From a virus, in IMG/VR virus record IMGVR_UViG_3300027969_000045: a stretch of DNA of 64,000 nucleotides; one strand, 5' to 3'. The notes beneath the pieces are model-generated. The model worked only from the letters and a program-made list of their open reading frames with translations, did not search any database and was not told the DNA's origin. Shown here piece after piece: positions 1 to 64,000 of this stretch. The position numbers were made by a program, and so were the translations under genes. Numbering within the stretch: position 1 is the first letter of the stretch; the number at the start of each line of letters is the position of its first letter.

Positions 1-2
1 TG

Positions 3-377
3 ATGGAACCTTATAGAACAAAGGAGAAGAAACAAAAATATTGTGAGGACAATAAAGAAAAAGTTAATGGAATAAAAAGAAAATATGCTAAAACTGAAAG
101 GGGCAAGGCAATAGGTTGTGAAAAGTCAAGGAGGTATAGTGCCAGAAAACAACTTGGCATTCCGGTAGATATTACAGAACAGCAACTTAGGCAAATACAG
201 GAAGTATATCAACAGGCACAGCACTTGACTTTTACTACTGGTGTGCAGTATGATGTAGACCATATTGTTCCCTTATTTGAAGGTGGATTGCACCATCCGA
301 ATAATTTACAAGTTATCACACACAAAGAGCATCTTATGAAAACTGCGAAAGAAAATAGTAGGAGGCAACAGAAGTGA
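3..377 (+). CDS. HNH homing endonuclease (probably 5'-truncated by window edge)
   Basis: YDVDHIVPL..GGLHHPNNLQVITHKEH HNH motif at C-terminus; basic N-terminus; directly upstream of gp47. Confidence 0.8.
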   Translation: MEPYRTKEKKQKYCEDNKEKVNGIKRKYAKTERGKAIGCEKSRRYSARKQLGIPVDITEQQLRQIQEVYQQAQHLTFTTGVQYDVDHIVPLFEGGLHHPNNLQVITHKEHLMKTAKENSRRQQK

Positions 378-1417
378 AGGTGGGTTTGATTTGTGACACC
401 CACTATGGATTTAAGAAAGCAAATAAATCTTTTCACGATTATTTTGCTAAATTTTATGGTGAAGTATTTTTCCCTATATTAGAAAAAAGAAAAATCAAAA
501 CAGTAGTTCATTTGGGAGATTCTTTTGATAATCGCAAAGGTGTTGATTATTGGGCATTAGAATGGGCAAAGAAGAATGTTTATGACCGATTTGAAAAATT
601 GGGAATCACAGTTTATAATATAGTAGGAAACCACGATTCTTATTATAAGAATTCCAATGAAGTAAATGCAGTTGATGGATTGTTAAAACAATATGATAAT
701 GTGATACCAATTTCAAGACCAACAGAAATTTGTATTGAAGGAATGAATTCTTTGGTTCTTCCTTGGATTTGTTCCGATAATGAAGAAGAAACTTTTAATT
801 TAATTCAAGAAACCAAAGCAAAAGTTGTTTTTGGGCATTTAGAGTTAAATGGATTTTCTGCTTATCCTGGCCATATTATGACTGATGGATTGTCTGCTGA
901 AAAATTTGAAAAATTTGATAGAGTATTTACCGGTCATTATCATACTAAATCTGATAATGAAAAAGTATTTTATCTCGGAAATCCTTATCAAATGTTTTGG
1001 AATGATGTGGATGATGCTAGAGGATTTCATATTTTTGATACTGATACTTATGAATTGGAATATTTTAAAAATCCATACAATATATTTGAAAGAATCTACT
1101 ATGAAGATAGTGATATAAAAAAAATTGACAGTCCCATTTTAAAAGATAAAATTGTAAAAGTTATAGTTCGCAAAAAAACAAATCAATTAAATTTTGATAA
1201 ATTTTTAGATAAAATTGTAAAATCTTCACCTTTAGATTTGAAAGTTGTAGAAATTATTGATGTTGATGATGAAGATGTAGATTGCGAAGAAATATCTGCA
1301 GAAGATACATTATCCATTTTGGATAAATATGTAGAAGAAGCGGAATTTGGTTTAGACAAAACTATAATCAAAAAACTACTTCGGGATGTATATAAAGAAG
1401 CATTGGAATCAAACTGA
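374..1417 (+). CDS. gp47: T4 gp47-like recombination endonuclease subunit (Mre11/SbcD family)
   Basis: Metallophosphoesterase motifs DTHYG, LGDSFD, GNHD, GHLE, TGHYH; adjacent to gp46; GTG start. Confidence 0.95.
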   Translation: MKVGLICDTHYGFKKANKSFHDYFAKFYGEVFFPILEKRKIKTVVHLGDSFDNRKGVDYWALEWAKKNVYDRFEKLGITVYNIVGNHDSYYKNSNEVNAVDGLLKQYDNVIPISRPTEICIEGMNSLVLPWICSDNEEETFNLIQETKAKVVFGHLELNGFSAYPGHIMTDGLSAEKFEKFDRVFTGHYHTKSDNEKVFYLGNPYQMFWNDVDDARGFHIFDTDTYELEYFKNPYNIFERIYYEDSDIKKIDSPILKDKIVKVIVRKKTNQLNFDKFLDKIVKSSPLDLKVVEIIDVDDEDVDCEEISAEDTLSILDKYVEEAEFGLDKTIIKKLLRDVYKEALESN

Positions 1418-1701
1418 TGTATTTACTTACAATTAAAGGAAAAGAAGACGAAGGGGCATATGCCGTAACCGATGAAGATGGAGAAAAGGCTCTGTATCTT
1501 TTTGAGGATGGTGATGATGCTGAACGTTATTCTGGATTATTGGAAGCAGAAGATTATCCTGAAATGACTATAATTGAAGTTGATGATGATCTTGCAGTAA
1601 AAACCTGCGAGATCTATGGGTACAATTATGTTATAATTAATTCAAATGATTTTGTAATACCACCAAGAGAATATGATACTGTTCAAGCGAATAAAATTTA
1701 A
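1417..1701 (+). CDS. Hypothetical acidic protein between gp47 and gp46
   Basis: Coupled to the gp47 stop; position typical of cyanomyophages. Confidence 0.75.
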   Translation: MYLLTIKGKEDEGAYAVTDEDGEKALYLFEDGDDAERYSGLLEAEDYPEMTIIEVDDDLAVKTCEIYGYNYVIINSNDFVIPPREYDTVQANKI

Positions 1702-3388
1702 GAATTTTTTGTCTTCTGGAAATACGCCAACAGAAATTAATTTTGCCGAAGTTTCAACAACATTAATTGTTGGAACAAATGGTTCTGGCAAAAGTACAAT
1801 GTTGGATGCCTTGTGTTTTGTTTTATTCAATAAAGCATTTAGAAAGATTGTAAAAAATCAACTCATCAATTCAACCAATGAAAAAGAATGTCTGGTTGAA
1901 ATTGAATTTAATATTTCAGACAAAGAATATAAAGTCATAAGAGGAATTAAACCAAATATTTTTGAAATTTGGATTGATGGTGTTCTACAAAATCAAGTAG
2001 CAGCATCAAACGACCAACAAAAATACCTAGAAGATACAATACTGAAATTAAATTATAAATCATTTACGCAAATTGTAATTCTTGGAAGTGCTTCTTTTGT
2101 GCCTTTTATGCAACTTTCGGCAGCACATCGTCGTGAAGTTGTGGAAGACTTATTGGATATTAAAATATTTTCAACAATGAATTCCATTTTAAAAGAAAAA
2201 ATAAGAAATTCAAATGAAAAAATAAAAGAATTCACTTTGCTTGAAAAATCAATTGACGAAAAGATTTTGATGCAGACTGATTTTATTGAAGAATTGGAAA
2301 AAAGAGGTAAAAAAAATATAGAGCAAAAGCAAAATAAAATTCAAGAACTTTTTGATTTAGAAGTTTCTGTGAGTGATGAAATTGACGCGATACAAAAAAA
2401 AGTTGTTTCATTAAATTCGCAACTTGAAGAGTTTTCGGATGCAGCAACTAAACTCAAAAAACTCACCTCCCTTAAAGGAAAAATACAACAAAAAGTTATT
2501 TCTATTACTGAAGAGCACAAATTTTTTAATGAGAATTCTGTATGTCCAACTTGCAAACAATCAATTGAAGAAGATTTTAGGTTCAATAAAGTAAATGAAA
2601 TAGAAACAAATTCAAAAGATTTGAAAGAAGGATATGTTGAATTGGAAAGGACAATTGAAGATGAAGAAAAAAGAGAAGAACAATTCATTCAAATTTCAAA
2701 AGAAATATCAAGATTGAATAATGAAATTTCCAAAGATAATATTTGTATTTCAAATTACAGAAAAAATATTAAAGAATTGCAGAATGAAATTCAAACCATT
2801 ACAGAGCAATTTGAAAATAAAAACATTGAAACCGAAAAATTAAAATTTTTACATAAAGAAAAAGAAGATAATTTTAAAAAGAAATCAAAATATAAAGAAA
2901 CTGTAAATTATTTTGACTTTGCTCAACTTTTAATGAAAGACGGTGGGGTTAAATCAAAAATTATTCAAAAGTATATTCCATTGATGAATCAACAAATCAA
3001 TAAGTATTTGCAGATGATGGAGTTTTATATTAATTTTACTCTTGATGATGAATTCAAAGAACATATTAAATCTCCAATTCACGAAGATTTCAGTTATGAA
3101 AGTTTTAGTGAAGGCGAAAAAATGAGAATTAACTTGGCAATTCTTTTCACTTGGAGAGAAATTGCTAGAATGAAAAATAGTGTCTCTACAAATCTTTTGA
3201 TTTTAGATGAAGTTTTTGATAGTTCTTTAGATAATACTGGAACTGATTACTTTACAAAAATCATCAAATATGTGATTAAAGATACTAATGTGTTTGTGAT
3301 TTCGCATAAGACAGATGAATTGATTGCTAAGTTTGATAAAATTATTACATTTGAAAAAGTGAAAGGATTTTCTAAGATAAGCACTTGA
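1673..3388 (+). CDS. gp46: T4 gp46-like recombination ATPase (Rad50/SbcC family)
   Basis: Walker A GTNGSGKS, zinc hook CPTC, signature FSEGE, Walker B LILDEVFD, coiled coils. Confidence 0.96.
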   Translation: MILFKRIKFKNFLSSGNTPTEINFAEVSTTLIVGTNGSGKSTMLDALCFVLFNKAFRKIVKNQLINSTNEKECLVEIEFNISDKEYKVIRGIKPNIFEIWIDGVLQNQVAASNDQQKYLEDTILKLNYKSFTQIVILGSASFVPFMQLSAAHRREVVEDLLDIKIFSTMNSILKEKIRNSNEKIKEFTLLEKSIDEKILMQTDFIEELEKRGKKNIEQKQNKIQELFDLEVSVSDEIDAIQKKVVSLNSQLEEFSDAATKLKKLTSLKGKIQQKVISITEEHKFFNENSVCPTCKQSIEEDFRFNKVNEIETNSKDLKEGYVELERTIEDEEKREEQFIQISKEISRLNNEISKDNICISNYRKNIKELQNEIQTITEQFENKNIETEKLKFLHKEKEDNFKKKSKYKETVNYFDFAQLLMKDGGVKSKIIQKYIPLMNQQINKYLQMMEFYINFTLDDEFKEHIKSPIHEDFSYESFSEGEKMRINLAILFTWREIARMKNSVSTNLLILDEVFDSSLDNTGTDYFTKIIKYVIKDTNVFVISHKTDELIAKFDKIITFEKVKGFSKIST

Positions 3389-3413
3389 CTTTTTTTGATT
3401 TTTGTGTTAGTAT
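3385..3413 (+). promoter_or_regulatory. sigma70-type early promoter
   Basis: TTGACT-17 bp-TAGTAT upstream of 3438. Confidence 0.55.
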
Positions 3414-3437
3414 TTTAAGGTAGTTTGATACTAAATT

Positions 3438-3746
3438 ATGAAATGGAAGTACAATGAAGAACAAATTCTAAAAGATATTGGTGAATATGTTCTCAGTACA
3501 TATGGTAGTCATTACGTCGGCAGTGAAGAAGGATATGAAGATATTCAAACGATTGATTTGGCTGCTTCCAAAGGACTTGCTCAAGACTTCTGTCAAGTGA
3601 ATATTTTGAAGTATGGTTCTAGATATGGGCAAAAGAATGGTCGCAATAAAAGAGATTTGCTTAAAGTCATTCATTATGCTATGCTACTTCTTCACTTTGA
3701 CAGGCACTATAGCCGTGTTGATAATGGACTGGATGAATTTAAATGA
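3438..3746 (+). CDS. Conserved phage hypothetical protein upstream of gp45
   Basis: NILKYGSRYGQK..DLLKVIHYA motif; coupled to gp45. Confidence 0.75.
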   Translation: MKWKYNEEQILKDIGEYVLSTYGSHYVGSEEGYEDIQTIDLAASKGLAQDFCQVNILKYGSRYGQKNGRNKRDLLKVIHYAMLLLHFDRHYSRVDNGLDEFK

Positions 3747-4408
3747 AACTATCTGAAAATACAATTTCAATTCTTAAAAACTTTGCGTCAATTAATCAAT
3801 CTATTCTTGTGAAGAGTGGATCAAAAATTCGCACTATGTCTGTAATAAAAACTATCTTGGCACAGGCAGAAGTAGAAGAAGAATTTCCAAAAGACTTTGC
3901 AATTTATGATTTAAATCAATTTCTAAACGGTCTTAGCCTTCACCAAGACCCAGAACTTGATTTTTCAAATGATAATTATCTTGTAATCCGAGAAGGGAAA
4001 CGTAAGGTAAAGTATTTCTTTGCTGATCCAGAAGTAATTGTTTCTGCGCCAGAAAAAGAAATTGAACTTCCTTCCAAAGATGTTTGTTTTCAACTTGATC
4101 ATTCCCATTTAGATAAATTGAAAAAAGCATCAGCAGTATATCAGTTGAATGATCTATCTGTAATTGGTGATGCTGGTGTAATTCGTTTGGTTGTAAGAGA
4201 TAAGAGAAACGATACTTCTAACGAGTATTCAATTACTGTGGGAGAAACTGATAAGGAATTTGTGTTTAATTTTAAAGTTGAAAATCTTAAAATTATTCCA
4301 ACAAATTATGATGTTGTGATTTCATCTAAACTCATTTCCCAATTTACAAATGAGAAGTATAATTTGAATTATTGGATTCCAATGGAACCCGATTCTGAAT
4401 TTAAATAA
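3743..4408 (+). CDS. gp45: Sliding clamp
   Basis: MKLSENTISILKNFASINQSI N-terminus, FAIYDLNQFL, 221 aa, T4 synteny. Confidence 0.93.
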   Translation: MKLSENTISILKNFASINQSILVKSGSKIRTMSVIKTILAQAEVEEEFPKDFAIYDLNQFLNGLSLHQDPELDFSNDNYLVIREGKRKVKYFFADPEVIVSAPEKEIELPSKDVCFQLDHSHLDKLKKASAVYQLNDLSVIGDAGVIRLVVRDKRNDTSNEYSITVGETDKEFVFNFKVENLKIIPTNYDVVISSKLISQFTNEKYNLNYWIPMEPDSEFK

Positions 4409-4425
4409 CTTTATTTTTTTATATT

Positions 4426-4956
4426 ATGAACATTTTTGCCAATGATCAGTGTCCGGTGCTTTCTGCCGTGGCACTTCCTGACAAATACTCAGTGAAAATG
4501 CCCTTGGAGACCTGTCAGATGATTTCTGTCATCTACTCCAAGTGGTACTATGATTGGGGAACCATTCCAAAGAAAGACGGCACCCCCTATAATACAGAGA
4601 AGGGTGCCTTCCGTAATCATCCTTGTACTCAATGGGCAGCAAAATCCCACGAGAACCTTGCTTGGTTGATTCGGCACGGATTTGCCCTTTGTAATGAGTA
4701 TCGGCATCGTTATGAAAAAGACCACGCTTGTATGAAAGGTCTTGAAGTTGCGGAGAATATCTTTGCTACTAAAAGTGGAAAAGAAATCGGTATCTACAAA
4801 AATGTGGTAGAATTCACAAGGGCAATGTCGGATGAGTTCAAGTGCGATACTTCAATTGATACATTTGAGGCATATAGAAGATATGTTGCCTCCAAACCCT
4901 GGGTGAAGGATAATTACCTTCGCATCCCCGAAAGACGACCGCAATGGGTGGTATAA
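4426..4956 (+). CDS. Pyrimidine-dimer DNA glycosylase-like protein
   Basis: MNIF..DK..VKMPLETCQM, NHPCTQW, LCNEYRHRY.K.H motifs resemble the DenV-related family. Confidence 0.6.
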   Translation: MNIFANDQCPVLSAVALPDKYSVKMPLETCQMISVIYSKWYYDWGTIPKKDGTPYNTEKGAFRNHPCTQWAAKSHENLAWLIRHGFALCNEYRHRYEKDHACMKGLEVAENIFATKSGKEIGIYKNVVEFTRAMSDEFKCDTSIDTFEAYRRYVASKPWVKDNYLRIPERRPQWVV

Positions 4957-5048
4957 ATAATGATGCCTGGTTTGTTCGCACTTTTCGGGTGGGGGAGTAG
5001 AAATGCTCTCCCTTATAAATAGTATTGCGAACAAACAACAGAGCAGAA
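4952..5048 (+). ncRNA. Dual late promoter plus structured RNA cassette, copy 1 (candidate sRNA or pseudoknot)
   Basis: TATAAATA 4952; stem GCCTG/CGGGT; loop GTTTGTTCGCA complementary to TGCGAACAAAC 5026-5036; GAAA-tetraloop hairpin 4991-5012; second TATAAATA 5014; same architecture at 23312. Confidence 0.6.
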
Positions 5049-5618
5049 ATGTATTACTACACTTACGCATATTTGCGTGAAGATAAAACTCCTTATTATA
5101 TTGGTAAGGGTAAAGGTAATAGAATTAACTCTAAACAAAGAAGTATAAAACCCCCCAAAGATAAAAGTAGAATAATATACCTCAAACAAAATCTAACTGA
5201 AGCAGAGGCATTTAGACACGAAATCTATATGATTGCTGTGTTCGGTAGAAAGGATTTAGGAACTGGTATTCTTCATAATAGAACTGATGGTGGTGATGGT
5301 GCTTCTGGTACTGTAAGAAGTGTGGAAGTTAAGAAAAAGCAAAGTGAAAGGATGAGTGGAGAAAACAATCCTCACTATGGTAAAAGAGGTAAAGAGGGAC
5401 CTCATTATGGTAAAAAACATACGCAAGAAACAAAAGATAGAATAAGAAAATCTCTACAAGGTAATGTAATTTCCAAAGAAACTAGAATAAAGATTAGTGA
5501 AAAAAATAAACTAAATCAACTTGGAGAAAACAATTCCTTTTATGGGAGAAAACATACAGAAGAAACTAAAAGAAAAATGAGTGAGGCAGCAAAACGAAGA
5601 AAAGAAAAAGGTTCTTGA
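5049..5618 (+). CDS. GIY-YIG homing endonuclease with NUMOD3-like repeats
   Basis: YTYAY..YYIGKG..R..E..N catalytic module; HYGKKHTQETK and FYGRKHTEETKRKMS repeats; ATG 5049 follows a late promoter. Confidence 0.85.
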   Translation: MYYYTYAYLREDKTPYYIGKGKGNRINSKQRSIKPPKDKSRIIYLKQNLTEAEAFRHEIYMIAVFGRKDLGTGILHNRTDGGDGASGTVRSVEVKKKQSERMSGENNPHYGKRGKEGPHYGKKHTQETKDRIRKSLQGNVISKETRIKISEKNKLNQLGENNSFYGRKHTEETKRKMSEAAKRRKEKGS

Positions 5619-5643
5619 CTTTTGTTGATTGTCGTGCTAAACT
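5615..5643 (+). promoter_or_regulatory. sigma70-type early promoter
   Basis: TTGACT-17 bp-TAAACT with TG extension. Confidence 0.55.
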
Positions 5644-5670
5644 AAACACTAAACCTTACTGGATTTAATT

Positions 5671-6108
5671 ATGACTACGATTAAAACTTATGCGATTAAT
5701 GAACTCACCAGAATTGGAATGTATAATTCTGGGGAAGAAATGAATGATGAAATGTGTGAACATATTCTCAAAATAGTGGATGTATTTGACGAAGAGGGGC
5801 ACTCTGGATTTTCGGCAGAATATGCGATTGGTATTCTTCAAAAACTTCTAAGATGGGAACCACTTTCGCCCTTGACTGGTGATGATGATGAGTGGAAGAA
5901 TTTGGAGAATGAAGGATTTCAAAATAAGAGATGCTCTCGTGTCTTCAAGGATGAAAAAGGTGGACAAGCATATGATATTCGTGGCAAAGTCTTCGTAAAT
6001 CCTGATGGTGCTGCTTTTACTAGTCGTGACAGTCGGGTGTATATTGACTTTCCGTATGTTCCTAAAACTGAATATGTAAATGTAGAACACGAAACTACTG
6101 AAGACTGA
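5671..6108 (+). CDS. Hypothetical phage protein
   Basis: GHSGFSA..PLSPLTG.DDEW..QNKRCSRVFK motifs; normal codon usage. Confidence 0.7.
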   Translation: MTTIKTYAINELTRIGMYNSGEEMNDEMCEHILKIVDVFDEEGHSGFSAEYAIGILQKLLRWEPLSPLTGDDDEWKNLENEGFQNKRCSRVFKDEKGGQAYDIRGKVFVNPDGAAFTSRDSRVYIDFPYVPKTEYVNVEHETTED

Positions 6109-6110
6109 TT

Positions 6111-6347
6111 ATGACTTTTAAATTAACACAAGAACAAATCGATACTATTCGAGAAGTATTTGATAAACAATCACCCGGACAGTATGATTTTGATTGTTGG
6201 GAAGGAATATACAAACAACTCCTACTGGCGGATGAAAAATATATTAAAATAACTGAAGAAGGAAAGGAAGTACTTTCAATTTTTTATCTGAAACCTCAAG
6301 GTAGGGGACCACTTTGTATCGAAATGGTAAAAGTAACCAGAGATTGA
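6111..6347 (+). CDS. Hypothetical protein
   Basis: In-operon ORF, 78 aa. Confidence 0.6.
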   Translation: MTFKLTQEQIDTIREVFDKQSPGQYDFDCWEGIYKQLLLADEKYIKITEEGKEVLSIFYLKPQGRGPLCIEMVKVTRD

Positions 6348-6389
6348 GATTATTCGCAGATTATTATTACCTTTGAACTTATTTAAATT

Positions 6390-7343
6390 ATGAACACAGA
6401 CAGAACTGACTTCTTGTGGTGCGAAAAATATCGCCCAAAGACGATTGAGGATTGTATCCTTCCAGAAGGTATTAAAAAGACTTTCCAAGACTTTCTAAAT
6501 AGGGGTGAAATTCCAAATATGCTACTTGCCGGTCCTGCCGGATGTGGTAAGACTACAGTAGCAAAAGCACTATGTAATGAATTAGGGGTAGATTTTTATG
6601 TCATTAATGGATCCGACGAAGGTAGATTCCTCGATACTGTCCGAAACAATGCGAAAAACTTTGCTTCGACCGTCTCACTTTCTTCGGATGCTAAACACAA
6701 AGTCATCATCATTGATGAAGCAGACAATTCAAGTAAAGATGTTCAACTCCTTCTACGGGCGTTTACTGAGGAATTTAACAAGAATTGCCGATTTATCTTT
6801 ACCTGTAACTACAAAAACAAAATTATTGAACCCCTTCACTCCCGATGTGCAGTTGTTGAGTTCTCAATCCAAGGCAAAGAAAAAGCGCAGTTGGCAGGAT
6901 CCTTTTTCAAGCGTCTTCAAAACATCTTGGATGAAGAGAGGATCCGATATGATCCGAAAGTCCTTGCAGAACTGATCAATAAGCACTTTCCTGATTGGCG
7001 TAGAGTTCTCAACGAATGCCAAAGGTATTCTGTAAGTGGTGAAATTGATTCTGGTATTCTTGCATCGTTCTCTGACGTAAAAGTAAATGATCTCATTAAA
7101 TGTCTCAAAGAAAAGAACTTTACGGAAGTTCGTAAATGGGTTATATCCAATCTTGATAATGACTCTTCTGTTATTCTTCGTAGGGTGTATGATGCACTTT
7201 ATGAATCTTTGGTTCCTTCTAGTATTCCTGCCGCTGTTCTTACTATTGCGAAGTATTTGTATCAAGGTAGTTTTGTTGCCGACAATGAAATAAATCTTCT
7301 TGCTTGTTTGACTGAAATAATGTGTGAGTGCGAGTTCCTATGA
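6390..7343 (+). CDS. gp44: Clamp loader large subunit (AAA+)
   Basis: WCEKYRP, GPAGCGKT, IIIDEAD, SRC motif. Confidence 0.96.
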   Translation: MNTDRTDFLWCEKYRPKTIEDCILPEGIKKTFQDFLNRGEIPNMLLAGPAGCGKTTVAKALCNELGVDFYVINGSDEGRFLDTVRNNAKNFASTVSLSSDAKHKVIIIDEADNSSKDVQLLLRAFTEEFNKNCRFIFTCNYKNKIIEPLHSRCAVVEFSIQGKEKAQLAGSFFKRLQNILDEERIRYDPKVLAELINKHFPDWRRVLNECQRYSVSGEIDSGILASFSDVKVNDLIKCLKEKNFTEVRKWVISNLDNDSSVILRRVYDALYESLVPSSIPAAVLTIAKYLYQGSFVADNEINLLACLTEIMCECEFL

Positions 7344-7612
7344 GTTTCAATCACTTAAAAGACGAACCAGTAAAGACAACTCCTGAAAATGTGAAGGAAG
7401 CAAATGAAGCACTTTATCGTGCCAAGTGGAATCTTCCCCAAGCGGCAAAGCACTGTGGAATGACCAATAAAGAAATGAAATTAACCTTTTGGGAATATTT
7501 GAAGTATCATAAACCAGATTTTGAAATTCAAAAAGAACCAAAAATTCAACTTAATTTTGATGGTTGTTATAATTATAATAGATTGAAAAAAGAAGGATTA
7601 GCTGATGGTTGA
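7340..7612 (+). CDS. Hypothetical protein
   Basis: ATG overlaps gp44 stop; lies between gp44 and gp62. Confidence 0.65.
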   Translation: MSFNHLKDEPVKTTPENVKEANEALYRAKWNLPQAAKHCGMTNKEMKLTFWEYLKYHKPDFEIQKEPKIQLNFDGCYNYNRLKKEGLADG

Positions 7613-7988
7613 ACTTAAAGATTGGTTGAAATCAATCAATCAGAATAAAAAAAATATTATGGATGGCGACGCATCAACAGAAAAAGATTATGCTCCATAT
7701 ATTATCAATCGTTGCTTATCCGCACATATTGATTGCTTAATGTATGTAAATGAAATGAATAAATATCACTTTCTTCCAAAGAAGCTTCAATATGATTTTT
7801 TTATAAATATTTTGAGAACCAAAAAGAGATATTCTACTTGGTTAAGTAAAGAAAAAATCAAAGATATTGATTATGTCAAACGTTATTATGGATATAATAA
7901 TGAAAAGGCACTACAAGCTTTGTCTATTCTATCAAAAGAACAATTAACATTTATTAAAGCGAAATTTGAAACTGGAGGAACAAAATGA
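7605..7988 (+). CDS. gp62: Clamp loader small subunit
   Basis: LKDWLKSIN, YAPYIINRCLS, LQYDFF, YYGYNNEKA; synteny. Confidence 0.92.
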   Translation: MVELKDWLKSINQNKKNIMDGDASTEKDYAPYIINRCLSAHIDCLMYVNEMNKYHFLPKKLQYDFFINILRTKKRYSTWLSKEKIKDIDYVKRYYGYNNEKALQALSILSKEQLTFIKAKFETGGTK

Positions 7989-8422
7989 GTGTAATTCAAG
8001 AACCTGTTGTAAATTGGACACCTGACCAAATGGTTGAGGTAATCCTAAATGAACCTGATGACTTTCTGAAAGTTCGTGAAACTTTGACACGCATCGGAGT
8101 TGCTTCACGCAAGGAAAAGAAAATCTATCAATCTTGCCATATTCTTCACAAGCAAGGCAGATACTATCTTGTGCATTTTAAAGAATTATTTGCACTTGAT
8201 GGAAAACACGCAAATCTTACGGTAAATGATGTCCAACGTCGTAATCGTATTGTACAACTTCTTGCAGATTGGGGACTTATTACTATAATTTCTCCGGAAA
8301 AAATTACTGATATTGCACCTTTGAATCAAATTAAAGTTCTTGCATTTAAAGATAAGGGTGAATGGGAACTTGAAACCAAATATAATATTGGCAAAAAGAC
8401 CAAACCACAGGAAACCGAATGA
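7985..8422 (+). CDS. regA: Translational repressor RegA
   Basis: DDFLKVRETLTRIGVASRK..YQSCHILHKQGRYYLVHFKELF. Confidence 0.96.
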   Translation: MSVIQEPVVNWTPDQMVEVILNEPDDFLKVRETLTRIGVASRKEKKIYQSCHILHKQGRYYLVHFKELFALDGKHANLTVNDVQRRNRIVQLLADWGLITIISPEKITDIAPLNQIKVLAFKDKGEWELETKYNIGKKTKPQETE

Positions 8423-8428
8423 TTTTGT

Positions 8429-8453
8429 AGGGAGTTCAACACTCCCTTTTTTT
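8429..8453 (+). terminator. Rho-independent terminator
   Basis: AGGGAGT-tcaac-ACTCCCT followed by T run. Confidence 0.75.
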
Positions 8454-8471
8454 ATGTTCTGTGATATATAC

Positions 8472-8531
8472 TAGTGATGTTGCCTTCGGGGACATCATTC
8501 ACTTACAGACGCTTTAAGGAGGTCTATTATG
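8472..8531 (+). promoter_or_regulatory. Structured hsp20 5' leader with RBS-containing hairpin
   Basis: GTGATGT..CC-TTCG-GG..ACATCAT hairpin, then AGAC..GTCT stem enclosing AAGGAG just before ATG. Confidence 0.45.
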
Positions 8532-9014
8532 TTTGGAACAGATTCATTTACACTTACAGTACCACAAACTGCAAAGTATTTGTTGGAAATTCAAAAGAAT
8601 AGTATTGGGATGGATGAGTGGTTTAAAAAATTTGATAGTGCGTTTGATACGCACACAAATTATCCACCATACAATTTAGTCAAAGAAAGTAGTGTTGAAT
8701 TTAGATTAGAAATCGCACTTGCTGGATACAAAAAAGAAGATATTAGGGTATCTACGGAAGAAAATATACTTACCCTTGATGTAGCAGAAGATAAAAAATC
8801 CAAAGATGCTACCGAATATCTTCATAATGGAATAGCAAAAAGAAGATTGAAAAGAACTTGGACTTTATCTAATGATGTAGTTCTTGGTGATGTTTCTTTT
8901 GTTGATGGATTGCTTACCATCAAACTAAATAGAGTTATTCCAGAGCATCAAAAGAGAAAAGTTTATGAAATCATTTCAGGAGTTCGTGAAGACAATTCGG
9001 GAAATGAAGGGTGA
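8529..9014 (+). CDS. hsp20: Small heat shock protein Hsp20
   Basis: NYPPYNL, LEIALAGY, YLHNGIAKR, DGLLTI alpha-crystallin motifs. Confidence 0.92.
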   Translation: MFGTDSFTLTVPQTAKYLLEIQKNSIGMDEWFKKFDSAFDTHTNYPPYNLVKESSVEFRLEIALAGYKKEDIRVSTEENILTLDVAEDKKSKDATEYLHNGIAKRRLKRTWTLSNDVVLGDVSFVDGLLTIKLNRVIPEHQKRKVYEIISGVREDNSGNEG

Positions 9015-9126
9015 TTTTGGCGCTGATGAAAAGATGAGTGATCAACCAGTTAATTGTTATGGTAAAACCGTGAAATATAAAATGGCGCCAAACAAAAAAG
9101 TATGTGCCTTTAAAAGAAAAAGATAA
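8965..9126 (+). CDS. Small protein with T4 capsid-targeting-like N-terminus (not in ORF track)
   Basis: 53 aa MKSFQEFVKTIREMKGDFGADEK...KRKR; CTAAATA late promoter at 8925 inside hsp20. Confidence 0.6.
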   Translation: MKSFQEFVKTIREMKGDFGADEKMSDQPVNCYGKTVKYKMAPNKKVCAFKRKR

Positions 9127-9163
9127 ATAATTGTGGGCTACCCCAATTAACTATCGTCGCCGC

Positions 9164-9218
9164 AGAGGGGAAGACTGGCAGAATCAGTCTTGACACCCCT
9201 CTTTTTTCTTGTTATAAT
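9164..9218 (+). promoter_or_regulatory. Terminator-like hairpin overlapping a consensus sigma70 promoter
   Basis: AGAGGGG-AAGACTGG/TCAGTCTT-CCCCTCT stem with T run; TTGACA 9190, 17 bp, TATAAT 9213. Confidence 0.75.
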
Positions 9219-9239
9219 ATATGAACGTATGAGGAATTT

Positions 9240-9635
9240 ATGTCAATTAAATTAGCACTTCTTAAATCAGGAGAAGAAGTGATTGCCGATATTAAAGAGA
9301 TTGTGAATGAAGAAGAAAAGATAGTTTCTCTTCTATTTTCAAATCCATATGTCGTTAAACTGATTACTCCACAAATTTTAGTTGAAGAATTGTCCGAATC
9401 ACCAGAGATGGAATATAAAGTTTCCTTTTCTTCTTGGTTGCCATTATCTCTAGAAAAAGATATTGTGGTTAGGACTGATTGGGTGGTTTCAATTGTAGAA
9501 CCAGTAGAAATGGTAAAAAAATCTTACGAGGAAAAATTTAATGGAAGAGGAAATGACATTGCCGATGGACGAGCAGGTGGAGGAAACGACAATTCAAGTA
9601 TTGATCTTAACGAATCAATTAGTTTTAATCAGTGA
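9240..9635 (+). CDS. Conserved cyanomyophage protein (Sm-like fold suspected)
   Basis: MSIKLALLKSGEEVIADI..WLPLS..DWVVSIVEP; typical position upstream of gp43. Confidence 0.75.
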   Translation: MSIKLALLKSGEEVIADIKEIVNEEEKIVSLLFSNPYVVKLITPQILVEELSESPEMEYKVSFSSWLPLSLEKDIVVRTDWVVSIVEPVEMVKKSYEEKFNGRGNDIADGRAGGGNDNSSIDLNESISFNQ

Positions 9636-9852
9636 AGTAAGAGAAGTTTTAGCTGACATTGGGCAACCTGATTGTTTGCTAATCAAACCTTACCAAATCA
9701 AGAAAGGAATTGCTGAAGACAATTATCTAGTGCCTTGGTTATTTGGTGATTATACGAACGAAAAAGAAATTGCTTTAAGTTCTGATAAAATTTTAACATT
9801 AGTAGATCCAAAAAAAAATTTACTTGAAGAATATTTAAAACTTTCCAAATGA
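9541..9852 (+). CDS. Conserved cyanomyophage protein, second of the pair before gp43
   Basis: LISEV..DIGQPDCLLIKPY..LVPWL..SDKILTLVDP. Confidence 0.7.
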   Translation: MEEEMTLPMDEQVEETTIQVLILTNQLVLISEVREVLADIGQPDCLLIKPYQIKKGIAEDNYLVPWLFGDYTNEKEIALSSDKILTLVDPKKNLLEEYLKLSK

Positions 9853-9858
9853 GGATAA

Positions 9859-12354
9859 ATGCGTTTTTATACATCAGTTTATGAGAAATTTAATAAAATT
9901 TATGTGCGAGGGTATGAAGACGGAAAGTATTTTGAATCAATAGAAGATTTTTATCCTACCTTTTATGTTTCTTCAAAAAAAGAAAGTAAGTATAAAACTT
10001 TGAGTGGAGAATCAGTAGAACCGATTCAACCTGGAAAAATATCAGAGTGTAAAGATTTTCTTCAAAAATATTCAAATGTTGATGGATTTTCTGTTTATGG
10101 AAATGATAATTATAAAGCACAATATATTTCCCAAACATATCCAGAAGACGAAATTGAGTTTAATATTAAGAAAATTCGTCTTGTGACAATTGATATTGAG
10201 GTTGCTTCTGAGAATGGATTTCCAAATGTATTTGATTGTGCGGAAGAACTTCTAGCAATCACATTACAAAACTACGCAACAAAGAAGTTGGTATGTTTTG
10301 CTTCTCGTCCTTATATTAATACCCGTAAGGATGTTGAATATGTTGAGTGTAGAGACGAAATTGATTTAATTCAACATTTTCTCGGATTTTGGGAAAGGGA
10401 AACTCCAGATGTGATTACAGGATGGAACTGTGAATTGTATGATATTCCTTATATTGCTGGAAGAATTGAAAGAATTTTGGGAGAGAAAGAAGCACGTCGT
10501 CTTTCACCTTGGGGAAACATTCACAGAAGAGAACTTGTAATTAAAGGAAGAGAACAAATCTCTTATGAAATTTCTGGAGTTTCTGTGATTGATTATCTTG
10601 ATCTTTATAAAAAGTTTACTTACAAAGCACAAGAATCTTATCGTCTAGACCATATTGCGAATGTGGAATTAGGCCAAAAGAAATTAGATCACTCTGAATT
10701 TGAGACCTTCAAGGATTTTTATACAAAAGATTGGCAGAAGTTTATTGATTATAATATTAGAGACGTAGAACTTGTAGATCAACTAGAAGATAAAATGAAG
10801 TTAATTGAACTTTGTTTTACAATGGCGTATGACGCAAAAGTAAATTTTAATGATGTTTTCTATCAAGTAAGAACTTGGGATGCTATCATTTATAATTACT
10901 TAAAGAAAAGAGATATTGTCATTCCTCCTAAGGACCATTCGGAAAAGAGTGATAAATTTGCTGGTGCATATGTAAAAGATCCAATTCCCGGAAAATATGA
11001 TTGGGTAGTGAATTTTGACCTTAACAGTCTATACCCTCACCTGATTATGCAATATAATATAAGTCCAGAAACTTTAATTGACCAAAGGCATCCTTCTGTA
11101 ACTATTGATAAAATTTTAAATCAAGATATTACTTTTGATAAGTATAGTGATTATGCAGTTTGTGCGAATGGCGCGATGTATCGCAAAGATGTTCGTGGAT
11201 TTCTTCCAGAACTAATGGAAAAAATGTATAACGACCGTGTAATCTTCAAGAAAAAGATGTTGGTTGCAAAGCAGCAATATGAAAAAACCAAGACAAAAGA
11301 ATTGGAAAAAGAAATTGCAAGATGCAACAACATCCAAATGGCGAAAAAGATTTCTCTTAATAGTGCTTACGGTGCTATTGGAAATGCATACTTTCGTTAT
11401 TATAAACTAGCAAATGCCGAAGCAATCACAATGTCTGGGCAAGTTTCCATTCGTTGGATTGAAAGTAAAATGAATTTATACTTGAATAGAATTCTTAAAA
11501 CTAATAATATTGATTATGTGATTGCTTCTGATACAGATTCTATCTATCTTAACTTAGGTCCATTGGTTGATAAAGTGTATAGCGGAAAGGAAAAAGATAC
11601 TAAAAGTATTGTTTCATTTCTAGATAAACTCTGCAAGGTAGAACTTGAAAAATACATTGATAGTTGTTATCAAGAACTGGCAGAATATGTAAATGCATAT
11701 GACCAAAAGATGCAAATGAAACGTGAGAATATCGCAGAACGTGGAATCTGGACTGCCAAAAAACGATACATCTTAAATGTTTGGGATAGTGAAGGTGTTC
11801 GTTATGAAGAACCTAAACTTAAAATAACAGGTATTGAGGCGGTTAAATCTTCAACTCCTGCTCCGTGTCGTCAAATGATTAAAGACGCACTTAAAATAGT
11901 GATGACAAAAACAGAAGATGATCTAATTTCTTTTATAGATAATTTTCGTAAAGATTTCAATCAACTTTCTCCAGAAGAAATTTCATTTCCAAGAACAGTT
12001 TCTGATGTAAATAAATACAAATCTTCTTCAACTCTTTATAGTAAAGGAACGCCAATTAACGCAAGAGGAGCAATTCTTTATAATTATTTAATTAAAGAAA
12101 AAAAGTTAGATAAGAAGTATGCGAAAATTCAAAATGGCGAGAAGATTAAATTTTGTTATTTAAAACTTCCAAATCCAATTCAAGAAAATGTTATTTCTTA
12201 TATTCAAGAATTTCCGAAGGAATTTGGGCTGGACAAATACATTGATTATGACCTACAATTTAGTAAAGCATTTTTGGAGCCAATGAAAGTAATTTTGGAT
12301 TCAATTGGTTGGAGAACAGAAAAAACAGTAACACTTGACTCATTTTTTATATAG
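9859..12354 (+). CDS. gp43: Family B DNA polymerase
   Basis: Exo DIEV and GWN; Pol motifs FDLNSLYP, KISLNSAYG, SDTDS; C-terminal clamp-binding TLDSFF; no intein. Confidence 0.98.
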   Translation: MRFYTSVYEKFNKIYVRGYEDGKYFESIEDFYPTFYVSSKKESKYKTLSGESVEPIQPGKISECKDFLQKYSNVDGFSVYGNDNYKAQYISQTYPEDEIEFNIKKIRLVTIDIEVASENGFPNVFDCAEELLAITLQNYATKKLVCFASRPYINTRKDVEYVECRDEIDLIQHFLGFWERETPDVITGWNCELYDIPYIAGRIERILGEKEARRLSPWGNIHRRELVIKGREQISYEISGVSVIDYLDLYKKFTYKAQESYRLDHIANVELGQKKLDHSEFETFKDFYTKDWQKFIDYNIRDVELVDQLEDKMKLIELCFTMAYDAKVNFNDVFYQVRTWDAIIYNYLKKRDIVIPPKDHSEKSDKFAGAYVKDPIPGKYDWVVNFDLNSLYPHLIMQYNISPETLIDQRHPSVTIDKILNQDITFDKYSDYAVCANGAMYRKDVRGFLPELMEKMYNDRVIFKKKMLVAKQQYEKTKTKELEKEIARCNNIQMAKKISLNSAYGAIGNAYFRYYKLANAEAITMSGQVSIRWIESKMNLYLNRILKTNNIDYVIASDTDSIYLNLGPLVDKVYSGKEKDTKSIVSFLDKLCKVELEKYIDSCYQELAEYVNAYDQKMQMKRENIAERGIWTAKKRYILNVWDSEGVRYEEPKLKITGIEAVKSSTPAPCRQMIKDALKIVMTKTEDDLISFIDNFRKDFNQLSPEEISFPRTVSDVNKYKSSSTLYSKGTPINARGAILYNYLIKEKKLDKKYAKIQNGEKIKFCYLKLPNPIQENVISYIQEFPKEFGLDKYIDYDLQFSKAFLEPMKVILDSIGWRTEKTVTLDSFFI

Positions 12355-12362
12355 GAGGTAAA

Positions 12363-13367
12363 ATGGATTTTTTAAAAGATATAGTAAACGAAATTGGTGG
12401 AGAATACACACAACTTGCATCAGAGATTGACGAAACTGAAACGTATGTGGACACTGGTAGTTACATATTCAATGCTCTTGTTAGCGGGAGCATCTTTGGT
12501 GGGGTATCTGGTAATAAAATTACTGCAATTGCGGGCGAATCAAGCACTGGAAAAACTTTCTTTAGTTTGGCAGTCGTTAAGAATTTTCTTGATAATAATC
12601 CTACTGGATACTGTCTGTATTTTGATACTGAAGCTGCAATCACCAGATCCTTATTAGAGGGGAGAGGCATTGACACAACTCGCTTGGTCGTTGTCAATGT
12701 TGTCACCGTAGAAGAGTTCCGTGGGAAGGCGCTTAAAGCAGTTGATCTTTATATGAAGAAACCCGAAGCAGAACGCAATCCTTGCATGTTTGTGCTAGAT
12801 TCTTTGGGAATGCTTTCTACCAGTAAGGAGATCAACGATGCTCTGAACGACAAGGAGGTGCGAGATATGACCAAATCTCAACTCATCAAAGGTGCATTCC
12901 GTATGCTCACACTGAAACTGGGTCAGGCAAATATTCCAATGATCGTGACGAATCACTTATATTCTGTTGTGGGAGCTTATGTTCCAACACAAGAACAATC
13001 TGGAGGAAGTGGATTGAAGTATGCAGCTTCTTCTATAGTTTATCTTTCCAAAAAGAAAGAAAAAGATGGGACGGAAGTTATTGGTAACATTATTAAATCA
13101 AAATTAGTCAAATCTCGTTTAAGTAAAGAAAATCAAGAAGTAGAAATACGACTTTATTATGATGAAAGAGGTCTTGATAAGTATTATGGTTTATTGGAAC
13201 TTGGAGAGATTGGTGGATTGTGGAAAAATACTGCTGGTAGATATGAAATGGATGGAAAAAAAATATATGGAAAGGAAATATTAAAAAATCCAGAACAATA
13301 TTTTACTCCTCAAGTATTACAAGCACTTGATGAAATTGCTAGGCAAAAATTTTCTTATGGAAAATGA
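12363..13367 (+). CDS. uvsX: RecA-like recombinase UvsX
   Basis: GESSTGKT, YFDTE, VLDSLG, GGSGLKY. Confidence 0.95.
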   Translation: MDFLKDIVNEIGGEYTQLASEIDETETYVDTGSYIFNALVSGSIFGGVSGNKITAIAGESSTGKTFFSLAVVKNFLDNNPTGYCLYFDTEAAITRSLLEGRGIDTTRLVVVNVVTVEEFRGKALKAVDLYMKKPEAERNPCMFVLDSLGMLSTSKEINDALNDKEVRDMTKSQLIKGAFRMLTLKLGQANIPMIVTNHLYSVVGAYVPTQEQSGGSGLKYAASSIVYLSKKKEKDGTEVIGNIIKSKLVKSRLSKENQEVEIRLYYDERGLDKYYGLLELGEIGGLWKNTAGRYEMDGKKIYGKEILKNPEQYFTPQVLQALDEIARQKFSYGK

Positions 13368-13399
13368 TATAAATAAGTGTGGTTACTAACCATACACAA

Positions 13400-13957
13400 A
13401 TGTTTATAGATACGCACCACATAATACCAAGATCTGAAGGTGGAACTGATGATCCAAAAAATCTTGTTAAACTTCCAAGAAGATTACATCAAGAAGTTCA
13501 TCATCGTAGGTGGTTAGTTGGTGGATCTATTAATGATTTGTATGCTTTCCAAATATTAGGCGGAAATTTATCAGACGATGAATTGAAAAAAATTTATGAA
13601 GATCAAGTTTATAGATGTAAGAGGGATCAAACTAAATTGACTGAATCTAGAATAAATTCTGATAAATGGAAACAATCACATCAAAATGATGAATATAAAC
13701 AAAAGAAAAGAGAACAGAGTATTTTATTAAATAAACTTGGAAAAATTAATTCTAAAGAATCATCAATGCTTATAAGTGAAAAGAAAAAATCGGTGAAAAA
13801 TTACAATTCAAAATTAATTTCAGTTTATGGTAAAATATGGGAGGATGCTTCTAAATGTGTAAGAAGTGGTGGTTCTAATGGATTAAGTTTAAGACAATTG
13901 AGATACCGAGCGAATGAAATTAATTATCCCGATATATTTTATGTGGAGCAAATTTAG
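13400..13957 (+). CDS. HNH homing endonuclease
   Basis: HHIIPRSEGGTDDPKNLVKL..LHQEVH; late promoter TATAAATA and a short hairpin upstream. Confidence 0.85.
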   Translation: MFIDTHHIIPRSEGGTDDPKNLVKLPRRLHQEVHHRRWLVGGSINDLYAFQILGGNLSDDELKKIYEDQVYRCKRDQTKLTESRINSDKWKQSHQNDEYKQKKREQSILLNKLGKINSKESSMLISEKKKSVKNYNSKLISVYGKIWEDASKCVRSGGSNGLSLRQLRYRANEINYPDIFYVEQI

Positions 13958-13959
13958 TT

Positions 13960-14520
13960 ATGGTAATTGATTTAAATTATTTTGTTCAAGTTCATGAAAA
14001 TGCACTGGAAGAAAATGTTTGTGATTTCTTAATTTCATTATTTGATCAAGTTCCAGATAAACACGAGAGAATAGAAAACGAAAGAAAACCAAACTTCACT
14101 CAATTCAATCTTACTGAAAACTGTAAGATCACAGACGAAGTAAATACTGTTCACAATCATTTAATTAAAAAAACTTTTGATTATCGTAATGAATATTATG
14201 ATATGATTGATAAGAGAGTTTTTCCGGAAGAACACGCATTTGAACAATTTCGCATTAAGAGGTACAATAATGATGGCAATGACGAATTTGACACTCACGT
14301 AGATGTTATAGATCACGCAACATCAAGAAGATATTTGGCATTCTTTTGGTATTTGAATGATGTAGAACAGGGAGGAGAAACTAAATTTGCTGATATGATT
14401 ATACAACCAAAGAAAGGGAGTCTTCTTGTATTCCCTCCTCTTTGGATGTTTCCTCACGCAGGATTGCAACCAATAAGCAATCCAAAATATATTTTACACA
14501 CGTATTTGCACTATAAGTAA
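13960..14520 (+). CDS. 2OG-Fe(II) oxygenase (prolyl-hydroxylase-like)
   Basis: HVD..YLNDV..GGET.F..P.KG.LLVFP..PH.G..KY facial triad pattern. Confidence 0.88.
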   Translation: MVIDLNYFVQVHENALEENVCDFLISLFDQVPDKHERIENERKPNFTQFNLTENCKITDEVNTVHNHLIKKTFDYRNEYYDMIDKRVFPEEHAFEQFRIKRYNNDGNDEFDTHVDVIDHATSRRYLAFFWYLNDVEQGGETKFADMIIQPKKGSLLVFPPLWMFPHAGLQPISNPKYILHTYLHYK

Positions 14521-15152
14521 TGGAAAAAGTCGAAACTACTATTTTAAGAAATTTACTTTTTAATAATGATTATTGTAGAAAAGTATTACCATTTATTAAA
14601 AATGAATATTTTGAAAACCTTCACGAGAAGGTAGTTTTTGAAGAGATTTGTAAGTTTATTGTTGCTTATGATGGTCTTGCGACAAAAGAAGTTCTTTTAA
14701 TTGAAACTGAAAAAAGAACTGATATTACAGAAGATACTTATAAAACAATTTGTGAATATGTTTCTAATTTAGATAATACTCCTGCTGATACGAATTGGGT
14801 TACTGATACTACAGAAAAATGGTGCCGTGATAGAGCAATCTATCTTGCACTTATGGAAAGCATTAAAATTGCTGACGGACAAGATGATAAGAAGAATAGA
14901 GATGCAATTCCAACTATTCTTCAAGAAGCACTTGCTATTTCTTTTGATGACCATATTGGCCACGATTATCTAAACGATTATGAGGACAGATTTAATTCTT
15001 ATCACAGAAAAGAAGATAAAATTTCTTTTGATTTGGAATATTTTAACAAAATTACCAAAGGTGGTATTCCCAATAAAACACTCAATATTGCTTTAGCTGG
15101 TTGCGTTCATCCAGAAACCAGAGTTAAAATCAGATTTAGGAAGATTTCTTGA
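14520..15152 (+). CDS. gp41: gp41 DNA helicase N-terminal part fused to a 16-aa split-intein N fragment
   Basis: gp41 N-domain up to LNIALAG (first half of Walker A), then CVHPETRVKIRFRKIS stop. Confidence 0.92.
   Translation: MEKVETTILRNLLFNNDYCRKVLPFIKNEYFENLHEKVVFEEICKFIVAYDGLATKEVLLIETEKRTDITEDTYKTICEYVSNLDNTPADTNWVTDTTEKWCRDRAIYLALMESIKIADGQDDKKNRDAIPTILQEALAISFDDHIGHDYLNDYEDRFNSYHRKEDKISFDLEYFNKITKGGIPNKTLNIALAGCVHPETRVKIRFRKIS
15102..15149 (+). mobile_element. Atypically short split intein N fragment (16 aa)
   Basis: Intein block A pattern C-V-H-P-E-T-x-V at the Walker A junction. Confidence 0.85.
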
Positions 15153-15804
15153 TTTTGGAGTTTGGTGCTGGTTCTCCAGTTCCAAACTTCCAACCTTCAT
15201 TTAGTTTTATATCAACTTCTTCTGGTGATACTCTTTTCCATCCCTTTGTTCCCGGTAAATGCATTACCTTTTTGCCTTTATGTGCCTTTCCCCCTAATGA
15301 TGCTCGTGTTTTTCTTCCTTCATTAGATGCCCAATAATTGAATTCTGTGGATGCTCTTTGTTTTCCTCCAATTGATGCTCTTTCCTTTCTGCCTTCTTCT
15401 GTACTCCAATAATAGAAATTTTTAGTATTATTGATTAGATATTCTTGTTTTTGTATTTCTATTCCTTTTAGTCTCCAATCTTTTCTTTCTTCTACTGGGA
15501 TTGAGAAGAACCCAATTTGATTATCTCTACAAAATTCTCCTATTATTTTTCTGTGTTGGGGTGTTATATTTGCCCCCAACATTTTCATAGACCTTAAATC
15601 ATTTGGATTTTTATAAATTTTCCAAAGTAAATAATGTGCTATGATATGTTCTCTTACACTTAAATAAGTGAGATTTTCTTCACTATTATCTCCCCCCATA
15701 TGTTTTGGAGTAATATGGTGTTCGTGTATCCCAGAATATTTTTTATAATTGTCTTTTCTTGACCTATTGCTTTCGCATAGATTATAATAGATTTGACTAA
15801 ACAT
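15136..15804 (-). CDS. HNH homing endonuclease between the gp41 halves, opposite strand
   Basis: EHHITPKHMGGDNSEENLTYL..REHIIAHYLL; minus-strand TATAAATA at 15826-15833 and G-rich RBS. Confidence 0.88.
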   Translation of the reverse strand: MFSQIYYNLCESNRSRKDNYKKYSGIHEHHITPKHMGGDNSEENLTYLSVREHIIAHYLLWKIYKNPNDLRSMKMLGANITPQHRKIIGEFCRDNQIGFFSIPVEERKDWRLKGIEIQKQEYLINNTKNFYYWSTEEGRKERASIGGKQRASTEFNYWASNEGRKTRASLGGKAHKGKKVMHLPGTKGWKRVSPEEVDIKLNEGWKFGTGEPAPNSKIKKSS

Positions 15805-15837
15805 TTCCCCTGTCCCTGCTACTACTATTTATACAAA

Positions 15838-17010
15838 ATGTGGATTGAAAAAGAAACATCAATTGCTGAAATCAAAACATTACTTGATAATGGATATGAA
15901 GTGGAGGTCGATTCTCCCGATGGATATGTTCCTGTTAATTTTTTTATTAATAAAGGAATGTACGAAGAATATGAATTGCACTTGTATGATACTACTACTA
16001 AAGTAAAATGTAACGAAAGTCATTTATTTGAAACTAATCAGGGGTGGATTTCTGCTAAATCATTAGAGTATTCTAATTCGTATTGGGAGTTTATTACTAA
16101 AGACGGACTTAGAATTGGTAAGGTTATTAAGACCAATAATCAAATACCTATTGTAGATATTAATGTAAATCATCCAAATCATAGGTATTATACTAATGGG
16201 GTTTCCTCCCATAATACTGGTGTCGGAAAATCTTTGTTTATGTGTCATTTTGCTGCATCAGTTCTTCTTCAAGGAAAAAATGTTTTATACATTACACTTG
16301 AAATGGCAGAGGAAAAGATTGCTGAAAGAATTGACGCAAATCTTCTAAACATTAATATTAAAGACATTGAAACATTACCTAAAATGATGTTTGACTCAAA
16401 AATAAATAGTATTGCGAAGAAGACTCAAGGAACTTTAATTATTAAAGAGTATCCAACTGCTTCCGCACACGCAGGACATTTCAGAGCACTTCTAAATGAA
16501 CTCTCTCTTAAGAAATCATTCAGACCTGATATTATTTTTATTGACTACCTTAATATTTGTGGTTCCTCAAGATATAAGAGTAATTTTTCAGTTAATTCTT
16601 ATTCATATATTAAAGCAATTGCAGAAGAACTTCGTGGTCTTGCAGTTGAAGCAAATGTTCCAATTGTTTCCGCTACTCAAACTACTCGTAGTGGTTTTTC
16701 TAGCTCTGATCCTGATCTTACTGATACTTCTGAATCCTTTGGTCTCCCTGCTACTGCTGATCTTATGTTTGCCCTTATTAGCACAGAAGAGTTGGAACAA
16801 CTCGGGCAGATTATGGTAAAACAATTGAAGAATAGATACAATGACCCAACAATGAATAAAAGATTTGTAGTTGGTATTGACCGTGCGAAGATGAGATTAT
16901 TTGATGTAGAGCAAAGTGCTCAAACCGATATACTTGACTCTGGACAAGAAGAAGAGTATACTTATGAAGAAGATAAACCCAAAAAACAATTCTCTGGATT
17001 TAAATTTTAA
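15838..17010 (+). CDS. gp41: Split-intein C fragment (126 aa) fused to the gp41 helicase C-terminal part
   Basis: Block B KCNESHLF, block F IVDINV, block G YYTNGVSSHN, then TGVGKS, ITLEM, IDYL, ATQ, DTSESFGL, KNRY. Confidence 0.92.
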   Translation: MWIEKETSIAEIKTLLDNGYEVEVDSPDGYVPVNFFINKGMYEEYELHLYDTTTKVKCNESHLFETNQGWISAKSLEYSNSYWEFITKDGLRIGKVIKTNNQIPIVDINVNHPNHRYYTNGVSSHNTGVGKSLFMCHFAASVLLQGKNVLYITLEMAEEKIAERIDANLLNINIKDIETLPKMMFDSKINSIAKKTQGTLIIKEYPTASAHAGHFRALLNELSLKKSFRPDIIFIDYLNICGSSRYKSNFSVNSYSYIKAIAEELRGLAVEANVPIVSATQTTRSGFSSSDPDLTDTSESFGLPATADLMFALISTEELEQLGQIMVKQLKNRYNDPTMNKRFVVGIDRAKMRLFDVEQSAQTDILDSGQEEEYTYEEDKPKKQFSGFKF

Positions 17011-17420
17011 TGACTAAAAAAATTGACTTTTCTAAATATCAAAACTTTGTAGATGCTGTAACTAGTGATGCATCTAAAGACTTTCTTGCTCTTTCTGACC
17101 GTATGGTAGAACTTGATGAGAAAGGTGCTAATATTGAAAGACTTTTGACTGCTGGTGTTGGTATTAATGCCGAAGGTGGTGAATTTCTTGAGATTGTGAA
17201 GAAAATGCTATTTCAGGGAAAACCTTGGAATGACGAAACCCGTACTCACCTGATTAAAGAACTTGGAGATACGATGTGGTATGTTGCCCAAGCCTGTATT
17301 GCTCTTGAAGTTTCTTTTGATGAAGTAATTCAAACCAATATTGACAAGCTAATGAAGCGTTATCCAGAAGGTTATTTTGATGCTTACTACAGCGAAAATC
17401 GTGAAGTGGGAGACATTTGA
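17010..17420 (+). CDS. mazG: MazG-like nucleotide pyrophosphohydrolase
   Basis: AEGGEFLEIVKK..KELGDTMWY..NIDKLMKRYP. Confidence 0.92.
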   Translation: MTKKIDFSKYQNFVDAVTSDASKDFLALSDRMVELDEKGANIERLLTAGVGINAEGGEFLEIVKKMLFQGKPWNDETRTHLIKELGDTMWYVAQACIALEVSFDEVIQTNIDKLMKRYPEGYFDAYYSENREVGDI

Positions 17421-17596
17421 TGGCAAAAACTGTAACTATTAAAATGGATGTTCGTTCTGCTGCGGCAGTTCGTCAAATTCTTTTTGAACACCAAAAAACA
17501 TATACTTATGATGAGTATACTATTCCTCCTAGGATTGCTGATATTCGTAGTGTAATTACGGACATTGATAAAAAAATTGAAGAACAAGTAAAATAA
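17420..17596 (+). CDS. Small hypothetical protein (58 aa, not in ORF track)
   Basis: ATG overlaps the mazG TGA; MAKTVTIKMDVRSAAAVRQILF... Confidence 0.6.
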   Translation: MAKTVTIKMDVRSAAAVRQILFEHQKTYTYDEYTIPPRIADIRSVITDIDKKIEEQVK

Positions 17597-17602
17597 TAAT
17601 TT

Positions 17603-17641
17603 AATCCCCCCTCTTTCTAAATATAAGAAAGAGGGGGGATT
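17603..17641 (+). promoter_or_regulatory. Hairpin with late promoter at its apex, sequestering the RBS
   Basis: AATCCCCCCTCTTTCT / AGAAAGAGGGGGGATT 16-bp inverted repeat around CTAAATA; ATG at 17646. Confidence 0.75.
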
Positions 17642-17645
17642 TCTT

Positions 17646-19148
17646 ATGGCAGTTGGAGCTTCTATGAATGAAACATTTTTTGCAATATATTATGTAATTG
17701 CAAAAAAATCTAAAGCAAATAATAAAAGGGATTTTATTTTAAATACTATTGAAATTAATCCTTCTTTTTGGAAAAATTCTTATCTTTTGCCCGGTACATT
17801 ATCCGGAGCTTTAAAAAAACTTGGAATAGATGATGAATTAAGTTCTTTGAATAGTGATATTAGAAGACTTGGTAGGGAAAGGCCCGAAGAAATTTATGAT
17901 TTTTTTGAAAGAAGAAAATGGGACGATTTGTTGAAACAGCAAACAATTAATTTTTCAAAAAATCCTAAAACTGCTTTCATACGAAATAATAATCTTTCAT
18001 TATTGAGAGGTAGTGAATTTTTAGAAAAATCAAATTTAAAAGAATTTTTAAAAAAATTTAGAAAAATTTATTTTGGAGTTTCTGGATTATATAAAGATGA
18101 AAGATGGAATCCAAGTGATATTTGGTTTTATAATCAAAATAGTTTAAAGGAAATACAGGATTACATATCTCAAACATCTATTATAAAAAATGATATAAAA
18201 AATAAAGAAATTATAAAAAATTTAGCATTAGAAGACATCAATGGTCTTAATCAATTAATATTTAAATTATATAAAGATAAAAATTTAGCCCCAATTTCAT
18301 TAAAAAAAGCTTCTCTTGGGGTTGCCGGAAGTTCTTCTTTAAATATTAGTTTGATAAATTCTCCCGAAAAACCATATAGATATAAACCATCACTGGAGAA
18401 AATTACAAACATTAAAAATTCAATAAACTCTAACTCATATGAAATCAATGGCGAACTTTCATTTCAAATAGAAGTAGAACATATTGTTTTAACTGAAACT
18501 GGAAAAAAAGTACCCAAAAAAATAATAGATAAAGTTTTTTATAATGATGCTGGTAATGGATTTAAATCTCAAACCAAAGGTGCCCCAGCTGCTGCAGGAC
18601 AAGTTGGAAAAAAAATAATAGAAAAAAATGTATATACTTCAAATGCATTAAAAAAAATATTAAATATTCGCAAATCAACTATTAAAAATAATTTTAACAA
18701 AAAGGATATAATTAGTAATATTCCTTTAAGTGGAAGAGCACAAAGTCCTACAACTAATTCATCTGTTGAATATTTACAAAAATTAGCAGAAGATGCAGAC
18801 CATTCTTTAATTAATAAAACACCTAATATAAAGTCTTACTTTCCCAACACGTCTGCTCAAGATAAACTTGAAATTAATTTTGCAATTGATAATGCAGGCA
18901 CAAAAAAAGAACAAGATGAAATTAGAATCAATCTTTGGGAATCTTGTACTAGTAGAGGAATTGTAGATAGAAAAGAATATGAAAAAATGGTTACTAGAAT
19001 TGGAGCAAGATTGCATAAAAAATCAAGAAAAAAAGGACAACAAAATATGACTATCCAAGAGGCAGAAAATTTAGCTAAAGATTTGATGAGGGCAAGAAAT
19101 GTCAATCCAACAAGAATACCATCTTCATTTCATATAAAATTATATTGA
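17646..19148 (+). CDS. Hypothetical protein with PD-(D/E)XK-like nuclease motif
   Basis: NETF..WNPSDIW..PISLKK pattern; very AT-rich. Confidence 0.55.
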   Translation: MAVGASMNETFFAIYYVIAKKSKANNKRDFILNTIEINPSFWKNSYLLPGTLSGALKKLGIDDELSSLNSDIRRLGRERPEEIYDFFERRKWDDLLKQQTINFSKNPKTAFIRNNNLSLLRGSEFLEKSNLKEFLKKFRKIYFGVSGLYKDERWNPSDIWFYNQNSLKEIQDYISQTSIIKNDIKNKEIIKNLALEDINGLNQLIFKLYKDKNLAPISLKKASLGVAGSSSLNISLINSPEKPYRYKPSLEKITNIKNSINSNSYEINGELSFQIEVEHIVLTETGKKVPKKIIDKVFYNDAGNGFKSQTKGAPAAAGQVGKKIIEKNVYTSNALKKILNIRKSTIKNNFNKKDIISNIPLSGRAQSPTTNSSVEYLQKLAEDADHSLINKTPNIKSYFPNTSAQDKLEINFAIDNAGTKKEQDEIRINLWESCTSRGIVDRKEYEKMVTRIGARLHKKSRKKGQQNMTIQEAENLAKDLMRARNVNPTRIPSSFHIKLY

Positions 19149-19172
19149 ATAAATAACTAAAAACCAATATAA

Positions 19173-20366
19173 ATGAAGACTTTTGCCCAGTTTATAATAG
19201 AAGCACGAACTACTGCCGCATCCACGGAAGCAAAGAATCGTGGTCTTAAAAGTGATGCCCATGGAGATTATTACGATAATCAAGGAAATCTTGTAGCAAA
19301 AACTGTGGGAGGAAAGTTACAATATTTTGGTCAAGGTGGTGCCGGGGCACAACAGCAGCAACAAACACAACAAAGGACTTCACAAACATCATCACAACAA
19401 ACTGCGCCACAGCAGACTCAAACTGCACCACAGGAAGAGCAACAAGAACCAAATGGTGCAGTAATTGTATTGGGAAGATTCAATCCGCCATCCAAAAATC
19501 ACGAAGCACTTTTGAGATCGGGATATTCGCAAGCAAATAGAAGAAAATTTGAATATCGCATATACCCAAGTCGTATTCAGGATGATGCTACAAATCCATT
19601 GAATGTAAGACTTAAAGTTTCTTATATGCAATCAATGTATCCACAATATGCAGAATATATTGTGGATAGTGATAAGATGAAAACAATATTTGATGTTCTT
19701 GAATCTTTATATGGTGATGGATATACTGATGTAGTTATCGTTGTTGGTCAAGATAGACTTGGAGAATTTCAAAGTTTAGCACACAAAGGCGAAGGAGAAG
19801 CATATCAATTCAATACCATTCAGGTAATTTCTGCTGGTGTGAAAGATCCAGATAGTGATGTTGGAGGTGCTGGTTCTTCTGCGATGATGAGAACCGCTGC
19901 TGCTATGGGAGATTTTGAAAAGTTTTCAAGTGGCCTTCCCGCTACTATGAAGGTTAGTGAAAGAAAAGAAATGTTTAATACTATAAAAAGGTCTATGAAG
20001 GTAAATGAAAATACTGAATTATGGAAAATAGCGCCTGAACTTGATTATAATGGAATGAGATGGAACTATAAGAAAAATGGATTATTTGAGGTGGGAGCAT
20101 TCGTTGAAAATTTAAATACTGGATTAGTTGGAAGAATACTTCGCAAGGGGTCAAATCATCTTATCTGTGTGACAGAAGATGGAGTAATGTTTAAGAGTTG
20201 GTTAAGAGATTTGAGAGAAGTTCAAGAGATTGGAACTTGTGATTATAGAGCACACGCGCAATCAATGACGCCCGGACAACCAGTAGTTCCTTATACGGAT
20301 ACTGAAATTAAAATAACAGTACCAAAGAAAAAGATAAATACTAAAAGAAATAGTGGGTCTAAGTAA
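19173..20366 (+). CDS. Cytidyltransferase-like late protein with capsid-targeting-like N-terminus
   Basis: LGRFNPPSKNH (degenerate HxGH), VVGQDR, SSAMMR; N-terminus MKTFAQFIIE; Gln-rich linker; ATAAATA upstream. Confidence 0.75.
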   Translation: MKTFAQFIIEARTTAASTEAKNRGLKSDAHGDYYDNQGNLVAKTVGGKLQYFGQGGAGAQQQQQTQQRTSQTSSQQTAPQQTQTAPQEEQQEPNGAVIVLGRFNPPSKNHEALLRSGYSQANRRKFEYRIYPSRIQDDATNPLNVRLKVSYMQSMYPQYAEYIVDSDKMKTIFDVLESLYGDGYTDVVIVVGQDRLGEFQSLAHKGEGEAYQFNTIQVISAGVKDPDSDVGGAGSSAMMRTAAAMGDFEKFSSGLPATMKVSERKEMFNTIKRSMKVNENTELWKIAPELDYNGMRWNYKKNGLFEVGAFVENLNTGLVGRILRKGSNHLICVTEDGVMFKSWLRDLREVQEIGTCDYRAHAQSMTPGQPVVPYTDTEIKITVPKKKINTKRNSGSK

Positions 20367-20370
20367 AAAA

Positions 20371-22293
20371 ATGAAGACTTGGAAAGAAATTATTACCGAA
20401 GCGAAAACAAAAAGAGAGCAACAACTTGCAGCTGCGACTGCACAACTTGCTGATAAAGACCCATCAATGCCAAAATCTCTTCAAAGTAAAGAAAAGAAAG
20501 CAAAAGACAAAAGAGACTATCAATCGGCTCATACCCAACTGTTGAGAGATATTCACCAGTTCAAAAAAGAAAAATATGAAGCACAAAAACAAGCACAAAT
20601 TGATAAATTAAAGAAACAGGGAGTAGAGAAACACGCAGCAGCAGCAAAAGCATCTATTTCTGGCATTAAAACCCAACAGATTAGTAGTCAAGATAAAGAA
20701 GGAACTGCATATTCCAAAGCAATGGGAAATGTAGGTTCTGCTGCTGCTGGCGTTGCTGGTGCAGCAGTTAATCTTACAAAGTTGACTTTTGCAAAAAGAA
20801 AAGCAAATGCAGCAGCAAATGCAGCAAAAAAAGCACAACCAGAAAAGAAAGAACCAGGGGCACCTGGAAGACCACCACAAGCAAATAAAACTGCACCAGC
20901 AACTCCTGGGACTGGATCTTCAAGTTCAGCACCTACGCCAAAAGCAACTGCACCAGCAACTAGACCCGCTGGACCCAAAGGACCTTCTGGACCATCGGGA
21001 CCAGCAGCAATGAGACCAAAAGGACCTTCTGGACCAAAAGGACCATCGGGACCAGCAGCAATGAGACCAAAAGGACCGGGATCTAATGTATCAACCGGAC
21101 AAAAACCAACTGCGCCAGCATCAACAACACCAACAGTTCCAGCGAAACGTGTTGTGCATAAAGCACCAACCGCATTTGGATTTCCTGTTGGTCGTTTAGC
21201 TACAGCAACTGCAGTTGCTGGTAAAACTTTATCCGGAAAATTTCATACTATTGGACGAGGAGGAGAAAATCCACTCAGCAAAAGAATTGATAAAGCCAAT
21301 GCGGTAAAAAGACCATATAAAGGAAATACGTCAAATATTAGAGAAAAATATTCCAATTGGAGAGATGAATTGCTCACCGAACAGGGATTGATTATTGAAA
21401 TTGATGATTTTGGATTAAAAGATAACAAAAAAGAAAAAGGAGAGAAAAAGATTATTGACGTGATGAAAGGAAAGAATAAGATTGATATTAATCCAAATGA
21501 AACTTCGGTTAAAGAAGAGGTGTCTGGTGTGGATACTCAACAAAATCCAAATCAAGCAAATGATTTAGAAAAAAAACAAAAAGCAATACAAAGACAAATC
21601 TTATTGAAAAAAATACAGTCATTATCTGTTCCTGGTCCAACTGATATTACTGCATCTTATGACCCAAGAATTGAAGAGGCATATAAAGACGAAGAAGGCG
21701 GAATGTCCCGCAATGAACTTTCTACTGTGGAAAGAGCAATCAAATCTCTTCGTAAAAAAATAAAGTCTAATAATCAACAGTTGCCTGCTTGGGTCCAATC
21801 TAAAATCACAAAAGCAGCAGACTATATTGATACTGCTGCAGATTATATGTCAGGTGAAACTGAACAAGTTAAAGAAGCATATGATGATGACAATGAAACT
21901 TTCCGTCAGCATTCTCGTGAGAGATTTACTGCTGGTCCTGCTGATGATGATGGAGCACAAAGAACTTCTAGAATTCTTCAAAGAATGAAAGAAATGAATA
22001 AAGATGCTGAACCAAAGAAAAAGAAAAAGAAAAAAAAAAATAAACTAAAAGAAGAAGGACCCGTATTATCTGTTGGTAGAGGTGAAAAACTTTCAGTAGA
22101 AAAGGGTGGTGGACTTACTCAAAAAGGCAGAGATAAATATAATCGTGCTACTGGTTCGCATCTTCAAGCACCAGTAACTGGTGATGTAAAACCAGGAAGT
22201 AAAGCAGCAAAACGTAGAAAAAACTTCTGTTCTCGTAGTAGAAGTTGGCATGGTGAAAGAGGATTAGCAGCAAGAAGACGTTGGAAGTGTTAG
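20371..22293 (+). CDS. Modular late protein, putative head-internal polyprotein
   Basis: MKTWKEIITE start; modules separated by (I/L/V)xE; Pro/Gly repeats; LPAWVQSKITKAADYI module; basic C-terminal GGLTQKGR..FCSR..RRWKC module. Confidence 0.7.
   Translation: MKTWKEIITEAKTKREQQLAAATAQLADKDPSMPKSLQSKEKKAKDKRDYQSAHTQLLRDIHQFKKEKYEAQKQAQIDKLKKQGVEKHAAAAKASISGIKTQQISSQDKEGTAYSKAMGNVGSAAAGVAGAAVNLTKLTFAKRKANAAANAAKKAQPEKKEPGAPGRPPQANKTAPATPGTGSSSSAPTPKATAPATRPAGPKGPSGPSGPAAMRPKGPSGPKGPSGPAAMRPKGPGSNVSTGQKPTAPASTTPTVPAKRVVHKAPTAFGFPVGRLATATAVAGKTLSGKFHTIGRGGENPLSKRIDKANAVKRPYKGNTSNIREKYSNWRDELLTEQGLIIEIDDFGLKDNKKEKGEKKIIDVMKGKNKIDINPNETSVKEEVSGVDTQQNPNQANDLEKKQKAIQRQILLKKIQSLSVPGPTDITASYDPRIEEAYKDEEGGMSRNELSTVERAIKSLRKKIKSNNQQLPAWVQSKITKAADYIDTAADYMSGETEQVKEAYDDDNETFRQHSRERFTAGPADDDGAQRTSRILQRMKEMNKDAEPKKKKKKKKNKLKEEGPVLSVGRGEKLSVEKGGGLTQKGRDKYNRATGSHLQAPVTGDVKPGSKAAKRRKNFCSRSRSWHGERGLAARRRWKC
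20971..21078 (+). repeat. Imperfect tandem repeat encoding GP(K/S)GP..GPAAMRPK
   Basis: GGACCATCGGGACCAGCAGCAATGAGACCAAAAGGACC occurs twice; GGACC repeated many times. Confidence 0.8.
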
Positions 22294-22294
22294 T

Positions 22295-23311
22295 ATGTCT
22301 CAAGATTTGAATGATTTTTTTAAATTATTAGCAGAAGATAAGAAACAAAAAAAAGAAGAATTTGATAATCTTGTAGGAGATTTGGGATTAAATTCTCTTT
22401 TTGGTGAATTTGCTGCAATTAAAAAAGAACAAAAAGAAAAAAAGATAGAAGAAAAGAAAAAAACAGAATCTATTATTGGTGAACTTACTTTAGATTCTGT
22501 TTTTAAAGAAGTTGTTAATTTAAAAAAAGAAACAAAAAAGAAAAAAGTACAAGAACAAAAAACAATCCAAGCATTTGAAACTTGGTTATATTCTGATTCT
22601 GTATTGGAACAAGATGAAATAATCAATGAAGTTATTGAAGAATCTTTGGAAGAAGTTCTTGAGGTTCTTGAAGATAACAAAGAAGAATTGGAAGAATTTA
22701 ATAAAATTGAAGAACCAACATTAATTGAAAAATCATTAGGTCTTCTTGCCGAACCAAGTGATGTCAAGCAACAAAATGACCCATTAACTCCATTAGATCA
22801 AAAGTTCGCAACACTTGATGATTTACAAAAACATTACAGTACTTTCCTTTCTCGTATTCAACAACAACTTTCCACATTAGGTGGAGGGGGAGAAACCAGA
22901 TTAAGATACTTGGATGATATTGTAGGTATTGCAACGAATTCTGGTGCTTATGATGGAAAGTATTTGCAATGGAACTCTACTACTAATAAAGCAGAATTTA
23001 CTGACCCAAGTGATTCAGAATCTACAACAATAGTTTCAATTACTGGAATTACCACTTACTATCAGGCAACCGATAATGATGATTATATTGGTGTCAATGC
23101 TAGTGTTCCTGTAACAATAGTTCTTCCAACATCTCCAAATACTGGAAAAAAAATCATCGTCAAAGATGAGGGAAATAATATATCTACATATAGTATTAGA
23201 GTTCAATCAGGTATTGGTAAAAGTGTAGAAAACGATACTTCTGTGATTATGTCTATCAATCATCAATCACTAACATATTTTTTTAATGGAAACAATTGGT
23301 TTATTATCTAA
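22295..23311 (+). CDS. Putative virion-associated protein
   Basis: Charged N-terminus; LSTLGGGGETRLRYLDDIVG motif; beta-rich C-terminal domain (LP..P..G..IIVKDE). Confidence 0.6.
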   Translation: MSQDLNDFFKLLAEDKKQKKEEFDNLVGDLGLNSLFGEFAAIKKEQKEKKIEEKKKTESIIGELTLDSVFKEVVNLKKETKKKKVQEQKTIQAFETWLYSDSVLEQDEIINEVIEESLEEVLEVLEDNKEELEEFNKIEEPTLIEKSLGLLAEPSDVKQQNDPLTPLDQKFATLDDLQKHYSTFLSRIQQQLSTLGGGGETRLRYLDDIVGIATNSGAYDGKYLQWNSTTNKAEFTDPSDSESTTIVSITGITTYYQATDNDDYIGVNASVPVTIVLPTSPNTGKKIIVKDEGNNISTYSIRVQSGIGKSVENDTSVIMSINHQSLTYFFNGNNWFII

Positions 23312-23413
23312 CTAAATATCAATACCTGTGTGGTTCGCATCTATCAGGTGGAAAGGGTGCTTTCGGGCACCTTTTCTTGTATAAATAGTATTGCGAACCA
23401 TAACAGAATAAAA
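23312..23413 (+). ncRNA. Dual late promoter plus structured RNA cassette, copy 2
   Basis: CTAAATA 23312; stem ACCTG/CAGGT; loop TGTGGTTCGCA complementary to TGCGAACCATA 23392-23402; TTCG-tetraloop hairpin 23351-23376; TATAAATA 23380. Confidence 0.6.
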
Positions 23414-23980
23414 ATGATTTATTACACTTACGCATATTTGCGGGTAGATAGAACACCTTATTACATAGGAAAAGGAAAAGGTAATAGGGCATATAGAAGA
23501 AGATATAAAGGTGAAGTAAGAGCACCAAAGGATAAGTCAAGAATAATTTTCCTAAAACAAAACTTAACCGAAGAAGAAGCATTTAAGCACGAAATCTATA
23601 TGATTGCCGTGTTCGGCAGGATAGATTTAGGAACTGGTATTCTTCACAATAGAACTGATGGTGGTGAAGGTGCTTCTGGTGCTATAAGAAGTGAAGAAAC
23701 AAAATTAAAAATGAGAACTCCTAAAAAAACAACAATAAATATGAAAAAACCAAAAAGTGAGGAGCATAAGAAAAAAATAGGATTGCGTAGAAAAGGAAAA
23801 AAACACACGGAAGAAGCAAGAAAAAAAATGAGTGATGCTCAGGTTAGGAGAATTATCACTGATGAATTTAGAGAAAAAATTCAAAAAAGTAGAATGGGAA
23901 GAAAACATTCCGAAGAAACAAAACAAAAAATGAGAGAAAAAGCATTATTAAGAGAAGAACTAAAACGGAACAATAAATAA
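23414..23980 (+). CDS. GIY-YIG homing endonuclease with NUMOD3-like repeats (paralogue of 5049)
   Basis: [46 protein letters not shown] nearly identical to the 5049 ORF; different C-terminal repeats. Confidence 0.85.
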
Positions 23981-23998
23981 GGTATCAATATAATTGTT

Positions 23999-24775
23999 AT
24001 GTCTTATAATCCACTTCCCCAACCAGCACAATCCGTAGTTTTTACTGGGGCAGGAAATACAGTAGTAAGTTTTTCCAATCCATTTCCAGTATCGTTGGGT
24101 TCTTCCAATATTACGATTACTGGTAATGTAAATGTTGGAACCACAGTATCAGTCACAAGTTCTCCACAAAATCCAAATCATGTACATCTTACAGAAGTTG
24201 GAACATCAGGAATTCTAACAACACCATACCTTCCAGTAGGTATATCAACTTTTAATAATATTATAGTTGTCAAACAACCTGAAGGCAGTTTATATTCATT
24301 TAACAATCACGCAACAAATACAAATCGTGGTTGGACTATGGATGATACAATGAGACCCGTAATGAGTATTAGAGTAAATAGTTCTGGAACTACTATATCA
24401 GATTTGGCAGAAATTACAGAATATGAAATTGGAAATAATAACGCCAATCAAAGTACTATCATCTATGAGTGGTATGAGGGTGATATTAATATTGCTGGAG
24501 CAGCAATTCCTGCTTGGAATTCATTAGGAACAAAATTACAATATAGAGTATATCAAGATAAGTATAGTACTAATACGGGAAATACCTTCACACAAAATAG
24601 TTCTGTTATGAGACATAGTGGAGTTATTATTGGAAAAAATACTTCAGGTGATGAAGGACCATCAACTATGCATGGTGGAGCATCTCCAAATATGCTTACA
24701 CTTTGTATGAAAAGAGTTGATAATTCAACAAAATTAGATGTTTGGTTTGCTTTTACTTGTAAGGAATTATCGTAA
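23999..24775 (+). CDS. Putative structural protein
   Basis: Ser/Thr/Gly/Asn-rich beta protein; ATAAATA upstream. Confidence 0.55.
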   Translation: MSYNPLPQPAQSVVFTGAGNTVVSFSNPFPVSLGSSNITITGNVNVGTTVSVTSSPQNPNHVHLTEVGTSGILTTPYLPVGISTFNNIIVVKQPEGSLYSFNNHATNTNRGWTMDDTMRPVMSIRVNSSGTTISDLAEITEYEIGNNNANQSTIIYEWYEGDINIAGAAIPAWNSLGTKLQYRVYQDKYSTNTGNTFTQNSSVMRHSGVIIGKNTSGDEGPSTMHGGASPNMLTLCMKRVDNSTKLDVWFAFTCKELS

Positions 24776-24854
24776 ATAGTAATAATTACTTCTATGAATG
24801 TTATTGGGAACTTGTAAGTAATAAATAAGATAGGATACTTCACCGGAGGTTATT

Positions 24855-25040
24855 ATGTCTACAGCACTAATACTTGGATTTTTTAAAGCAAATCCAACAC
24901 TCATTTTAACTATTCTTTTTGCAGTTTCGGAAGCACTTGGAGCAAATCCAAAAGTCAAAGCAAACGGTCTTCTTTCACTTATTCTTTTACAAGTCCAAGG
25001 ACAACTAAAAGGCAAAGGTGCTAAAGATTTGACACCTTAA
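24855..25040 (+). CDS. Small membrane protein
   Basis: Hydrophobic segments, SEALGANPKVKANG; GGAGG RBS; late promoter upstream. Confidence 0.65.
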   Translation: MSTALILGFFKANPTLILTILFAVSEALGANPKVKANGLLSLILLQVQGQLKGKGAKDLTP

Positions 25041-25064
25041 ATATAAATCAAATATATCACTAAA

Positions 25065-25096
25065 TGGAGACTTAATTTATAGGTCTCCATTTTTTT
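25065..25096 (+). terminator. Rho-independent terminator followed by late promoter
   Basis: TGGAGACTT..AGGTCTCCA with T run, then TATAAATA. Confidence 0.65.
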
Positions 25097-25129
25097 ATAA
25101 ATAAAAATAGGAAACTTACGGAAAAGAGA

Positions 25130-26155
25130 ATGGCACTCTGGGGCATTTCAACAACATCGGAAACTGCGGCAAACAATTACGCTATTCCAAAATTCCAATC
25201 TGAGACTGATCGTAACAGAAGTCCTTGGAATACATTTGCAGATGTTCGTGGTTGGGTTCAAAGAAGATACAAGACTAAAGTAAATTCAGGAATTTCTACT
25301 CGTTACTTTGACGAAGTTTTAGTTCCAGTTGTTGGATTGAATAGTACTGCAGCAGTAGGAGGAACTACTGGTATTGGTACTGCCGGTCCAGTCGCAGTTT
25401 TCTTTGAAGATCCTAACCAAGCATCACCAATTTCTGTAGGTGGTGGTGGAACTACTGGTATTGCTACGAATACTACTGGTTATGTTCATTTAGTGTTCAA
25501 TGAACTTGTATTTGCTGGTGCTGGTGCAACAGTTAGAATTCGTACCTTTGATGCAAATAATGCTAACGAATCAACAGCAATTGTTGGAACTGCAGTATCA
25601 AATACTGGAACTCAATATGCTTGGGCGGGACCTGCTGCTAATCACGGTTCGCCAAATGTATATACTGGATTTAATGGTCAAATTACAAACCGAGTAGCAT
25701 TTGCATTCACTACACCAAGTACTGTTTTGACTGCACAAGTTGCAATCTCAACAACATTGACTACAACAGGACAAACTGTTGCTGTTGGTGCAACTAACAT
25801 TTTTGTTGATTCGGTAACAGGTGTTTCTATTGGAAGTTCCCTCACAGTTGCAGGCAAACTTGCAAATGTTCCTATTGTTGCTGTTGGAACTACCACCGTT
25901 CAGATTGGAACTGCAAGCACAATTGCAACAACGATTACTCAAGGACTTGGAGTTACATTCAGCACAAGAACTGTTGCTACTAAATTGTTTATTGATATTC
26001 CAAGTGGATTTGTTGGTGTAATTACTGACGGATCAAATGGTGTTGGTGTAATTAATTCATTCACTTCACAATTTGGAGACCTTCTTCGTAATGTTGGTGG
26101 TGCAGGAACTACTGGATCTGTTGGACTTGGAACTACTACATTAACTGTTAGATAA
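25130..26155 (+). CDS. Putative virion structural protein
   Basis: MALWG start, Thr/Gly/Ala/Val-rich, strongly biased codons, late promoter. Confidence 0.65.
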   Translation: MALWGISTTSETAANNYAIPKFQSETDRNRSPWNTFADVRGWVQRRYKTKVNSGISTRYFDEVLVPVVGLNSTAAVGGTTGIGTAGPVAVFFEDPNQASPISVGGGGTTGIATNTTGYVHLVFNELVFAGAGATVRIRTFDANNANESTAIVGTAVSNTGTQYAWAGPAANHGSPNVYTGFNGQITNRVAFAFTTPSTVLTAQVAISTTLTTTGQTVAVGATNIFVDSVTGVSIGSSLTVAGKLANVPIVAVGTTTVQIGTASTIATTITQGLGVTFSTRTVATKLFIDIPSGFVGVITDGSNGVGVINSFTSQFGDLLRNVGGAGTTGSVGLGTTTLTVR

Positions 26156-26162
26156 AAATTAA

Positions 26163-26534
26163 ATGAAATTTGATGAATTGAACGAAGAAAATTATATAAT
26201 CTTTGCTATCAAACACTACGAAAATCCTCAAGCAATGACGCAAGAGGATTTTTTTGAAGATATGAAAAGATTTAAGTGGATTAAACGACTTCTAAACAAA
26301 TACAAAAACACAGGTGAATTGAATATTCATCTAATTATTAATCATTTTATGGTTCTTTATAATGTATTTGGTGAAGCAGCAACACCTTTATTATTTTATA
26401 AATTGAATAAAGAATTGTGGAGTATATTGAAAACTTTTGTTTTGTACCTTGGAAGACTTCCAGAGTATCCAAAGACATCTATACACGATATACCAATTGA
26501 TATTGAATGTCTTAAAATTTTAAAATCAATCTAA
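26163..26534 (+). CDS. Conserved T4-like hypothetical protein
   Basis: FAIKHYENPQ..F.EDMKRFKWIKRLL..HLIINH..LYNVFG. Confidence 0.8.
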   Translation: MKFDELNEENYIIFAIKHYENPQAMTQEDFFEDMKRFKWIKRLLNKYKNTGELNIHLIINHFMVLYNVFGEAATPLLFYKLNKELWSILKTFVLYLGRLPEYPKTSIHDIPIDIECLKILKSI

Positions 26535-26755
26535 TGAAAGAAGAAACTCTTTTAAAATTTATTAATATTGTTCGTAATCTTCGTGAGGATGGTGAAATGG
26601 TTATTACTAATAATGCATCAAGTGGAAAAATTGCGGGATTGCCACCGGATAATCCTCCGGTCTTTAAGAATAGAAAAACTGAACCAAAAAGAAAAAATCG
26701 CAATCCATTTTTTAAAAATTTAGATCAAATAGAAAGACGAAACCCACCGCAATAG
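26534..26755 (+). CDS. Small hypothetical protein
   Basis: Coupled ORF; LRE then TNNASSGKIAGLPPDNPPV and basic tail. Confidence 0.65.
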   Translation: MKEETLLKFINIVRNLREDGEMVITNNASSGKIAGLPPDNPPVFKNRKTEPKRKNRNPFFKNLDQIERRNPPQ

Positions 26756-26759
26756 AAAA

Positions 26760-27224
26760 ATGTTCAATCAAAACGTTACCTCTGATACAAAGATAGCTGT
26801 TCTAGAAGAAAGATTATCTGTATATGAGCAGATGGTAAGTAGGATTGACATAGCAATTCAAAAAATTAGTGAGACTAATCAAGGAATTAGCAAAATGCTC
26901 ACAATTCACAATGAAAGAATTGAGCAATCAATTAGAACTGATGATATAATTGTAAAAATGATAGAAGATATGAAAATATCGTCAAAAATACAACACGAAG
27001 CAATCAGTGAAGAGATAGGGGAAAGAATAGAAAAATTAGAAAAAAAGGTAGAACACATATCACAAATAAAATGGATGACAGTTGGTTGTGGTGTGATTCT
27101 TGCTATACTTACGACGGCAATTTCATCTCTTGCTTCTGGAATGTGGACTCCTTCTGGAATGCAACAAAATAAAACAAATCAAAGTCAAAGTTTGACCGTA
27201 CCAAATATTCGTGCTAGCATATAA
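26760..27224 (+). CDS. Coiled-coil protein with C-terminal transmembrane helix
   Basis: KIAVLEERL heptads; KWMTVGCGVILAILTTAI transmembrane segment. Confidence 0.7.
   Translation: MFNQNVTSDTKIAVLEERLSVYEQMVSRIDIAIQKISETNQGISKMLTIHNERIEQSIRTDDIIVKMIEDMKISSKIQHEAISEEIGERIEKLEKKVEHISQIKWMTVGCGVILAILTTAISSLASGMWTPSGMQQNKTNQSQSLTVPNIRASI
27192..27220 (+). promoter_or_regulatory. sigma70-type promoter for the primase/nrd operon
   Basis: TTGACC-17 bp-TAGCAT with TG extension. Confidence 0.5.
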
Positions 27225-27242
27225 GTCCTGAACTTTTTGTGA

Positions 27243-28247
27243 ATGAATTTTATTGATCAAAAATACATTGGTCTGGTTTCTTCAAGACTGGAGAAGTTTA
27301 AACAAGTTAAAACTGGACTGTATAATTTTAGATGTGTATATTGTGGGGATTCACAAAAGAATAAAAGCAAGACAAGAGGATATATTTACGGTTATAAGAA
27401 CGATCATAATTACAAGTGTCACAATTGTGGAGTATCTAAATCTTTTACTAATTTTCTAAAAGATATTGACACCACTCTTTATGATCAATATATTATGGAG
27501 AGATATAAGAATGGTTCTACTGGCAAGGGATCTAATACACCGGAACCAAAATTCACCTTTGAAAAACCAAAATTCACAAAAAAAGCATTTGATTTGCCAT
27601 CCATCGCAGAACTAAATAAAGAACATTCGGCAAGAATTTATTTAGAAAACAGAAAAATTCCTCAAGATTTTTTGAGTCAATTATTTTATTGTGAAAAGTT
27701 CAAACAATGGACGAATGAACAAAAAAAAACTTTTGAATCTACAAAATACGATGAACCTAGAATCATCATTCCACTTATCAACAATGGAGAAATATTTGGA
27801 TTTCAGGGTCGTAGTTTAAGTAAGAAACCAAAAGTAAAATACATCACAATTATTCTAGATGAAGATCAACCAAAAATTTATGGATTAAACAGAATTGATT
27901 GGAACAAAACTGTTTATGTTGTAGAAGGTCCATTTGATAGTATGTTTATTGAAAATTCAATTGCGATGGTTGGTGCGGATATTGATAAAATGTTTTTCAT
28001 AGCAAATTTTGAAACCAATTTTGTTATGGTCTATGATAATGAAAAAAGAAATAAAGAGATGGTTGCACGATTAGAAAAAAGCATTGAGATGAAATTTCCT
28101 GTGGTAATTTGGCCAAAAGATTTAAAGGAAAAAGACATTAATGATATTGTATTATCTGGACAAGACGTGGAATCTATGCTAAAATTAAATACTTACCAAG
28201 GATTAGAAGCAAAACTTAAATTTACCAACTGGAAAAAAGTAGCATGA
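27243..28247 (+). CDS. gp61: DNA primase
   Basis: Zn ribbon CVYCGDS..CHNC; TOPRIM VVEGPFDS, YDNE, KDIND. Confidence 0.95.
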   Translation: MNFIDQKYIGLVSSRLEKFKQVKTGLYNFRCVYCGDSQKNKSKTRGYIYGYKNDHNYKCHNCGVSKSFTNFLKDIDTTLYDQYIMERYKNGSTGKGSNTPEPKFTFEKPKFTKKAFDLPSIAELNKEHSARIYLENRKIPQDFLSQLFYCEKFKQWTNEQKKTFESTKYDEPRIIIPLINNGEIFGFQGRSLSKKPKVKYITIILDEDQPKIYGLNRIDWNKTVYVVEGPFDSMFIENSIAMVGADIDKMFFIANFETNFVMVYDNEKRNKEMVARLEKSIEMKFPVVIWPKDLKEKDINDIVLSGQDVESMLKLNTYQGLEAKLKFTNWKKVA

Positions 28248-29959
28248 GTAACGGCATAAACGTAGTTAAGAGAGATGGGTCTATTGAAAGTTTAGACCTC
28301 AATAAACTTCATTTGATGGTTGAAGAGTCTTGTAAAGACCTTGCTGGAGTGTCTGCATCTCAAGTTGAGATGACTTCTGGAATTCAATTTTATGATGGAA
28401 TTTCAACAAGAGAAGTTCAAGAAATTTTGATCAAATCTGCAGCAGATTTGATTGATTTAGAAAATCCAAATTATCAGTTTGTGGCAGCAAGACTTCTTTT
28501 GTTCTCTGTTCGTAAATCACTTTACGGAAAAATTAAAGATCATCCTACATTCTTTGAACATATTAATAAATGTGTAGATGCAAGTGTTTATGATAAGGAA
28601 ATCTTATCATATTATACGGAAGAAGAACTAAATCGTCTTGGTGATTATATCAAACATAAACGGGATTATCTCTTCACCTATGCCGGTCTTCGTCAAGTTG
28701 TTGATAAATATCTTGTTCAAGATAGAAGCACCGGACAAGTATATGAAACTCCACAGTTCATGTATATGATGATTGCTGCAACAAAATTCTCCCAATATCC
28801 AAAAGAAACTCGTCTTTCATATGTAAAGAGGTACTATGACGCAATATCAAAACACAAAATCAACATCCCAACACCAATTATGGGAGGAGTTAGAACTCCT
28901 TTACGACAATTTGCAAGTTGTGTTCTTGTTGATTCTGATGATACCCTCGATAGCATCGGTCACTCTGATTTGGCTATTTACAAGTACGTTGCTCAAAGGG
29001 CTGGCATCGGTATCAATGCGGGCAGAATACGTGGTATCAATTCTAAAATCAGAGGCGGAGAAGTACAACACACAGGTGTTATTCCCTTCCTTAAAAAGTT
29101 TGAAGCAACTGTCAGAAGTTGCACTCAAAACGGTATCAGAGGTGGTTCAGCAACTGTTCACTTTCCAATCTGGCACCAAGAAATAGAAGACATTATTGTT
29201 CTGAAAAATAATAAGGGAACTGAAGATAATCGTGTTCGTAAGTTAGACTATTCTATTCAAATCAGCAAAATCTTCTATGAACGATTTATCCGCAACGAAG
29301 AAATCACACTCTTCTCTCCCCACGATGTTCCTGGTCTTTATGATGCTTTTGGCACTGATGGATTTGACGACCTTTATGTGGGTTATGAACGAAATGAATC
29401 TATTCCAAGAAAAACTATCGGTGCTCAAGAACTCTTTCTGGACCTTCTAAAAGAACGTGCAGAAACAGGTCGTATTTATATTATGAATATTGACCATTGT
29501 AATTCTCATAGTTCTTTTCTTGATAAGGTTTCAATGAGTAACCTTTGTGTTGCTGGTGATACAAAGATTAAAATCAAATACCCAAAAGCAATATATGATG
29601 ATATTGGAGAGATTTATGATTGGAAAGTTTATGAAGAAGAAATTGAGATTGGAGATCTGGATGAATATATTAGTTCCAGAGAAATTAGAGTTATGTCTTA
29701 TAAAGTAAGTGATAATGATCCTTGTGAGGATGTTCCTCAAATAGAAGTTCTTTCTTATAATACAGAAACTAATCAACAAGAATGGGCACCTATTACAGCA
29801 TTTGCCGAAACATCACCAAAAGCAAAGGTAATGAGAATTACTGATGAAGAAAGTGGTAAGAGTATTGTAGTGACACCAGAGCATAAAGTATTCACAAAAA
29901 ATCGTGGATATGTAATGGCAAAAGACCTAACCGAAACTGATGAGTTGGCAATCAACTAA
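28244..29959 (+). CDS. nrdA: Class Ia ribonucleotide reductase alpha, N-terminal part, fused to a 137-aa split-intein N fragment
   Basis: ATP cone VVKRDG, PTPIM, ASCVL, QNGIRGGS, MSNL then CVAGDT (29546) and block B VTPEHKVFT. Confidence 0.95.
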   Translation: MSNGINVVKRDGSIESLDLNKLHLMVEESCKDLAGVSASQVEMTSGIQFYDGISTREVQEILIKSAADLIDLENPNYQFVAARLLLFSVRKSLYGKIKDHPTFFEHINKCVDASVYDKEILSYYTEEELNRLGDYIKHKRDYLFTYAGLRQVVDKYLVQDRSTGQVYETPQFMYMMIAATKFSQYPKETRLSYVKRYYDAISKHKINIPTPIMGGVRTPLRQFASCVLVDSDDTLDSIGHSDLAIYKYVAQRAGIGINAGRIRGINSKIRGGEVQHTGVIPFLKKFEATVRSCTQNGIRGGSATVHFPIWHQEIEDIIVLKNNKGTEDNRVRKLDYSIQISKIFYERFIRNEEITLFSPHDVPGLYDAFGTDGFDDLYVGYERNESIPRKTIGAQELFLDLLKERAETGRIYIMNIDHCNSHSSFLDKVSMSNLCVAGDTKIKIKYPKAIYDDIGEIYDWKVYEEEIEIGDLDEYISSREIRVMSYKVSDNDPCEDVPQIEVLSYNTETNQQEWAPITAFAETSPKAKVMRITDEESGKSIVVTPEHKVFTKNRGYVMAKDLTETDELAIN

Positions 29960-29963
29960 TATG

Positions 29964-30017
29964 ATAGGAAGTGTAATTTCTATATTTTATAAATAGTTAT
30001 GAGATTACACTTCCTAT
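29964..30017 (+). promoter_or_regulatory. 17-bp hairpin with late promoter in loop, masking the endonuclease translation start region
   Basis: ATAGGAAGTGTAATTTC / GAGATTACACTTCCTAT; TATAAATA 29988-29995; ATG 30019. Confidence 0.8.
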
Positions 30018-30018
30018 A

Positions 30019-30693
30019 ATGAAAACATATATTGTTTATAAAATTACCAATAAGAATAACGGAAAATCTTACATAGGAAAAACTGAATACTCATTAGAAC
30101 ATCGTTGGAATCGTCATTTATCATCGGCAAGAAATGGTTCTAAATTTAGATTTCATTCTGCTATTAGAAAATATGGTGAAGATTGTTGGGACTTATCTGT
30201 GATTGAAACCTATCTGACCGAAGATGAAAACTTTATTAACGAAAAAGAAACTCACTTTATTAAACTCTTTGAAAGTGATACTAAAAAAGGTTATAATGCT
30301 ACTTCAGGTGGAACTGGTGGATGGATGCTTCCCAAATGCTCTCCGGAGGTTCAGGAAGAATGGAGAAACAATATTTCTATAAGAACTACTGGTTCCAACA
30401 ATCCAAACCATTCTGGATATACTGATGAGCAACTTATAGAAATAGGTGTAAAGTTTGTTAAAAAATTTGGATTTATTGGTGGTAGAACGAGAATAGTTGA
30501 TTTTGCCAGTAATGAATTGAATATAAAGTTTCCAAAACATTTTTCTAAAAATAGATTTGGAGGAAACCATCAAAACTTTTATAAATCTATTGAAGAACAG
30601 ACTGGATTGGTGTATAATTCATATTATAGAGACGAAACTCAAAGAACACTTGCTAAACAACTTTTAGAACAAAACAGGAGAAAAAAATGCTAA
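30019..30693 (+). CDS. GIY-YIG homing endonuclease between the nrdA halves
   Basis: IVYKITNKNNGKSYIGKT..RWNRH..KYG..E..GYN. Confidence 0.9.
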   Translation: MKTYIVYKITNKNNGKSYIGKTEYSLEHRWNRHLSSARNGSKFRFHSAIRKYGEDCWDLSVIETYLTEDENFINEKETHFIKLFESDTKKGYNATSGGTGGWMLPKCSPEVQEEWRNNISIRTTGSNNPNHSGYTDEQLIEIGVKFVKKFGFIGGRTRIVDFASNELNIKFPKHFSKNRFGGNHQNFYKSIEEQTGLVYNSYYRDETQRTLAKQLLEQNRRKKC

Positions 30694-31781
30694 AGATTGA
30701 ATATCTTGAAGAAGAAATTCCAGTTTATGATATTACTGTAGAAGGAACACACAATTTCTTTGCAAATAATATTCTGGTCCATAATTGCCAAGAGATTACA
30801 CTTCCCACCAAACCTCTTCAACATATTGATGATCCAGATGGAGAGATTGCTCTCTGTATTCTTTCTGCAATCAATGTGGGTAAAGTTAAGGATGATAGTG
30901 AATTTGAAGAACTTTGTGATTTGGCTGTTCGTGGGTTGGAAGAACTCATTGATTATCAGCAATATCCAATAGTTGCTGCTGAAAAATCAACAAAAGCACG
31001 TAGATCTCTTGGTGTTGGATTTATTGGTTTGGCACATTATCTTGCTAAACTTGGTTTTGATTATGATTCTCAAGAAGCATGGGATGCAGTTCATAGTCTT
31101 TCTGAATCATTCCAATATTTCTTACTCAAATCTTCTAATCAGATTGCCAAAGAAAAAGGTGCTTGTGAATATTTCAATCGCACAAAGTATTCCCAAGGAA
31201 TTCTTCCAATTGATACATACAAAAAGGATGTTGATGAACTGTCAAATCCAACTCTTCAACACGATTGGGAAACACTTAGAGAAGATATAAAACTGTATGG
31301 TCTTAGACACTCCACACTATCCGCACAGATGCCCTCTGAGAGCAGTTCAGTCGTCTCTAATGCAACTAATGGAATTGAACCCCCTAGAGGTTATTTGTCC
31401 GTCAAACAGTCTAAAAAAGGTCCTCTCAAGCAAATTGTTCCACAGTTTCAAAGTCTTAAAAACAATTATACGCTTCTTTGGGATATGCCTAGCAATCGTG
31501 GTTATATTAATATTGTTGCAGTTATGCAAAAATTCTTTGATCAAGCGATTTCTGGAAACTGGTCATATAATCCGGAGAATTATCCCGATAATGAAGTTCC
31601 TGTTAGCGTAATGGCACAAGATATGCTCACTTGCTTTAAGTATGGGCACAAAACAGCATATTATCAGAATACTTATGATGGTAAGTCCGATGAAATCAAA
31701 GAAGAAAAATCCAACCTTGACAGTTTAGTGCAGGACATACTAAACTCTAATGAAGATGACTGTGAGAGTTGTAAAATTTGA
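30687..31781 (+). CDS. nrdA: Split-intein C fragment (33 aa) fused to the NrdA C-terminal part
   Basis: VYDITVEGTHNFFANNILVHN then CQEITL, LCILSA, MPSESSS, KTAYYQ, C-terminal CESC. Confidence 0.95.
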   Translation: MLKIEYLEEEIPVYDITVEGTHNFFANNILVHNCQEITLPTKPLQHIDDPDGEIALCILSAINVGKVKDDSEFEELCDLAVRGLEELIDYQQYPIVAAEKSTKARRSLGVGFIGLAHYLAKLGFDYDSQEAWDAVHSLSESFQYFLLKSSNQIAKEKGACEYFNRTKYSQGILPIDTYKKDVDELSNPTLQHDWETLREDIKLYGLRHSTLSAQMPSESSSVVSNATNGIEPPRGYLSVKQSKKGPLKQIVPQFQSLKNNYTLLWDMPSNRGYINIVAVMQKFFDQAISGNWSYNPENYPDNEVPVSVMAQDMLTCFKYGHKTAYYQNTYDGKSDEIKEEKSNLDSLVQDILNSNEDDCESCKI

Positions 31782-32941
31782 TTATGGAAGAAACTAAAAC
31801 AATACAAGGTATGACTGTTCTTAATACCCAACAAGTAGATTTCAAAAAACAACCAATGTTTTTTGGAGCACCTCAAGGAATTCAAAGATACGATTCTTAT
31901 AAGTATCCTGTCTTTGATAAACTCACACAGCAGCAACTTGGTTTCTTCTGGAGACCAGAAGAAATCTCTCTTCAAAAAGATCGTTCTGACTATCTGACAC
32001 TGCGACCTGAACAAAGGCATATGTATACTTCAAATTTGAAGTATCAGATTATGCTTGATAGTGTTCAGGGTCGTGCTCCTGGTATGGCATTTATTCCATA
32101 TTGCTCTCTTCCTGAACTGGAAGCTTGTATGACAGTCTGGGGTTTTATGGAGATGATTCACTCTAGATCTTATACTTATATTATTAAAAATATCTATTCT
32201 GATCCATCAGAAGTATTTGATACTATTTTAAATAATGATAAGATTTTAGAAAGAGCATCTTCTGTTACCGGAACTTATGATGATTTCATCAATTCCGCAC
32301 AACAATATGGATCTTCAAATCTATGGATTCACGCGCAAGAAGGTGCTGGTGGTGCAAGAGAGGAAAGATTAGAACTCAAAAGAAAACTTTATCGTGCGGT
32401 CGCAAATGTCAACATTCTCGAAGGTATCAGATTTTATGTCTCATTCGCTTGCTCGTTTGCGTTTGGTGAACTCAAACTTATGGAAGGATCCGCTAAAATT
32501 ATCTCTCTCATCGCAAGAGACGAAAATCAGCACCTTGTCATTACTCAAAACATCCTCAATAAGTGGCGTGAAGGAGATGATCCTGAAATGCAACAAATTG
32601 CTGGAGAAGAAGAAGGGTGGGTAAGAAATGCGTTTAAGATTTGCGTAAATGAAGAAAAGAGATGGGCAGAATATCTCTTCAAAGATGGTTCTATGATTGG
32701 TTTGAATGATAAACTACTTTGGAACTATGTTGAATGGATTGCGAATCGTCGTATGAAGGCAATTGGTCTTAAACCAGAATATGATATTCCGGCAAAGAAC
32801 AATCCACTTCCTTGGACAGACCACTGGTTAAACAGTAAATCAGTTCAAGTCGCACCCCAAGAAACAGAAATTTCTAGTTATGTGGTAGGTGGTATTAAAC
32901 AAGACATTAAAAACGATACATTCTCTGGATTTCAGTTGTGA
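31778..32941 (+). CDS. nrdB: Ribonucleotide reductase beta subunit
   Basis: FFWRPEE, LDSVQ, EMIHSRSY, LEGIRFY, RDENQH, APQETE..SY. Confidence 0.96.
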   Translation: MIMEETKTIQGMTVLNTQQVDFKKQPMFFGAPQGIQRYDSYKYPVFDKLTQQQLGFFWRPEEISLQKDRSDYLTLRPEQRHMYTSNLKYQIMLDSVQGRAPGMAFIPYCSLPELEACMTVWGFMEMIHSRSYTYIIKNIYSDPSEVFDTILNNDKILERASSVTGTYDDFINSAQQYGSSNLWIHAQEGAGGAREERLELKRKLYRAVANVNILEGIRFYVSFACSFAFGELKLMEGSAKIISLIARDENQHLVITQNILNKWREGDDPEMQQIAGEEEGWVRNAFKICVNEEKRWAEYLFKDGSMIGLNDKLLWNYVEWIANRRMKAIGLKPEYDIPAKNNPLPWTDHWLNSKSVQVAPQETEISSYVVGGIKQDIKNDTFSGFQL

Positions 32942-32944
32942 CGC

Positions 32945-32976
32945 AAGAGGGGTTTTGCCCCTCTTTTTTATAAATA
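32945..32976 (+). terminator. Terminator overlapping a late promoter
   Basis: AAGAGGGG-ttttg-CCCCTCTT with T run, then TATAAATA. Confidence 0.75.
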
Positions 32977-32999
32977 ACTAAAAAGTATTTCTTATTCAT

Positions 33000-34511
33000 A
33001 TGTCTGGAACTTATAAGTCTAAAGAAATTTACAGTGAAGGAGTATTGAGAGGGTCTCAAAGTCAAATTAAAAAATCTAGTGGAGCATCAGCATTAACACC
33101 AGATGCGGCAGCACAACTTGGACCCAAAGCAGTAGAATTACAAAGAAAAAAAGCAAAACAAGTAGATGTTCCTAATTTTGTGAAGACTGTAAAAAAAGAA
33201 GAATTTGAAGTAAATGAAAAGATTGATGTAGGTGCTGATGCTGGTGCGACAATCAGTGATTTCGTTCATTCAAAGAGTGCTACATTCAAAGGTGATAGTA
33301 AGAAGCAAAGAATTAAGAGAGCACTTGGTGCCTATTACGCAGCACAAAAAGAAGAAACAGAAAACATTTATAATTATGTAATTGGAACTTTGGTTGATAG
33401 CGAATTCGCAGAAGATTATGAGACTGCTGAAAATATGTTTGAACATATGAGTAGTGAATTTGTAGCAGTCATTCTTGAAGAGTATATTGAAGAAAAGGCA
33501 AGAGGAACCAGACCAAAAAGAACAGTTCACGCATATGATGTTGACGAGACTTTGGTTGGACACGGTAAGAAAGGAAAAACAAACGTGAAAGTTCACGTAA
33601 ATGATGCATCCGGTAAAAGAGTTAAGAGTTTAAGCAATCAAGAATTCAATACTCATAAACTTGATAAGGGACATTCTTATGATTTTAGTGAATTCAGAAG
33701 TGCTAAAAAGTTTGGAGAAACTTCAAGCGCAAACAAAAAAGTAATTAAAGATGTAAAAAGAAAGCAGGCAAGAGGACAAAATGTTCATATCATCACTGCT
33801 CGTGCGAAGTTTGATAATCCATCAGAGTTTCAAGGACATTTGAAGAAGAAAGGTGTTGATGTTCCTTTGAATAAAATTCATTATACTGGTGGAATGAAAG
33901 GTAGTGATATTGGAAAGAAAAAAGTAGATGTAGCAAAGGGGGTTGCAAAGCAGAGTGGTGCCAAGAAGATCCACATGTATGATGATGCCGCAAAGGTTCA
34001 TAAGGCATTTGAGGGGGAAAAGAAAAATCAACCAACTTCCACAAAAATTAAAACTCATTTGGCAAAACCAAATGCATCTGGCGAAACACAACTTCGTTCT
34101 TATCAAGGAACAAAAGGTGGAAGAACTAGCGATAATCCTTCATCAACTACTAAACAAACACAACGCAGAAGACAAAGGGCAAGAAGAGGTATGAGTGAAG
34201 AGATGTCTTCTTATCTAAATATAGAAGAAGGAAAAGTCAAAGGAGAAATTATGTCACATTCCTACCAAGAAACCAAAGAAGATTTTGATCTTAGAGATAA
34301 ACTCTTTATCAATTTCTCTGGAACTTCAAAAGCAAAAAATGAATTAAAAGAAGAAACTGAAATGACTCCATACGAACAATGGAAGTCTTTTGTTAAAGAA
34401 AATGAAGTTGAAGAAATTCAAGAGTCTGTTGAAATTGAAACAGAACTAAACGAAGAGTTAGTACCTATGAATTCCTATCAAGCTTGGAAATCATATCTAG
34501 AATCAATTTGA
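33000..34511 (+). CDS. Modular late protein with an embedded HAD-superfamily phosphatase domain
   Basis: YDVDETL (motif I), IITAR (II), K, MYDD (IV); flanked by acidic helical modules and xxE junctions. Confidence 0.65.
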   Translation: MSGTYKSKEIYSEGVLRGSQSQIKKSSGASALTPDAAAQLGPKAVELQRKKAKQVDVPNFVKTVKKEEFEVNEKIDVGADAGATISDFVHSKSATFKGDSKKQRIKRALGAYYAAQKEETENIYNYVIGTLVDSEFAEDYETAENMFEHMSSEFVAVILEEYIEEKARGTRPKRTVHAYDVDETLVGHGKKGKTNVKVHVNDASGKRVKSLSNQEFNTHKLDKGHSYDFSEFRSAKKFGETSSANKKVIKDVKRKQARGQNVHIITARAKFDNPSEFQGHLKKKGVDVPLNKIHYTGGMKGSDIGKKKVDVAKGVAKQSGAKKIHMYDDAAKVHKAFEGEKKNQPTSTKIKTHLAKPNASGETQLRSYQGTKGGRTSDNPSSTTKQTQRRRQRARRGMSEEMSSYLNIEEGKVKGEIMSHSYQETKEDFDLRDKLFINFSGTSKAKNELKEETEMTPYEQWKSFVKENEVEEIQESVEIETELNEELVPMNSYQAWKSYLESI

Positions 34512-34517
34512 GATTGA

Positions 34518-34557
34518 TAAAGGTCTTTCTAGTCCTAGAAAGACCTTTTATTTTTTT
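34518..34557 (+). terminator. Rho-independent terminator
   Basis: AAAGGTCTTTCTAG / CTAGAAAGACCTTT with T run. Confidence 0.8.
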
Positions 34558-34607
34558 ATAATAAATAAATAACTAAATAATAATAAGAAAAAGTATTTTT
34601 CAGTCAT

Positions 34608-36014
34608 ATGGAAACTTGGAACACTGTCAAAACTCTTAAAGATATCGCAGGGGCATATCAATCAATCTACGAAGCAAAGAAGCAAGTAGATCAGGATGAA
34701 GATGGTGATAATGATTTTGCCGATAATATGATTGCGAGAATGGTTGCTTCTGGTATGTCTAGAGAAGAAGCAATTAAAAAAGTAAAGAATAAGGAATACA
34801 ATAAAGAAGAGTATTCCTTGGACGAGGAAACCAAAGCAGAAAAAGAAGCAAGAATAGCAGCAAGACGAGCAAGGGTTAAGCAAATGGAAGATGAAGGTGC
34901 AGTAATGACATCTTCTCGTAGAGCAAGTGAAGTAGCAAAGCAAAGAAAAGAAGCCAAGAAAGCGGAGGCACTTGAAAGAGCAGGGTCATCTGTCCTCAAT
35001 CAAATGCGTGGAGCATCTGGAAGGGTCTCCGAGAGGCCTATGGGATCAGAAGCACCAAGGGCAAAGGAGAAGGCACCAGAAGCAACCAGAAGACTAAATC
35101 CGAACCTTAGAAAGGACAATCTTGGATCTGCTGCTGACCGAGTTCTCAAATCAATGAAAAAAGAAGAATTGGAACTTTGGGTAAATGAACTCATTGAAGA
35201 AGGTTATGACCTAAGTGAATATACTTGGGATGAGATGGCAGAGATTTATCTCGATGAAGCAACAAGAATGAGAAAAGAACTTGGAAAGGAAGGTGAGATT
35301 GCGACCCGTAAGGAGCTTGCATCACGTTCTAATGCCTACCAACGTTCTGGTAGTGTAGATAAGACCATTGCGGCGGCAGAGAGACGTGCAGACCGTCCTT
35401 ACATCAAACCAGTGCGTGATGAAAGTAAATCTGATTATAATAAGAGACTGCAGAAAAGTTCGGACACTATGTCAAAACTTGCAGCATCAAGAAGAGGTTC
35501 AGTAAGAGACAAACCCCGTGCTGGTCTAAGAGGTTATGATGCTGCTATAAAAGGTATTGTTAGTGATAAAGAACTACAAAATTCAAGACGTTCTGCTATG
35601 GCTGCAGGAACTCTAACTCCCAGAGAGAAAAAAATGCTCAACAGAGAAGCATATGAAACCTATGAGTTTGTAGCATCATACCTTTTAGAGAATAACTTTG
35701 CTGAATCCGTTGAAGATGCAAATGCAATTATCAACAATATGAGTGAGGGTTGGTTTGAAAGTATTATGGAAGAAAAGAAACCACTTCCTGTTGCTAAAAT
35801 GAAGAGAAAAGAAACAGAACTTCTTGGAAGTGATGAAGAACATTTTGCAACATTGAACACACCTATGGGTTCTCCTGAAAGAAAAAAAGCAATGAAAAAC
35901 CTTGACAGATTTGATAATATAAATACGGCAAGAAGAAGTGTAGCAACTAGAGGTGGCAAGAGACCATTACCAATGCCCGAAGTTGGTAGATATAGATCAA
36001 AAGACGAAGATTAA
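34608..36014 (+). CDS. Modular late protein alternating acidic and basic modules
   Basis: DQDEDGDNDFAD EF-hand-like motif; WVNELIEEGYDLSEYTWDEM and YLLENNFAESVEDANAIINNMSEGW modules; several late promoters upstream. Confidence 0.65.
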   Translation: METWNTVKTLKDIAGAYQSIYEAKKQVDQDEDGDNDFADNMIARMVASGMSREEAIKKVKNKEYNKEEYSLDEETKAEKEARIAARRARVKQMEDEGAVMTSSRRASEVAKQRKEAKKAEALERAGSSVLNQMRGASGRVSERPMGSEAPRAKEKAPEATRRLNPNLRKDNLGSAADRVLKSMKKEELELWVNELIEEGYDLSEYTWDEMAEIYLDEATRMRKELGKEGEIATRKELASRSNAYQRSGSVDKTIAAAERRADRPYIKPVRDESKSDYNKRLQKSSDTMSKLAASRRGSVRDKPRAGLRGYDAAIKGIVSDKELQNSRRSAMAAGTLTPREKKMLNREAYETYEFVASYLLENNFAESVEDANAIINNMSEGWFESIMEEKKPLPVAKMKRKETELLGSDEEHFATLNTPMGSPERKKAMKNLDRFDNINTARRSVATRGGKRPLPMPEVGRYRSKDED

Positions 36015-36034
36015 TATAATATTACAATTCATTA

Positions 36035-36071
36035 AGCACCTCTTGACAGGTGCTTTTTTTATGACTATAAT
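36035..36071 (+). promoter_or_regulatory. Terminator with embedded consensus sigma70 promoter
   Basis: AAGCACCT/AGGTGCTT with T run; TTGACA 36043, 17 bp, TATAAT 36066. Confidence 0.75.
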
Positions 36072-36132
36072 CACTCTGTTAGGGTTGAAGATAAGTTGTA
36101 TCTATATAACTTGAAGAATATTAAGAACCCGA

Positions 36133-36225
36133 ATGAGTTATGATAATCCTTGGTTATATCAAGGAAAGATTTTTGAGACAGAAGATATTGGAGAGCACTT
36201 TGGATTTATCACAATGTTCTACTAG
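36133..36225 (+). pseudogene. Truncated 5' remnant of a GIY-YIG-family gene
   Basis: MSYDNPWLYQGKIFETEDIGEHFGFI aligns with the N-terminus (W.Y....I....GFVY) of the antiparallel gene, then stops. Confidence 0.55.
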
Positions 36226-36621
36226 ACTATAAATTCTATCAATTTCTGTTGAAAAATATTTACCTTCTATATTTGTATTATAATAGTCTTCACTTATAAG
36301 TACATTACGATTGAATTGTTCATAAGTTTCATAATAACTCATAGATTTCTTATGAGGACATAGATACAATATTTCCTTTATGAACTTATCTTCACCAAGA
36401 TTTTTTATATCTACTTTAAGTTCATCGCAAGAGCTTAAATATTTTCTCCAATCACTTTCTTTCTTTTTTCTCCTTCCGGTTTTTCTATCTTTTTGACGAG
36501 TCCAAAAATGTTTCTTGCCAACATACTTTTTATTATTCGTGAGATTGGTAATTAAATATACAAACCCTTCCATTTCTTTTGGAATTTCAATTAAATCTTC
36601 TTCGTTATACTTCCACTCCAT
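36154..36621 (-). CDS. GIY-YIG family nuclease (short form)
   Basis: GFVYLITNLTNNKKYVGKK..ESDWRKYLSS..E..YYN; minus-strand TATAAATA 36646-36653. Confidence 0.8.
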   Translation of the reverse strand: MEWKYNEEDLIEIPKEMEGFVYLITNLTNNKKYVGKKHFWTRQKDRKTGRRKKKESDWRKYLSSCDELKVDIKNLGEDKFIKEILYLCPHKKSMSYYETYEQFNRNVLISEDYYNTNIEGKYFSTEIDRIYSLVEHCDKSKVLSNIFCLKNLSLI

Positions 36622-36765
36622 AAAAATATTTTCTTCCTTTAAAATTATTTATAGAAAATACTTCTGGTCTCTTAGAACACCAAAAGGATATGTTACTAAA
36701 TTAGTTGAGCCGTTCTAGAGTCGGTCCGACACATAAATACAATTATTAAAACTTCAGAGAATCAG

Positions 36766-37275
36766 ATGATCGGACCCAAAAAGAAACCACAAGATTTCGG
36801 ATTTAAGAAAGGAGATACTCATCTCATTGTTAATGATATTACAGAAAAAGTAAAAGCATATAATTTTGATGGAAAACTTCTTTGGGAACTTCCTGCATTA
36901 GCAAGAGGACAGGGGAGTGATTATGAGTTTAAATTTTCAAATACAGATACTCCTCCTGGTCTTTACAAAATTGGAACTATCTACAAGGATTATGAGAAAG
37001 ATTCCACGCCAGAATATTCTAGGGATGTGATGGCATTTGGGTGGTATAGTTTTGATTTGGTTGAACTTGAGAATCAGGAGGCAAAGAATGGCCGTGCTGG
37101 AATCATGATTCATGGTGGTGGTTCTGCCTGCGGGTGGCCAGGCGCCTGGGCAGCAATGCAGAAACTCTTCTCAACACATGGTTGTGTAAGAATGCATAAT
37201 CAACACCTTAAAGATAATCTTCTTCCTTTGACGAAAAAGGGGACAGTCTTTGTTTCTGTATTTCAAGAGGGATGA
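36766..37275 (+). CDS. L,D-transpeptidase (YkuD)-like protein
   Basis: DTPPGLY, IMIHGG..THGCVRM catalytic His/Cys motif; late promoter upstream. Confidence 0.8.
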   Translation: MIGPKKKPQDFGFKKGDTHLIVNDITEKVKAYNFDGKLLWELPALARGQGSDYEFKFSNTDTPPGLYKIGTIYKDYEKDSTPEYSRDVMAFGWYSFDLVELENQEAKNGRAGIMIHGGGSACGWPGAWAAMQKLFSTHGCVRMHNQHLKDNLLPLTKKGTVFVSVFQEG

Positions 37276-37754
37276 TTACTTCAATTCCACAACCAGGTAT
37301 TAAATTAATCAAAGAATTTGAAGGATGTCATCTTAAAGCATATCCGGATCCTCTGTCAGGTAAACTTCCAATCACTATAGGATGGGGGTCTACTCGCAGG
37401 AAGAATGGATCTCCATTTAAACTTGACGACACCATTACTCAAAAGGAAGCAGATGAATTATTGATTGCTCAATGCGAGAGTCAGTTCTTACCAGCACTTT
37501 CTAAAATCCCATATTGGAGAGAAATGAATGACAATCAACGCGGAGCACTACTATCCTTTGCTTACAATCTCGGTGCTGGATTTTACGGTGGAAGTGGGTT
37601 TAATAGCATCACTCTCAACCTTCGTGAGAAAAATTGGACGGCAATCCCAAAAACATTAGAACTCTATAGAAATCCTGGAAGTAATGTTGAGACGGGATTG
37701 CTCCGTAGAAGGATTGCTGAAGGGAAATTATGGAAAAAAATAATCATTCCTTAG
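37272..37754 (+). CDS. Lysozyme/endolysin (GH24)
   Basis: IKEFEG..AYPD..TIGWG, ALLSFAYNLG, GLLRRRIAE. Confidence 0.92.
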   Translation: MITSIPQPGIKLIKEFEGCHLKAYPDPLSGKLPITIGWGSTRRKNGSPFKLDDTITQKEADELLIAQCESQFLPALSKIPYWREMNDNQRGALLSFAYNLGAGFYGGSGFNSITLNLREKNWTAIPKTLELYRNPGSNVETGLLRRRIAEGKLWKKIIIP

Positions 37755-37854
37755 TCTCCAGATATGCCATTCGTAGTATGTAGTAAATACACCACATAGT
37801 AAAAATTAAACCTGCTCCAAGAATTATACATACTCCCCAGGGAAACTCATTCAT
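37744..37854 (-). CDS. Small membrane protein (36 aa, not in ORF track)
   Basis: MNEFPWGVCIILGAGLIFTMWCIYYILRMAYLETKE; last gene of a minus-strand trio. Confidence 0.55.
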   Translation of the reverse strand: MNEFPWGVCIILGAGLIFTMWCIYYILRMAYLETKE

Positions 37855-37855
37855 T

Positions 37856-38047
37856 TCATCTTCCTTCTTCTTTGTGTATCCAAACTTTTAAATTTTTAAC
37901 GTATTTTCTTAATATCTGTGCTTGCTCTTCGTGCCAGTAATCTCCTGTTTCTAGGTGAATACGTGTATGATTATCTATTGCTTGTAGCATTTGGTGAATG
38001 GGTTTGTTCCATTTTTCTCTATGTGGAGTATCAAACTCTCTTGCCAT
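37856..38047 (-). CDS. Small hypothetical protein
   Basis: 63 aa with GAGG RBS; in minus-strand mini-operon. Confidence 0.65.
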   Translation of the reverse strand: MAREFDTPHREKWNKPIHQMLQAIDNHTRIHLETGDYWHEEQAQILRKYVKNLKVWIHKEEGR

Positions 38048-38053
38048 AATACC

Positions 38054-38167
38054 TCATTTCTTTTTGCCTCCATTTTTAGCTTTTTTAATAGTTGCATTAC
38101 CTTGATTTTGTTTGGATTGCTTTCCACCAGCAGAACCTTTTTTACCTTTATTTGCAGACTTACTCAT
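38054..38167 (-). CDS. Small Lys/Gly-rich basic peptide (37 aa, not in ORF track)
   Basis: MSKSANKGKKGSAGGKQSKQNQGNATIKKAKNGGKKK; minus-strand TATAAATA 38189-38196. Confidence 0.55.
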   Translation of the reverse strand: MSKSANKGKKGSAGGKQSKQNQGNATIKKAKNGGKKK

Positions 38168-38221
38168 GAGGGCATTTCTATTTGTAAATATTTATACTTT
38201 TTATGGAAGAATTCCAAAAGA

Positions 38222-38250
38222 TTGACAAATCCTAAATATTCTGATATTAT
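38222..38250 (+). promoter_or_regulatory. sigma70 promoter with nested late promoter
   Basis: TTGACA-17 bp-TATTAT with CTAAATA in the spacer. Confidence 0.6.
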
Positions 38251-38301
38251 GTTGAAACCCAAACACATTGGGTCATATCATGAGATTTTGATGTGAAACT
38301 T

Positions 38302-38368
38302 AGAGCCGTGGGCAATGCCTCCCGAGAGGGTTGGAACTTCTCCTTTGCCTATACGGATGTCGAATTCT
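38302..38368 (+). ncRNA. Candidate structured cis-regulatory RNA in the rlpA leader
   Basis: CCGT/ACGG, GGCAA/TTGCC, CCC-GAGA-GGG and GGA/TCC stems form a multi-way junction ending 9 nt before the ATG. Confidence 0.5.
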
Positions 38369-38377
38369 ATTAAACTA

Positions 38378-38749
38378 ATGCTTTTCAAAAAAACAATTCA
38401 AACCCTTTCGGTCGTTGCTCTGAGTCTTGGTGCTCTTGCCCCAATTCCCTCTCAAGCGGCGACCTGTTCTTATGCTTCACATTATGGGATTGGTGACGGT
38501 TACGATGGTCAAAGAACTGCTAATGGCGAACGGTTCAATGCTTATGGTAACTCAGCCGCACATCGTGATCTTCCATTTGGCACTAGATTGAGAGTAACTA
38601 ATGAATCAAATGGAAAATCTGTTGTTATACGAATCAATGATCGTGGTCCATATGTAAGTGGTAGGAGTCTTGATCTTTCTTATGGTGCTTTCTCAACGAT
38701 TGCATCACCAAGTAGGGGAGAGATTAGGGTTTGTTATTCTAGATTGTAA
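38378..38749 (+). CDS. rlpA: RlpA-like DPBB lytic transglycosylase with signal peptide
   Basis: ASHYG..RTANGERF..AAHRDLPFGT..INDRGPY..LDLS. Confidence 0.88.
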   Translation: MLFKKTIQTLSVVALSLGALAPIPSQAATCSYASHYGIGDGYDGQRTANGERFNAYGNSAAHRDLPFGTRLRVTNESNGKSVVIRINDRGPYVSGRSLDLSYGAFSTIASPSRGEIRVCYSRL

Positions 38750-38783
38750 TTGATAAATAGGGGAGAGTTCATTCTCTCCCTTT

Positions 38784-39212
38784 ATGTTTAATTTTAATTT
38801 TGGAAATAAAAAACCAGATATTAAACAATATGCAATCATAGGAATTATCTTAAGTTCTGTGATTGCAACTCTTACACAATGTACTGGAATTCAAGAAACA
38901 TCCTTATGGGATGTATTTGATGAGGTGCAACGTAAGTTTTTCCCTCAAACAATCTTGAATGATTTCATCATCAAAGATCCCGAAAAATTGGATCGTAGGG
39001 TGAAGAGAGATGTTGATTTGGCAATTGCTGAGTATGAAAGATTGACAGGAGATGATGGAAAGATTAGGATGCCTAAACCACGATATTCAGAGAAACCACC
39101 AGACGGGTCTTATGTCCAATCAGTTTTGGGTGGTGAAATGAGATTGTGTGCTCCTTGGGTAAACGATTGCCCCTTTACAGACCAGAATAATGCGGATGTA
39201 ACTCAGCGGTAG
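38784..39212 (+). CDS. Hypothetical membrane-anchored protein
   Basis: N-terminal transmembrane segment; 3' end overlaps tRNA-Gly. Confidence 0.65.
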   Translation: MFNFNFGNKKPDIKQYAIIGIILSSVIATLTQCTGIQETSLWDVFDEVQRKFFPQTILNDFIIKDPEKLDRRVKRDVDLAIAEYERLTGDDGKIRMPKPRYSEKPPDGSYVQSVLGGEMRLCAPWVNDCPFTDQNNADVTQR

Positions 39213-39263
39213 AGTTCCTGCTTGCCAAGTAGATTGTCGTCGGTTCGAATCCGATCATCCGCT
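39192..39263 (+). tRNA. tRNA-Gly (GCC)
   Basis: Acceptor GCGGATG/CATCCGC, D arm ACTC/GAGT, anticodon loop TTGCCAA, T arm GTCGG-TTCGAAT-CCGAT. Confidence 0.88.
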
Positions 39264-39319
39264 TTCCCAGAAACACTGGGATATAAATAAACTTCGTAGT
39301 TATAAAACTTAACAAATTT

Positions 39320-40207
39320 ATGAAATTTAAATCAATTTTTGCTGGTGCCGTTATTGCCTCTGGAATGGTTGCACCTGCTCTTGCGACTCCAAACGGGCAG
39401 TTCTCTGATGTTTCTCCAACAAATTGGGCATATCAGGCAATTACCAATCTAAATGCTCGTTATGGTTGCCTTGCTGGTTATCCAAATGGTACTCTAAAAC
39501 CATCCCAGTCTGCTACTCGTGCTGAACTAGTTGCTCTGACAAATGCTTGTCTGGATCGTATTTCTGAGTTTTCTAGTGCTGAAGATGCCCGCACTGCTTC
39601 TGCTCTTCGTGCTCAATTCTCCAAAGAACTTGCAGTTACTAATGCTCGTCTGAGTGTATTGGAAGTTGCTTCTGCTCGTAAGGCACAAGGAGTTGGTCAA
39701 TATGTTGGTGTTGGCGTTCTTCTAAATCAACAAGGTGTAAGTGGTAATGGTTATGGTGCTAATCGTACCGTTTCTGGTGCTACCGTTCAGGCACGTTTCC
39801 CTGTTGCTACTGCTTGGGGTAATGAAGTCTCCGTTCGTCCTTATGCTAACTTTGTTGGCAGTCCTTCCGGTCAGATTGGATCTGCTGGTGGTGCTCTTGC
39901 CACTTATGATTATTCCATTTCAAGCAAAACTCTTGCTGATGGAACTAAAGTAAGTCGTGCAAATGTTTATGGTGGTGTTGGTTATCAAGTTCCTTTCGTA
40001 AATAACACTACTTCAAACTATCAGTCTGCTGTTGGTTCACAAGGTCAAGTTGTTCTTGCTCTTGGTGTTGAAGGTCGTATTACCAATTCTTTGGTTGGTT
40101 TTGCCGATGTTAAGTTCCCTACCACCAATGCTGCAAATAGTTATGGAGTTACTGGAGGTTCTTATAGTCCAGTGTTCACAACTGGTCTTGGTATCAAATT
40201 TAACTGA
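39320..40207 (+). CDS. Outer-membrane protein: signal peptide, cyanobacterial porin-type SLH domain, small beta-barrel
   Basis: FSDVSPTNWAYQAI..RYGCLAGYPNGT..TRAE..NACLDRI; amphipathic strands ending GLGIKFN; late promoter. Confidence 0.75.
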   Translation: MKFKSIFAGAVIASGMVAPALATPNGQFSDVSPTNWAYQAITNLNARYGCLAGYPNGTLKPSQSATRAELVALTNACLDRISEFSSAEDARTASALRAQFSKELAVTNARLSVLEVASARKAQGVGQYVGVGVLLNQQGVSGNGYGANRTVSGATVQARFPVATAWGNEVSVRPYANFVGSPSGQIGSAGGALATYDYSISSKTLADGTKVSRANVYGGVGYQVPFVNNTTSNYQSAVGSQGQVVLALGVEGRITNSLVGFADVKFPTTNAANSYGVTGGSYSPVFTTGLGIKFN

Positions 40208-40230
40208 TAGACTACTCATAAGTTGAGTTG

Positions 40231-40260
40231 GACTACCTCTTTATGGGGTAGTCTTTTTTT
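40231..40260 (+). terminator. Terminator followed by late promoter
   Basis: GACTACCTC/GGGGTAGTC with T run, then TATAAATA. Confidence 0.7.
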
Positions 40261-40284
40261 TATAAATAATAAAAAAAGTCTATA

Positions 40285-40719
40285 ATGGAAACTTTATTTA
40301 AATCTTTGAGTGATGCTCAAGCATCACTTTTTGTTTTATTTCAAAAGACGTGGATTTACCATTGGAATGTTGTTGGACCAGACTTTCAACAACTTCATAC
40401 ACTCTTTGGTGGGCAGTATGAGACTATGTTTGAAGAGATTGATACCCTCACCGAACATATGAGGTATTTGGGAATGAAACCAGTCAGCACTCTCACAAGA
40501 GCAGTTGAAGTATCTCAAATTTCAGAAGCAGATAGTTCAATTGGTGCTATGGAAATGGTTTCCCAACTACGTGATGATAATAAGAAACTCATTGAAATGC
40601 TTACTGTAATATCAGAAGAAGCAGATGACCAAAAGCAATACGCAACATCAAATTTAGTTCAAAGTTTATGTGAAACTCACGGTAAATTTGTTTGGCAATT
40701 AAGAAGTATTTTAGAATAA
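40285..40719 (+). CDS. dps: Dps / ferritin-like DNA-protection protein
   Basis: YHWNVVGPDFQQLHTLF..Y..IDTLTEH..HGKFVWQL. Confidence 0.88.
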   Translation: METLFKSLSDAQASLFVLFQKTWIYHWNVVGPDFQQLHTLFGGQYETMFEEIDTLTEHMRYLGMKPVSTLTRAVEVSQISEADSSIGAMEMVSQLRDDNKKLIEMLTVISEEADDQKQYATSNLVQSLCETHGKFVWQLRSILE

Positions 40720-40750
40720 AGACTTGAATTTTTTGAATAGGTATGGTAAG

Positions 40751-41005
40751 ATGTTAAAGGTTAGATGTAAAAATTGTAATGCTGTGTTGGAGTCTCATCC
40801 GACACAGACCAGATGTTGTGGTTGTGATAATTTCACAACTTTAAGAGGAGAAAATATCTCTGGATTAGATTTAACACGAATAGAATTAATTTCAAATTTT
40901 CGTGGTGAATCTAATTCAACAACACTTCTTACACAAGAAGATATTGCTTATCACGAAGCAAGACGAAACCGCAAAATTAGAAAAATGGAGTTTGAAATTA
41001 GATGA
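40751..41005 (+). CDS. Small Cys-rich hypothetical protein
   Basis: RCKNC..CCGCDN zinc-binding pattern. Confidence 0.65.
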   Translation: MLKVRCKNCNAVLESHPTQTRCCGCDNFTTLRGENISGLDLTRIELISNFRGESNSTTLLTQEDIAYHEARRNRKIRKMEFEIR

Positions 41006-41160
41006 GTTGGGAATCCCCAAAACTTTCAAAAAGAGATATTGAACTACTTACAGTCACTCTTGATGATTATATTTTTTATGCCAAAAACGATGGTGGCCCT
41101 GATACGGGAGAAGTTGAAAGATTTCTTCATAGATTAGAAGATCATTTAAATAAGTTTTGA
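41002..41160 (+). CDS. Small hypothetical protein (52 aa)
   Basis: ATG overlaps previous stop; MSWESPKLSKRDIELL... Confidence 0.5.
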   Translation: MSWESPKLSKRDIELLTVTLDDYIFYAKNDGGPDTGEVERFLHRLEDHLNKF

Positions 41161-41221
41161 TTTCAACATAGTTATAGATTTTAACATTTATAACTATTAG
41201 TATCCTCTTGATACAAAATAA

Positions 41222-41371
41222 ATGGATCAACACACCTATGATAATTGGATTAAGATCAAAGAAACTTTTGAAAAATCCGGCAATACCAATAATATGTTTT
41301 ATAGACGTGCTTGTGAAATTATAAAATCAAAAAAAGACCCATTAGCAAAATATCTTGGTGATGAAAAATGA
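41222..41371 (+). CDS. Small hypothetical protein (49 aa)
   Basis: MDQHTYDNWIKIKETFEKSGNTNNMFYRRACEII... Confidence 0.6.
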   Translation: MDQHTYDNWIKIKETFEKSGNTNNMFYRRACEIIKSKKDPLAKYLGDEK

Positions 41372-41511
41372 ATTATGATGATATTGAAAAATTGATTGAT
41401 AAAAAAATTCAACAGCACGAATTTAGAATTGGTATTATTAGTGGAATTTTGGGATCCCTATTTGTATTTGGAATTATTCACGCAATTTGGTTAATCAAAG
41501 AAAGCATATAA
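41368..41511 (+). CDS. Small membrane protein (47 aa)
   Basis: ATGA coupling; C-terminal hydrophobic helix. Confidence 0.55.
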   Translation: MNYDDIEKLIDKKIQQHEFRIGIISGILGSLFVFGIIHAIWLIKESI

Positions 41512-41517
41512 ATTCTC

Positions 41518-41546
41518 TTGACAGATCAACAGATTTTTGGTATGAT
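41518..41546 (+). promoter_or_regulatory. sigma70 promoter
   Basis: TTGACA-17 bp-TATGAT with TG extension. Confidence 0.7.
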
Positions 41547-41571
41547 TAATTCACACAACTTAAATATGATT

Positions 41572-41754
41572 ATGGAAACTTTTACAATTGAAGAATTTCA
41601 AGAAGATTTTGATAATCTTTTAGGAAGAGTTGAGACTGGTGAATCTTTTGTAATTACTAGTGAATATGGAAATGCTGTTCTTATTCCATATGCTGAATAC
41701 AAAGAAGTAAATGAATTTGTAAAATGTTTATGTGATCACGACGACGGTTGTTGA
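41572..41754 (+). CDS. Phd/YefM antitoxin-like small protein (orphan)
   Basis: METFTIEEFQEDFDNLLGRVETGESFVITSEYGNAVLIPY resembles the Phd/YefM N-terminal fold pattern. Confidence 0.6.
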   Translation: METFTIEEFQEDFDNLLGRVETGESFVITSEYGNAVLIPYAEYKEVNEFVKCLCDHDDGC

Positions 41755-41770
41755 TTCTTTCTGATGATAC

Positions 41771-41842
41771 GGTTCTGTCGCCTATTGGTTAAGGCCGACA
41801 CCTTATAAGTGTCTGAACGGAGTTCAATTCTCTGCAGAACCA
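41771..41842 (+). tRNA. tRNA-Ile (TAT)
   Basis: GGTTCTG/CAGAACC acceptor, GCCT/AGGC D stem, GACAC-CTTATAA-GTGTC anticodon arm, CGGAG-TTCAATT-CTCTG T arm. Confidence 0.9.
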
Positions 41843-41874
41843 CTATTAATAATATTAAAATTATCTTATTTTTT

Positions 41875-42345
41875 ATGGGGAAAAAACCTACGTGGAACGA
41901 CAACGAATTGATTGATGCAGTATCTAAATGTAAAAGTTTTAGTCAAGTTGCATTTTATTTAAATATGTCCAAATCTACCAATTCATTGTTAAAAAAAAGA
42001 GCAAATGAATTGGGATTAGATTATACGCATTTTAAAATTTCAGGATATGATGCAAAACCTATTGCTGAAATATTAATTTATGCAAATGAAGACATAAAGG
42101 GAACTCATAAGTTAAAAATAAGATTAATTAAAGAAAAATATTTTGATCATAAATGTTATAATTGTGGTATAACAGAATGGAATGGTAAACCAACTCCTAT
42201 AGAACTGGAACATATTAACGGAGACAGGTGTAATAATAGATTGGAAAATCTAACCATATTATGTCCAAATTGCCACGCACAAACCCCAACTTATAGGGGA
42301 AAAAATATTAAGTTAAAAAGAATAGCAACATATTTACCAGATTAA
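41875..42345 (+). CDS. HNH homing endonuclease next to tRNA
   Basis: CYNCG..WNGKP..ELEHINGDRCNNRLENLTILCPNCHAQT. Confidence 0.9.
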   Translation: MGKKPTWNDNELIDAVSKCKSFSQVAFYLNMSKSTNSLLKKRANELGLDYTHFKISGYDAKPIAEILIYANEDIKGTHKLKIRLIKEKYFDHKCYNCGITEWNGKPTPIELEHINGDRCNNRLENLTILCPNCHAQTPTYRGKNIKLKRIATYLPD

Positions 42346-42352
42346 GGCCTTT

Positions 42353-42379
42353 GGCAGGGTTCGATACCCTGGGCGACTA
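42353..42379 (+). pseudogene. Orphan 3' half of a tRNA (T arm plus acceptor strand)
   Basis: CAGGG-TTCGATA-CCCTG followed by GGCGACT-A; no matching 5' half adjacent. Confidence 0.45.
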
Positions 42380-42441
42380 TTACTAAATATAACGAGAGAG
42401 TTTATTACTCTCTTTTTTAATATAATATTGTAAAATTTTTT

Positions 42442-42942
42442 ATGAAAATTGGTTTTAATTGTAGTTCATTTGATTTGTTTCACGCTGGGCACGTTACTAT
42501 GCTTAAAATGGAAAAAGAATTATGCGATTACTTAAAAGTTGCACTTCAAGTTGATCCGACCGTAGATCGTCCTGGCATTAAAAATAAACCAGTACAATCT
42601 GCTTACGAACGTTATGTTCAACTTCAAGGATGCAAGTATGTTGATGAAATCCTTGTTTATGAAACAGAAGAAGATCTTCTTAATTTAATTCAATCCCAAA
42701 CAATTCATATAAGATTTTTGAGTGAAGAATATAAAGATAGAGATTTTACTGGTAAGCAATATTGTATTGATAATGGTATAGAATTATTCTTTCATTTAAG
42801 AAGGCACAAATATTCTTCAACTGAAATTAGAACTAGAGTTCATCATCTTGAAGAACAAAAAAGAATAAAAAAATTAGAAGAAAATGTAATAGAACAATAT
42901 TCCCCAGAAATTTTAGAAAAATATTCTTTTAAAGATAATTAA
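42442..42942 (+). CDS. Cytidylyltransferase (TagD/RfaE-like)
   Basis: SSFDLFHAGH, KYVDEI, YSSTEIR. Confidence 0.85.
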   Translation: MKIGFNCSSFDLFHAGHVTMLKMEKELCDYLKVALQVDPTVDRPGIKNKPVQSAYERYVQLQGCKYVDEILVYETEEDLLNLIQSQTIHIRFLSEEYKDRDFTGKQYCIDNGIELFFHLRRHKYSSTEIRTRVHHLEEQKRIKKLEENVIEQYSPEILEKYSFKDN

Positions 42943-42944
42943 CT

Positions 42945-43865
42945 ATGACAATTTTAGTGACTGGTGGGTGTGGATTTATTGGCAGTAATTTTATTCACCA
43001 TTTAAAAAAGAGAACAAGTGAAAAAATCATTTGTATTGATAAAATGACTTATGCTGCTGATTATGGAAATATTTCAAATTTAGATATTGAATTATATCCA
43101 CTTGATATTAATAATTCGGATTATGTATTTAAAGAAAATAAAATTAAAACCGTCTATCATTTTGCTGCGGAAAGTCACGTAGATAATTCAATTAAAAGTT
43201 GCTCCGAATTTATCAATACTAATATTAATGGAACAGTCAATCTTTTGAATCTTTCTATGAAATATAATGTTGAGAAGTTTATTCATATTTCTACGGATGA
43301 AGTTTATGGTTCAATTGAACACGGTAAATTTACGGAGACAACAACATATAATCCAAGAAATCCATATTCAGCATCAAAAGCTGCAAGTGATCATTTTGTG
43401 ATGGCTTACCATAATACTTACGGTCTTCCTGCTATCATTACAAATTGTTCAAATAACTATGGACCAAGACAGCACGAAGAAAAATTAATTCCAAAGACAA
43501 TTAAAAATTTAATGATGGGGAATAAAGTTCCTATCTATGGTGATGGGCAACAAATTCGTGATTGGTTATATGTTCAAGACCATTGTGAGGCAATTTTAGT
43601 TGTGGCAGAAAAAGGAAAGTTTGGTGAAAAATATAATATTGGTGGAGAATGTGAAGTCAAAAATCTTGATTTGATAAAAAATATTCTTAATATTATGAAA
43701 AAAGACGAAGATATGATAGAATATGTGAAGGACCGTCCAGGGCACGACCGTAGATATTCAACTGATATTACTAAAATACAAACTGAACTTGGTTGGTCTC
43801 CTAGATTTAATTTAGAACAAGGATTGGAAAAAACCATTGAATGGTATAAAAGTCATTTACAATAA
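42945..43865 (+). CDS. rmlB: dTDP-glucose 4,6-dehydratase
   Basis: TGGCGFIG, DKMTYA, AAESHVD, STDEVYG, YSASK, DRPGHDRRY. Confidence 0.93.
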   Translation: MTILVTGGCGFIGSNFIHHLKKRTSEKIICIDKMTYAADYGNISNLDIELYPLDINNSDYVFKENKIKTVYHFAAESHVDNSIKSCSEFINTNINGTVNLLNLSMKYNVEKFIHISTDEVYGSIEHGKFTETTTYNPRNPYSASKAASDHFVMAYHNTYGLPAIITNCSNNYGPRQHEEKLIPKTIKNLMMGNKVPIYGDGQQIRDWLYVQDHCEAILVVAEKGKFGEKYNIGGECEVKNLDLIKNILNIMKKDEDMIEYVKDRPGHDRRYSTDITKIQTELGWSPRFNLEQGLEKTIEWYKSHLQ

Positions 43866-43913
43866 AGGCATTTTAAACTAAAATACATAGTACATACACT
43901 AATAAGTTAATTT

Positions 43914-44960
43914 ATGAGTCAATATAAAAAAACTGCACTTGTTCTTGGTGCGGGTGGCTTTATTGGAAGTCATATGGTAAAACGATTGAGATCCGAAGGA
44001 TATTGGGTCACCGGAGTAGATGTTAAACTCCCAGAATATTCTAAAAGTGAAGCAAATGAATTCATCCTTGGAGATTTGACAAATCAATTATTTACTGATA
44101 AAGTAATAATGTTTAAAGGATATCAACAAAACTTTTATAAATTTGTCCCATCCAAATACATATCAGCATTTGATGAAATATATCAATTTGCCGCTGATAT
44201 GGGAGGTGCTGGATATATTTTTACTGGAGAAAACGATGCTGATGTGATGAACAATTCTTGTTCTATCAATTTGAATATTCTTCGCTCGGTTAAAAATTTA
44301 AATGACAATCTTGGCGTGAATAAAACAAAAATATTTTATTCGTCATCAGCGTGTATGTATCCAGAGCACAATCAATTAGATCCTAATAATCCAAACTGCC
44401 GTGAAGAATCTGCTTATCCCGCTAGCCCAGACTCTGAATATGGATGGGAAAAACTTTTTTCAGAACGTCTTTACTTTGCGTACAATAGGAATTATAATAT
44501 ACCTGTGCGTGTATGTCGCTACCATAACATCTTTGGCCCCGAAGGGACCTGGAAAGGCGGAAAAGAAAAATCCCCAGCAGCAATTTGTCGCAAAGTAGCA
44601 GAACTTCCTGATCTTGGTGGATCCATTGAAGTTTGGGGTGATGGGGAGCAAACTCGTTCGTTCCTTTATATCAATGAATGTATTGAAGCGACACGAAGAT
44701 TGATGGAATCTGATTTTATGGGACCAGTCAATATTGGATCTGAAGAGATGGTAACAATCAATCAACTTGTGGATATTACTGCTAAAGTTTCCAGCAAAAC
44801 AGTACAGAAAAGATATAAATTGGATGCTCCCCTTGGTGTCCGTGGTCGTAATTCTAATAATGACTTAATTCGTAAAGAACTCGGTTGGGATTATAGTATG
44901 ACTTTAGAAGAGGGTATTACAAAAACTTACAAATGGATTGAGGAACAATTAAATGGTTGA
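43914..44960 (+). CDS. NAD-dependent epimerase, GDP-mannose 3,5-epimerase-like
   Basis: GAGGFIG, AADMGGAGYI, SSSACMYP, YGWEK, GGKEKSPAAICRK, GVRGRNS. Confidence 0.85.
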   Translation: MSQYKKTALVLGAGGFIGSHMVKRLRSEGYWVTGVDVKLPEYSKSEANEFILGDLTNQLFTDKVIMFKGYQQNFYKFVPSKYISAFDEIYQFAADMGGAGYIFTGENDADVMNNSCSINLNILRSVKNLNDNLGVNKTKIFYSSSACMYPEHNQLDPNNPNCREESAYPASPDSEYGWEKLFSERLYFAYNRNYNIPVRVCRYHNIFGPEGTWKGGKEKSPAAICRKVAELPDLGGSIEVWGDGEQTRSFLYINECIEATRRLMESDFMGPVNIGSEEMVTINQLVDITAKVSSKTVQKRYKLDAPLGVRGRNSNNDLIRKELGWDYSMTLEEGITKTYKWIEEQLNG

Positions 44961-45606
44961 AAATTTTTCTTGGAGTGATAATAGAAGAGAAGATTGGAGA
45001 GATTATGTCCGTTCTTTGGAAAATGATAATATAAGTGAAATTCTTGGAGCAATTCCATCAGGATGGAATGTACCACCAAAAAGTCATAATGAATTTGTGA
45101 TTTGGTTGATGAATAGAATTGATCCAAAATTAACTGTAGAACTTGGAGTTGATTGGGGATATTCATCTTTTATGCTTGCTTTGAATACAAAAAATGAGGT
45201 TGTTGGTATTGATTGTTTTGATATTTCAAAACATAGTTTAAGAAAAGATGATGACTATCAATTTGTTATGGACATAAAAGAAAAACTAAAACTTGATAAC
45301 TTAGAAATTATTAAAGGATATTTTGACGATGTAGCAAAAACTTGGAATAAAGAAATCAATCTTCTTCATATTGATGGTCTTCACGATTATAATAATTGTA
45401 AAAATGATTGCGATACCTGGGCGCCATTTTTGGAAGAAAGAGGTGTAGTATTATTCCACGATACTATTTCAAATCCAGATGGAGTTGGACTTTTCTTTTC
45501 TCAACTTGAACTTCCAAAAGTGAATTTTACCAATTCTTGTGGATTGGGTGTTGCTTCAAATGATGTTAAATTGATTGAAGAAATTAAACAAGTTTTTAAA
45601 CTATGA
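44953..45606 (+). CDS. Class I SAM-dependent methyltransferase
   Basis: VELGVDWGYS, GIDCF, LHIDGLHDY, FHD. Confidence 0.85.
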   Translation: MVENFSWSDNRREDWRDYVRSLENDNISEILGAIPSGWNVPPKSHNEFVIWLMNRIDPKLTVELGVDWGYSSFMLALNTKNEVVGIDCFDISKHSLRKDDDYQFVMDIKEKLKLDNLEIIKGYFDDVAKTWNKEINLLHIDGLHDYNNCKNDCDTWAPFLEERGVVLFHDTISNPDGVGLFFSQLELPKVNFTNSCGLGVASNDVKLIEEIKQVFKL

Positions 45607-46139
45607 TTAAACTTATAATCCTTGATGTGGATGGTGTTCTTACTGATGGCACCAAATATTATGATCATGATGGGAAAGTAGTTCTTAAACTTTTCTGTGA
45701 TAAGGATTGGACTGCAATTAAAAGGTTTCGTGCTATTGGAATTCCAGTTGTTTTTATAACTGGCGATCCTTATAATGAGATCATTCTTAAGAATAGAAAT
45801 CTCCCTGTTGTAGTGAATCGTGGCGAAGGATTTCATAAAGACAAAGTAAATTATCTTGCAGAAGTTCTTGATGATTACAATTGTCTTGTAGAAGAAGTTG
45901 TTTATCTTGGAGATGATCTTTTTGATTATGGTATAATGAGAGAGGTTGGATATCCTTATTGTGTGTTAAATTCACCAAGAACTCTTCAAGACATTTCTGT
46001 AGTTCTTCACTGTAATGGTGGAGAAAATGCAGTGATGTGTTTGTTTGAATATCTGGAGGATAGAGAATTGATTCCGGTTGTTCCTTATGATGAGGTAATG
46101 TCTAAAATTTATGAACTTGACTTGAAGGAAAACTTTTAA
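45603..46139 (+). CDS. KdsC-like HAD phosphatase
   Basis: LDVDGVLTDG, ITG, K, YLGDDLFD, GGENAV. Confidence 0.85.
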   Translation: MIKLIILDVDGVLTDGTKYYDHDGKVVLKLFCDKDWTAIKRFRAIGIPVVFITGDPYNEIILKNRNLPVVVNRGEGFHKDKVNYLAEVLDDYNCLVEEVVYLGDDLFDYGIMREVGYPYCVLNSPRTLQDISVVLHCNGGENAVMCLFEYLEDRELIPVVPYDEVMSKIYELDLKENF

Positions 46140-46810
46140 TGAAAGACATTTCTCTTTATGGGCATCTGACTATTGATACGATTCTTGACGGTAATTCTGA
46201 AAAGAAAAGTTTAGGATCAATGGCAAATGTTTGGAGATCTTTACTTGAGATTGATTCAACATTAAATATTGGACTTTCTCCAATTGATGTTGGTCAAGCA
46301 CTTGTTTATATTGATAAACTTTCAGCACAAAGGTATTCAAAAGCAAATTTAAATCTAGTTCAACACAAAGTAAAAATCTTCGAATCAAAAGTTCACCATC
46401 TAATTTATCTCAATGAAATGTCTATTCATGATTTTATTCCAAAACTGAATGGTATTATCACTGCAGATATATGTTCTGGAAAATCATTGAATAAAGATTT
46501 ACTTAAGGGTGTAGATTATCTTTTTATTTCTGATGAAGATATTGATGGCAATCTTTCAGATTACGTGAATACAATAAAGGGGTATGTGATACTTCATAGT
46601 TCATCAGGAAGCATTGTATCAAATGGAAAAGATGAGTTTTTCTATAAACTGCCTAAAGATTTAATACTGAAAGGTGTTAATGTTCTTGGTGCTGGTGATA
46701 CATTTGCGTCTTGTTTCTTATATAAATTACTAAGGAATGAAGGAAGCATCCACAACTGGATCGAATTTGCTCATTTAAAGACAACTGAAATTATTAGGAA
46801 TTCGATATGA
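46139..46810 (+). CDS. PfkB/ribokinase-family sugar kinase (minimal)
   Basis: GHLTIDTI, LGSMAN, NVLGAGDTF. Confidence 0.75.
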   Translation: MKDISLYGHLTIDTILDGNSEKKSLGSMANVWRSLLEIDSTLNIGLSPIDVGQALVYIDKLSAQRYSKANLNLVQHKVKIFESKVHHLIYLNEMSIHDFIPKLNGIITADICSGKSLNKDLLKGVDYLFISDEDIDGNLSDYVNTIKGYVILHSSSGSIVSNGKDEFFYKLPKDLILKGVNVLGAGDTFASCFLYKLLRNEGSIHNWIEFAHLKTTEIIRNSI

Positions 46811-47964
46811 AACCAAATATTCTTGTTCCGATGGCGGGACTTGGTAGTAGATTTATTAAAGAAGGATTTAAAGTACCAAAGCAGTTAATTAATATCAAAG
46901 ACAAACATCTAATTGATATTTCGCTTGATTGTTTGAACTATGAAGATTGTAATCTAATCTTCGTGGTTAGGGATGAAACTGTTTATAATTTTCATATTGA
47001 TGAACTCCTAAAGAAAAAGTTTGGTGAAGATATCAAGATTGTTATTATTGATAAACTTACTGATGGATCTGTGAGCAGTTGTCTGTATGCAGAAGAATAT
47101 ATTGATAATGATGCGCCTCTTGTAATTCATACTCTAGATATTGAATTCCGTCCAGTATTTGATCCGCATACTATTAATAACTTGAATGCAGATGGACTCC
47201 TTTTGACATTTAAATCAAATTCTGCAAATTATAGTTATGCTGATGTTAATGAAGATGGATATGTAAAAAGAACTGCTGAAAAGAAAGCAATTAGTTCTAA
47301 TGCCTGTGTTGGTATCTATGGATTCAAAAAAGGATCCGACTTCTGCAAGTATGCAAAGGAAATGATCGAAAGAGATATTAGAACTAATAATGAGTTTTAT
47401 ATTGCACCTTTGTATAATCTTCTTATTGATGATTGTAAGAAAATCGTTACTTCGGATGTAGATAAAATGCATGTATTTGGAACTCCTGATGAGTTTCATT
47501 TCTACAAAGAAAATGTCATTCGTAAGGTTGGTGATAAACCAATTGCTATTTGCTCAGACCATTCTGGATTTGAATCAAAGGAAAAGTTTAAACATATTCT
47601 AGAAAAACACAATCTTGAGTATATTGATTTTGGAACTATCTTGAATAAGGATTGTGATTATAGTGATTATATTGCACAAGCAGTTAAAGCAATTGCTGAG
47701 CGTGATTGTGATTATGGATTTGGTTTCTGTAGAACAGGTCAAGGTGTGAATATTTGTGCTAACAAATACAAAGGTATTCGTTCAGCACTTATCTATGATG
47801 ATTTCTCTATGGAGATGGCAATCCGACATAATTGTGCTAACTTTTTTGCAATTCCTGCAAAAGATTATACTATCGAAAAAATGGATAAGTATTTGGAAAT
47901 CTGTTCTACTCATAACTTTGATGGCGGTCGTCATCAGGTTCGTATTCAGGAATTAGAAAAATGA
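46807..47964 (+). CDS. Sugar-phosphate nucleotidyltransferase fused to RpiB/LacAB isomerase
   Basis: PMAGLGSRF..PKQLI..NNEFYIAP..FGTP, then SDHSG..DY..CRTGQG..ANK..GIRSA..HNCAN..FDGGRH. Confidence 0.85.
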   Translation: MKPNILVPMAGLGSRFIKEGFKVPKQLINIKDKHLIDISLDCLNYEDCNLIFVVRDETVYNFHIDELLKKKFGEDIKIVIIDKLTDGSVSSCLYAEEYIDNDAPLVIHTLDIEFRPVFDPHTINNLNADGLLLTFKSNSANYSYADVNEDGYVKRTAEKKAISSNACVGIYGFKKGSDFCKYAKEMIERDIRTNNEFYIAPLYNLLIDDCKKIVTSDVDKMHVFGTPDEFHFYKENVIRKVGDKPIAICSDHSGFESKEKFKHILEKHNLEYIDFGTILNKDCDYSDYIAQAVKAIAERDCDYGFGFCRTGQGVNICANKYKGIRSALIYDDFSMEMAIRHNCANFFAIPAKDYTIEKMDKYLEICSTHNFDGGRHQVRIQELEK

Positions 47965-48281
47965 TTCAAGCAAATATTGTTGACTTTAAAGCAGGATGGT
48001 TTGTTGGGGACTTTGAACCATCTATTTTTAAGAATCCATTTTTTGAAGTTGCACACCATTCTCACACAAAAGGTCAACAAACTTTTCCTCATTACCATGC
48101 AGTCACTAATGAACTTAACTACATTGTAAAAGGTGAACTAATAGTATCTGGAAAGCATTTGAATGCAGGTAATATGTGGATCTATGAACCAAAGGAAATT
48201 TCTGATGTTGAGTTCTTGAGTGATGTTGATCTTATAGTAGTGAGATGGCCGTCTATTCCTTCGGATAAGTATATGGTATGA
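47961..48281 (+). CDS. Cupin-fold protein
   Basis: GWFVGDFEP, PHYHAVTNELNYIVKG. Confidence 0.7.
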   Translation: MIQANIVDFKAGWFVGDFEPSIFKNPFFEVAHHSHTKGQQTFPHYHAVTNELNYIVKGELIVSGKHLNAGNMWIYEPKEISDVEFLSDVDLIVVRWPSIPSDKYMV

Positions 48282-48745
48282 AACTGATAGCACATAGAGG
48301 TAATATTGTAGGACCTAATCCTCTAGAGGAGAATAAACTAGAATACATTGAAGCAGCAATTGCAGGTGGATATGATGTTGAGATTGATGTAAGATGGGAA
48401 GATCATCAGTTTTATTTGGGACATGATGGACCACAATATTATGTCCCTATGACTTGGTTAGTTAAAAGAAAAGATAAACTTTGGATTCATTGTAAAGATT
48501 TTAAATCTTTGAATATTTTTTCTAATAGTCCAATAGATTTTAACTTTTTTTGGCATGAAAACGATAAGTATACTTTGACTAGTAAAGGTTATATTTGGAC
48601 TTATCCTGGGCAATTATTTGAAAATAATTCTGTTATTGTAATGCCAGAAGTATTCGACTTGCAAAATATTCAAGATAATGGTACAATAGCATACAGCAAA
48701 AAATCTTTTGCTGTATGTAGTGACTATGTGGAAAAATTTAAATGA
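48278..48745 (+). CDS. GDPD/PI-PLC-like phosphodiesterase-fold protein
   Basis: IAHRGN..EN..DVEIDV..LGHD..WIHCK..VCSD. Confidence 0.75.
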   Translation: MKLIAHRGNIVGPNPLEENKLEYIEAAIAGGYDVEIDVRWEDHQFYLGHDGPQYYVPMTWLVKRKDKLWIHCKDFKSLNIFSNSPIDFNFFWHENDKYTLTSKGYIWTYPGQLFENNSVIVMPEVFDLQNIQDNGTIAYSKKSFAVCSDYVEKFK

Positions 48746-49353
48746 CATCTACGATTTCCCCAGTATTTAAAGAATTAAAACAATATGATAAAATTAATGT
48801 TATAGATGTTGGATCTGCAAGAGCATCTTTTTTGGTAGAATTGGAAAAATCCTTTGATCTAAAAAATGTTTATTCTATAGGAATTGATCCAATTGATTAT
48901 GGAGTAGAATCTCATTATGATAAGTTTTATCGTGTTTGTCTGGATGACGTTAAAACTCCTCAAAAGCAAATATTTTATAACGATGATCAATCCTCTTCGC
49001 TGCTTTCTTCCAAAGGTGAAAAAATGGGCTTGGTTGACATTTTAAATATCAATAGCATTATCGATGTTGATATACCAGAAAATATTATACATTTTATTAA
49101 AATAGATGCAGAAGGAAAGGATTTGTCTATTGTAAAATCTTTATCAAAACAAAATTTAAATAGAACAAAATTTATTGCAATAGAATGTCCAAATAAAATT
49201 CCAAGATATGATGGCGAATATATTAAAAAAGATTGTATTGAATATTTTAATTCTATAAATTTTGAATTTTTTTATGAATACGATACTAATATTGAATCTT
49301 GGAACAAATCAGATTTGAGTGATGTCGTTTTTATAAACAAACGAGAATTATGA
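48742..49353 (+). CDS. FkbM-family methyltransferase
   Basis: VIDVGS, GIDP, FIKIDAEGKDL. Confidence 0.75.
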   Translation: MTSTISPVFKELKQYDKINVIDVGSARASFLVELEKSFDLKNVYSIGIDPIDYGVESHYDKFYRVCLDDVKTPQKQIFYNDDQSSSLLSSKGEKMGLVDILNINSIIDVDIPENIIHFIKIDAEGKDLSIVKSLSKQNLNRTKFIAIECPNKIPRYDGEYIKKDCIEYFNSINFEFFYEYDTNIESWNKSDLSDVVFINKREL

Positions 49354-50090
49354 AAGTAGCATTATGTTTATCCGGTCAACCAAGAGTAGTTGACATTGGG
49401 TTTCAAAAACTAAGCCAATCAATTCTTCAGCACAATGATGTTGATGTGTTTATTCATACTTGGTTTGATCCTGAAAATCTTAGTACAAATTCTGTCATTC
49501 CTGGCAGAGAATCTCATAGGTTAGATCCTCAAGCAATTGATAAATTGATTCATTATTATCAACCAAAACGCATTATGGTTGAAAAACCAAAAAAGTGGTC
49601 AAAAAGATATGAGTTTCCTGATAAGGTTTTTACACATTCGCATACTTGGGCACTTGAAGTTCCTGTAGGATTGGAAGCGGCAAAAGATTATATTTGTGAT
49701 ACTACAAATAGTATGTTTTATAGTATTATGATGTCAAATCTTTTGAAGGAGCAATATTCAACAGAAATCGGAATTGAATATGATTTAGTAATTCGAAATA
49801 GAATTGACTATTCTCCTCATGTAGTGCTAAAATTGAATGAGATTCCAATAGATGATTGTACACTAATATATCAAGATCTATATCAACCTGATGGTATGAT
49901 TAGTGATTGGTTTGGTATGGGATCAACAAACACTATGAATGTTTTTTGTGGCGTATATAATCAAATAGGTCATCTCATCCGACAATCAAATGAAGTTGAT
50001 GGATATTGGTGCAATGAACTTCTTCTTAAACATCATATCAAAAATAATAAAATTAAAACAAATCCTATAGACTATCAAGTTCACTATTAA
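49350..50090 (+). CDS. Glycan-biosynthesis-associated protein
   Basis: [28 protein letters not shown]; position within the glycan island. Confidence 0.6.
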
Positions 50091-50091
50091 C

Positions 50092-51117
50092 ATGAAGAAA
50101 GCACTTATTACTGGCATTACTGGTCAAGATGGATCATATCTTGCGGATTTACTTTTGAGCAAAGGATATGAAGTTCATGGAATTATTCGTAGAAATTCAA
50201 CATCAGATTGTACTGATAGAATTAATTATCTTTTAGGAAATCCCAAAATCACTTTACATTACGGAGATCTAACTGATTTCTCAAATATTACATCTATCAT
50301 TCAAGAAACTCGTCCTGATGAGATCTATAATCTTGCAGCACAAAGTCATGTAAAAGTATCTTTTTCCAATGCACTTTATACTGCTGATGTAGATGCTTTA
50401 GGTGTTTGTCGTATTCTTGAAGCACTACGAATTCTTGGCATGATTAATACGACCAAGTTTTATCAGGCAAGCACTTCAGAAATGTATGGTCTTGTTCAAG
50501 AAATTCCTCAACGTGAAGGTACAAAATTTCATCCAAGATCTCCTTATGGTGTGGCAAAACTTTATGCTTATTGGATTACTAAAAACTATCGTGAAGCATA
50601 TGGTTTGTTTGGATGTAACGGAATTCTTTTTAATCATGAAAGTCCTCGTCGCGGAGAAACTTTTGTGACTCGTAAGATTACTAAAACTCTTGCAGAGATC
50701 AAGAATGGTAAACGTAGTCTACCATTAGAACTTGGTAATATAGACGCAAAACGTGATTGGGGTCATGCAAAAGATTATGTGGAGGCAATGTGGTTAATAC
50801 TTCAACGTAATAAACCAGATGATTATGTTGTTGCAATGGGTGAACAGCATTCTGTTCGTGAATTTGTTGAGATTGCCTGTGAACATTTTGGATTTGATAT
50901 TGAATGGAAAGGAGAGGGAATAGAGGAGGTGGCAGTCTTTAGAAATACAAATAATGTTCTTATAAAAATTAATTCAGAATTTTATCGTCCTGCTGAAGTT
51001 GATTCTCTTGTTGGTGATTCTAGTTATACTAAAAGCAGAATTGGTTGGATTCCCAGATACTCTTTTTCTGATCTTGTAACGGAAATGTGCGATAGTGATT
51101 TGGAGGCAACAAAGTGA
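50092..51117 (+). CDS. gmd: GDP-mannose 4,6-dehydratase
   Basis: [57 protein letters not shown]. Confidence 0.96.
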
Positions 51118-52043
51118 AGAAAAGGATTGTATTTTGGGTAGAAAATAAACCATATCAAACTTTTTCTTACATCTATGCTGGAATGAAAAAAGCATTTGAA
51201 AGATTGGGTTGTGAAACATATTGGTTTAGTGATTCTAATTATCCTTCAAAATTGGAGTTTGATTACTCGGATTGTATTTTTTTTGTAGATAATCAAGGTC
51301 CACTTGATTGGAATGTTCCTATTATTGATAGTGGAATTTATTTTTCTTATGATAAATTTACAAATCTGGATAAGTATCTTGATAAGGTCAAGTGTCTTGT
51401 GAATTATCGAGTTGCTGAATTCAAAAAACCAATTCCGGATAATGATAGGTATATTGAAGTTGAAAAAGGAGTTACTTTTGATACTCAAGCACCAGAACCT
51501 TATAATGTTGTTTATTTTAGTTGGGCAACTAATTTGCTTCCTGATGAAATTGATTTTGATTGGGCCAATAAACAGAGAAATGATGAATATAATTTTGTTG
51601 GTACTATTCATTCTCCCCGTCCAAATTCCAAACCCCTTCATCAAGATTTTATTGATATTGTAAAAAATAAAAATATTACATTCAATCATTATAATCCTAA
51701 TATTAATCCTGCAACTGATCAGGAACATATTGAGATTCTTCAAAAATCGATGTTTGTTCCAGATTTTAGACCACAAGAACAAAAAGATAATTGGTATGTT
51801 TCATGTCGTGTTTTGAAGGCAATTAGTTATGGTTGTCTTACTGTTTCGGATTCTTCTTATCTTAAACACTTTATTGATGATAGTCTTTTGGTTTCTGAAA
51901 ATGCTCAAGAAATATTTGATCTTGGAATGAGAAATCAGTATAATAAAGATTTAATTGTACATCAAATGGAAATTATAAAAAGAGATCATACTTATTTAAA
52001 TAGGTGCAAAGGTATTCTTCAAATCGTAGAAAATATAAAATGA
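51114..52043 (+). CDS. Putative glycosyltransferase (GT-B)
   Basis: [32 protein letters not shown]. Confidence 0.6.
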
Positions 52044-52897
52044 AAATTACAATTTTAGGTTCCAGTGGACAGATCGGTGCCTATCTTACCGAGTATCTGC
52101 GTAAAAAAGGACATGTAGTTGAAGAGTTTGATGTAGTTAATGGACCTTCACAGGATATGACCGTAATTCCTAATCAATATCTTGAAATAAAAATTAGAGA
52201 TTCTGATTTTGTATTCTTCCTTGCATTTGATGTGGGTGGATCACGTTATCTTAAAAAGTATCAACATACTTTCCAGTTCATTGATAATAATACTCGTTTG
52301 ATGGCAAATGCTTTTGGATTTCTTCAAAAGTATAATAAGAGGTTCATCTTTGCCTCATCTCAGATGAGTAACATGAGTTATTCTCCTTATGGAGTTCTCA
52401 AGAACGTTGGTGAACTGTATACCAAATCACTTAAAGGACTGATCGTTAAGTTTTGGAATGTTTATGGTATTGAGAAAGATCAAGAAAAAGCACACGTCAT
52501 CACAGACTTTATTCGTAAAGGATTTGAGACTGGTTTGATTGATATGCTTACTGATGGCGAAGAGGAACGTGAGTTTCTTTATGCTGAAGATTGTTGTGAA
52601 GCACTTGAAACCATTATGGAGAATTATACTGACTTTACCTCAGAAGATAATCTTCATATTACTAGTTACCATCCAACTAAGATTATTGATATTGCAAATA
52701 TGATTATTGGGCAATTTAATTTGATTGGTAAGTATGATATAAAACTTCAACCATCTACCGAAAAAGATAGTGTTCAGATGGATAAAAAGAATCGTCCAGA
52801 TTTATATCTTTCTAAGTGGTGGATTCCCAAAACAACAATAGATCAAGGAATTTCAAAAGTTTTTAAAAGTATGGAGAAAAATTATGTTAGCGTGTAA
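52040..52897 (+). CDS. NAD-dependent epimerase/dehydratase
   Basis: LGSSGQIG, ASS, YGVLK, NVYG, REFLY. Confidence 0.85.
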   Translation: MKITILGSSGQIGAYLTEYLRKKGHVVEEFDVVNGPSQDMTVIPNQYLEIKIRDSDFVFFLAFDVGGSRYLKKYQHTFQFIDNNTRLMANAFGFLQKYNKRFIFASSQMSNMSYSPYGVLKNVGELYTKSLKGLIVKFWNVYGIEKDQEKAHVITDFIRKGFETGLIDMLTDGEEEREFLYAEDCCEALETIMENYTDFTSEDNLHITSYHPTKIIDIANMIIGQFNLIGKYDIKLQPSTEKDSVQMDKKNRPDLYLSKWWIPKTTIDQGISKVFKSMEKNYVSV

Positions 52898-53726
52898 TCA
52901 ACTTGGCAATAATGGAAGACTTGGGAATCAAATGTTCCAATATGCTGCACTAAAAGGTATCGCACATCGTAGAGGATTTGATTATTGTATTCCCCCATTT
53001 GACCAACAAGGAATTGATAATTATGGACTTGGTGATGCCTTTAATATTAAATCTTTTACTGGTATAGCAAATCTTCCATCAGTTGGAGAACCTCATTTTC
53101 ATTACAGTGAAGAATTTCACAATACTTGTCCAGATGATGTTACTCTTGTTGGATATTTCCAAACTGAAAAATATTTCAAAGATATTGAAGACCAAATCCG
53201 CCAAGACTTTATTTTTAGAGATGAATGGATGGAACCCTGTAAGGGGTTTCTTCAAGAGTTTGAGGGACAAGAGATCGCTTTCCTTCATGTTCGCCGTGGA
53301 GATCCAAATCTAGTGGATCGTAGGGGATTTAAATGGGCATACGTGAATTGTTCCGATCAACATCCAGTTCAATCTTTGGAATATTATGAGGAGGCAATCA
53401 AGAGATTGCCAGAAGATATGCCGATACTTGTTTTTTCTGATTCAATTGAATGGTGTAAAGAACAAGAATTCTTTCAACCAGATAGATTTTTATTTTCGGA
53501 ATCAGAAGACAAATATTCAGATGGCGCTTTGGTTCCATATGTTGATTTGTGCTTGATGTCCTTGTGTGATCATGCTATAATTGCTAATAGTAGTATGAGT
53601 TGGTGGGGTGCTTGGTTGATGAAAAATCCAAACAAAAAAGTAATCGCACCAAAAATGTGGTTTGGAACAGCATATTCTCACCACATCACAAAAGACATTT
53701 ACTGCGATAATTGGGAGATTATTTGA
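52884..53726 (+). CDS. alpha-1,2-fucosyltransferase (GT11)
   Basis: GRLGNQMFQYA, GYFQ, HVRRGD, FSD, ANSSMSWWGAWL. Confidence 0.9.
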   Translation: MLACNQLGNNGRLGNQMFQYAALKGIAHRRGFDYCIPPFDQQGIDNYGLGDAFNIKSFTGIANLPSVGEPHFHYSEEFHNTCPDDVTLVGYFQTEKYFKDIEDQIRQDFIFRDEWMEPCKGFLQEFEGQEIAFLHVRRGDPNLVDRRGFKWAYVNCSDQHPVQSLEYYEEAIKRLPEDMPILVFSDSIEWCKEQEFFQPDRFLFSESEDKYSDGALVPYVDLCLMSLCDHAIIANSSMSWWGAWLMKNPNKKVIAPKMWFGTAYSHHITKDIYCDNWEII

Positions 53727-54553
53727 TGATTTATATTTCTGGGTCTAATGGATTGATCGGAACAGAACTGACAAAAAATATTCAAAACTATATTCCAATC
53801 TCTTATAGGAATCAATATCCAGAAATAAATTTTTTATCGAATTCTACATTGATTCATTTATCTTCATCAACCACTCCTAGAAATAGTTTTGGTGAATTGC
53901 AATCATCATTTAATAGTGATGTTTTGATTCCTTTTGAATTGTTTCAAAATTATTTAAAAGTAAATTCAAATGGAAGAATTATTTTTCTTTCTACTGCTGG
54001 GGATTTACATAGTTCTGAATTTGATGTTTGGTCTAATGAAGAATCAGAACCTATTCCAAAGTCAATTTATGGCGCACATAAATTACTTTTAGAACATTGT
54101 ACAAAGTTACTTCATAGTCAATATGATTTTACGAGTATAGTTTTAAGAACTACAAATGTTTATGGTGGAAAGATTGACCCAAAAAGAGTGAATGGATTGA
54201 TTGATAAATTGATTTCAAATAATAATGAAATCGTAATAACATCAAATATTAAAACGACAGTTAATTTTATTCATATTAGTGATTTGATTAGTTTAATTTT
54301 GCAATCATTGGATGCGAATCTTAAAGGATTTAATTTATTTTTGGTTGGCAGTGAAAAATCCATTTCTATTCAGGATTTGATTGAAAAAATATCATCATAT
54401 ATTTCTCCAAATATTGTATTTAAAAATGAGAATTCAAATCCCTCATACATAAACATAGACACCTCAAAGGTGCAAAAATATCTCAATTGGAAATGCAAAT
54501 ATTCAATTGATAGTGGTATAATTAAACAAGTACAATCTTTGAATTCTTTATGA
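53726..54553 (+). CDS. NAD-dependent epimerase/reductase
   Basis: SGSNGLIG, LST, YGAHK, NVYG, FIHISD. Confidence 0.75.
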   Translation: MIYISGSNGLIGTELTKNIQNYIPISYRNQYPEINFLSNSTLIHLSSSTTPRNSFGELQSSFNSDVLIPFELFQNYLKVNSNGRIIFLSTAGDLHSSEFDVWSNEESEPIPKSIYGAHKLLLEHCTKLLHSQYDFTSIVLRTTNVYGGKIDPKRVNGLIDKLISNNNEIVITSNIKTTVNFIHISDLISLILQSLDANLKGFNLFLVGSEKSISIQDLIEKISSYISPNIVFKNENSNPSYINIDTSKVQKYLNWKCKYSIDSGIIKQVQSLNSL

Positions 54554-55269
54554 AAATTGCTATTTCATTTTTTGGGACAGGAAGTTATTTGAATTTTCTT
54601 CCTAATTGGTATACGTCCATTCATGATAATTTTCTTCCAGGTGTAGAAAAAAAGTTTATTGTATTTACAGATGGAGAGGGTGATTTTCCAGAAGATGTTA
54701 CTAAAATAGAAATAGAACATTTTGGGTGGCCTGATGTTTTTTACAAAACATTTGAAACAATCTTGAAAGCAAAAGAAATTATTTCTGAATGCGATTGGTT
54801 TATTTCTATTGATGCGGATATGATTGTTAATGGCAAAGTATCTATTGAAGAATTTATTGATGAAACCAAAGATTATATTGGAGTTCATCATCCTTGTGCT
54901 TATTTAAAACTTCCACCACACGACAAATATCCAGGATCTTTTGATGTAAATCCACTATCAAATGCTTACATCACCGAAGATATGGATACTTCTGTTTATT
55001 ATCAAGGATGTTTATGGGGTGGAAAGGTTCCTGAAATTATTGAAATGATGGAACTTTTAGATGAATGGACAAAGAAAGATATTGAAAAGAATTCTACTCC
55101 CGTTTGGTATGAAGAATCTTATTTTAATAAGTTTTTTATTACAAACAAAGAAAGAGTACATACACTTCCTCCGTCATTTGCTTATCCAGAAGACTTTAAA
55201 CAATATTGCGATTTTGAAGAAAAAATCACACATATCTCTAAAAATAATCAACAATATCATAATCAATGA
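54550..55269 (+). CDS. GT6 family glycosyltransferase (ABO/alpha-1,3-Gal(NAc)T-like)
   Basis: GTGSY, VFTD, GWP, IDADM, HHP, YYQGCLWGG, WYEESYFNK. Confidence 0.82.
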   Translation: MKIAISFFGTGSYLNFLPNWYTSIHDNFLPGVEKKFIVFTDGEGDFPEDVTKIEIEHFGWPDVFYKTFETILKAKEIISECDWFISIDADMIVNGKVSIEEFIDETKDYIGVHHPCAYLKLPPHDKYPGSFDVNPLSNAYITEDMDTSVYYQGCLWGGKVPEIIEMMELLDEWTKKDIEKNSTPVWYEESYFNKFFITNKERVHTLPPSFAYPEDFKQYCDFEEKITHISKNNQQYHNQ

Positions 55270-56048
55270 CTATGACTAAAAATTTATCAGTTTATTATCA
55301 TATCTGGAGTCCTGGCGGAACGGATCTTTGGAAATTGATGGTAGACGAACAACTTAAAAGAATTTATCGCAATGGACTTACGGAAAGTGCTTCTATCTAT
55401 TGCGCTATTAATGGACCACAAGCAAACCGAATTGCAGAATATATCTCCATCTATGATTGGTTAAATGTTCTTGATGTTTCAATTGATGAAAGTGAGTATG
55501 AAGGATTCACTTTAAAGAGAGCATACGAAGAGGCACATTTCAATCCAGATTTGAAAGCAGTTGCTTATCTTCATACAAAAGGCATTAGTCATATGTGTGG
55601 AGTTCGGGATCATTACTCTGATCGTAAGTTTAGAGCAGTGAATAGTTGGAGACATCAAATGGAATGGGGCATTCTTGATCGGTGGAAAGAAGCGGTAGAA
55701 AAACTTGACGAATATCAAGTTTCTGGTGTAAATTATTGTTTGGATCCTTGGCCTCATATGAGTGGAAACTTTTGGTGGGCACGGGCGGATTATCTTAAAA
55801 CTTTAATTCATCCCACTAGAGATAGATTTCCAAATGACAATAGAGATTTTGGACCAATTCAAAGAATGAATTTTGAAAAATGGATTGGACTGAATAATCC
55901 AAAATCTTTCAGTTTTTACGATGCTCCATTTAGTTATGATTTTAAAGGAATGACACCAGATGTACAACCAACACCCCCAGGAGAACCGCATTGGTTCTGG
56001 TTGTACCGAGACGACATTGAACCCTATTATAGAAAGGAAGGTAACTGA
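55266..56048 (+). CDS. Putative glycosyltransferase-like protein
   Basis: YYHI, YE..TL, YLHTKG, WR..M, SGNFWWA. Confidence 0.55.
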   Translation: MTMTKNLSVYYHIWSPGGTDLWKLMVDEQLKRIYRNGLTESASIYCAINGPQANRIAEYISIYDWLNVLDVSIDESEYEGFTLKRAYEEAHFNPDLKAVAYLHTKGISHMCGVRDHYSDRKFRAVNSWRHQMEWGILDRWKEAVEKLDEYQVSGVNYCLDPWPHMSGNFWWARADYLKTLIHPTRDRFPNDNRDFGPIQRMNFEKWIGLNNPKSFSFYDAPFSYDFKGMTPDVQPTPPGEPHWFWLYRDDIEPYYRKEGN

Positions 56049-56049
56049 T

Positions 56050-56772
56050 ATGACTTTTGGATGCTTTCATACAGTGTATGAAAATAAAAGAGCAACAGAG
56101 TTTATTTTGCAAGAGTTTAGAAAATATTATCCAGATGCTCCTTATACTTTGATTTGTGATGGTGGAGTAGATTACTCTGATCTTGCTGTAAAGTACAATT
56201 GTAAATATATTCATTCGTATATGCATATTGGCAGAAGAAATTCTGGGGATCCTTCTGGAATTTATGGATTCACAAAGGATGAAAGTCTTCATTGGATTCA
56301 TATGTTTAGGGAGGCAGCAAGACACGTTAAAGAAAATGGTGGAACACATATGATTATGATGGAAGATGATGTTCTCACTCAAGGTGAAGTGAAAATTAAT
56401 CCAATTTGGGAATGTGCTGGATTTGATGTTCCGGGAAATAAAATTTCTCCTGGTCTTTTGAAGTTTATTGAAGAAAAGTATAATGCAAAACCAAATGTTG
56501 ATTGGTATGGTGCTGGTGGCGGAACCATTTATAATATTGAAACATTTTTAGATAACTATCATAAAATCTATGATTTTATTGATTTTGATTTTGAAAATAT
56601 TCTAGAAAATATGGATTATAGATTTGGTTGGTTGGATCTTTATATGCAAATTGCTTATTTTGTAATTGGTAAACATTATTCAATTAATACAAATTTAACT
56701 GAAGTTTGGAAAACACCAAACTTTAGGGATAGTGAATTTACTCTTGTTCATGCTTATAAGGAATTATACTGA
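56050..56772 (+). CDS. Putative GT-A glycosyltransferase
   Basis: LICDGG, MMEDDV, YGAGGGT. Confidence 0.6.
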   Translation: MTFGCFHTVYENKRATEFILQEFRKYYPDAPYTLICDGGVDYSDLAVKYNCKYIHSYMHIGRRNSGDPSGIYGFTKDESLHWIHMFREAARHVKENGGTHMIMMEDDVLTQGEVKINPIWECAGFDVPGNKISPGLLKFIEEKYNAKPNVDWYGAGGGTIYNIETFLDNYHKIYDFIDFDFENILENMDYRFGWLDLYMQIAYFVIGKHYSINTNLTEVWKTPNFRDSEFTLVHAYKELY

Positions 56773-57749
56773 TGAAAATTGCATTTATTGGACCTGGAAT
56801 TATGCCCATTCCTCCTGATGGGTGGGGGGCAGTTGAATCTTTAATCTGGGAAATTGCTTGTGAACTTGGGGAAATGGGTCATAGTGGAACAATTATTAAT
56901 GATCCAAATTTGAATGAAATTATTAAAACAGTCCAACAAGATGAGTACGATTTCATTCATTTATTTTATGATGTTTTTCACCCAATTATGGATGAGATTA
57001 AAAGGTTGTGTCCCAAATCTATAACTGCGATTAGTAGTGCTTATCCTTATGTGGATCAATTTCAATTTCATCAAAGAGATGGATATGATAAAACATATAA
57101 GTGGTTGATTGAACAAAAAAATCATTATAATTTTTGTTTGTCTGATAAAGATTTTGAAACATTTAAAAAGGGTGGAGCAGACGAATCAAAACTTTTGAGA
57201 CTTGGACTTGGTGCTCAACATAAGAATTTTAAATTTAATATTGAATGCGAAAAACCAAATAAAACCCTATATATGGCAAAAATTGAAGTTAGAAAACGTC
57301 AATGGGTCTATCAGTCAATTGATAGCATTGAGTTTGTTGGTAGATATTCTCCCACAACTACATTTGATAAACTTCATAAAAGTTATATTGGAGAGTGGAC
57401 AACAGAACAAAAACACGAAAATGTAACCAAGTATGCAAATTTACTTCTTCTTTCTGATGGTGAAAATGGGACTCCGCTCGTAATTAAAGAGGCACTTGTT
57501 TCTGGTATTGGTGTGGTTTGTTCTAAGTATGCTGCTTATGATTTGGATCATAGTCTTCCATTTATTACAGTTGTTCCTGATGATAAATTAAATGACTTGA
57601 ATTATGTGAGTAATGCAATTAAAGAAAATCGTGAAGTATCTGTGAACATGCGACAGCAAATTCATGAATATGGTGTAAATAATTTTTCTTGGGAGAATAT
57701 TGTAAAACCTTATATTCAAACTATTGAAAAATTGGAGAGTGTTCAGTGA
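56772..57749 (+). CDS. Glycosyltransferase (GT4-like)
   Basis: PIPPDGWGAVE, SDGENGTPLVIKEAL, FSWENI. Confidence 0.8.
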   Translation: MKIAFIGPGIMPIPPDGWGAVESLIWEIACELGEMGHSGTIINDPNLNEIIKTVQQDEYDFIHLFYDVFHPIMDEIKRLCPKSITAISSAYPYVDQFQFHQRDGYDKTYKWLIEQKNHYNFCLSDKDFETFKKGGADESKLLRLGLGAQHKNFKFNIECEKPNKTLYMAKIEVRKRQWVYQSIDSIEFVGRYSPTTTFDKLHKSYIGEWTTEQKHENVTKYANLLLLSDGENGTPLVIKEALVSGIGVVCSKYAAYDLDHSLPFITVVPDDKLNDLNYVSNAIKENREVSVNMRQQIHEYGVNNFSWENIVKPYIQTIEKLESVQ

Positions 57750-58699
57750 AAATCTGCATCATTGGTCCTGGATTTTCTCAAATTCCACCAGTTGGTTGGG
57801 GTGCTGTTGAAATTGTAATTTGGGATACAGCAAATACGTTGAAAGAATTAGGACATCAAGTAGATATTATTAATACTACTGATCCCCAACAAATTCTTTC
57901 AACAATTAATCAAATTAATCCGGATTTTGTTCACGTTCATTATGATGATTATGTCTTCTTGTATCCATATATTCAATTTCCAAAAGCAATTACAACGCAT
58001 TATGGATATCTAGAAAGACCAGAAATGTATGGTGCTTACTCATATAAAGCAAATGGATTTGCAAATATCAAACCAAATGTTTTTGCTTTGTCTGATGGTA
58101 TTAAAAGTATCTATCAAAATCAAATGAGAATTCCGGAACAAAACTTATATACTGTTCCAAATGGTGTGATTAATGAGAATTTTAAATTTACTAATACACC
58201 AGAATTTCCAAATAGATCAATCTACCTAGCAAAAGTAGATTACAGAAAGAGGCAGTGTTTATTTCAATCAATATCTTCAATTTATTATGCTGGAAATATT
58301 GTAGATGAAAGATTTGATAGAAATAAAAATTATCTTGGGGAATGGTCAAAAGAAGATTTGTATAATAATTTAACTGATTATGCGAATCTTATTTTACTCT
58401 CTGATGGTGAAGCACATCCACTTGTTTGTATGGAAGCACTCTCTGCTGGATTGGGTCTTGTGATTTCTGAATGGGCAACTGCTAATTTGGATTTAAATAA
58501 AGATTTCATTACTGTTATTCCTGAAAGTAAAATTATAGACTTGGAATATGTGTCTTTAAAAATTGAAGAAAATAGAACAATATCTTTACAAAAAAGAAAT
58601 GAAATAGTAGAGTATTCAAAAGAATTTGCTTGGAAAAAACAAATTGAAAACTATTATATTCCTGCTGTAAAACAAGTTATGCAAAAATCTAATGGATAA
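57746..58699 (+). CDS. Glycosyltransferase (GT4-like), paralogue of previous gene
   Basis: IPPVGWGAVE, VPNG, SDGEAHPLVCMEAL. Confidence 0.8.
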   Translation: MKICIIGPGFSQIPPVGWGAVEIVIWDTANTLKELGHQVDIINTTDPQQILSTINQINPDFVHVHYDDYVFLYPYIQFPKAITTHYGYLERPEMYGAYSYKANGFANIKPNVFALSDGIKSIYQNQMRIPEQNLYTVPNGVINENFKFTNTPEFPNRSIYLAKVDYRKRQCLFQSISSIYYAGNIVDERFDRNKNYLGEWSKEDLYNNLTDYANLILLSDGEAHPLVCMEALSAGLGLVISEWATANLDLNKDFITVIPESKIIDLEYVSLKIEENRTISLQKRNEIVEYSKEFAWKKQIENYYIPAVKQVMQKSNG

Positions 58700-59489
58700 A
58701 AACAAATCTACCTACAAACTTCAAGGAATTGGTCCAATTTATTACATTAATCTTGATGGACAACCAGAAAGAAAACAATATGTAGAAGATCAATTTGAGT
58801 ATTGGGAAATTGAAAATTACACTCGTATTTCTGCTTATGATGGTCGTAATGATGATTTAAGTGATATTATATCTGGTCGTTATCCAGATAATATGACTTC
58901 TGGTGAGATTGGGTGTGTCACCTCCCACCTTAAAGCAATCAAGCATTGGTACGAAACAACAGATAGTCCATATGCAATTATTATGGAAGATGATGTTGAT
59001 CTGCAACTTGTAAAGAATTGGGATTTTTCTTGGAAAGATTTTTACTCATTGATTCCCTATGATTGGGATGTAGTTCAACTTGCTATTATTTGTACTGGAC
59101 CTTTACATATCAAACTTCATAAAAGATTTGTAAATAACTTTTCTACTGCCGCTTATATGATTAATCGGCATCACGCAGAAAAACTTTTAAAGTTTCATAT
59201 TCGGGGTGATAAGTATAAACTTGATAATGGATGCAAACCAAGAGCGGTTGCAGATGATCTAGTTTATAATTCTGGAAATACTTATAGTATTCCTTTACTT
59301 CTTTATAAAATTCAATTGGGTTCTTCTATTCACCCAGAGCACGTTGATATTTTTCACAAATCAAGTCACGATGGTCTCTTAGAATTTTGGCAACAGAAAG
59401 GGGCAGGATTGAATATTCGGGAACTGATGGATTATGATCCTTATCTTGGTAGAATTACTGAAAATGTTCCAGAACAAAGTAACACTTGA
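58692..59489 (+). CDS. Glycosyltransferase family 25
   Basis: YYINLD..ER, RISAYDG, GEIGC..SH, IMEDD, STAAY. Confidence 0.85.
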   Translation: MDKNKSTYKLQGIGPIYYINLDGQPERKQYVEDQFEYWEIENYTRISAYDGRNDDLSDIISGRYPDNMTSGEIGCVTSHLKAIKHWYETTDSPYAIIMEDDVDLQLVKNWDFSWKDFYSLIPYDWDVVQLAIICTGPLHIKLHKRFVNNFSTAAYMINRHHAEKLLKFHIRGDKYKLDNGCKPRAVADDLVYNSGNTYSIPLLLYKIQLGSSIHPEHVDIFHKSSHDGLLEFWQQKGAGLNIRELMDYDPYLGRITENVPEQSNT

Positions 59490-59514
59490 CAAGTCTTAAC
59501 ATTTCCTATATAAT
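59486..59514 (+). promoter_or_regulatory. Consensus sigma70 promoter for hli genes
   Basis: TTGACA-17 bp-TATAAT. Confidence 0.8.
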
Positions 59515-59541
59515 TGTGTAGTAAAACTTCATAAAACAAAA

Positions 59542-59751
59542 ATGACTGTAACAACCAATGAGCGCGGGCAAAATAATATGTGGGCACTTGAGCCAAAAGT
59601 TTATATTTCTGATGAAGATGCAATCAAATATGGAATTAAAACTTATGCCGAACGTGCAGAGCTTGCTAATGGAAAATTTGCGATGCTTGGATTTGTTGCC
59701 GCAATTATATCTTATGCGACAACAGGACACCTCTTTTTTGGTGTAATCTAA
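59542..59751 (+). CDS. hli: High-light inducible protein
   Basis: AELANGKFAMLGF chlorophyll-binding helix (K replaces the usual R). Confidence 0.88.
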   Translation: MTVTTNERGQNNMWALEPKVYISDEDAIKYGIKTYAERAELANGKFAMLGFVAAIISYATTGHLFFGVI

Positions 59752-59837
59752 TGGGAGAAGCAATCTTTACCATCGCAAGCATTGCCTTCTTTGTGCTTCT
59801 TTCACATTCTATCAATCAACTTTCAGAAACTTACTAA
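59751..59837 (+). CDS. Small hydrophobic peptide (28 aa)
   Basis: MGEAIFTIASIAFFVLLSHSINQLSETY, coupled between two hli genes. Confidence 0.45.
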   Translation: MGEAIFTIASIAFFVLLSHSINQLSETY

Positions 59838-59850
59838 CGGAGAAACAAAA

Positions 59851-59970
59851 ATGAAATTCGGATTTACCCCTGAGGCAGAACTTCTTAATTCTCGCCTCGC
59901 AATGCTTGGATTTGTAATCGCAGTTGGCACTTATCTCGCCACTGGGCAAATTCTGCCTGGAGTATGGTGA
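59851..59970 (+). CDS. hli: High-light inducible protein
   Basis: MKFGFTPEAELLNSRLAMLGF..TGQILPGVW; GGAG RBS. Confidence 0.9.
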   Translation: MKFGFTPEAELLNSRLAMLGFVIAVGTYLATGQILPGVW

Positions 59971-60009
59971 GACCCTAACACAAGTAAGCAATTATACTTA
60001 TTCTTTGCT

Positions 60010-60041
60010 ATCCTCACTCTAAATAAGGGTGAGGATTTTTT
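60010..60041 (+). terminator. Terminator after hli genes
   Basis: ATCCTCACTCT/AGGGTGAGGAT with T run; CTAAATA at apex. Confidence 0.7.
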
Positions 60042-60130
60042 TGTTTGGACGATGTATAATATATTGGAGATTTATTTTTTAGTCATTTTTGTCGTTCTGG
60101 TGCTGAAGGCAGCGACTTTCAAATGACCCC

Positions 60131-60164
60131 TTGACAGGACCCAGGGACCGTGCTATGATAAATA
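60131..60164 (+). promoter_or_regulatory. psbA promoter: sigma70 with overlapping late promoter
   Basis: TTGACA-17 bp-TATGAT (TG extended) overlapping ATAAATA. Confidence 0.75.
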
Positions 60165-60200
60165 AGTCAGGAAACGAAGACAAATCTTTACGTTTCTTAA

Positions 60201-60266
60201 CCTTCTGTAACCGAGATCATCAGAAGTAAAGCGTCTCTCATATCCGTACTGGAGGGTGGTACGGAA
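60201..60266 (+). ncRNA. PhotoRC-II-like RNA motif in the psbA leader
   Basis: CTTCTG/CAGAAG stem with loop AACCGAGA pairing downstream GTCTCTCATA, then TCCGTAC/GTACGGA hairpin; matches my recollection of the cyanophage psbA leader motif. Confidence 0.7.
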
Positions 60267-60318
60267 ATAACTGTAACATTCAGTTCCCCCTGAATTCTTA
60301 TTTACCCTTTAACGAAAA

Positions 60319-61398
60319 ATGACTGCTACAATTGCTACACGTTCTGATAATAATGTCTGGGAACAGTTTTGTTCTTGGATTACTTCTACCGACAACCGTC
60401 TTTATGTTGGTTGGTTCGGTGTTCTACTTATTCCAACAGTTTTAACTGCAACCATCTGCTTTATTCTTGCTTTTATTGCGGCACCTCCAACAGATCTGGA
60501 CGGAATTAGGGAAGCAGTATCTGGTTCTCTAATGTATGGCAATAACATTATTAGTGCTTCAGTAATTCCTAGTTCTAATGCCATAGGATTGCATCTATAC
60601 CCAATTTGGGAAGCACAATCTCTGGAAGAATGGCTATACAATGGAGGCGAATATCAACTTATTGTTTTCCATTTTATGATTGCAATTTATGCTTATATGG
60701 GTCGTGAATGGGAACTTTCATATAGGTTGTCAATGCGCCCTTGGATTTGTGTTGCTTATAGTGCTCCTGTTGCTGCTGCTACTGCTATCTTTCTTGCTTA
60801 TCCAATTTCACAAGGTTCATTTTCTGATGGATTTCCTTTGGGAATTTCGGGCCAATTTAATTTTATGTTAGTCTTTCAGGCAGAGCATAATATTCTTATG
60901 AATCCGTTTCATATGTTAGGTGTTGCTGGTGTTTTTGGTGGCGCTTTAGTTTCTGCCACTCACGGATCACTCGTAACAAGTTCTCTTGTGAGAGAAACTA
61001 CTGAGGAGGAAAGTCAAAATAAAGGATATAAATTTGGTCAAGAACAAGAAACTTATAATTTAGTTGCCGCACACGGGTATCTGGGTCGTCTTCTGTTTCA
61101 ATATGCATCCTTTAATAATAGTCGTTCATTGCACTTTGTGATGGCTGCACTACCTGTTATTGGTATTTGGTTTGCTGCTTGTGGAATTTTTATGTCTGGT
61201 TTTAATCTCAACGGACTAAATTTCAACCAAAGTATCTTAGATCATCAGGGGCGTGTTGTTCCTACTTGGGCGGACGTATTGAACCGGGCAAATCTTGGTC
61301 TAGAAACTATTCATGAACGCAATAGTCATCAGTTTCCATTAGATTTGGCATTTTCTTCTGGTTCTGAAGTTGCACTTGTTGCACCTTCAGTTGGTTGA
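60319..61398 (+). CDS. psbA: Photosystem II D1 protein, strongly divergent
   Basis: Full-length D1 with D61, Y161, D170, E189, H190, H198, H215, H252, S264, H272, H332, E333, H337, D342, A344; no intron. Confidence 0.97.
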
Positions 61399-61464
61399 CA
61401 AATAAATTATTATTTGGTATAATAATCCCATAAATACCAAGAGGAAGGAAACTTCCTCTTTTTT
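61395..61464 (+). promoter_or_regulatory. sigma70 and late promoters followed immediately by a terminator
   Basis: TTGACA 61395, 17 bp, TATAAT 61418; ATAAATA; AAGAGGAAG-GAAA-CTTCCTCTT with T run. Confidence 0.65.
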
Positions 61465-61479
61465 AATAACTCAACTTTT

Positions 61480-62190
61480 ATGGACACTATATACGAACAA
61501 TTTATTTCATATTTAAAGGAAAAGGAAAAAAATATATCTGGATATGTTGAAAAGCATAGGATTATTCCGGGACATTCTGGTGGAAAATATATTGATAATA
61601 ATATAGTATTAGTCTCTTTTCCAGAACATTGTTTGGCGCATTTTTACCGATATTTAGCATATGGAAATTCTATTGACTTATATGCCTATCATAAAATGGT
61701 AGGAGATACAGTAGAAGCGAGAATATCTAGGTCAAAATCGGGTGGAGAAGCAGCAAAAAATATTAAAGTTGGATGTTTTAAAGATTATAAATGTAGGGAA
61801 GATACTTTAATAAACCCAGGAAGAAGTGCATATTATAATAAGGATATACAATCGTCTAATGGCAAAAAAAGAAAGAAACAACTTACAGAAGAAGATTTTT
61901 TTTCTTCTGAAAATCAAAAAGTTCGCGGTAAAAAAGGAGCAGAAGTTAATAGAAAAAATGGTACTGGAGCATTTGACTCAAAAAATTTAGAGAAGGCAAG
62001 AAAAAAACAAAAAGAAATGGGAATTGGTGTTCATAATAAGTTGTTTCAAAAATCTATGGCATTTAGAAGATGGGGTGCGGTACTTGATGGTAAAAGATTA
62101 TTTTATGATTTGGATATGAGAACTACTCTATCGGAAACTTTTGTCGATTATCATCTTAATTATGGATTAATTAATAATTACTCTAACTAA
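61480..62190 (+). CDS. HNH-like homing endonuclease downstream of psbA
   Basis: EKHRIIPGHSGGKY..NNIVLV..EHCLAHFYR; basic repeats similar in style to the 15136 HNH. Confidence 0.75.
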   Translation: MDTIYEQFISYLKEKEKNISGYVEKHRIIPGHSGGKYIDNNIVLVSFPEHCLAHFYRYLAYGNSIDLYAYHKMVGDTVEARISRSKSGGEAAKNIKVGCFKDYKCREDTLINPGRSAYYNKDIQSSNGKKRKKQLTEEDFFSSENQKVRGKKGAEVNRKNGTGAFDSKNLEKARKKQKEMGIGVHNKLFQKSMAFRRWGAVLDGKRLFYDLDMRTTLSETFVDYHLNYGLINNYSN

Positions 62191-62229
62191 AATCCTCCCC
62201 TTGATACCACCCCCCAGTAATATTAAAAA

Positions 62230-62853
62230 ATGTCTTATTTGAATCATAACTTACCTGATTGGAGTTGTTACATTCGTAATGAGTTTCTATATAATCACAA
62301 AAAAGGACAAGGTGAAGTTACAAAATGTGATGTTCACTCTGTCGCAAGTATGGAGAAACGAGTTCCATTATTTGAATGTTTTCTAGAGAATGGTGTAAAC
62401 TGGACACGCAGACCATTACATTCACTTTGTTGGAAACTTGATGCAGAAATAGAACCTCTCAATCAAATTATGTATTGGGACTGTTTCTCTTCTTATGTGG
62501 ATGTTCAACGAAGAAATCGTCTTGCCGGATTGAAAGCAGAACTTATTCGTCCCGATAATACTAAAGTTCAAGGTGAGTATATGTTCACTCTTGACTGGGG
62601 ATTTGAGAATAAAGGAATGACGGACTTTAATTATTCAGAAACTCCAGAACATAAATGCGCTCATTTGTTCAAGGTGGAGACTGGTAATTATTATGCATAT
62701 CCAAATAATAGAATTATATGGATGGACTCCGCCTGGACATTCAATCGCATCCAGTCAAATCCCGGATATGAGATTGATACGAATTTGTATTCTGTAGAGA
62801 ACACAAGAACCTTTGAGACTTCAGACCATTACATTTACGACATTAAAGAATAA
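62230..62853 (+). CDS. Conserved cyanophage hypothetical protein
   Basis: YIRNEFLY..WDCFS..YMFTLDW..SETPEHKCAH..GNYYAYPNNRI. Confidence 0.75.
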   Translation: MSYLNHNLPDWSCYIRNEFLYNHKKGQGEVTKCDVHSVASMEKRVPLFECFLENGVNWTRRPLHSLCWKLDAEIEPLNQIMYWDCFSSYVDVQRRNRLAGLKAELIRPDNTKVQGEYMFTLDWGFENKGMTDFNYSETPEHKCAHLFKVETGNYYAYPNNRIIWMDSAWTFNRIQSNPGYEIDTNLYSVENTRTFETSDHYIYDIKE

Positions 62854-62930
62854 TTTTTGAAAGACCCTCTTGTGGGGTCTCATTTTTTGTGCTATAATAA
62901 ATAAATCATAAGACGAAAAATAGTTCATAA

Positions 62931-64000
62931 GTGGCACTCAGAAAACCATCAGATATTTTTGATAAAAAAATTGAAGATATTAACATTCCAGTTGTTGAGT
63001 CTGATAGTTCTTTGTATCTTGAGTTAAGTAAAGTAGAAAGTTTATCAGAACAAGTATCTCAATTACAACAAGAACTATCGCAAAAAGTAATTCAAACTGA
63101 TCTTGAGAAGTTAGTTCTATCTCAGATCAATTCAATGCGGGAGAATTTCAATTACCTGCAAAATGACTTTAAGAAATCAAATAAAAAAGATATTTCTGAA
63201 TTTAAAGATAAAGTATCACAACTTACGGAGATTGTTGGTAATCTCATAGAAGAAGAAATACCAAAATACAAAAAACAAGTCACCAAAAATGAAGTTCGTA
63301 TTGGTGAAAAGTTTGATACTCTTAAAGAAGTAGTAGAAGAAAATATTGTTGATATTAGAGGTGAGATAGACACTCAAGTTAACAATATTGCCGAAGTAAT
63401 TGATAATAATCTAGAGTATTTTAACAATCAACTTCAAGAAACTTCTTCTAAAGTAAAAGACACTACCGATACTTATAATAAACTTTCTAAAATTTTAGAA
63501 AGTAAACTAGTAAAGGAAAATGAGAAGTTAGAAGAATACTCACAGATTATTCAATCTCTTCACGAAGAATTTGTAGAACTTCAATCATTACTAGAAGAAA
63601 AGACCTCTTCTTATGATCAAGTAATTCAAGAAAAGTTTGGGGATATTTCTTCAGATATAAACAAAAAAATTCGTAGTATTGATGAAGAAGTAGATACCTT
63701 TAAGAATAAAGTATCTTCAGATATAAACAAAAAAATTAGTAGTATTGATGAAGAAGTAGATACCTTTAAGAATAAAGTATCTTCAGAAATTTCAAATATC
63801 AAAGCAGATGTTGTTATTAACGAACAGCATATTAAGAATGTAGATAAGTATCTAAAAGAAAATCATTCAGAACTTATAGAACTCAAAGAAGAAGTTTTTG
63901 GTGAGATTGAAAAATTACCTATTGGAAATCTTCAAGAAAATTTAGAAAGACTTGAAAAGAAAATTGATTTTATCAAAGAAACTTATTCTCGAATTGAACC
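62931..64000 (+). CDS. Long coiled-coil late protein (runs off the window; not in ORF track)
   Basis: GTG start VALRKPSDIF.. after ATAAATA; heptad-rich frame with no stop seen in the parts read. Confidence 0.7.
   Translation, partial: MALRKPSDIFDKKIEDINIPVVESDSSLYLELSKVESLSEQVSQLQQELSQKVIQTDLEKLVLSQINSMRENFNYLQNDFKKSNKKDISEFKDKVSQLTEIVGNLIEEEIPKYKKQVTKNEVRIGEKFDTLKEVVEENIVDIRGEIDTQVNNIAEVIDNNLEYFNNQLQETSSKVKDTTDTYNKLSKILESKLVKENEKLEEYSQIIQSLHEEFVELQSLLEEKTSSYDQVIQEKFGDISSDINKKIRSIDEEVDTFKNKVSSDINKKISSIDEEVDTFKNKVSSEISNIKADVVINEQHIKNVDKYLKENHSELIELKEEVFGEIEKLPIGNLQENLERLEKKIDFIKETYSRIE
63648..63787 (+). repeat. 66-bp in-frame tandem duplication (2 copies plus partial, 1 mismatch)
   Basis: TCTTCAGATATAAACAAAAAAATT(C/A)GTAGTATTGATGAAGAAGTAGATACCTTTAAGAATAAAGTA twice. 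Confidence 0.9.

Follow-up and report, generated by a model that had tools for sequence, protein, structure and literature searches.

The window analysed here, that is the whole 64,000-nucleotide stretch of viral DNA held as IMG/VR record IMGVR_UViG_3300027969_000045, carries two paralogous homing-endonuclease-like genes which start at positions 5049 and 23414 and encode proteins that are 54% identical (Table 1). NUMOD3 was recognised in the product of the first gene (Pfam, 2.8e-20), the C-terminal DNA-binding module being present, and the same protein was assigned to PHROG 314 ('homing endonuclease') and matched the I-TevI DNA-binding domain 1i3j at E = 0.003. Pfam GIY-YIG matched the nuclease only below threshold. 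Among 27 homologues the residues Y4/Y6, Y16-Y17-x-G19, R25, H57-E58 and N77 were invariant, and for an AF2 model (pLDDT 61) the nine best PDB matches were all UvrC GIY-YIG domains, albeit weak (E about 0.1, probability 0.80-0.96). The second gene ends in a stop codon placed inside the late box of the next gene, AATAAATA (23972-23979). As selfish elements, homing endonucleases can harm their carrier phage, and control of their dose is known in few T-even cases.

Both genes are preceded by a cassette in which the order of parts is invariant: a late-promoter box P1, 5 nt, a hairpin with stem a:a' that presents strand b in its loop, a hairpin T, a second late box P2, 5 nt, and a 3' arm composed of b' and a'', which stops 2-9 nt 5' of the ATG. 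Strand a can thus pair either with a' or with a'', each pairing excluding the other. The same order had been described upstream of the two genes in the earlier note that this analysis followed up, and every element listed there was found at its place. Both late boxes reported for each copy were likewise present, but box 1 of copy 2 is ACTAAATA, which is not the T4 consensus and belongs to the family N[A/C]TAAATA that describes P1, whereas P2 is TATAAATA. The 11-nt complementarity between loop and leader exists as claimed but is longer, extending into the stem strand, which pairs with 5039-5045. The reported swap of TT/AA for GG/CC between the copies had to be corrected to two double (compensatory) changes plus one G-U. 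In copy 1, the TAA at 4954-4956 within P1 is the stop codon of a denV-like ORF upstream, and the ATG follows 12 nt beyond b'. Hairpin T ends shortly before P2 in both copies (5012 and 5014 in copy 1, 23377 and 23380 in copy 2).

Table 1. Features of the two leader cassettes and of the genes that follow them.
Feature	Position	Strand	Basis or remark
Copy 1, whole cassette	4952-5048	+	sequence
Copy 1, P1, late-promoter box TATAAATA	4952..4959	+	sequence; predicted +1 = G4965
Copy 1, presenting hairpin	4965..4990	+	folds; a:a' covariation; own-versus-foreign pairing
Copy 1, stem: a = GCCTG, a' = CGGGT	4965-4969, 4986-4990	+	sequence
Copy 1, 16-nt loop; anti-leader b, its first 11 nt	4970-4985; 4970-4980	+	sequence
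Copy 1, T, GC-rich GAAA-tetraloop hairpin, terminator-like	4991..5012	+	fold -13.8 kcal/mol; helix covaries
Copy 1, P2, late-promoter box TATAAATA between the arms of the long-range helix	5014..5021	+	sequence; predicted +1 = G5027
Copy 1, 3' arm (mRNA leader)	5026..5045	+	MFE long-range helix; covariation
Copy 1, b' = TGCGAACAAAC, complement of loop bases 4970-4980	5026-5036	+	sequence
Copy 1, a'', purine-rich, Shine-Dalgarno-like AGAGCA region	5039-5045	+	resemblance
Homing-endonuclease-like ORF, 189 aa, GIY-YIG-like N-terminal domain and NUMOD3 repeats	5049..5618	+	Pfam, PHROG, fold matches
Early (sigma-70-type) promoter-like site TTGACT-17-TAAACT with upstream TG	5615..5643	+	overlaps nuclease stop codon, faces Tad3-like gene
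Copy 2, whole cassette	23311-23413	+	sequence
Copy 2, P1 = ACTAAATA	23311..23318	+	sequence
Copy 2, presenting hairpin	23324..23349	+	folds; covariance-model matches 86.5 bits (R1), 82.5 bits (R2)
Copy 2, a = ACCTG; loop b; a' = CAGGT	23324-23328; 23329-23339; 23345-23349	+	sequence
Copy 2, T, 12-bp hairpin, UUCG loop, 3' strand entering U-rich stretch CCUUUUCUUG	23350..23377	+	fold -16.2 kcal/mol
Copy 2, P2 = TATAAATA	23380..23387	+	sequence
Copy 2, 3' arm (leader), b' + ACAG	23392..23406	+	sequence, fold; duplex -21.5 kcal/mol
Copy 2, b' = TGCGAACCATA	23392-23402	+	sequence
Paralogous homing-endonuclease-like ORF, 188 aa	23414..23980	+	sequence, Pfam, PHROG

Minimum free energy (MFE) folding of the whole leader yielded, in both copies, a single long-range helix of 15-18 bp around the tetraloop hairpin and box 2, since strand a of the small stem finds a further partner downstream (CAG-A-GCA, 5039-5045). 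The energies were -36.2 kcal/mol for copy 1 (z = -5.0) and -39.1 kcal/mol for copy 2 (z = -5.8), and none of 200 shuffles was equally stable. A 19-mer that covers box 2 and runs into the 3' arm is identical in the two copies, where 0.03 matches are expected at up to three mismatches. Chance was therefore excluded as the origin of the shared architecture.

In IMG/VR contigs, about 170 nuclease genes were found to be preceded by a member of the cassette family. Six cassettes are carried by S-SRM01 (NC_070963), a freshwater phage in culture; the S-SRM01 paper does not mention the element. Syn9, S-PM2 and P-SSM2, which belong to the better-studied cyanophages and were searched in view of published transcript maps, yielded no copy. 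In agreement with the view that this is not a named motif, Rfam gave no match at the gathering threshold in the whole window and none at E up to 1 at five loci; at E up to 10 nothing was found around copy 1, and two sub-threshold chance matches appeared around copy 2. Both boxes were present, 60-81 nt apart, in 98 of 115 unique regions upstream of homologous nucleases, and more copies were found before other nuclease families. Using as seed only an 18-mer of T and P2, we recovered P1 together with the duplex at 68 of 72 sites, all before nuclease-like ORFs of several families. The cassette therefore serves several unrelated nuclease families, which makes the control device itself mobile and common to them. 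HEG-free alleles of the denV/gp44 junction possess no box, the stop codon being followed directly by the next ATG; P1 thus belongs to the mobile cassette and not to the resident locus, and its interpretation as a promoter of the resident gene or as an insertion target site was rejected.

Upstream regions of the homologues were collected and used to build covariance models, as the earlier note had proposed, and all helices of the cassette covaried above shuffles, with 93-98% of cells forming pairs versus 69-72% after shuffling. Pair counts were taken from alignments fitted to each structure, R1 for the long helix and R2 for the local hairpin. On the R1 alignment, 95.2% of the cells of the long helix plus T were paired, compared to 69.2% in shuffles and 39-50% in slid registers, and all 30 pairs showed changes on both sides. 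The value for b:b' was 98.2%, with both sides changed in 10/10 pairs, for a:a'' 93.6%, again with every pair changed on both sides, and for the T helix 93.7%. On the R2 alignment, a:a' and T together reached 93.6% versus 71.7% after shuffling, and a:a' alone reached 92.4% with 7/7 pairs changed on both sides, a figure that depends on the alignment: counted on the alignment built around the other structure, a:a' was paired in 65.0% of cells against 62.3% in shuffles, which is a register artefact. The fairer support for a:a' is the alignment-free comparison of own and foreign partners. Among 94 cassettes the 5' arm paired with its own 3' arm at -22.2 kcal/mol and with foreign arms at -9.5 kcal/mol. 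Strand a paired with its own a' at -6.4 compared to -3.2 kcal/mol with foreign a'. The two covariance models and these partner tests replaced a MAFFT alignment of the 94 cassettes, on which RNAalifold returned zero pairs because the arms fall out of register when loops and spacers differ in length. Variation is greatest in the loop, where the 94 cassettes have 53 distinct 10-nt cores. In both alignments G-U pairs were frequent on the sense strand only, so that a DNA-level inverted repeat or cruciform was rejected. These many G-U pairs point to selection acting on a single RNA strand. The claim of a covarying element at the RNA level is thus borne out by covariation at about 170 further loci.

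In T4 the late box occupies positions -13 to -6 (PMC2988020), which places the predicted +1 at the first hairpin base for P1 and at b' for P2. Across the family P2 lies 28-36 nt 5' of the ATG, a position resembling that of the window's other late boxes, and reads TATAAATA in 88 of 94 unique cassettes. P1 fits the consensus less well. It is marked by an invariant middle A, a preference for A or C before the box and a constant AT-rich spacer of 5 nt. The CTAAATA variant accounts for 23/94 P1 boxes and also precedes the window ORFs at 17618, 34574 and 42384; late boxes of the same variants lie 22-36 nt 5' of other window ORFs. The T hairpins are GC-rich and covarying, with a mean of -14.4 kcal/mol, and in 75/94 the 12 nt across the end of the stem contain 6 T or more. 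The T of copy 1 has a weak U-rich tail (4 T of 8). A consensus terminator scan called the T of neither window copy; in copy 2 the tool folds the U-run into the stem, hence the missing call.

These findings are best explained by a translational mask acting in cis. We consider it likely that the cassette is a portable leader of about 100 nt, used by free-standing homing-endonuclease genes of freshwater T4-like cyanophages, which permits translation only from a dedicated late transcript. RNAs begun upstream of P2, whether by read-through from the neighbouring gene or at P1, would carry the 5' arm a+b, and most of them would end at the terminator-like hairpin T. Those reading through would fold a+b onto b'+a'' to give the 15-18 bp helix and would thereby bury nearly the whole 13-25 nt leader, including the Shine-Dalgarno (SD)-like a'', with the helix ending 2-9 nt short of the AUG, which itself is left unpaired in the mask. 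The designation of a'' as SD sequence is by resemblance only. As P2 lies between the arms, the 5' arm is absent from RNAs started there, and these would be the only translatable ones.

Masks with a nested late promoter are known for T4 e, soc, 49, I-TevI/II/III and segB and for mobE of Aeromonas phage Aeh1 (PMC3014915). Like these, the cassette has a helix predicted to sequester the initiation region on RNAs started upstream, has TATAAATA between the arms and is used on homing-endonuclease genes. A contrast had been drawn between the loop/leader complementarity and the T4 masking hairpin, but drawing the helix in full removes it: box 2 then lies between the arms and the complementarity has the form of such a mask. 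Unlike the T4 and Aeh1 masks, that of the cassette encloses a separate terminator-like hairpin, has a covarying hairpin with the anti-leader in its loop as 5' arm, possesses a second late box of its own exactly 5 nt before this hairpin, and is a sequence-related module common to several nuclease families with the AUG unpaired. Dassa et al. 2009 described 5'-UTR hairpins with TATAAATA before free-standing endonucleases in 'fractured genes' of marine metagenomes, each containing the late-promoter element and two conserved, mutually complementary motifs (PMC2677866). Cyanophage-like DNA and endonucleases of GIY-YIG and other types are common to both cases, but the available part of that text gives single hairpins, with no second box upstream, inner terminator or alternative pairing (PMC2677866). 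A simple mask of the Dassa type is present in the window at 29964-30018, inside the split-intein nrdA.

At its core, the mechanism predicted here from sequence and folds is therefore translational masking of the kind known from T4, with the late promoter nested in the mask, and in cis it explains the main complementarity, b:b' plus a:a'', without any small RNA. What is new is the cassette-borne P1, the display of the anti-leader in a hairpin and the terminator-like hairpin inside the mask, and together these three features look like a discrete small-RNA gene. The 5' arm would be packaged as a unit of its own, consisting of P1, 5 nt, a hairpin beginning at the predicted +1, and T. Within this unit the presenting hairpin would hold strand a, a pyrimidine-rich anti-SD sequence, in its stem opposite a' and expose the hypervariable 'address' b in the loop. 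Late transcription from P1 to T would give an RNA of ~46-65 nt. It had been suggested earlier that RNA from the first promoter targets the nuclease mRNA, and in the models an RNA of this length, extending from box 1 through the tetraloop hairpin, could indeed pair along the full leader of the mRNA made from box 2. The predicted heterodimer showed a mean gain of -13.3 kcal/mol, its ~14 intermolecular pairs stopping 2-9 nt short of the AUG. In this way the small RNA may also pair in trans, loop b nucleating on the 5'-terminal b', strand a switching from a' to a'', and nuclease synthesis being throttled.

A trans-acting RNA from the cassette is plausible on the sequence, though short of probable. 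We put forward only tentatively that each nuclease gene comes with its own tandem small-RNA gene on the sense strand, a portable 'nuclease plus antidote RNA' module moving between phage genomes and nuclease families. With similar reserve we suggest that the product is a late RNA of about 55 nt, in which the hypervariable loop serves as a private address and the hairpin-caged anti-SD strand as effector. Such a design would be modular, with a variable address helix, a semi-conserved effector strand with two partners, and its own predicted promoter and terminator.

The strongest rival assigns the main function to this RNA, P1, hairpin and T forming a late small-RNA gene that provides each nuclease with a private antidote or throttle while cis masking is a by-product; this might be so, but we regard it as the less probable case. 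It draws on the position of the predicted +1 at the first paired hairpin base, since P1 stands at a fixed 5-nt distance, on the flush 5' hairpin and 3' terminator hairpin, as is usual for stable small RNAs, and on the favourable heterodimer (about -13 kcal/mol). Furthermore, P1 travels with the cassette, and a:a' appears to be selected in its own right despite competing with the cis mask. Loop display recurs at L024, L143 and L070:2761 in an alternative architecture, where it is the terminator hairpin that bears the anti-leader loop, and one locus (L119) has an orphan unit of P1, hairpin and T without a target. The six S-SRM01 copies are mutually orthogonal as well (-20.6 to -26.6 kcal/mol with the own partner, -1.8 to -15.6 kcal/mol across copies), an orthogonality within the genome that is not decisive, because neutral drift in cis gives the same result. 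Two loci on one contig (L103 and L122) share the same b, so that orthogonality is not strict. Against a main role in trans stand also the weaker-looking P1 and the questionable terminator of copy 1. Synthesis of the two RNAs would coincide in time, which limits the benefit to a dosage effect, and T4-type phages are without any characterised trans-acting small RNA (PMC3014915). The strength of T cuts both ways: if it is weak, few discrete small RNAs would be made, and if it is strong, the cis mask would rarely be needed.

Should the small RNA exist, T4-type phages would have their first described trans-acting regulatory small RNA, and the family would provide a natural set of orthogonal RNA regulator/target pairs; as S-SRM01 is cultured, the question is directly testable. 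The small RNA StxS arises by early termination of a phage late transcript, from PR' to tR' (PMC7547250). As there, a short base-pairing regulator is predicted to result from a phage late promoter with a terminator close behind it, but StxS is an antitermination by-product of a lambdoid prophage with host targets, whereas the predicted target of the cassette RNA is the leader of the adjacent gene. CfrI of cyanophage S-PM2, an antisense RNA of ~225 nt, is transcribed from the opposite strand and overlaps an endonuclease gene and psbA (Millard et al. 2010, cited in PMC2984593). As far as the citing source describes it, CfrI resembles the predicted RNA as a non-coding RNA of a T4-like cyanophage tied to a homing-endonuclease gene, but differs from the cassette element, which lies upstream on the sense strand, measures about 55 nt and is absent from S-PM2. 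CfrI and general reviews were all that the literature on small RNAs controlling phage homing endonucleases yielded.

In CopA/CopT and type I systems such as hok/sok, a hairpin loop serves as seed, pairing spreads over the ribosome binding region and a potentially toxic gene is controlled. These regulators are transcribed from the strand opposite to their target, and the complementarity comes free. In the cassette, the predicted regulator and its target are arranged in tandem on one strand, and complementarity must consequently be maintained by covariation. The cassette resembles a type I toxin-antitoxin system in logic only, the candidate RNA being encoded in tandem on the same strand and the controlled protein being a 189-aa DNA endonuclease-like protein and not, as in hok/sok, a membrane peptide.

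It is unlikely, on the other hand, that the cassette is purely a cis mask without a functional small RNA, in which P1 was kept because TAAATAA offers stops in two frames to the invaded gene together with an AT-rich boundary, and a:a' merely holds or protects the 5' arm during the ~60 nt of transcription to the 3' arm. The stop codon of the upstream ORF does fall within the P1 box in 36/72 cases, and a stop-codon role could contribute to the conservation of P1. Nevertheless, such a role needs neither an invariant middle A, nor the A/C preference, nor a constant AT-rich spacer, nor a match to the boxes of other genes. Known nuclease masks manage without a second promoter (PMC3014915 and, in the part available, PMC2677866), as does the simple mask of the nrdA-intein nuclease in the window, and several variants of the terminator-loop architecture lack a P1 box. 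P1 was kept, however, in 68/69 cassettes of the sample not seeded on protein, and a' covaries with a although it competes with the mask.

A switch in which a ligand or protein, for example the nuclease binding to the hairpin in autoregulation, selects a' or a'', or in which the read-through transcript forms a loop/leader pseudoknot, is very improbable. Two mutually exclusive helices which both covary are reminiscent of a riboswitch expression platform, but no conserved unpaired sequence or pocket accompanies the hypervariable loop, the unrelated nuclease families served argue against a specific protein partner, and the long helix exceeds the local fold in stability by about 14 kcal/mol, making a factor unnecessary. 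The earlier suggestions of a pseudoknot switch and of nuclease binding thus gained no specific support. Transcriptional interference, whereby polymerases from P1 pausing or terminating at T would occlude P2 and lower nuclease transcription, is equally hard to credit, as it has only the geometry in its favour (T ending 1-3 nt before the P2 box) and leaves the covarying complementarity b/b', a/a' and a/a'' unexplained.

Elsewhere in the window, the gp41 helicase gene has at 16401 a 17/19 match to 'box 2 + b'', in frame and coding, with the other elements absent, which we treat as chance or unexplained. An HNH gene on the minus strand (15136-15804) has a late box only and no mask. At the end of the first nuclease gene, the early promoter-like site may restore early transcription beyond the putative cassette terminator.

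The phage of the window is a T4-like cyanomyovirus with genes for the gp45 clamp, a denV-like glycosylase, gp44, a split gp41 and psbA with a PhotoRC-II element, as well as tRNAs; the closest isolates show only ~80% identity to it, across short stretches. Two of its nucleases, 54% identical in protein sequence, are encoded behind a leader of ~100 nt, which will be referred to as the cassette. The order proposed in an earlier note was borne out, as each of its parts was located in both copies: box 1, a local hairpin (strands a and a′, loop b), an inner hairpin, box 2, a leader stretch complementary to loop b (b′), and the ATG. The leader further holds a stretch complementary to strand a (a″).

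Positions of cassette elements and of the nrdA locus in the window, and of the second leader architecture in IMG/VR loci (L-numbers)
Feature	Position	Strand	Remark
Copy 1 box 1, TATAAATA	4952-4959	+	its TAA is the stop of the denV-like ORF
Copy 1 spacer			5 nt, between box 1 and local hairpin
Copy 1 local hairpin	4965-4990	+	GCCTG/CGGGT stem, 16-nt loop
Copy 1 inner hairpin	4991-5012	+	GAAA loop
Copy 1 box 2, TATAAATA	5014-5021	+	5-nt spacer after it
Copy 1 leader stretch TGCGAACAAAC	5026-5036	+	complementary to loop of local hairpin
Copy 1 start codon ATG	5049	+
Copy 2	23311-23416	+	element order as copy 1, helix sequences differ
nrdA N-part	28244-29959		ends in intein N-fragment
Classic GIY-YIG endonuclease gene	30019-30693		within nrdA
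Intein C-fragment and rest of NrdA	30687-31781		7-nt overlap with nuclease gene
Second architecture	L024:1380-1494, L143:1389-1494, L070:2658-2763, L051:1402-1494		before same nuclease family

In the protein, labelled a GIY-YIG nuclease earlier, the NUMOD3 repeats and a resemblance to the I-TevI DNA-binding domain are clear. For the N-terminal domain, the predicted GIY-YIG identity rests on invariant motif residues, sub-threshold Pfam GIY-YIG matches and a predicted structure of medium confidence, whose top nine PDB matches were all UvrC GIY-YIG domains with weak E-values. Public records label family members in S-SRM01, a cultured Synechococcus phage from fresh water (NC_070963: 62515-63273), and their homologues in phages B3 and B23 as "translation initiation factor 2", which looks like a misannotation from the lysine-rich NUMOD3 repeats.

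Folding each whole leader with RNAfold yielded one long-range helix between the leader and the loop plus 5′ strand of the local hairpin; it ends a few bases before the AUG and encloses the inner hairpin and box 2. Folding energies were −36.2 (z = −5.0) and −39.1 kcal/mol (z = −5.8) for copies 1 and 2, respectively, and RNA beginning after box 2 was predicted to be unstructured. The loop/leader complementarity had been taken as a departure from the T4 masking rule; since box 2 lies inside the helix, however, it is in cis the classical T4 mask, a start-hiding helix whose two arms flank the late promoter.

Two scans of IMG/VR with protein seeds yielded 160 loci with 115 unique upstream regions, 98 of which contain two TAAATA boxes 60-81 nt apart, the second 28-36 nt before the ATG. 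Per-sequence folds gave the same two alternative states everywhere, the full leader forming the long helix and the segment from box 1 to the inner hairpin a local hairpin of 5-8 bp plus the inner hairpin. As length variation defeated alignment of the cassettes by MAFFT followed by RNAalifold, two covariance models were made from one four-sequence seed. The model of long helix plus inner hairpin gave 96 plus-strand matches in 100 sources and, run on the window, the two copies and nothing else. Each model alignment is fitted to its own structure and its pairing percentages carry that bias: for the long-helix model 95.2% of cells were paired versus 69.2% in column shuffles and 39-50% with partners slid, and for the model of local plus inner hairpin 93.6% versus 71.7%. 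Changes on both sides occurred in 30/30 pairs of the former and in 7/7 pairs of the local stem in the latter. On an alignment not fitted to it, the local stem reached just 65.0% versus 62.3%, and alignment-free tests were therefore added. Pairing energies of the 5′ arm were −22.2 kcal/mol for the cognate 3′ arm, compared with −9.5 for foreign ones; the 94 cassettes contain 53 distinct 10-nt cores. The 5′ strand of the local stem gave −6.4 with its own 3′ partner versus −3.2 with different-class partners, ~10% of foreign partners matching the own partner's energy. Covariation across homologues, proposed earlier as a check, was thus found for long helix, inner hairpin and local stem, and the frequent G-U pairs argue for selection on RNA of this (sense) strand. 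Strand a can thus pair either with a′ close by or with a″ in the leader, each pairing excluding the other, and both are maintained.

The covarying inner hairpin is GC-rich (mean −14.4 kcal/mol) with mostly GAAA or UUCG loops, and at least six T are found among the 12 nt spanning its stem end in 75/94 cassettes. Yet a consensus terminator scan of both window copies called neither hairpin, and that of copy 1 has a weak tail; we therefore label it terminator-like. The punctuation of hairpin, U-run and TATAAATA also separates ordinary late genes, as at 25060-25105. Elsewhere in the window, a TAAATA box is immediately followed by a GC-rich hairpin at 42384-42440, 61431-61480 (both with U-run) and 38754-38790, one of them just downstream of psbA; these may be either gene-end terminators adjacent to chance boxes or more short late transcripts. 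At 13370-13404, a late box precedes a perfect hairpin (GTGTGGTTA..TAACCATACAC) whose end lies 3 nt upstream of an ATG; even a late transcript would contain this structure.

The box 1 consensus, N[A/C]TAAATA, precedes a 5-nt spacer rich in A and T; box 2, with a similar spacer, is TATAAATA in 88/94 cassettes. The same variants, CTAAATA included, stand 22-36 nt before many ORFs of the window and agree with the cyanophage late promoter NATAAATA (PMC2984593). Late promoters of T4 occupy the 8 bp from −13 to −6 (PMC2988020), a placement that predicts that box-1 transcripts begin with the base that opens the stem of the local hairpin, and box-2 transcripts with the base that opens the complementary stretch of the leader. 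In 36/72 cases the stop codon of the upstream gene falls within box 1, which thus also terminates the invaded gene. Nuclease-free alleles of the denV/gp44 junction carry no box 1-like box, and their next ATG follows 2-3 nt after the stop codon; box 1 therefore came with the cassette. Of the dual-promoter claim, the conservation of both boxes and the cassette-borne nature of box 1 hold; that box 1 fires as a promoter we infer from sequence. The junction is a hot spot in different phages (L290-L369), containing nothing (coupled stop/start), small ORFs, a classic GIY-YIG gene or other inserts; in L314 and L334 the GIY-YIG gene has a simple box-containing hairpin.

A T4-type cis mask, with known precedents (PMC3014915, PMC2677866), is the best-supported mechanism and very probably operates. 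RNAs started upstream of box 2 would stop at the inner hairpin or read through and bury the SD-like leader, and translation would be confined to RNA from box 2. Such a mask does not require three of the features: a cassette-borne box 1 at fixed spacing, a separately selected local hairpin competing with the mask, and an enclosed terminator-like hairpin. In combination, these three are laid out like a small-RNA gene. The predicted small RNA (46-65 nt) and the box-2 mRNA form a predicted heterodimer with a mean gain of −13.3 kcal/mol, whose ~14 pairs stop 2-9 nt short of the AUG. On a reasonable reading, the variable loop would be the address for the target and pyrimidine-rich strand a the anti-SD effector, caged by a′ until the address docks. 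We consider a discrete RNA from box 1 somewhat probable, and a functional effect of it in trans plausible, though less likely than not. The Rfam search suggested earlier gave no match to the cassette, and in the literature searched no nuclease leader is described as having a second box, an inner terminator or alternative pairing; a review of T4 notes that this phage has no characterised trans-acting small RNA (PMC3014915). The cassette is a variation on a known type of control and would merit an RNA family entry.

Additional model matches precede a classic GIY-YIG gene, an endonuclease-VII/HNH-like gene and another homing-endonuclease family. A second sample, seeded without protein on an 18-mer from the inner-hairpin tail and box 2, comprised 72 sites with an ORF: 68 combined a strong duplex with box 1, another had the duplex but lacked box 1, and the remaining three were ordinary genes. 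All 69 cassette ORFs resemble homing endonucleases, of at least five kinds, HNH included; the cassette is portable and nuclease-specific. S-SRM01 carries six cassettes before five kinds of homing-endonuclease-like genes, and there the duplexes between own partners (−20.6 to −26.6 kcal/mol) are clearly more stable than those formed by cross-pairing (−1.8 to −15.6); the genomes of Syn9, S-PM2 and P-SSM2 were searched and contained none. The second architecture consists of a lone terminator hairpin with an 11-13 nt anti-leader loop and then a U-run; the upstream box is frequently missing, and the loop complements bases directly before and touching the ATG (L024, L143, L070). Between two structural genes, an orphan unit (L119:2981-3086, minus strand) combines a late box, a presenting hairpin and a terminator hairpin, with no second box, complementary leader or nuclease gene; it is either a lost-cassette remnant or a stand-alone RNA gene.

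In frame within the gp41 helicase coding sequence, 16401-16419 matches box 2 plus the start of the 3′ arm (AATAAATAGTATTGCGAAG) at 17/19 positions (~0.03 such matches expected by chance), with no other cassette element in the vicinity. The gp41 gene (14520-17010) is intein-split and contains an HNH endonuclease gene (15136-15804, minus strand) with a late box 29 nt before its ATG and no masking arm. The gene for the large subunit of ribonucleotide reductase, nrdA, is fractured (28244-31781), and the nuclease at this site has the simple form of mask, in which TATAAATA lies in the loop of a hairpin (29964-30018). The gene that immediately follows nuclease copy 1 (5671-6108) strongly matches Pfam Tad3, a type I Thoeris inhibitor (E = 1.2e-41), and is preceded by an early-promoter-like site (5615-5643) overlapping the nuclease stop codon.

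Follow-up and report, generated by a model that had tools for sequence, protein, structure and literature searches.

The closest solved relative of the intein described here is VidaL (PDB 6VGV/6VGW), a naturally and atypically split intein with a 16-residue N-terminal fragment (IntN) and a C-terminal fragment (IntC) of about 125 residues, which reportedly splices fast (PMC13014065). The solved chain has a Ser-Gly-Lys C-extein, indicating that VidaL comes from UvsX rather than from gp41. Two further natural systems, GOS-TerL and AceL-TerL, likewise lie in phage ATPase genes and are split near the N-terminus, pairing a short IntN with a long IntC; these, however, are broken at the S2 position, after the first helix, with an IntN of 25–37 residues, and their host is the large terminase. 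A broader set of fractured phage genes was described by Dassa et al. (2009; PMC2677866) and comprises gp41-1 to gp41-9, NrdA, NrdJ, IMPDH and terminase.

Here we analyse a 64,000-nucleotide stretch of viral DNA (the window) in which a gp41 gene is interrupted within its P-loop. The locus is of an already known kind, that of fractured phage genes with split inteins, and departs from it in the type of its endonuclease (HNH) and in the placement of the endonuclease gene on the opposite strand. As in the Dassa genes, the two halves retain their original order and orientation, a free-standing endonuclease gene with the late promoter TATAAATA lies between them, and the surroundings are those of a cyanophage (UvsX-2OG-gp41). 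The gp41 inteins of that earlier set are found at position 356, with a canonical split and an IntN of 88–105 residues, whereas that of the window lies in the P-loop and is split at the S1 position; the endonucleases of the earlier set are GIY-YIG or Vsr-like.

A helicase gene broken at its P-loop

Two plus-strand genes together encode gp41, and their parts are as follows.

14520-15152, plus strand: gp41 N gene, encoding a 194-residue N-extein and a 16-residue intein N-fragment
14520-15101, plus strand: N-extein, 194 residues, the last two being the Ala-Gly with which the Walker A loop opens
15102-15152, plus strand: IntN, 16 residues (15102-15149) from Cys1 (block A), followed by a TGA stop
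15838-17010, plus strand: gp41 C gene, encoding a 126-residue IntC, Thr+1 and a 264-residue C-extein
15838-16215, plus strand: IntC, 126 residues, with ATG at 15838, block B His, block F and terminal His-Asn
16216-17010, plus strand: C-extein, 264 residues, beginning with the P-loop Thr+1 and including the stop codon

Within these segments, Cys1 is encoded at 15102-15104, the TGA stop of the N gene at 15150-15152, Thr+1 at 16216-16218 and the stop of the C gene at 17008-17010. The N-extein matches the DnaB-like helicase family phrog_19 (E 8.5e-46) and the C-extein matches PF03796, DnaB_C (E 5.5e-18). Comparison with the unbroken gp41 of P-RSM4, which has no intein, shows that the N-extein aligns with residues 3-193 (57% identity) and the C-extein with residues 194-458 (76% identity); the extein boundary falls between residues 193 and 194, with zero residues lost or gained, and the intein insertion is precise and in frame. 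The coordinates and sequences given in the initial annotation are correct to the base, and its proposal that splicing would restore the P-loop, with Thr+1 as the nucleophile, agrees with the abutting of the two exteins at these P-RSM4 residues. The genes around the split locus are also syntenic with those around the single P-RSM4 gp41. The source of the window is a T4-like cyanophage, and gp41 is its essential replicative helicase.

The intein and its natural variants

Inspection of the intein identified the residues of a class 1 element: Cys1, the block B His, the terminal His-Asn and Thr+1 are retained in every allele examined, and the block B His, terminal His and Asn form invariant alignment columns. 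Pfam intein models, searched with an unsplit allele, gave no match. Sequence comparison revealed a relative of VidaL: IntC matches the VidaL chain (6vgv) at E 1.1e-11 and an unsplit allele does so at E 3.2e-12, the block B histidines of the two inteins align, and the VidaL fragment boundary aligns with the split point of the gp41 intein. This similarity (E 1e-11), together with the recurrence of the arrangement in dozens of independent contigs, indicates that the gp41 layout did not arise by chance.

Structural modelling was carried out on an unsplit allele (L060) that is 68% identical to the intein of the window. The AF2 model (pLDDT 86) adopts the horseshoe-shaped HINT fold, and a Foldseek search against the PDB returned 48 matches at E <= 0.001, those listed being inteins or intein-like (BIL) domains, with VidaL at the top (TM 0.87). 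The N-terminal strand of VidaL aligns with those residues of this allele that are homologous to IntN, and the split maps to loop 14-18 of the model, after strand 2, which is the S1 position; the intein of the window, divided between two ORFs, accordingly fits an S1 split, in which IntN ends after strand 2 and has about 15–16 residues. IntN is basic, and the N-terminal stretch of IntC is acidic. We therefore classify the gp41 intein as a class 1 (HINT), VidaL-like intein with an S1-type atypical split and a predicted splicing activity. The two systems share, besides their fold and a homologous split loop after the second strand, Cys1, the block F/G motif and a site in the P-loop of a phage ATPase of DNA metabolism. 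They differ in that VidaL has Ser+1 and the gp41 intein Thr+1, in that their P-loop insertion points lie two residues apart, and in that their identity is only about 30–36%, which leaves the two possibly orthogonal. A UvsX gene from a Pseudomonas jumbo phage of the PA5oct group (L001) shows the same S1 split, with an 82-residue N gene ending in a 17-residue IntN, a C gene that begins with an IntC 31.5% identical to that of the window, and a gene in the gap; it differs in its host gene and in its intervening 477-residue ORF, which lies on the same strand and is without a Pfam match, and its intein is far nearer to VidaL (E 1e-35) than the gp41 intein is. Neugebauer and colleagues reportedly described, in 2017, a helicase intein named 'VidaL T4Lh-1', which could be an allele of the gp41 intein of the window.

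The same split layout is common in related environmental phage contigs, and more than 60 independent contigs keep both halves as intact ORFs, in a sample that, having been gathered via shared peptide words, is biased towards similar arrangements. Across 61 split loci, IntN has a dN/dS of 0.07 and IntC one of 0.15, the 14-residue core of IntN is almost invariant, and extein conservation is high; both halves are under purifying selection. Natural tails in some alleles shorten IntN to 14 residues, and to our knowledge no natural IntN as short as this has been reported. Unsplit mini-intein alleles also occur (L048, L058, L060-63 and P0011). One unsplit protein of 600 residues is 96–99% identical to gp41 of the window, and P0011 represents a near-isogenic unsplit allele. 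Scans of viral and metagenome collections for the junction pattern recovered the L060-type lineage alone, and none of the cultured cyanophages in the phage collection has this intein. Both ORFs are still present in split alleles that have lost the HNH gene (L008, L023 and L071/72), and additional ORFs in the gaps of related loci gave no informative family, only phrog_3708 and unknowns.

The inserted HNH cassette

The DNA between the two halves contains the following features.

15152-15839, no strand assigned: inserted cassette, 688 bp, with boundaries from comparison with the unsplit allele L060
15136-15804, minus strand: free-standing HNH homing endonuclease gene, 222 residues, phrog_655 (E 2e-15)
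15805-15817, minus strand: purine-rich leader resembling a Shine-Dalgarno sequence, immediately ahead of the HNH ATG, as read from the sequence
15826-15833, minus strand: T4-type late promoter box TATAAATA, 21 nt upstream of the HNH ATG
15759-15788, plus strand: sigma-70-like promoter, TTGACC, 18-nt spacer, TATAAT, 11/12 matches, directed at the C gene

At the position of the cassette the unsplit allele has a single Trp codon, and the cassette contributes the final A of the TGA stop together with the A and T of the ATG start. Comparison with another split locus (L004) shows that the cassette is 99.0% identical between the two genomes while the exteins are merely 71–75% identical, indicating that the cassette moves laterally.

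The initial annotation had described an opposite-strand HNH gene with its own late promoter that overlaps the IntN codons, and both elements of this description are borne out by the late box and by a 17-nt overlap with the 3' end of the N gene, in which the final HNH codons are the antisense of IntN codons. In an alignment of its relatives, the residues of the His-His...Asn...His motif (H29, H30, N44 and H53) vary little or not at all; the Pfam HNH model matches at E 0.008 and 16.7 bits, below its gathering cut-off of 21.4, and NUMOD-type Pfam models do not match the tail of the protein. An AF2 model (pLDDT 82) gave no Foldseek match at E <= 0.001, and its only similarities are weak local matches to the HNH cores of Cas8-HNH, pyocin DNases and colicin DNases. 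All 73 of the 73 retrieved HNH relatives with flanks present are located at the gp41 P-loop intein site, and the signatures of mobility, namely presence/absence polymorphism, site specificity and mosaic identity, are present. We assign the gene to the homing endonucleases, with a predicted cleavage activity and target.

Of 62 cassette-bearing loci, 58 keep the late box. A search of the HNH leader for the RBS-masking hairpin seen in 15 of 16 Dassa cases predicted none, the leader folding worse than shuffled sequences (z +1.6), and the C-gene leader likewise folds no better than its shuffles. The sigma-70-like element, which lies within HNH codons 6-16, recurs in 56 of 62 loci with 10 or more of its 12 positions matched, also where the HNH type has an unrelated tail; the HNH codons beneath it show a synonymous constancy of 0.97 versus 0.82 elsewhere. 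Across the region, the number of sigma-70-like matches equals the shuffle expectation, and since the element sits inside conserved coding sequence, its conservation may partly reflect constraint on the protein. The cassette probably carries an outward promoter that would feed the downstream helicase half. The initial annotation had raised the idea that antisense transcription of the HNH gene late in infection may also lower helicase expression. The conservation of the outward promoter suggests that the C gene may have a separate transcript, in which case the antisense overlap would shrink to a short 5' stretch.

A proposed route from two polypeptides to one helicase

We consider it very likely that gp41 is made as two polypeptides, probably joined by protein trans-splicing through the S1-split intein. 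In this scheme, a mini-intein occupies the beginning of the Walker A loop, and a mobile 688-bp cassette with an HNH gene would have entered the loop after intein strand 2, splitting the helicase gene and putting a stop and a start in place of one Trp codon, to leave a 16-residue IntN and a 126-residue IntC. The two fragments would reassemble as a HINT fold, whereupon Cys1 would initiate an acyl shift, Thr+1 would attack and the terminal Asn would cyclise, making the P-loop whole again in a 458-residue helicase. The HNH gene, on the opposite strand, would be expressed from its own late promoter within the cassette. The core of this reading, a gp41 fractured in its P-loop through an atypically split intein and with a free-standing antisense HNH gene in the gap, had been put forward in the initial annotation, and every computable test agrees with it: the exact junction, the conserved catalytic residues, the homology to VidaL and its split site, the HINT fold, the purifying selection on both halves and the lack of a match to intron models.

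The helicase pieces might instead form a non-covalent complex in which the intein fragments merely dock and no peptide bond is made, as in the Aeh1 NrdA split by mobE, and broken phage enzymes that function free of ligation are among those described (Dassa et al., 2009; PMC2677866). We regard this as improbable, given that all of the splicing residues (Cys1, block B His, His-Asn and Thr+1) are under strong purifying selection and that fast splicing has been reported for VidaL (PMC13014065). Because the break is inside the Walker A loop, an unspliced complex would also retain a 142-residue domain in the ATP site. Still less probable is that gp41 is a decaying pseudogene, a casualty of the HNH insertion, with replication served by another helicase; the window covers just 64 kb of the genome, which makes a second helicase conceivable, but the intactness of the halves in so many independent contigs, the low dN/dS of the intein (0.07–0.15), the strongly conserved exteins and the synteny shared with P-RSM4's only gp41 all argue against decay. 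Group I introns of phages frequently harbour HNH genes, yet removal of the 688 bp from RNA as a group I or II intron carrying such a gene is highly improbable, as the HNH gene lies on the opposite strand, the flanks encode intein sequence that is uninterrupted in related alleles, and a stop and a start codon stand exactly at the insertion boundaries. A scan of positions 14400-17100 with Rfam models at E <= 1 found no intron family and one chance snoRNA match, and the region is no more stably folded than its shuffles.

Short-IntN split inteins are rare, and are wanted for protein semisynthesis and for protein editing in live cells. The gp41 P-loop family offers hundreds of natural variants with Thr+1 in a Gly-rich junction and an IntN of down to 14 residues, a natural relative of the VidaL protein-ligation tool that is found alongside its own unsplit versions. 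Together these alleles make up a complete natural series, from unsplit, to split with an endonuclease, to split with extra cargo genes, to split after loss of the endonuclease. The series, which includes a near-isogenic unsplit/split pair, documents an atypical split site arising by insertion of a homing endonuclease gene.

We tentatively suggest, as a possibility that falls somewhat short of our favoured expectation, that the 688-bp unit is a self-contained, intein-targeting cassette that homes into the S1 loop codons of unsplit mini-inteins and makes the break harmless by bringing its own N-fragment stop, C-fragment start, outward early promoter and inward late nuclease promoter, and that intein splitting is an ongoing polymorphism of cyanophage populations. 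If this is true, splitting would not be an ancient accident, and the gap would be a landing pad for further genes.

Organization of the broken gp41 locus

The initial annotation proposed that an N gene and a C gene starting at ATG 15838 with 126 intein residues flank an antisense HNH gene that overlaps the N-intein codons and has its own late promoter; the ORF list and the sequence bear out each of these parts.

Parts of the gp41 locus
14520-15152, +: N gene, 194 helicase residues, then a 16-residue tail and TGA (ORF list, sequence)
15102-15104, +: codon of Cys, first residue of the intein N-fragment (IntN; sequence)
15136-15804, -: HNH gene, a 222-aa ORF between N gene and C gene, overlapping the N gene 3' end by 17 nt
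15826-15833, -: late promoter TATAAATA, 21 nt upstream of the HNH ATG
15838-17010, +: C gene from its ATG, 126 residues (the intein C-fragment, IntC) ending His-Asn, then Thr and the remaining helicase
16216-16218, +: codon of Thr+1, directly after the IntC His-Asn

The surrounding gene order (UvsX, a second HNH gene, 2OG-Fe(II) oxygenase, gp41 and a MazG-like gene, labeled in the window by synteny alone) is that of Prochlorococcus phage P-RSM4, and the best DNA matches, ~75% identical and confined to the C-extein, are to Synechococcus and Prochlorococcus myoviruses. Together these indicate that the window comes from an uncultured T4-like cyanophage. The second, free-standing HNH gene (13379-13957; phrog_655, Pfam HNH over cut-off) lies between uvsX and the oxygenase gene, which adjoin in P-RSM4 without an intervening HNH; TATAAATA occurs just upstream, at 13368-13375, and copies 95-98% identical are present in two related contigs (L011 and L052).

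Alignment to the unbroken P-RSM4 gp41, obtained by translation, places the N-extein on residues 3-193 and starts the C-extein at 194, with zero gap and zero overlap. Removal of the 16 and 126 intein residues leaves an exact Walker A loop within a predicted 458-aa protein (459 aa in P-RSM4), in keeping with the earlier claim that splicing would restore the P-loop with Thr at +1.

An S1-type atypically split intein of the VidaL family

As the initial annotation had suggested, we compared the intein with known atypically split inteins, and found that IntC matches the sequence of the VidaL crystal structures (6VGV/6VGW) at E 1.1e-11. An unsplit allele from a related contig (L060) matches VidaL over its full length (E 3.2e-12), and in this alignment the VidaL C-fragment begins at the position of the window's start Met, indicating that the split sites are homologous. 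This allele shares 68% identity with the window's IntC; its AlphaFold model has a mean pLDDT of 86 and strands at residues 7-13 and 19-24, with the split in the loop between them. Foldseek ranked VidaL first against the model (TM 0.87, rmsd 1.6 Å), the further matches being inteins or intein-like domains such as the Mtu RecA, DnaB, gp41-1 and NrdJ-1 inteins. The gp41 intein is thus an S1-type atypically split intein, broken after the second β-strand, of the VidaL family. The opening 30-residue stretch of IntC is acidic and IntN strongly basic, charges that, read from the sequence, would fit electrostatic capture.

The aligned alleles show little or no variation at Cys1, the block B His, block F, the terminal His-Asn or Thr+1; a helicase working as two pieces without ligation is disfavoured. 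Estimated over 61 split loci, dN/dS comes to 0.07 in IntN codons 1-14 and 0.15 in IntC residues 2-51, and a reading of the gene as a pseudogene is likewise disfavoured. The 14-residue IntN core is nearly invariant and the tail beyond it ranges in length from 0 to 9 residues. In two loci (L026 and L074, both 2852-2897) IntN stops after residue 14, compared with 15 aa for the shortest natural IntN in the literature consulted.

VidaL (16 aa) and PolB16 (15 aa) are described as the only natural S1 splits known to date (PMC13014065). Because the solved VidaL chain carries a C-terminal Ser-Gly-Lys extein and has the UvsX intein of phage PA5oct as a close relative (E 1e-35), the characterized VidaL is a UvsX intein with Ser+1; the window's intein, by contrast, resides in gp41 and uses Thr+1, two residues earlier in the P-loop. 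A helicase intein named VidaL T4Lh-1 was reportedly described in 2017 and may be an allele of the window's gp41 intein. In the cultured Pseudomonas jumbo phage group of PA5oct (L001, 760-3766), a close homologue of VidaL, with an IntN of 17 aa, fractures UvsX, and the gap holds a 477-aa ORF for which a Pfam search returned zero matches; the MIJ3 paper mentions a single split intein, that of PolB.

A second fractured gene, nrdA, occupies 28244-31781 of the window.

Parts of the nrdA locus
28244-29959: N gene, ending in a ~137-aa IntN
30019-30693: GIY-YIG endonuclease gene, same strand as the N gene
30687-31781: C gene, opening with a 33-aa IntC whose final His-Asn precedes Cys

This split is canonical, so both split architectures occur in one phage.

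Allele states and the inserted cassette

Scanning viral contigs for IntC gave 80 loci (58-93% identity), and a protein search gave 589 clusters, with names no more specific than 'hypothetical protein' or 'replicative DNA helicase'; the P-loop intein is absent from the cultured cyanophages in the phage collection. Mapping the window's parts onto related loci defined five allele states.

Allele states
a, most loci: the window's layout, ~685-nt gap with antisense HNH gene
b, L048, L058, L060-L063: unsplit mini-intein, single ORF
c, ~20 loci (e.g. L036 2457-3230, L039 1984-2820, L031 438-1004): extra + strand ORF of 102-278 aa between N gene and HNH
d, L008, L023, L071/72: split without HNH, stop and start adjacent or overlapping
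e, L009 group: HNH with I-TevI-type DNA-binding tail; L075: HNH on + strand

The state d loci carry three distinct deletion scars. A family search with the extra ORFs of state c gave zero informative matches, several matching phrog_3708 (function unknown). The gap in gp41 is a landing site for cargo genes.

Unsplit forms (598-608 aa) account for four of the best 120 protein matches. One, P0011, agrees with the gp41 of the window at 186/194 N-extein, 15/16 IntN, 124/125 IntC and 261/264 C-extein positions, which shows that there is a near-isogenic phage whose intein is unsplit. In L060-L062 (~4859-5125) and L088-L090, the unsplit P-loop intein is joined by a second interruption, which follows residue 161 of the C-extein and lies near gp41 position 356, the published gp41-1 split intein site; two inteins can thus occupy a single helicase gene.

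Alignment of the window with the unsplit allele L060 delimits the insertion to 15152-15839 (688 bp), where it stands in place of one Trp codon. Its left end supplies the last A of TGA and its right end the AT of ATG, and the terminal HNH codons are the antisense reading of pre-existing IntN codons. With a stop and a start codon placed right at the insertion boundaries, RNA-level splicing of the gap is disfavoured.

DNA identity, window versus related locus L004
N-extein: 71%
IntN: 96%
Cassette: 99.0%
IntC: 91%
C-extein: 75%

Lateral transfer with flank co-conversion would produce such a mosaic. The HNH protein has a homing-endonuclease match, PHROG 655 (E 2e-15), and retains the His-His, Asn, His motif; a scan that relies on shared peptide words, and is biased to close relatives, found it in 73 loci (37-99% identity), and wherever flanks are present gp41 intein halves surround it in the same antisense arrangement. 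Given the near-isogenic unsplit/split pair and an HNH identity exceeding that of the intein, we favour the unsplit intein over intein-less gp41 as the predicted target. An alternative HNH, 38% identical to the window's and with a C-terminal I-TevI-type DNA-binding domain, occupies the same site in L009, L018, L019, L046 and L051 (~3293-3967), which points to module swapping among endonucleases using the gp41 intein site.

Expression of the two halves

The late box is kept in 58 of 62 cassette loci. A promoter scan found one strong sigma-70-like site on the + strand (15759-15788, 11/12 matches), 49 nt upstream of the C-gene ATG; 56 of the 62 loci, including the HNH type of different sequence, have a site in the same place with at least 10/12 matches. 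HNH codons beneath both hexamers show a synonymous constancy of 0.97, versus 0.82 in other conserved codons, and use AAG and AAC, elsewhere unfavoured. These features suggest a candidate outward promoter for the C gene, but they are no more than suggestive, since promoter-like sites are as numerous across the region as expected by chance. A search for a terminator between the gp41 halves found none; transcription could thus also continue into the C gene from the N gene.

This layout is that of a fractured gene as defined by Dassa et al. (2009; PMC2677866), in whose published loci a hairpin masks the ribosome site in 15/16 same-strand endonuclease genes. In the window, by contrast, the endonuclease gene lies on the opposite strand, and folding revealed no hairpin masking its ribosome site; we infer that antisense orientation per se keeps the nuclease gene from early transcription. 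Late antisense RNA might also reduce helicase expression, as the initial annotation proposed. New here are the gp41 P-loop as a host site, with Thr+1; an antisense endonuclease gene of HNH type that lacks a masking hairpin; a delimited cassette with a probable outward promoter; and a series of naturally occurring alleles, both unsplit and split.

Follow-up and report, generated by a model that had tools for sequence, protein, structure and literature searches.

Genomic context of the psbA gene

The window, i.e. the whole stretch of viral DNA that was analysed (64 kb), originated from an uncultured freshwater (lake-water) T4-like cyanophage, with core genes of the DNA polymerase, helicase, and nrdAB families. 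Pfam searches and structure alignment identified a psbA gene (60,319 - 61,398; plus strand, as are all features below), encoding an uninterrupted D1 precursor of 359 amino acids that consists of a mature protein of 344 amino acids and a C-terminal extension of 15 amino acids. Two hli genes were located upstream of psbA (59,542 - 59,751; phrog_178, 1.2e-29; and 59,782 - 59,970; phrog_178, 7e-18; Pfam Chloroa_b-bind, 1.8e-4). A terminator-like hairpin with a T run (60,010 - 60,036) at the end of this hli unit, and a sigma-70-like promoter before psbA (60,131 - 60,159; TTGACA-17-TATGAT with a TG extension, 11 of 12 matches), were predicted by consensus scanning only. A PhotoRC-II RNA motif followed (RF01717; 60,188 - 60,278), with a score of 60.4 bits versus a gathering score of 39 (E-value of 3.7e-9). 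PhotoRC-II is a cis-regulatory leader known to occur 5' of cyanophage psbA genes, and it preceded psbA in eight of ten related loci. An expression context of its own, made up of the promoter-like site and the PhotoRC-II leader, is hence predicted for psbA. The phage surroundings, the neighbouring hli genes, and the leader are those of a cyanophage psbA auxiliary-gene cassette.

Consensus scanning only also yielded a promoter-like site over the psbA stop codon (61,395 - 61,423) and a subsequent hairpin with a T run (61,439 - 61,460). Further downstream, a free-standing homing-endonuclease-like open reading frame (ORF) of 236 amino acids was found (61,480 - 62,190; phrog_655, 1.1e-8), the best phage match of which was the endonuclease of the psbA group I intron of phage S-CBWM1 (31% identity over 95% of the length, 2e-21). 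The same ORF occurred 3' of a 97%-identical psbA gene on another contig (L165). No psbD gene was present in the 64-kb window, nor in two contigs of relatives (91.6 kb and 48.5 kb), all of these sequences being genome fragments. Three exact-match contigs, all inside psbA, came from one lake metatranscriptome run and are a weak sign of expression; as these are assembled contigs, the parts that they leave uncovered are no sign of silence. One run labelled 'marine metagenome' had a word share of 0.40 with the window, a word match only.

Primary structure of the D1 protein

The psbA product matched the Photo_RC family (PF00124; 3.9e-88) and could be aligned without gaps over residues 1 - 358 with the solved D1 proteins 7yq7_A and 6wj6_A (E-value of about 1e-194), so that the residue numbers of the ORF equal the standard D1 numbers. 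The initial annotation had stated that the water-splitting ligand set is intact and had listed a series of substitutions. Indeed, all ligands concerned were present (D170, E189, H332, E333, H337, D342, A344, Y161, H190, and H198, as well as H215, H272, S264, and E130), and all substitutions listed were found and checked at codon level. Retention thus extends to the YZ pair (Y161-H190), the PD1 ligand (H198), the Fe ligands (H215 and H272), and the hydrogen-bond partners of QB (H215, S264, and F265). The second-sphere residues D61, E65, and H337 were present too; several of the Mn4CaO5 ligands and second-sphere residues were missing from the control paralogues (ChlF-like and rogue D1). The 15 residues after A344 provide the extension that is needed for processing by CtpA, and a phenylalanine at the P1' position is processed normally in the S345F variant of Chlamydomonas (PMC8909930). 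Judged from its primary structure, the product is a D1 of the standard water-oxidising group G4. An AlphaFold2 model built from a 36-sequence alignment reached a mean pLDDT of 53, which is too poor for the reading of contacts between the residue modules described below.

Phylogeny and selection

The D1 of the window fell within a clade of 17 distinct sequences (approximately 199 member sequences; SH-aLRT of 99 - 100). All 17 were located on viral or metagenome contigs, with a phage gene context wherever the context was examined, and this type of D1 was present in two different phage backgrounds. The proposal of a new D1 type in the initial annotation was therefore borne out, in that the substitutions are common to a clade known from viruses and metagenomes only and do not represent a one-off. 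In the D1 phylogeny that had been suggested as a check, the clade was positioned inside the G4-type sequences, beside D1 of the freshwater picocyanobacterial type. Similarly, a quick IQ-TREE analysis with D2 as outgroup separated the clade (100) from ChlF-like, rogue, far-red, and G3-like D1, its deep branches being weakly supported. The stem of the clade measured approximately 0.15 substitutions per site, compared with 0.4 for far-red and 0.35 for rogue D1. Far-red D1 proteins from two FaRLiP strains were 71% identical to the D1 of the window and branched elsewhere. Of the 512 phage records in which psbA was matched, none exceeded 80% identity and the best reached 77.7%; a scan with diagnostic peptides of one genome each of 185,579 species retrieved no cellular sequence above 79% identity, a value that no cultured phage exceeded either. 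The clade is a D1 sub-lineage inside G4, known to date from no other source than viral or metagenome contigs.

Within the clade, dN/dS ranged from 0.05 to 0.11 at dS values of 0.65 to 1.2, the latter indicating an old lineage (dS above 0.65). The median dN/dS was 0.082; ordinary viral psbA genes had a value of 0.069, and cellular ones 0.042. A ratio near 1 had been put forward as a sign of decay; the value of about 0.08 instead denotes purifying selection and a constraint no weaker than that on ordinary phage psbA. The gene is selectively maintained and not decaying. The remark that the codons are AT-rich and lack the usual psbA bias was correct, as GC3 amounted to 0.23, versus a median of 0.44 (minimum of 0.247) in 49 ordinary viral psbA genes. 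This GC3 lies within the range of the other genes of the window (0.16 - 0.30), indicating a long residence in the phage, during which the composition was ameliorated.

Rarity of the substitutions

Residue frequencies were counted among 201 D1 sequences outside the clade, gathered by similarity to the query and hence a set in which marine picocyanobacterial hosts are under-sampled. The residues of the window at G138S, G164S, M172F, and V157I occurred in none of these sequences, and those at T179Q, M214T, L275M, and P66A in a single one each; I259L (four), I248L (five), and P111E (five) were rare as well. Other substitutions were not rare, namely F211V (11, plus 15 sequences with Ile), A336S (12), H195N (14), N338Q (14), F255L (27), F274V (27), W278L (31), G80A (42), and T286A (55). 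Considering the 149 sites with an identical residue in at least 99% of 200 non-clade sequences, the D1 of the window departed at eight, versus a median of zero and a maximum of four for other sequences.

The sole T179Q outside the clade, in the sets examined, was that of a viral contig (L079). Apart from this contig, T179 was invariant outside the clade and was kept in all ChlF-like, rogue, and far-red D1 examined. It was also present in the FaRLiP D1 of Chlorogloeopsis fritschii PCC 6912 and Fischerella thermalis PCC 7521, contrary to the earlier remark of an altered position 179 in D1 of the far-red type. Two further viral contigs (L049 and L054) carried an odd D1 with M214Q. In a literature search, with most subscription journals outside its reach, neither T179Q nor M214T was found for D1, and no D1 cluster of freshwater phages with such substitutions turned up.

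Two modules of substitutions

The QB-niche module comprised F211V, M214T, I248L, F255L, I259L, F274V, L275M, and W278L (codons 211 - 278; 60,949 - 61,152), with H215, L218, V219, A251, H252, S264, F265, L271, and H272 unchanged among them. It was common to both subclades of the clade, with V or I at position 211, and had been exchanged as a block in a mosaic member (P0014). The QB niche extends from F211 to L275 and includes F211, F255, F274, and L275 (PMC8398153); F255 provides the largest attraction of the head group and F211 contacts the tail (PMC4030317). The changes at positions 211, 255, 274, and 278, each found in 5 - 15% of the comparison set, also occurred in a cellular D1 isoform of Nostocales, indicating that they are compatible with ordinary photosystem II (PSII) function and may be near-neutral. 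In the field, herbicide resistance is conferred by the viable alleles Phe274Val and Phe255Ile (PMC13756829). As the former equals F274V and the latter affects the position of F255L, an altered binding of quinone or inhibitors by the QB-niche changes, as the initial annotation had proposed, is plausible. Equating this module with the pocket of microaerobic D1' (G3) was rejected, since the pocket of G3-like sequences is standard.

The second module lay on the ChlD1/YZ side and consisted of V157I, I160A, G164S, M172F (codon at 60,832 - 60,834), T179Q (codon at 60,853 - 60,855), and H195N (codons 157 - 195; 60,787 - 60,903). It was co-inherited with L288C, S291F, T292M, M293S, and A294G at the lumenal end of helix E (codons 288 - 294; 61,180 - 61,200). 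This module was restricted to subclade A, to which the window belongs, with N or S at position 195. T179 forms a hydrogen bond with the axial water of ChlD1 (PMC10498673), and M172 lies 3.8 Å from ChlD1 (PMC12107152). In D1, M172 and T179 are the two residues that were computed to decrease ChlD1's excitation energy and to stabilise ChlD1+ (PMC7368266), which makes shifted ChlD1 energetics, or redox tuning, by M172F plus T179Q plausible. A T179E mutant showed a spectral shift of only about 1 nm (PMC4083425). Both modules were inherited as blocks, and the clade contained two mosaics (P0014 and P0028). An independent-pairs covariation test on positions 211/255/274/278 and 172/179/164/291 found only two to four independent events, too few for significance.

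Proposed role and alternative explanations

With a probability of roughly 0.6, the gene encodes a working phage D1 of a virus-only lineage, the conserved QB and ChlD1 changes of which retune PSII. As such, psbA would serve an uncultured T4-like cyanomyovirus of fresh water as a functional auxiliary gene, and the D1 that it encodes would be inserted into the photosystem of the host during infection, replacing damaged host D1. The absence of psbD from the window suggests that it would pair with host D2. The lineage fixed, and afterwards conserved, two coherent sets of changes. One de-aromatised the QB niche (F211V/I, F255L, F274V, and W278L), together with M214T, I248L, I259L, and L275M. The other, in the subclade of the window, rebuilt the ChlD1 site through replacement of Thr179 by Gln and Met172 by Phe, accompanied by the changes at positions 157, 160, 164, 195, and 288 - 294. 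Mutants and computations of others suggest that these changes may alter how plastoquinone and inhibitors are bound and exchanged, and that they may shift the primary donor in its site energy and its redox potential. In the infected cell, such retuning would adjust photodamage as well as charge separation and recombination.

More tentative is the proposal that freshwater cyanophages maintain a virus-specific variant of the PSII reaction centre in which both ChlD1 ligation and QB function are changed. Gln179 with Phe172 may then alter or replace the ligation of ChlD1, the primary donor, via water, and a QB pocket devoid of four aromatic side chains may differ in its affinity for QB, in the rate of exchange, and in its sensitivity to inhibitors. 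Rebuilding PSII with the phage D1 would shift the energy of its primary donor, and these differences might promote electron flow or reduce the damage by singlet oxygen while infection proceeds.

It is rather unlikely, albeit worth serious consideration, that the D1 is functional and its substitutions are near-neutral lineage markers frozen by epistasis, so that PSII behaves as standard; over a long residence in phages, conservative swaps of hydrophobic residues would then have built up along with compensating changes. Most swaps indeed replace one hydrophobic residue by another (F to V or L, I to L, L to M, and V to I), the 211/255/274/278 set is present in cellular Nostocales D1, and S345F, T286A, and G80A are benign variants, either known or common (PMC8909930; PMC12107152). 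The short stem of the clade relative to far-red and rogue D1, and the existence of other odd viral D1, such as those with M214Q, are in line with this as well. However, the sites hit are at least 99% conserved across approximately 200 D1 sequences, T179 being kept even in ChlF-like, rogue, and far-red paralogues, and the changes cluster around two cofactors and are inherited as blocks. Moreover, F274V, and F255I at the position of F255L, measurably alter inhibitor binding in plants (PMC13756829), and M172 and T179 were computed as D1-specific tuners of ChlD1 (PMC7368266). A recent capture from an unsampled cyanobacterium, the phage D1 mirroring that of its host, is improbable. Phage psbA is generally host-derived, freshwater picocyanobacteria are under-sampled, and the nearest outgroups include the D1 of one of them, Synechococcus sp. 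UW140; yet, the scan of 185,579 species with the diagnostic peptides of the window gave nothing above 79%, the GC3 of 0.23 is fully ameliorated to the phage, and the clade combines viral and metagenome contigs only with dS values above 0.65.

The initial annotation had also raised sequence drift driven by the adjacent endonuclease; relaxed constraint or error-prone repair near this ORF would then have caused the divergence. The homing-endonuclease-like ORF lies 81 bp 3' of psbA, two clade members are mosaics, and all ten differences from the 97%-identical relative fall within the first 33 residues. Nevertheless, a decaying or scrambled gene is very improbable, given the intact reading frame, the retention of all catalytic residues, and a dN/dS of about 0.08. 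The same substitutions were conserved beside a different nuclease (GIY-YIG, L001) or without a recognised one (L003 and L196), and the D1 is ordinary in many cultured phages in which nucleases or introns are linked to psbA. Hardly any credence is left for a phage form of microaerobic D1' (G3) or of far-red D1. Two of the three D1' markers (G80A and T286A) and E130 occur in the D1 of the window, but both alanines are common in standard D1 (42 and 55 of 201, respectively), the third marker position retains F158, G3-like sequences possess a standard QB niche and T179, and the clade stands apart from G3-like, far-red, rogue, and ChlF-like references in the tree. The hint of a microaerobic D1' in the initial annotation was thus abandoned.

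Should the virus-specific reaction-centre variant with changed ChlD1 ligation indeed exist, an altered axial-ligand environment of ChlD1 would be found for the first time in a natural D1, and nature would have provided an experiment on two residues to which theory attributes the activity of the D1 branch. D1 is among the most conserved proteins, with T179, G164, V157, M214, and L275 essentially fixed, even in the sampled ChlF-like and rogue paralogues; this lineage replaces such near-fixed residues while retaining the water-splitting ligand set under strong purifying selection. It therefore offers ready-made, evolution-tested variants for the study of ChlD1 tuning by the protein and of the control of quinone and inhibitor affinity by the QB niche. 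The lineage also demonstrates that phage photosystem genes are more than copies of host genes and can develop reaction-centre flavours of their own, with modules shuffled between phages, which is relevant to models of photosynthesis in infected freshwater picocyanobacteria.

Comparison with known systems

Cultured cyanophages with a G4 D1 (such as Synechococcus phages S-CREM1, Syn1, S-RIM44, and S-CRM01) encode the same protein, with the same length and ligand set, and their psbA is likewise an auxiliary gene beside hli genes with a PhotoRC-II leader. However, their D1 is only 77 - 78% identical to that of the window (about 70% at nucleotide level) and retains F211, M214, F255, F274, L275, and W278, as well as M172 and T179. 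The nearest tree branches, D1 of freshwater picocyanobacteria and of their phages (Synechococcus sp. UW140, P0064; viral contigs L057 and L040), share A336S, N338Q, and some changes at positions 291 - 293 with the window, but have a standard QB niche and a standard M172/T179 pair and are 74 - 77% identical. Cyanophage psbA genes with a group I intron or a homing endonuclease occur, as in S-PM2, and a relative of the window (L080) contained a group I intron (110.6 bits). In S-CBWM1, the homing endonuclease resides within such an intron in psbA, whereas the nuclease of the window, 31% identical to it, is free-standing and beside an intron-less psbA.

The Nostocales D1 isoform (for example, in loci L085, L090, and L096 from a Chroococcales metagenome-assembled genome, Nostoc, and Halotia) also carries F211I/V, F255L, F274V, and W278L, demonstrating that this combination works in a cell. 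It lacks M214T, I248L, L275M, and the ChlD1-side changes, has I259F, F260W, and A263V of its own, and is otherwise an ordinary Nostocales D1; the overlap with the window is probably due to parallel evolution. Among plants, Phe274Val of wild radish is identical to F274V, and Phe255Ile of shepherd's purse and hair fescue is analogous to F255L. These plants are viable, with altered binding of triazines, triazinones, and ureas (PMC13756829). Their alleles are single recent mutations of chloroplast D1, in contrast to the anciently fixed viral set of eight residues. Finally, the engineered D1-T179H/V/E mutants of Synechocystis and the natural PsbA2 protein of Thermosynechococcus (M172L) are perturbed at the same two ChlD1-adjacent residues as the window, and shifted ChlD1 spectra and energetics are described for them (PMC10498673, PMC4083425, PMC12107152, and PMC7368266). 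Unlike the engineered T179 mutants, M172F with T179Q in the D1 of the window constitutes a natural double change.

Gene identity and genomic setting

The psbA gene of the window was recovered as an uninterrupted ORF of 359 codons (60319-61398, + strand). Its product matched the Photo_RC family of Pfam (3.9e-88) and aligned residue for residue and without gaps with the solved D1 proteins 7yq7_A and 6wj6_A (E about 1e-194), so that ORF numbering corresponds to standard D1 numbering. All residues that the initial annotation had considered retained were present, namely D170, E189, H332, E333, H337, D342, A344, Y161, H190, and H198, as well as H215, H272, S264, F265, and E130; likewise, each substitution listed there was found upon alignment and inspection of the codons.

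The window, with a G+C content of 33%, belongs to a T4-like cyanomyovirus and encodes a family-B DNA polymerase, a DnaB-like helicase, an SbcC-like nuclease subunit, and ribonucleotide reductase subunits. No close relative was found among 50,697 phage records, and the sampled 31-mers of the window occurred mostly in freshwater and lake-water metagenomes. Upstream of psbA, two hli genes are followed by a terminator-like hairpin, a sigma-70-like promoter, and a PhotoRC-II RNA motif as psbA leader (RF01717; 60188-60278, + strand; 60.4 bits versus a gathering score of 39). This motif also preceded psbA in the contigs L001, L005, L006, L007, L010, L011, L080, and L165 and was absent there in L003 and L196. 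A second Photo_RC gene (psbD) was not found within the 64 kb of the window. Downstream, a perfect promoter-like site (TTGACA-17-TATAAT) overlaps the psbA stop codon and is followed by a hairpin with a T run, ahead of a free-standing homing-endonuclease-like ORF of 236 amino acids (61480-62190, + strand; profile and phage protein match), the best phage match of which is the endonuclease within the psbA group I intron of S-CBWM1 (31% over 95%). In one lake-water metatranscriptome run, three assembled contigs (174, 173, and 165 nt) matched stretches of psbA exactly and none represented its flanks, which is compatible with transcription, although DNA carry-over is possible.

The next gene (62230-62853, + strand; 207 amino acids) had no Pfam hit and falls into phrog_3704, a family with the label 'ferredoxin'. 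Marine Synechococcus phages (S-B05 and S-B43) have counterparts with 80% identity, which adjoin purM or methyltransferase genes; the gene is more conserved than the adjacent D1. It is followed by a coiled-coil-like ORF (62931-63998, + strand) with a weak tape-measure match, containing a near-perfect tandem duplication of a segment of about 22 residues (DINKKI.SIDEEVDTFKNKVSS; 63500-63800, + strand). Elsewhere, a 571-amino-acid ORF (28244-29959, + strand) matched ribonucleotide reductase large-subunit profiles in its N-terminal half only, and the C-terminal stretch of a cytidyltransferase-like ORF 8 kb upstream (19173-20363, + strand) matched reductase alpha-subunit families; nrdA may be split or interrupted in the window.

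A separate lineage of phage D1 proteins

Matches to psbA were obtained in 512 phage records, the best identity to the window being 77.7% for the protein and about 70% for the nucleotide sequence, and no D1 more than 79% identical was found in 185,579 prokaryote species (one genome each, in a scan seeded with diagnostic peptides of the window). A comparison set of 217 distinct D1 sequences was compiled from the protein database, from contigs of IMG/VR, and from the genomes of cyanobacteria. In this set, the window D1 was 72-78% identical to sequences outside its own clade, the latter having a median identity of 82% among themselves. Conservation in 200 other D1 sequences reaches at least 99% at 149 positions, and the window D1 deviated at 8 of them (median of 0 and maximum of 4 for other sequences).

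The initial proposal of a new D1 type was borne out at the level of a lineage rather than a one-off. Indeed, metagenomic relatives were retrieved at 97, 92, 87, 84, and 80-82% identity, in clusters representing approximately 199 member sequences, and maximum-likelihood trees yielded a clade of 17 distinct sequences (SH-aLRT 99-100), each of which stems from a viral or metagenome contig. With all psbA paralogues of five cyanobacteria as references, two of them far-red-acclimating and together providing far-red D1, ChlF-like, rogue D1, and D2 sequences, this clade fell among standard (G4) D1, adjoining the freshwater picocyanobacterial type (P0064 of Synechococcus sp. UW140; viral contigs L057 and L040), and apart from every special D1 class; given weak support of the deep branches and a very long D2 root, confidence in this tree is limited to the existence of the clade and to its distinctness from the special classes. 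The clade's D1 type also occurred in a second phage background, encoding an endolysin, a virion structural protein, and collagen-like tail fibres (L003). Downstream of psbA, at a distance of a few kb, the related contig L196 of this second phage type carries seven or eight tRNA genes (L196:9734-13757). Outside the clade, two IMG/VR contigs (L049 and L054) encode another very divergent viral D1, 72% identical to that of the window, with 12 deviations at positions at least 97% conserved and with M214Q, I259F, and F274L. The literature search returned no mention of T179Q or M214T in D1 and no description of the lineage; a 2026 preprint on phage D1 and D2 covers marine Prochlorococcus and Synechococcus systems and different residues.

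Several substitutions are rare. Among 201 non-clade D1 sequences, G138S, G164S, V157I, and M172F did not occur, T179Q, M214T, L275M, and P66A occurred once each, and I259L, I248L, and P111E were found four, five, and five times, respectively. Position 138 is variable within the clade (S, A, or G). The 32 positions at which the window residue occurs in less than 8% of non-clade D1 could be arranged in modules. A first one (V58T, P66A, V83I, A100Q, P111E) is present in most members of both subclades, and the QB niche module (F211V/I, M214T, I248L, F255L, I259L, F274V, L275M, W278L) is shared by both subclades too. Two others are restricted to the subclade of the window and travel together (V157I, I160A, G164S, M172F, T179Q, H195N/S; and L288C, S291F, T292M, M293S, A294G). 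P0014 possesses all modules except that of the QB niche, its QB region being wholly standard, and P0028 has a standard C-terminal third; both are mosaics, as have long been known for psbA genes of phages. The other subclade (P0018, P0019, P0024, P0028, P0060, L011) carries F33A/S, L106A, and an M127A/G128M swap adjoining E130 on the PheoD1 side, a second, different reaction-centre set within the same lineage. These changes also occur in P0022; M172 and T179 are kept in the former six sequences and not in P0022.

Origin of the divergence

Sequence decay, which would give a dN/dS near 1, is excluded. Pairwise Nei-Gojobori values between the window and clade members were 0.05-0.11 at dS 0.65-1.2, and the median for the clade (0.082) was close to that of ordinary viral-contig psbA in the same dS range (0.069; cellular psbA, 0.042), indicating that the gene is as constrained as any phage psbA. 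Drift driven by the adjacent endonuclease had been suggested as well. Homing endonucleases or introns do accompany psbA in several clade members, namely a GIY-YIG/NUMOD3 ORF in L001, the same 236-amino-acid ORF in L165, and a group I intron near codons 74-92 in L080 (L080:2618-2854; Rfam, 110.6 bits). Among D1 genes related to the lineage, L081 displays the same split alignment as L080 and probably carries such an intron too, and L010 (D1 91% identical) has an insertion of approximately 210 nt near codon 334 (L010:4003-4211), without Rfam match at gathering score. All ten differences between the window D1 and its 97% relative lie within the first 33 residues. The homing endonucleases and introns may promote mosaicism. 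However, they do not explain the divergence, as the gene is under strong selection and relatives that have another nuclease, or none that was recognised, retain these substitutions. The GC3 of the window psbA (0.23) lies within the range of other window genes (0.16-0.30) and is lower than in any of 49 ordinary viral psbA genes (median 0.44, minimum 0.247), suggesting that the gene has long resided in phage genomes of low G+C content.

Affinity with special D1 classes did not hold either. G80A and T286A, taken initially as a hint of microaerobic D1' (G3), are common (42 and 55 of 201, respectively), F158 is retained, and G3-like D1 has a standard QB niche. Similarly, position 179 had been noted as altered in far-red D1, but T179 is retained in far-red D1 as well as in ChlF-like and rogue paralogues, making T179Q the single most striking change.

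Possible effects on the QB niche and ChlD1

The QB niche extends from F211 to L275, including F211, L218, F255, F265, L271, F274, and L275 (PMC8398153). F255 was computed to attract the quinone head most strongly, F211 contacts the tail, and simulations show contacts of atrazine with M214 and F255 (PMC4030317). Two substitutions, Phe274Val and Phe255Ile, have evolved in weeds in the field as viable alleles that confer herbicide resistance (PMC13756829). As H215, S264, F265, L218, V219, A251, and L271 are unchanged in the window D1, quinone reduction chemistry should persist. Differences would be expected in affinity and exchange rate, in the redox potential of QB, and in the binding of inhibitors. 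With respect to ChlD1, M172 is directed towards its ring at a distance of 3.8 A (PMC12107152), QM/MM calculations singled out precisely M172 and T179 on the D1 side as lowering the excitation energy of ChlD1 versus ChlD2 and stabilising ChlD1+ (PMC7368266), and a T179E mutant had a difference spectrum shifted by approximately 1 nm (PMC4083425). Replacement of both should therefore shift site energy and potential of the primary donor, and the longer side chain of Gln179 could hydrogen-bond the axial water or even displace it. Hypothetically, the phage might gain a photosystem II that keeps electron flow, or undergoes less destructive recombination, as host repair fails. F345 at the P1' site of CtpA is of no concern, since processing of S345F D1 is normal in Chlamydomonas (PMC8909930). 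The lineage offers natural variants, open to testing, at two sites that matter for the mechanism of photosystem II.

The remaining QB substitutions are less exceptional among the 201 non-clade D1 sequences, with F211V in 11 (and Ile in a further 15), F255L in 27, F274V in 27, and W278L in 31, nearly all of these cases representing one cellular Nostocales D1 isoform, a description of which was not found in the literature examined. This isoform (L085, L088, L090, L091, L093, L096, L101, L104, and other loci) is otherwise an ordinary Nostocales D1 with Q130. As it has four of the QB changes, the remodelling of this niche has, in part, a working cellular precedent. The independent events were too few for a formal covariation test, and the overlap probably reflects parallel evolution. 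The Nostocales isoform shares F211I/V, F255L, F274V, and W278L with the window D1 but differs from it by its own I259F, F260W, and A263V.
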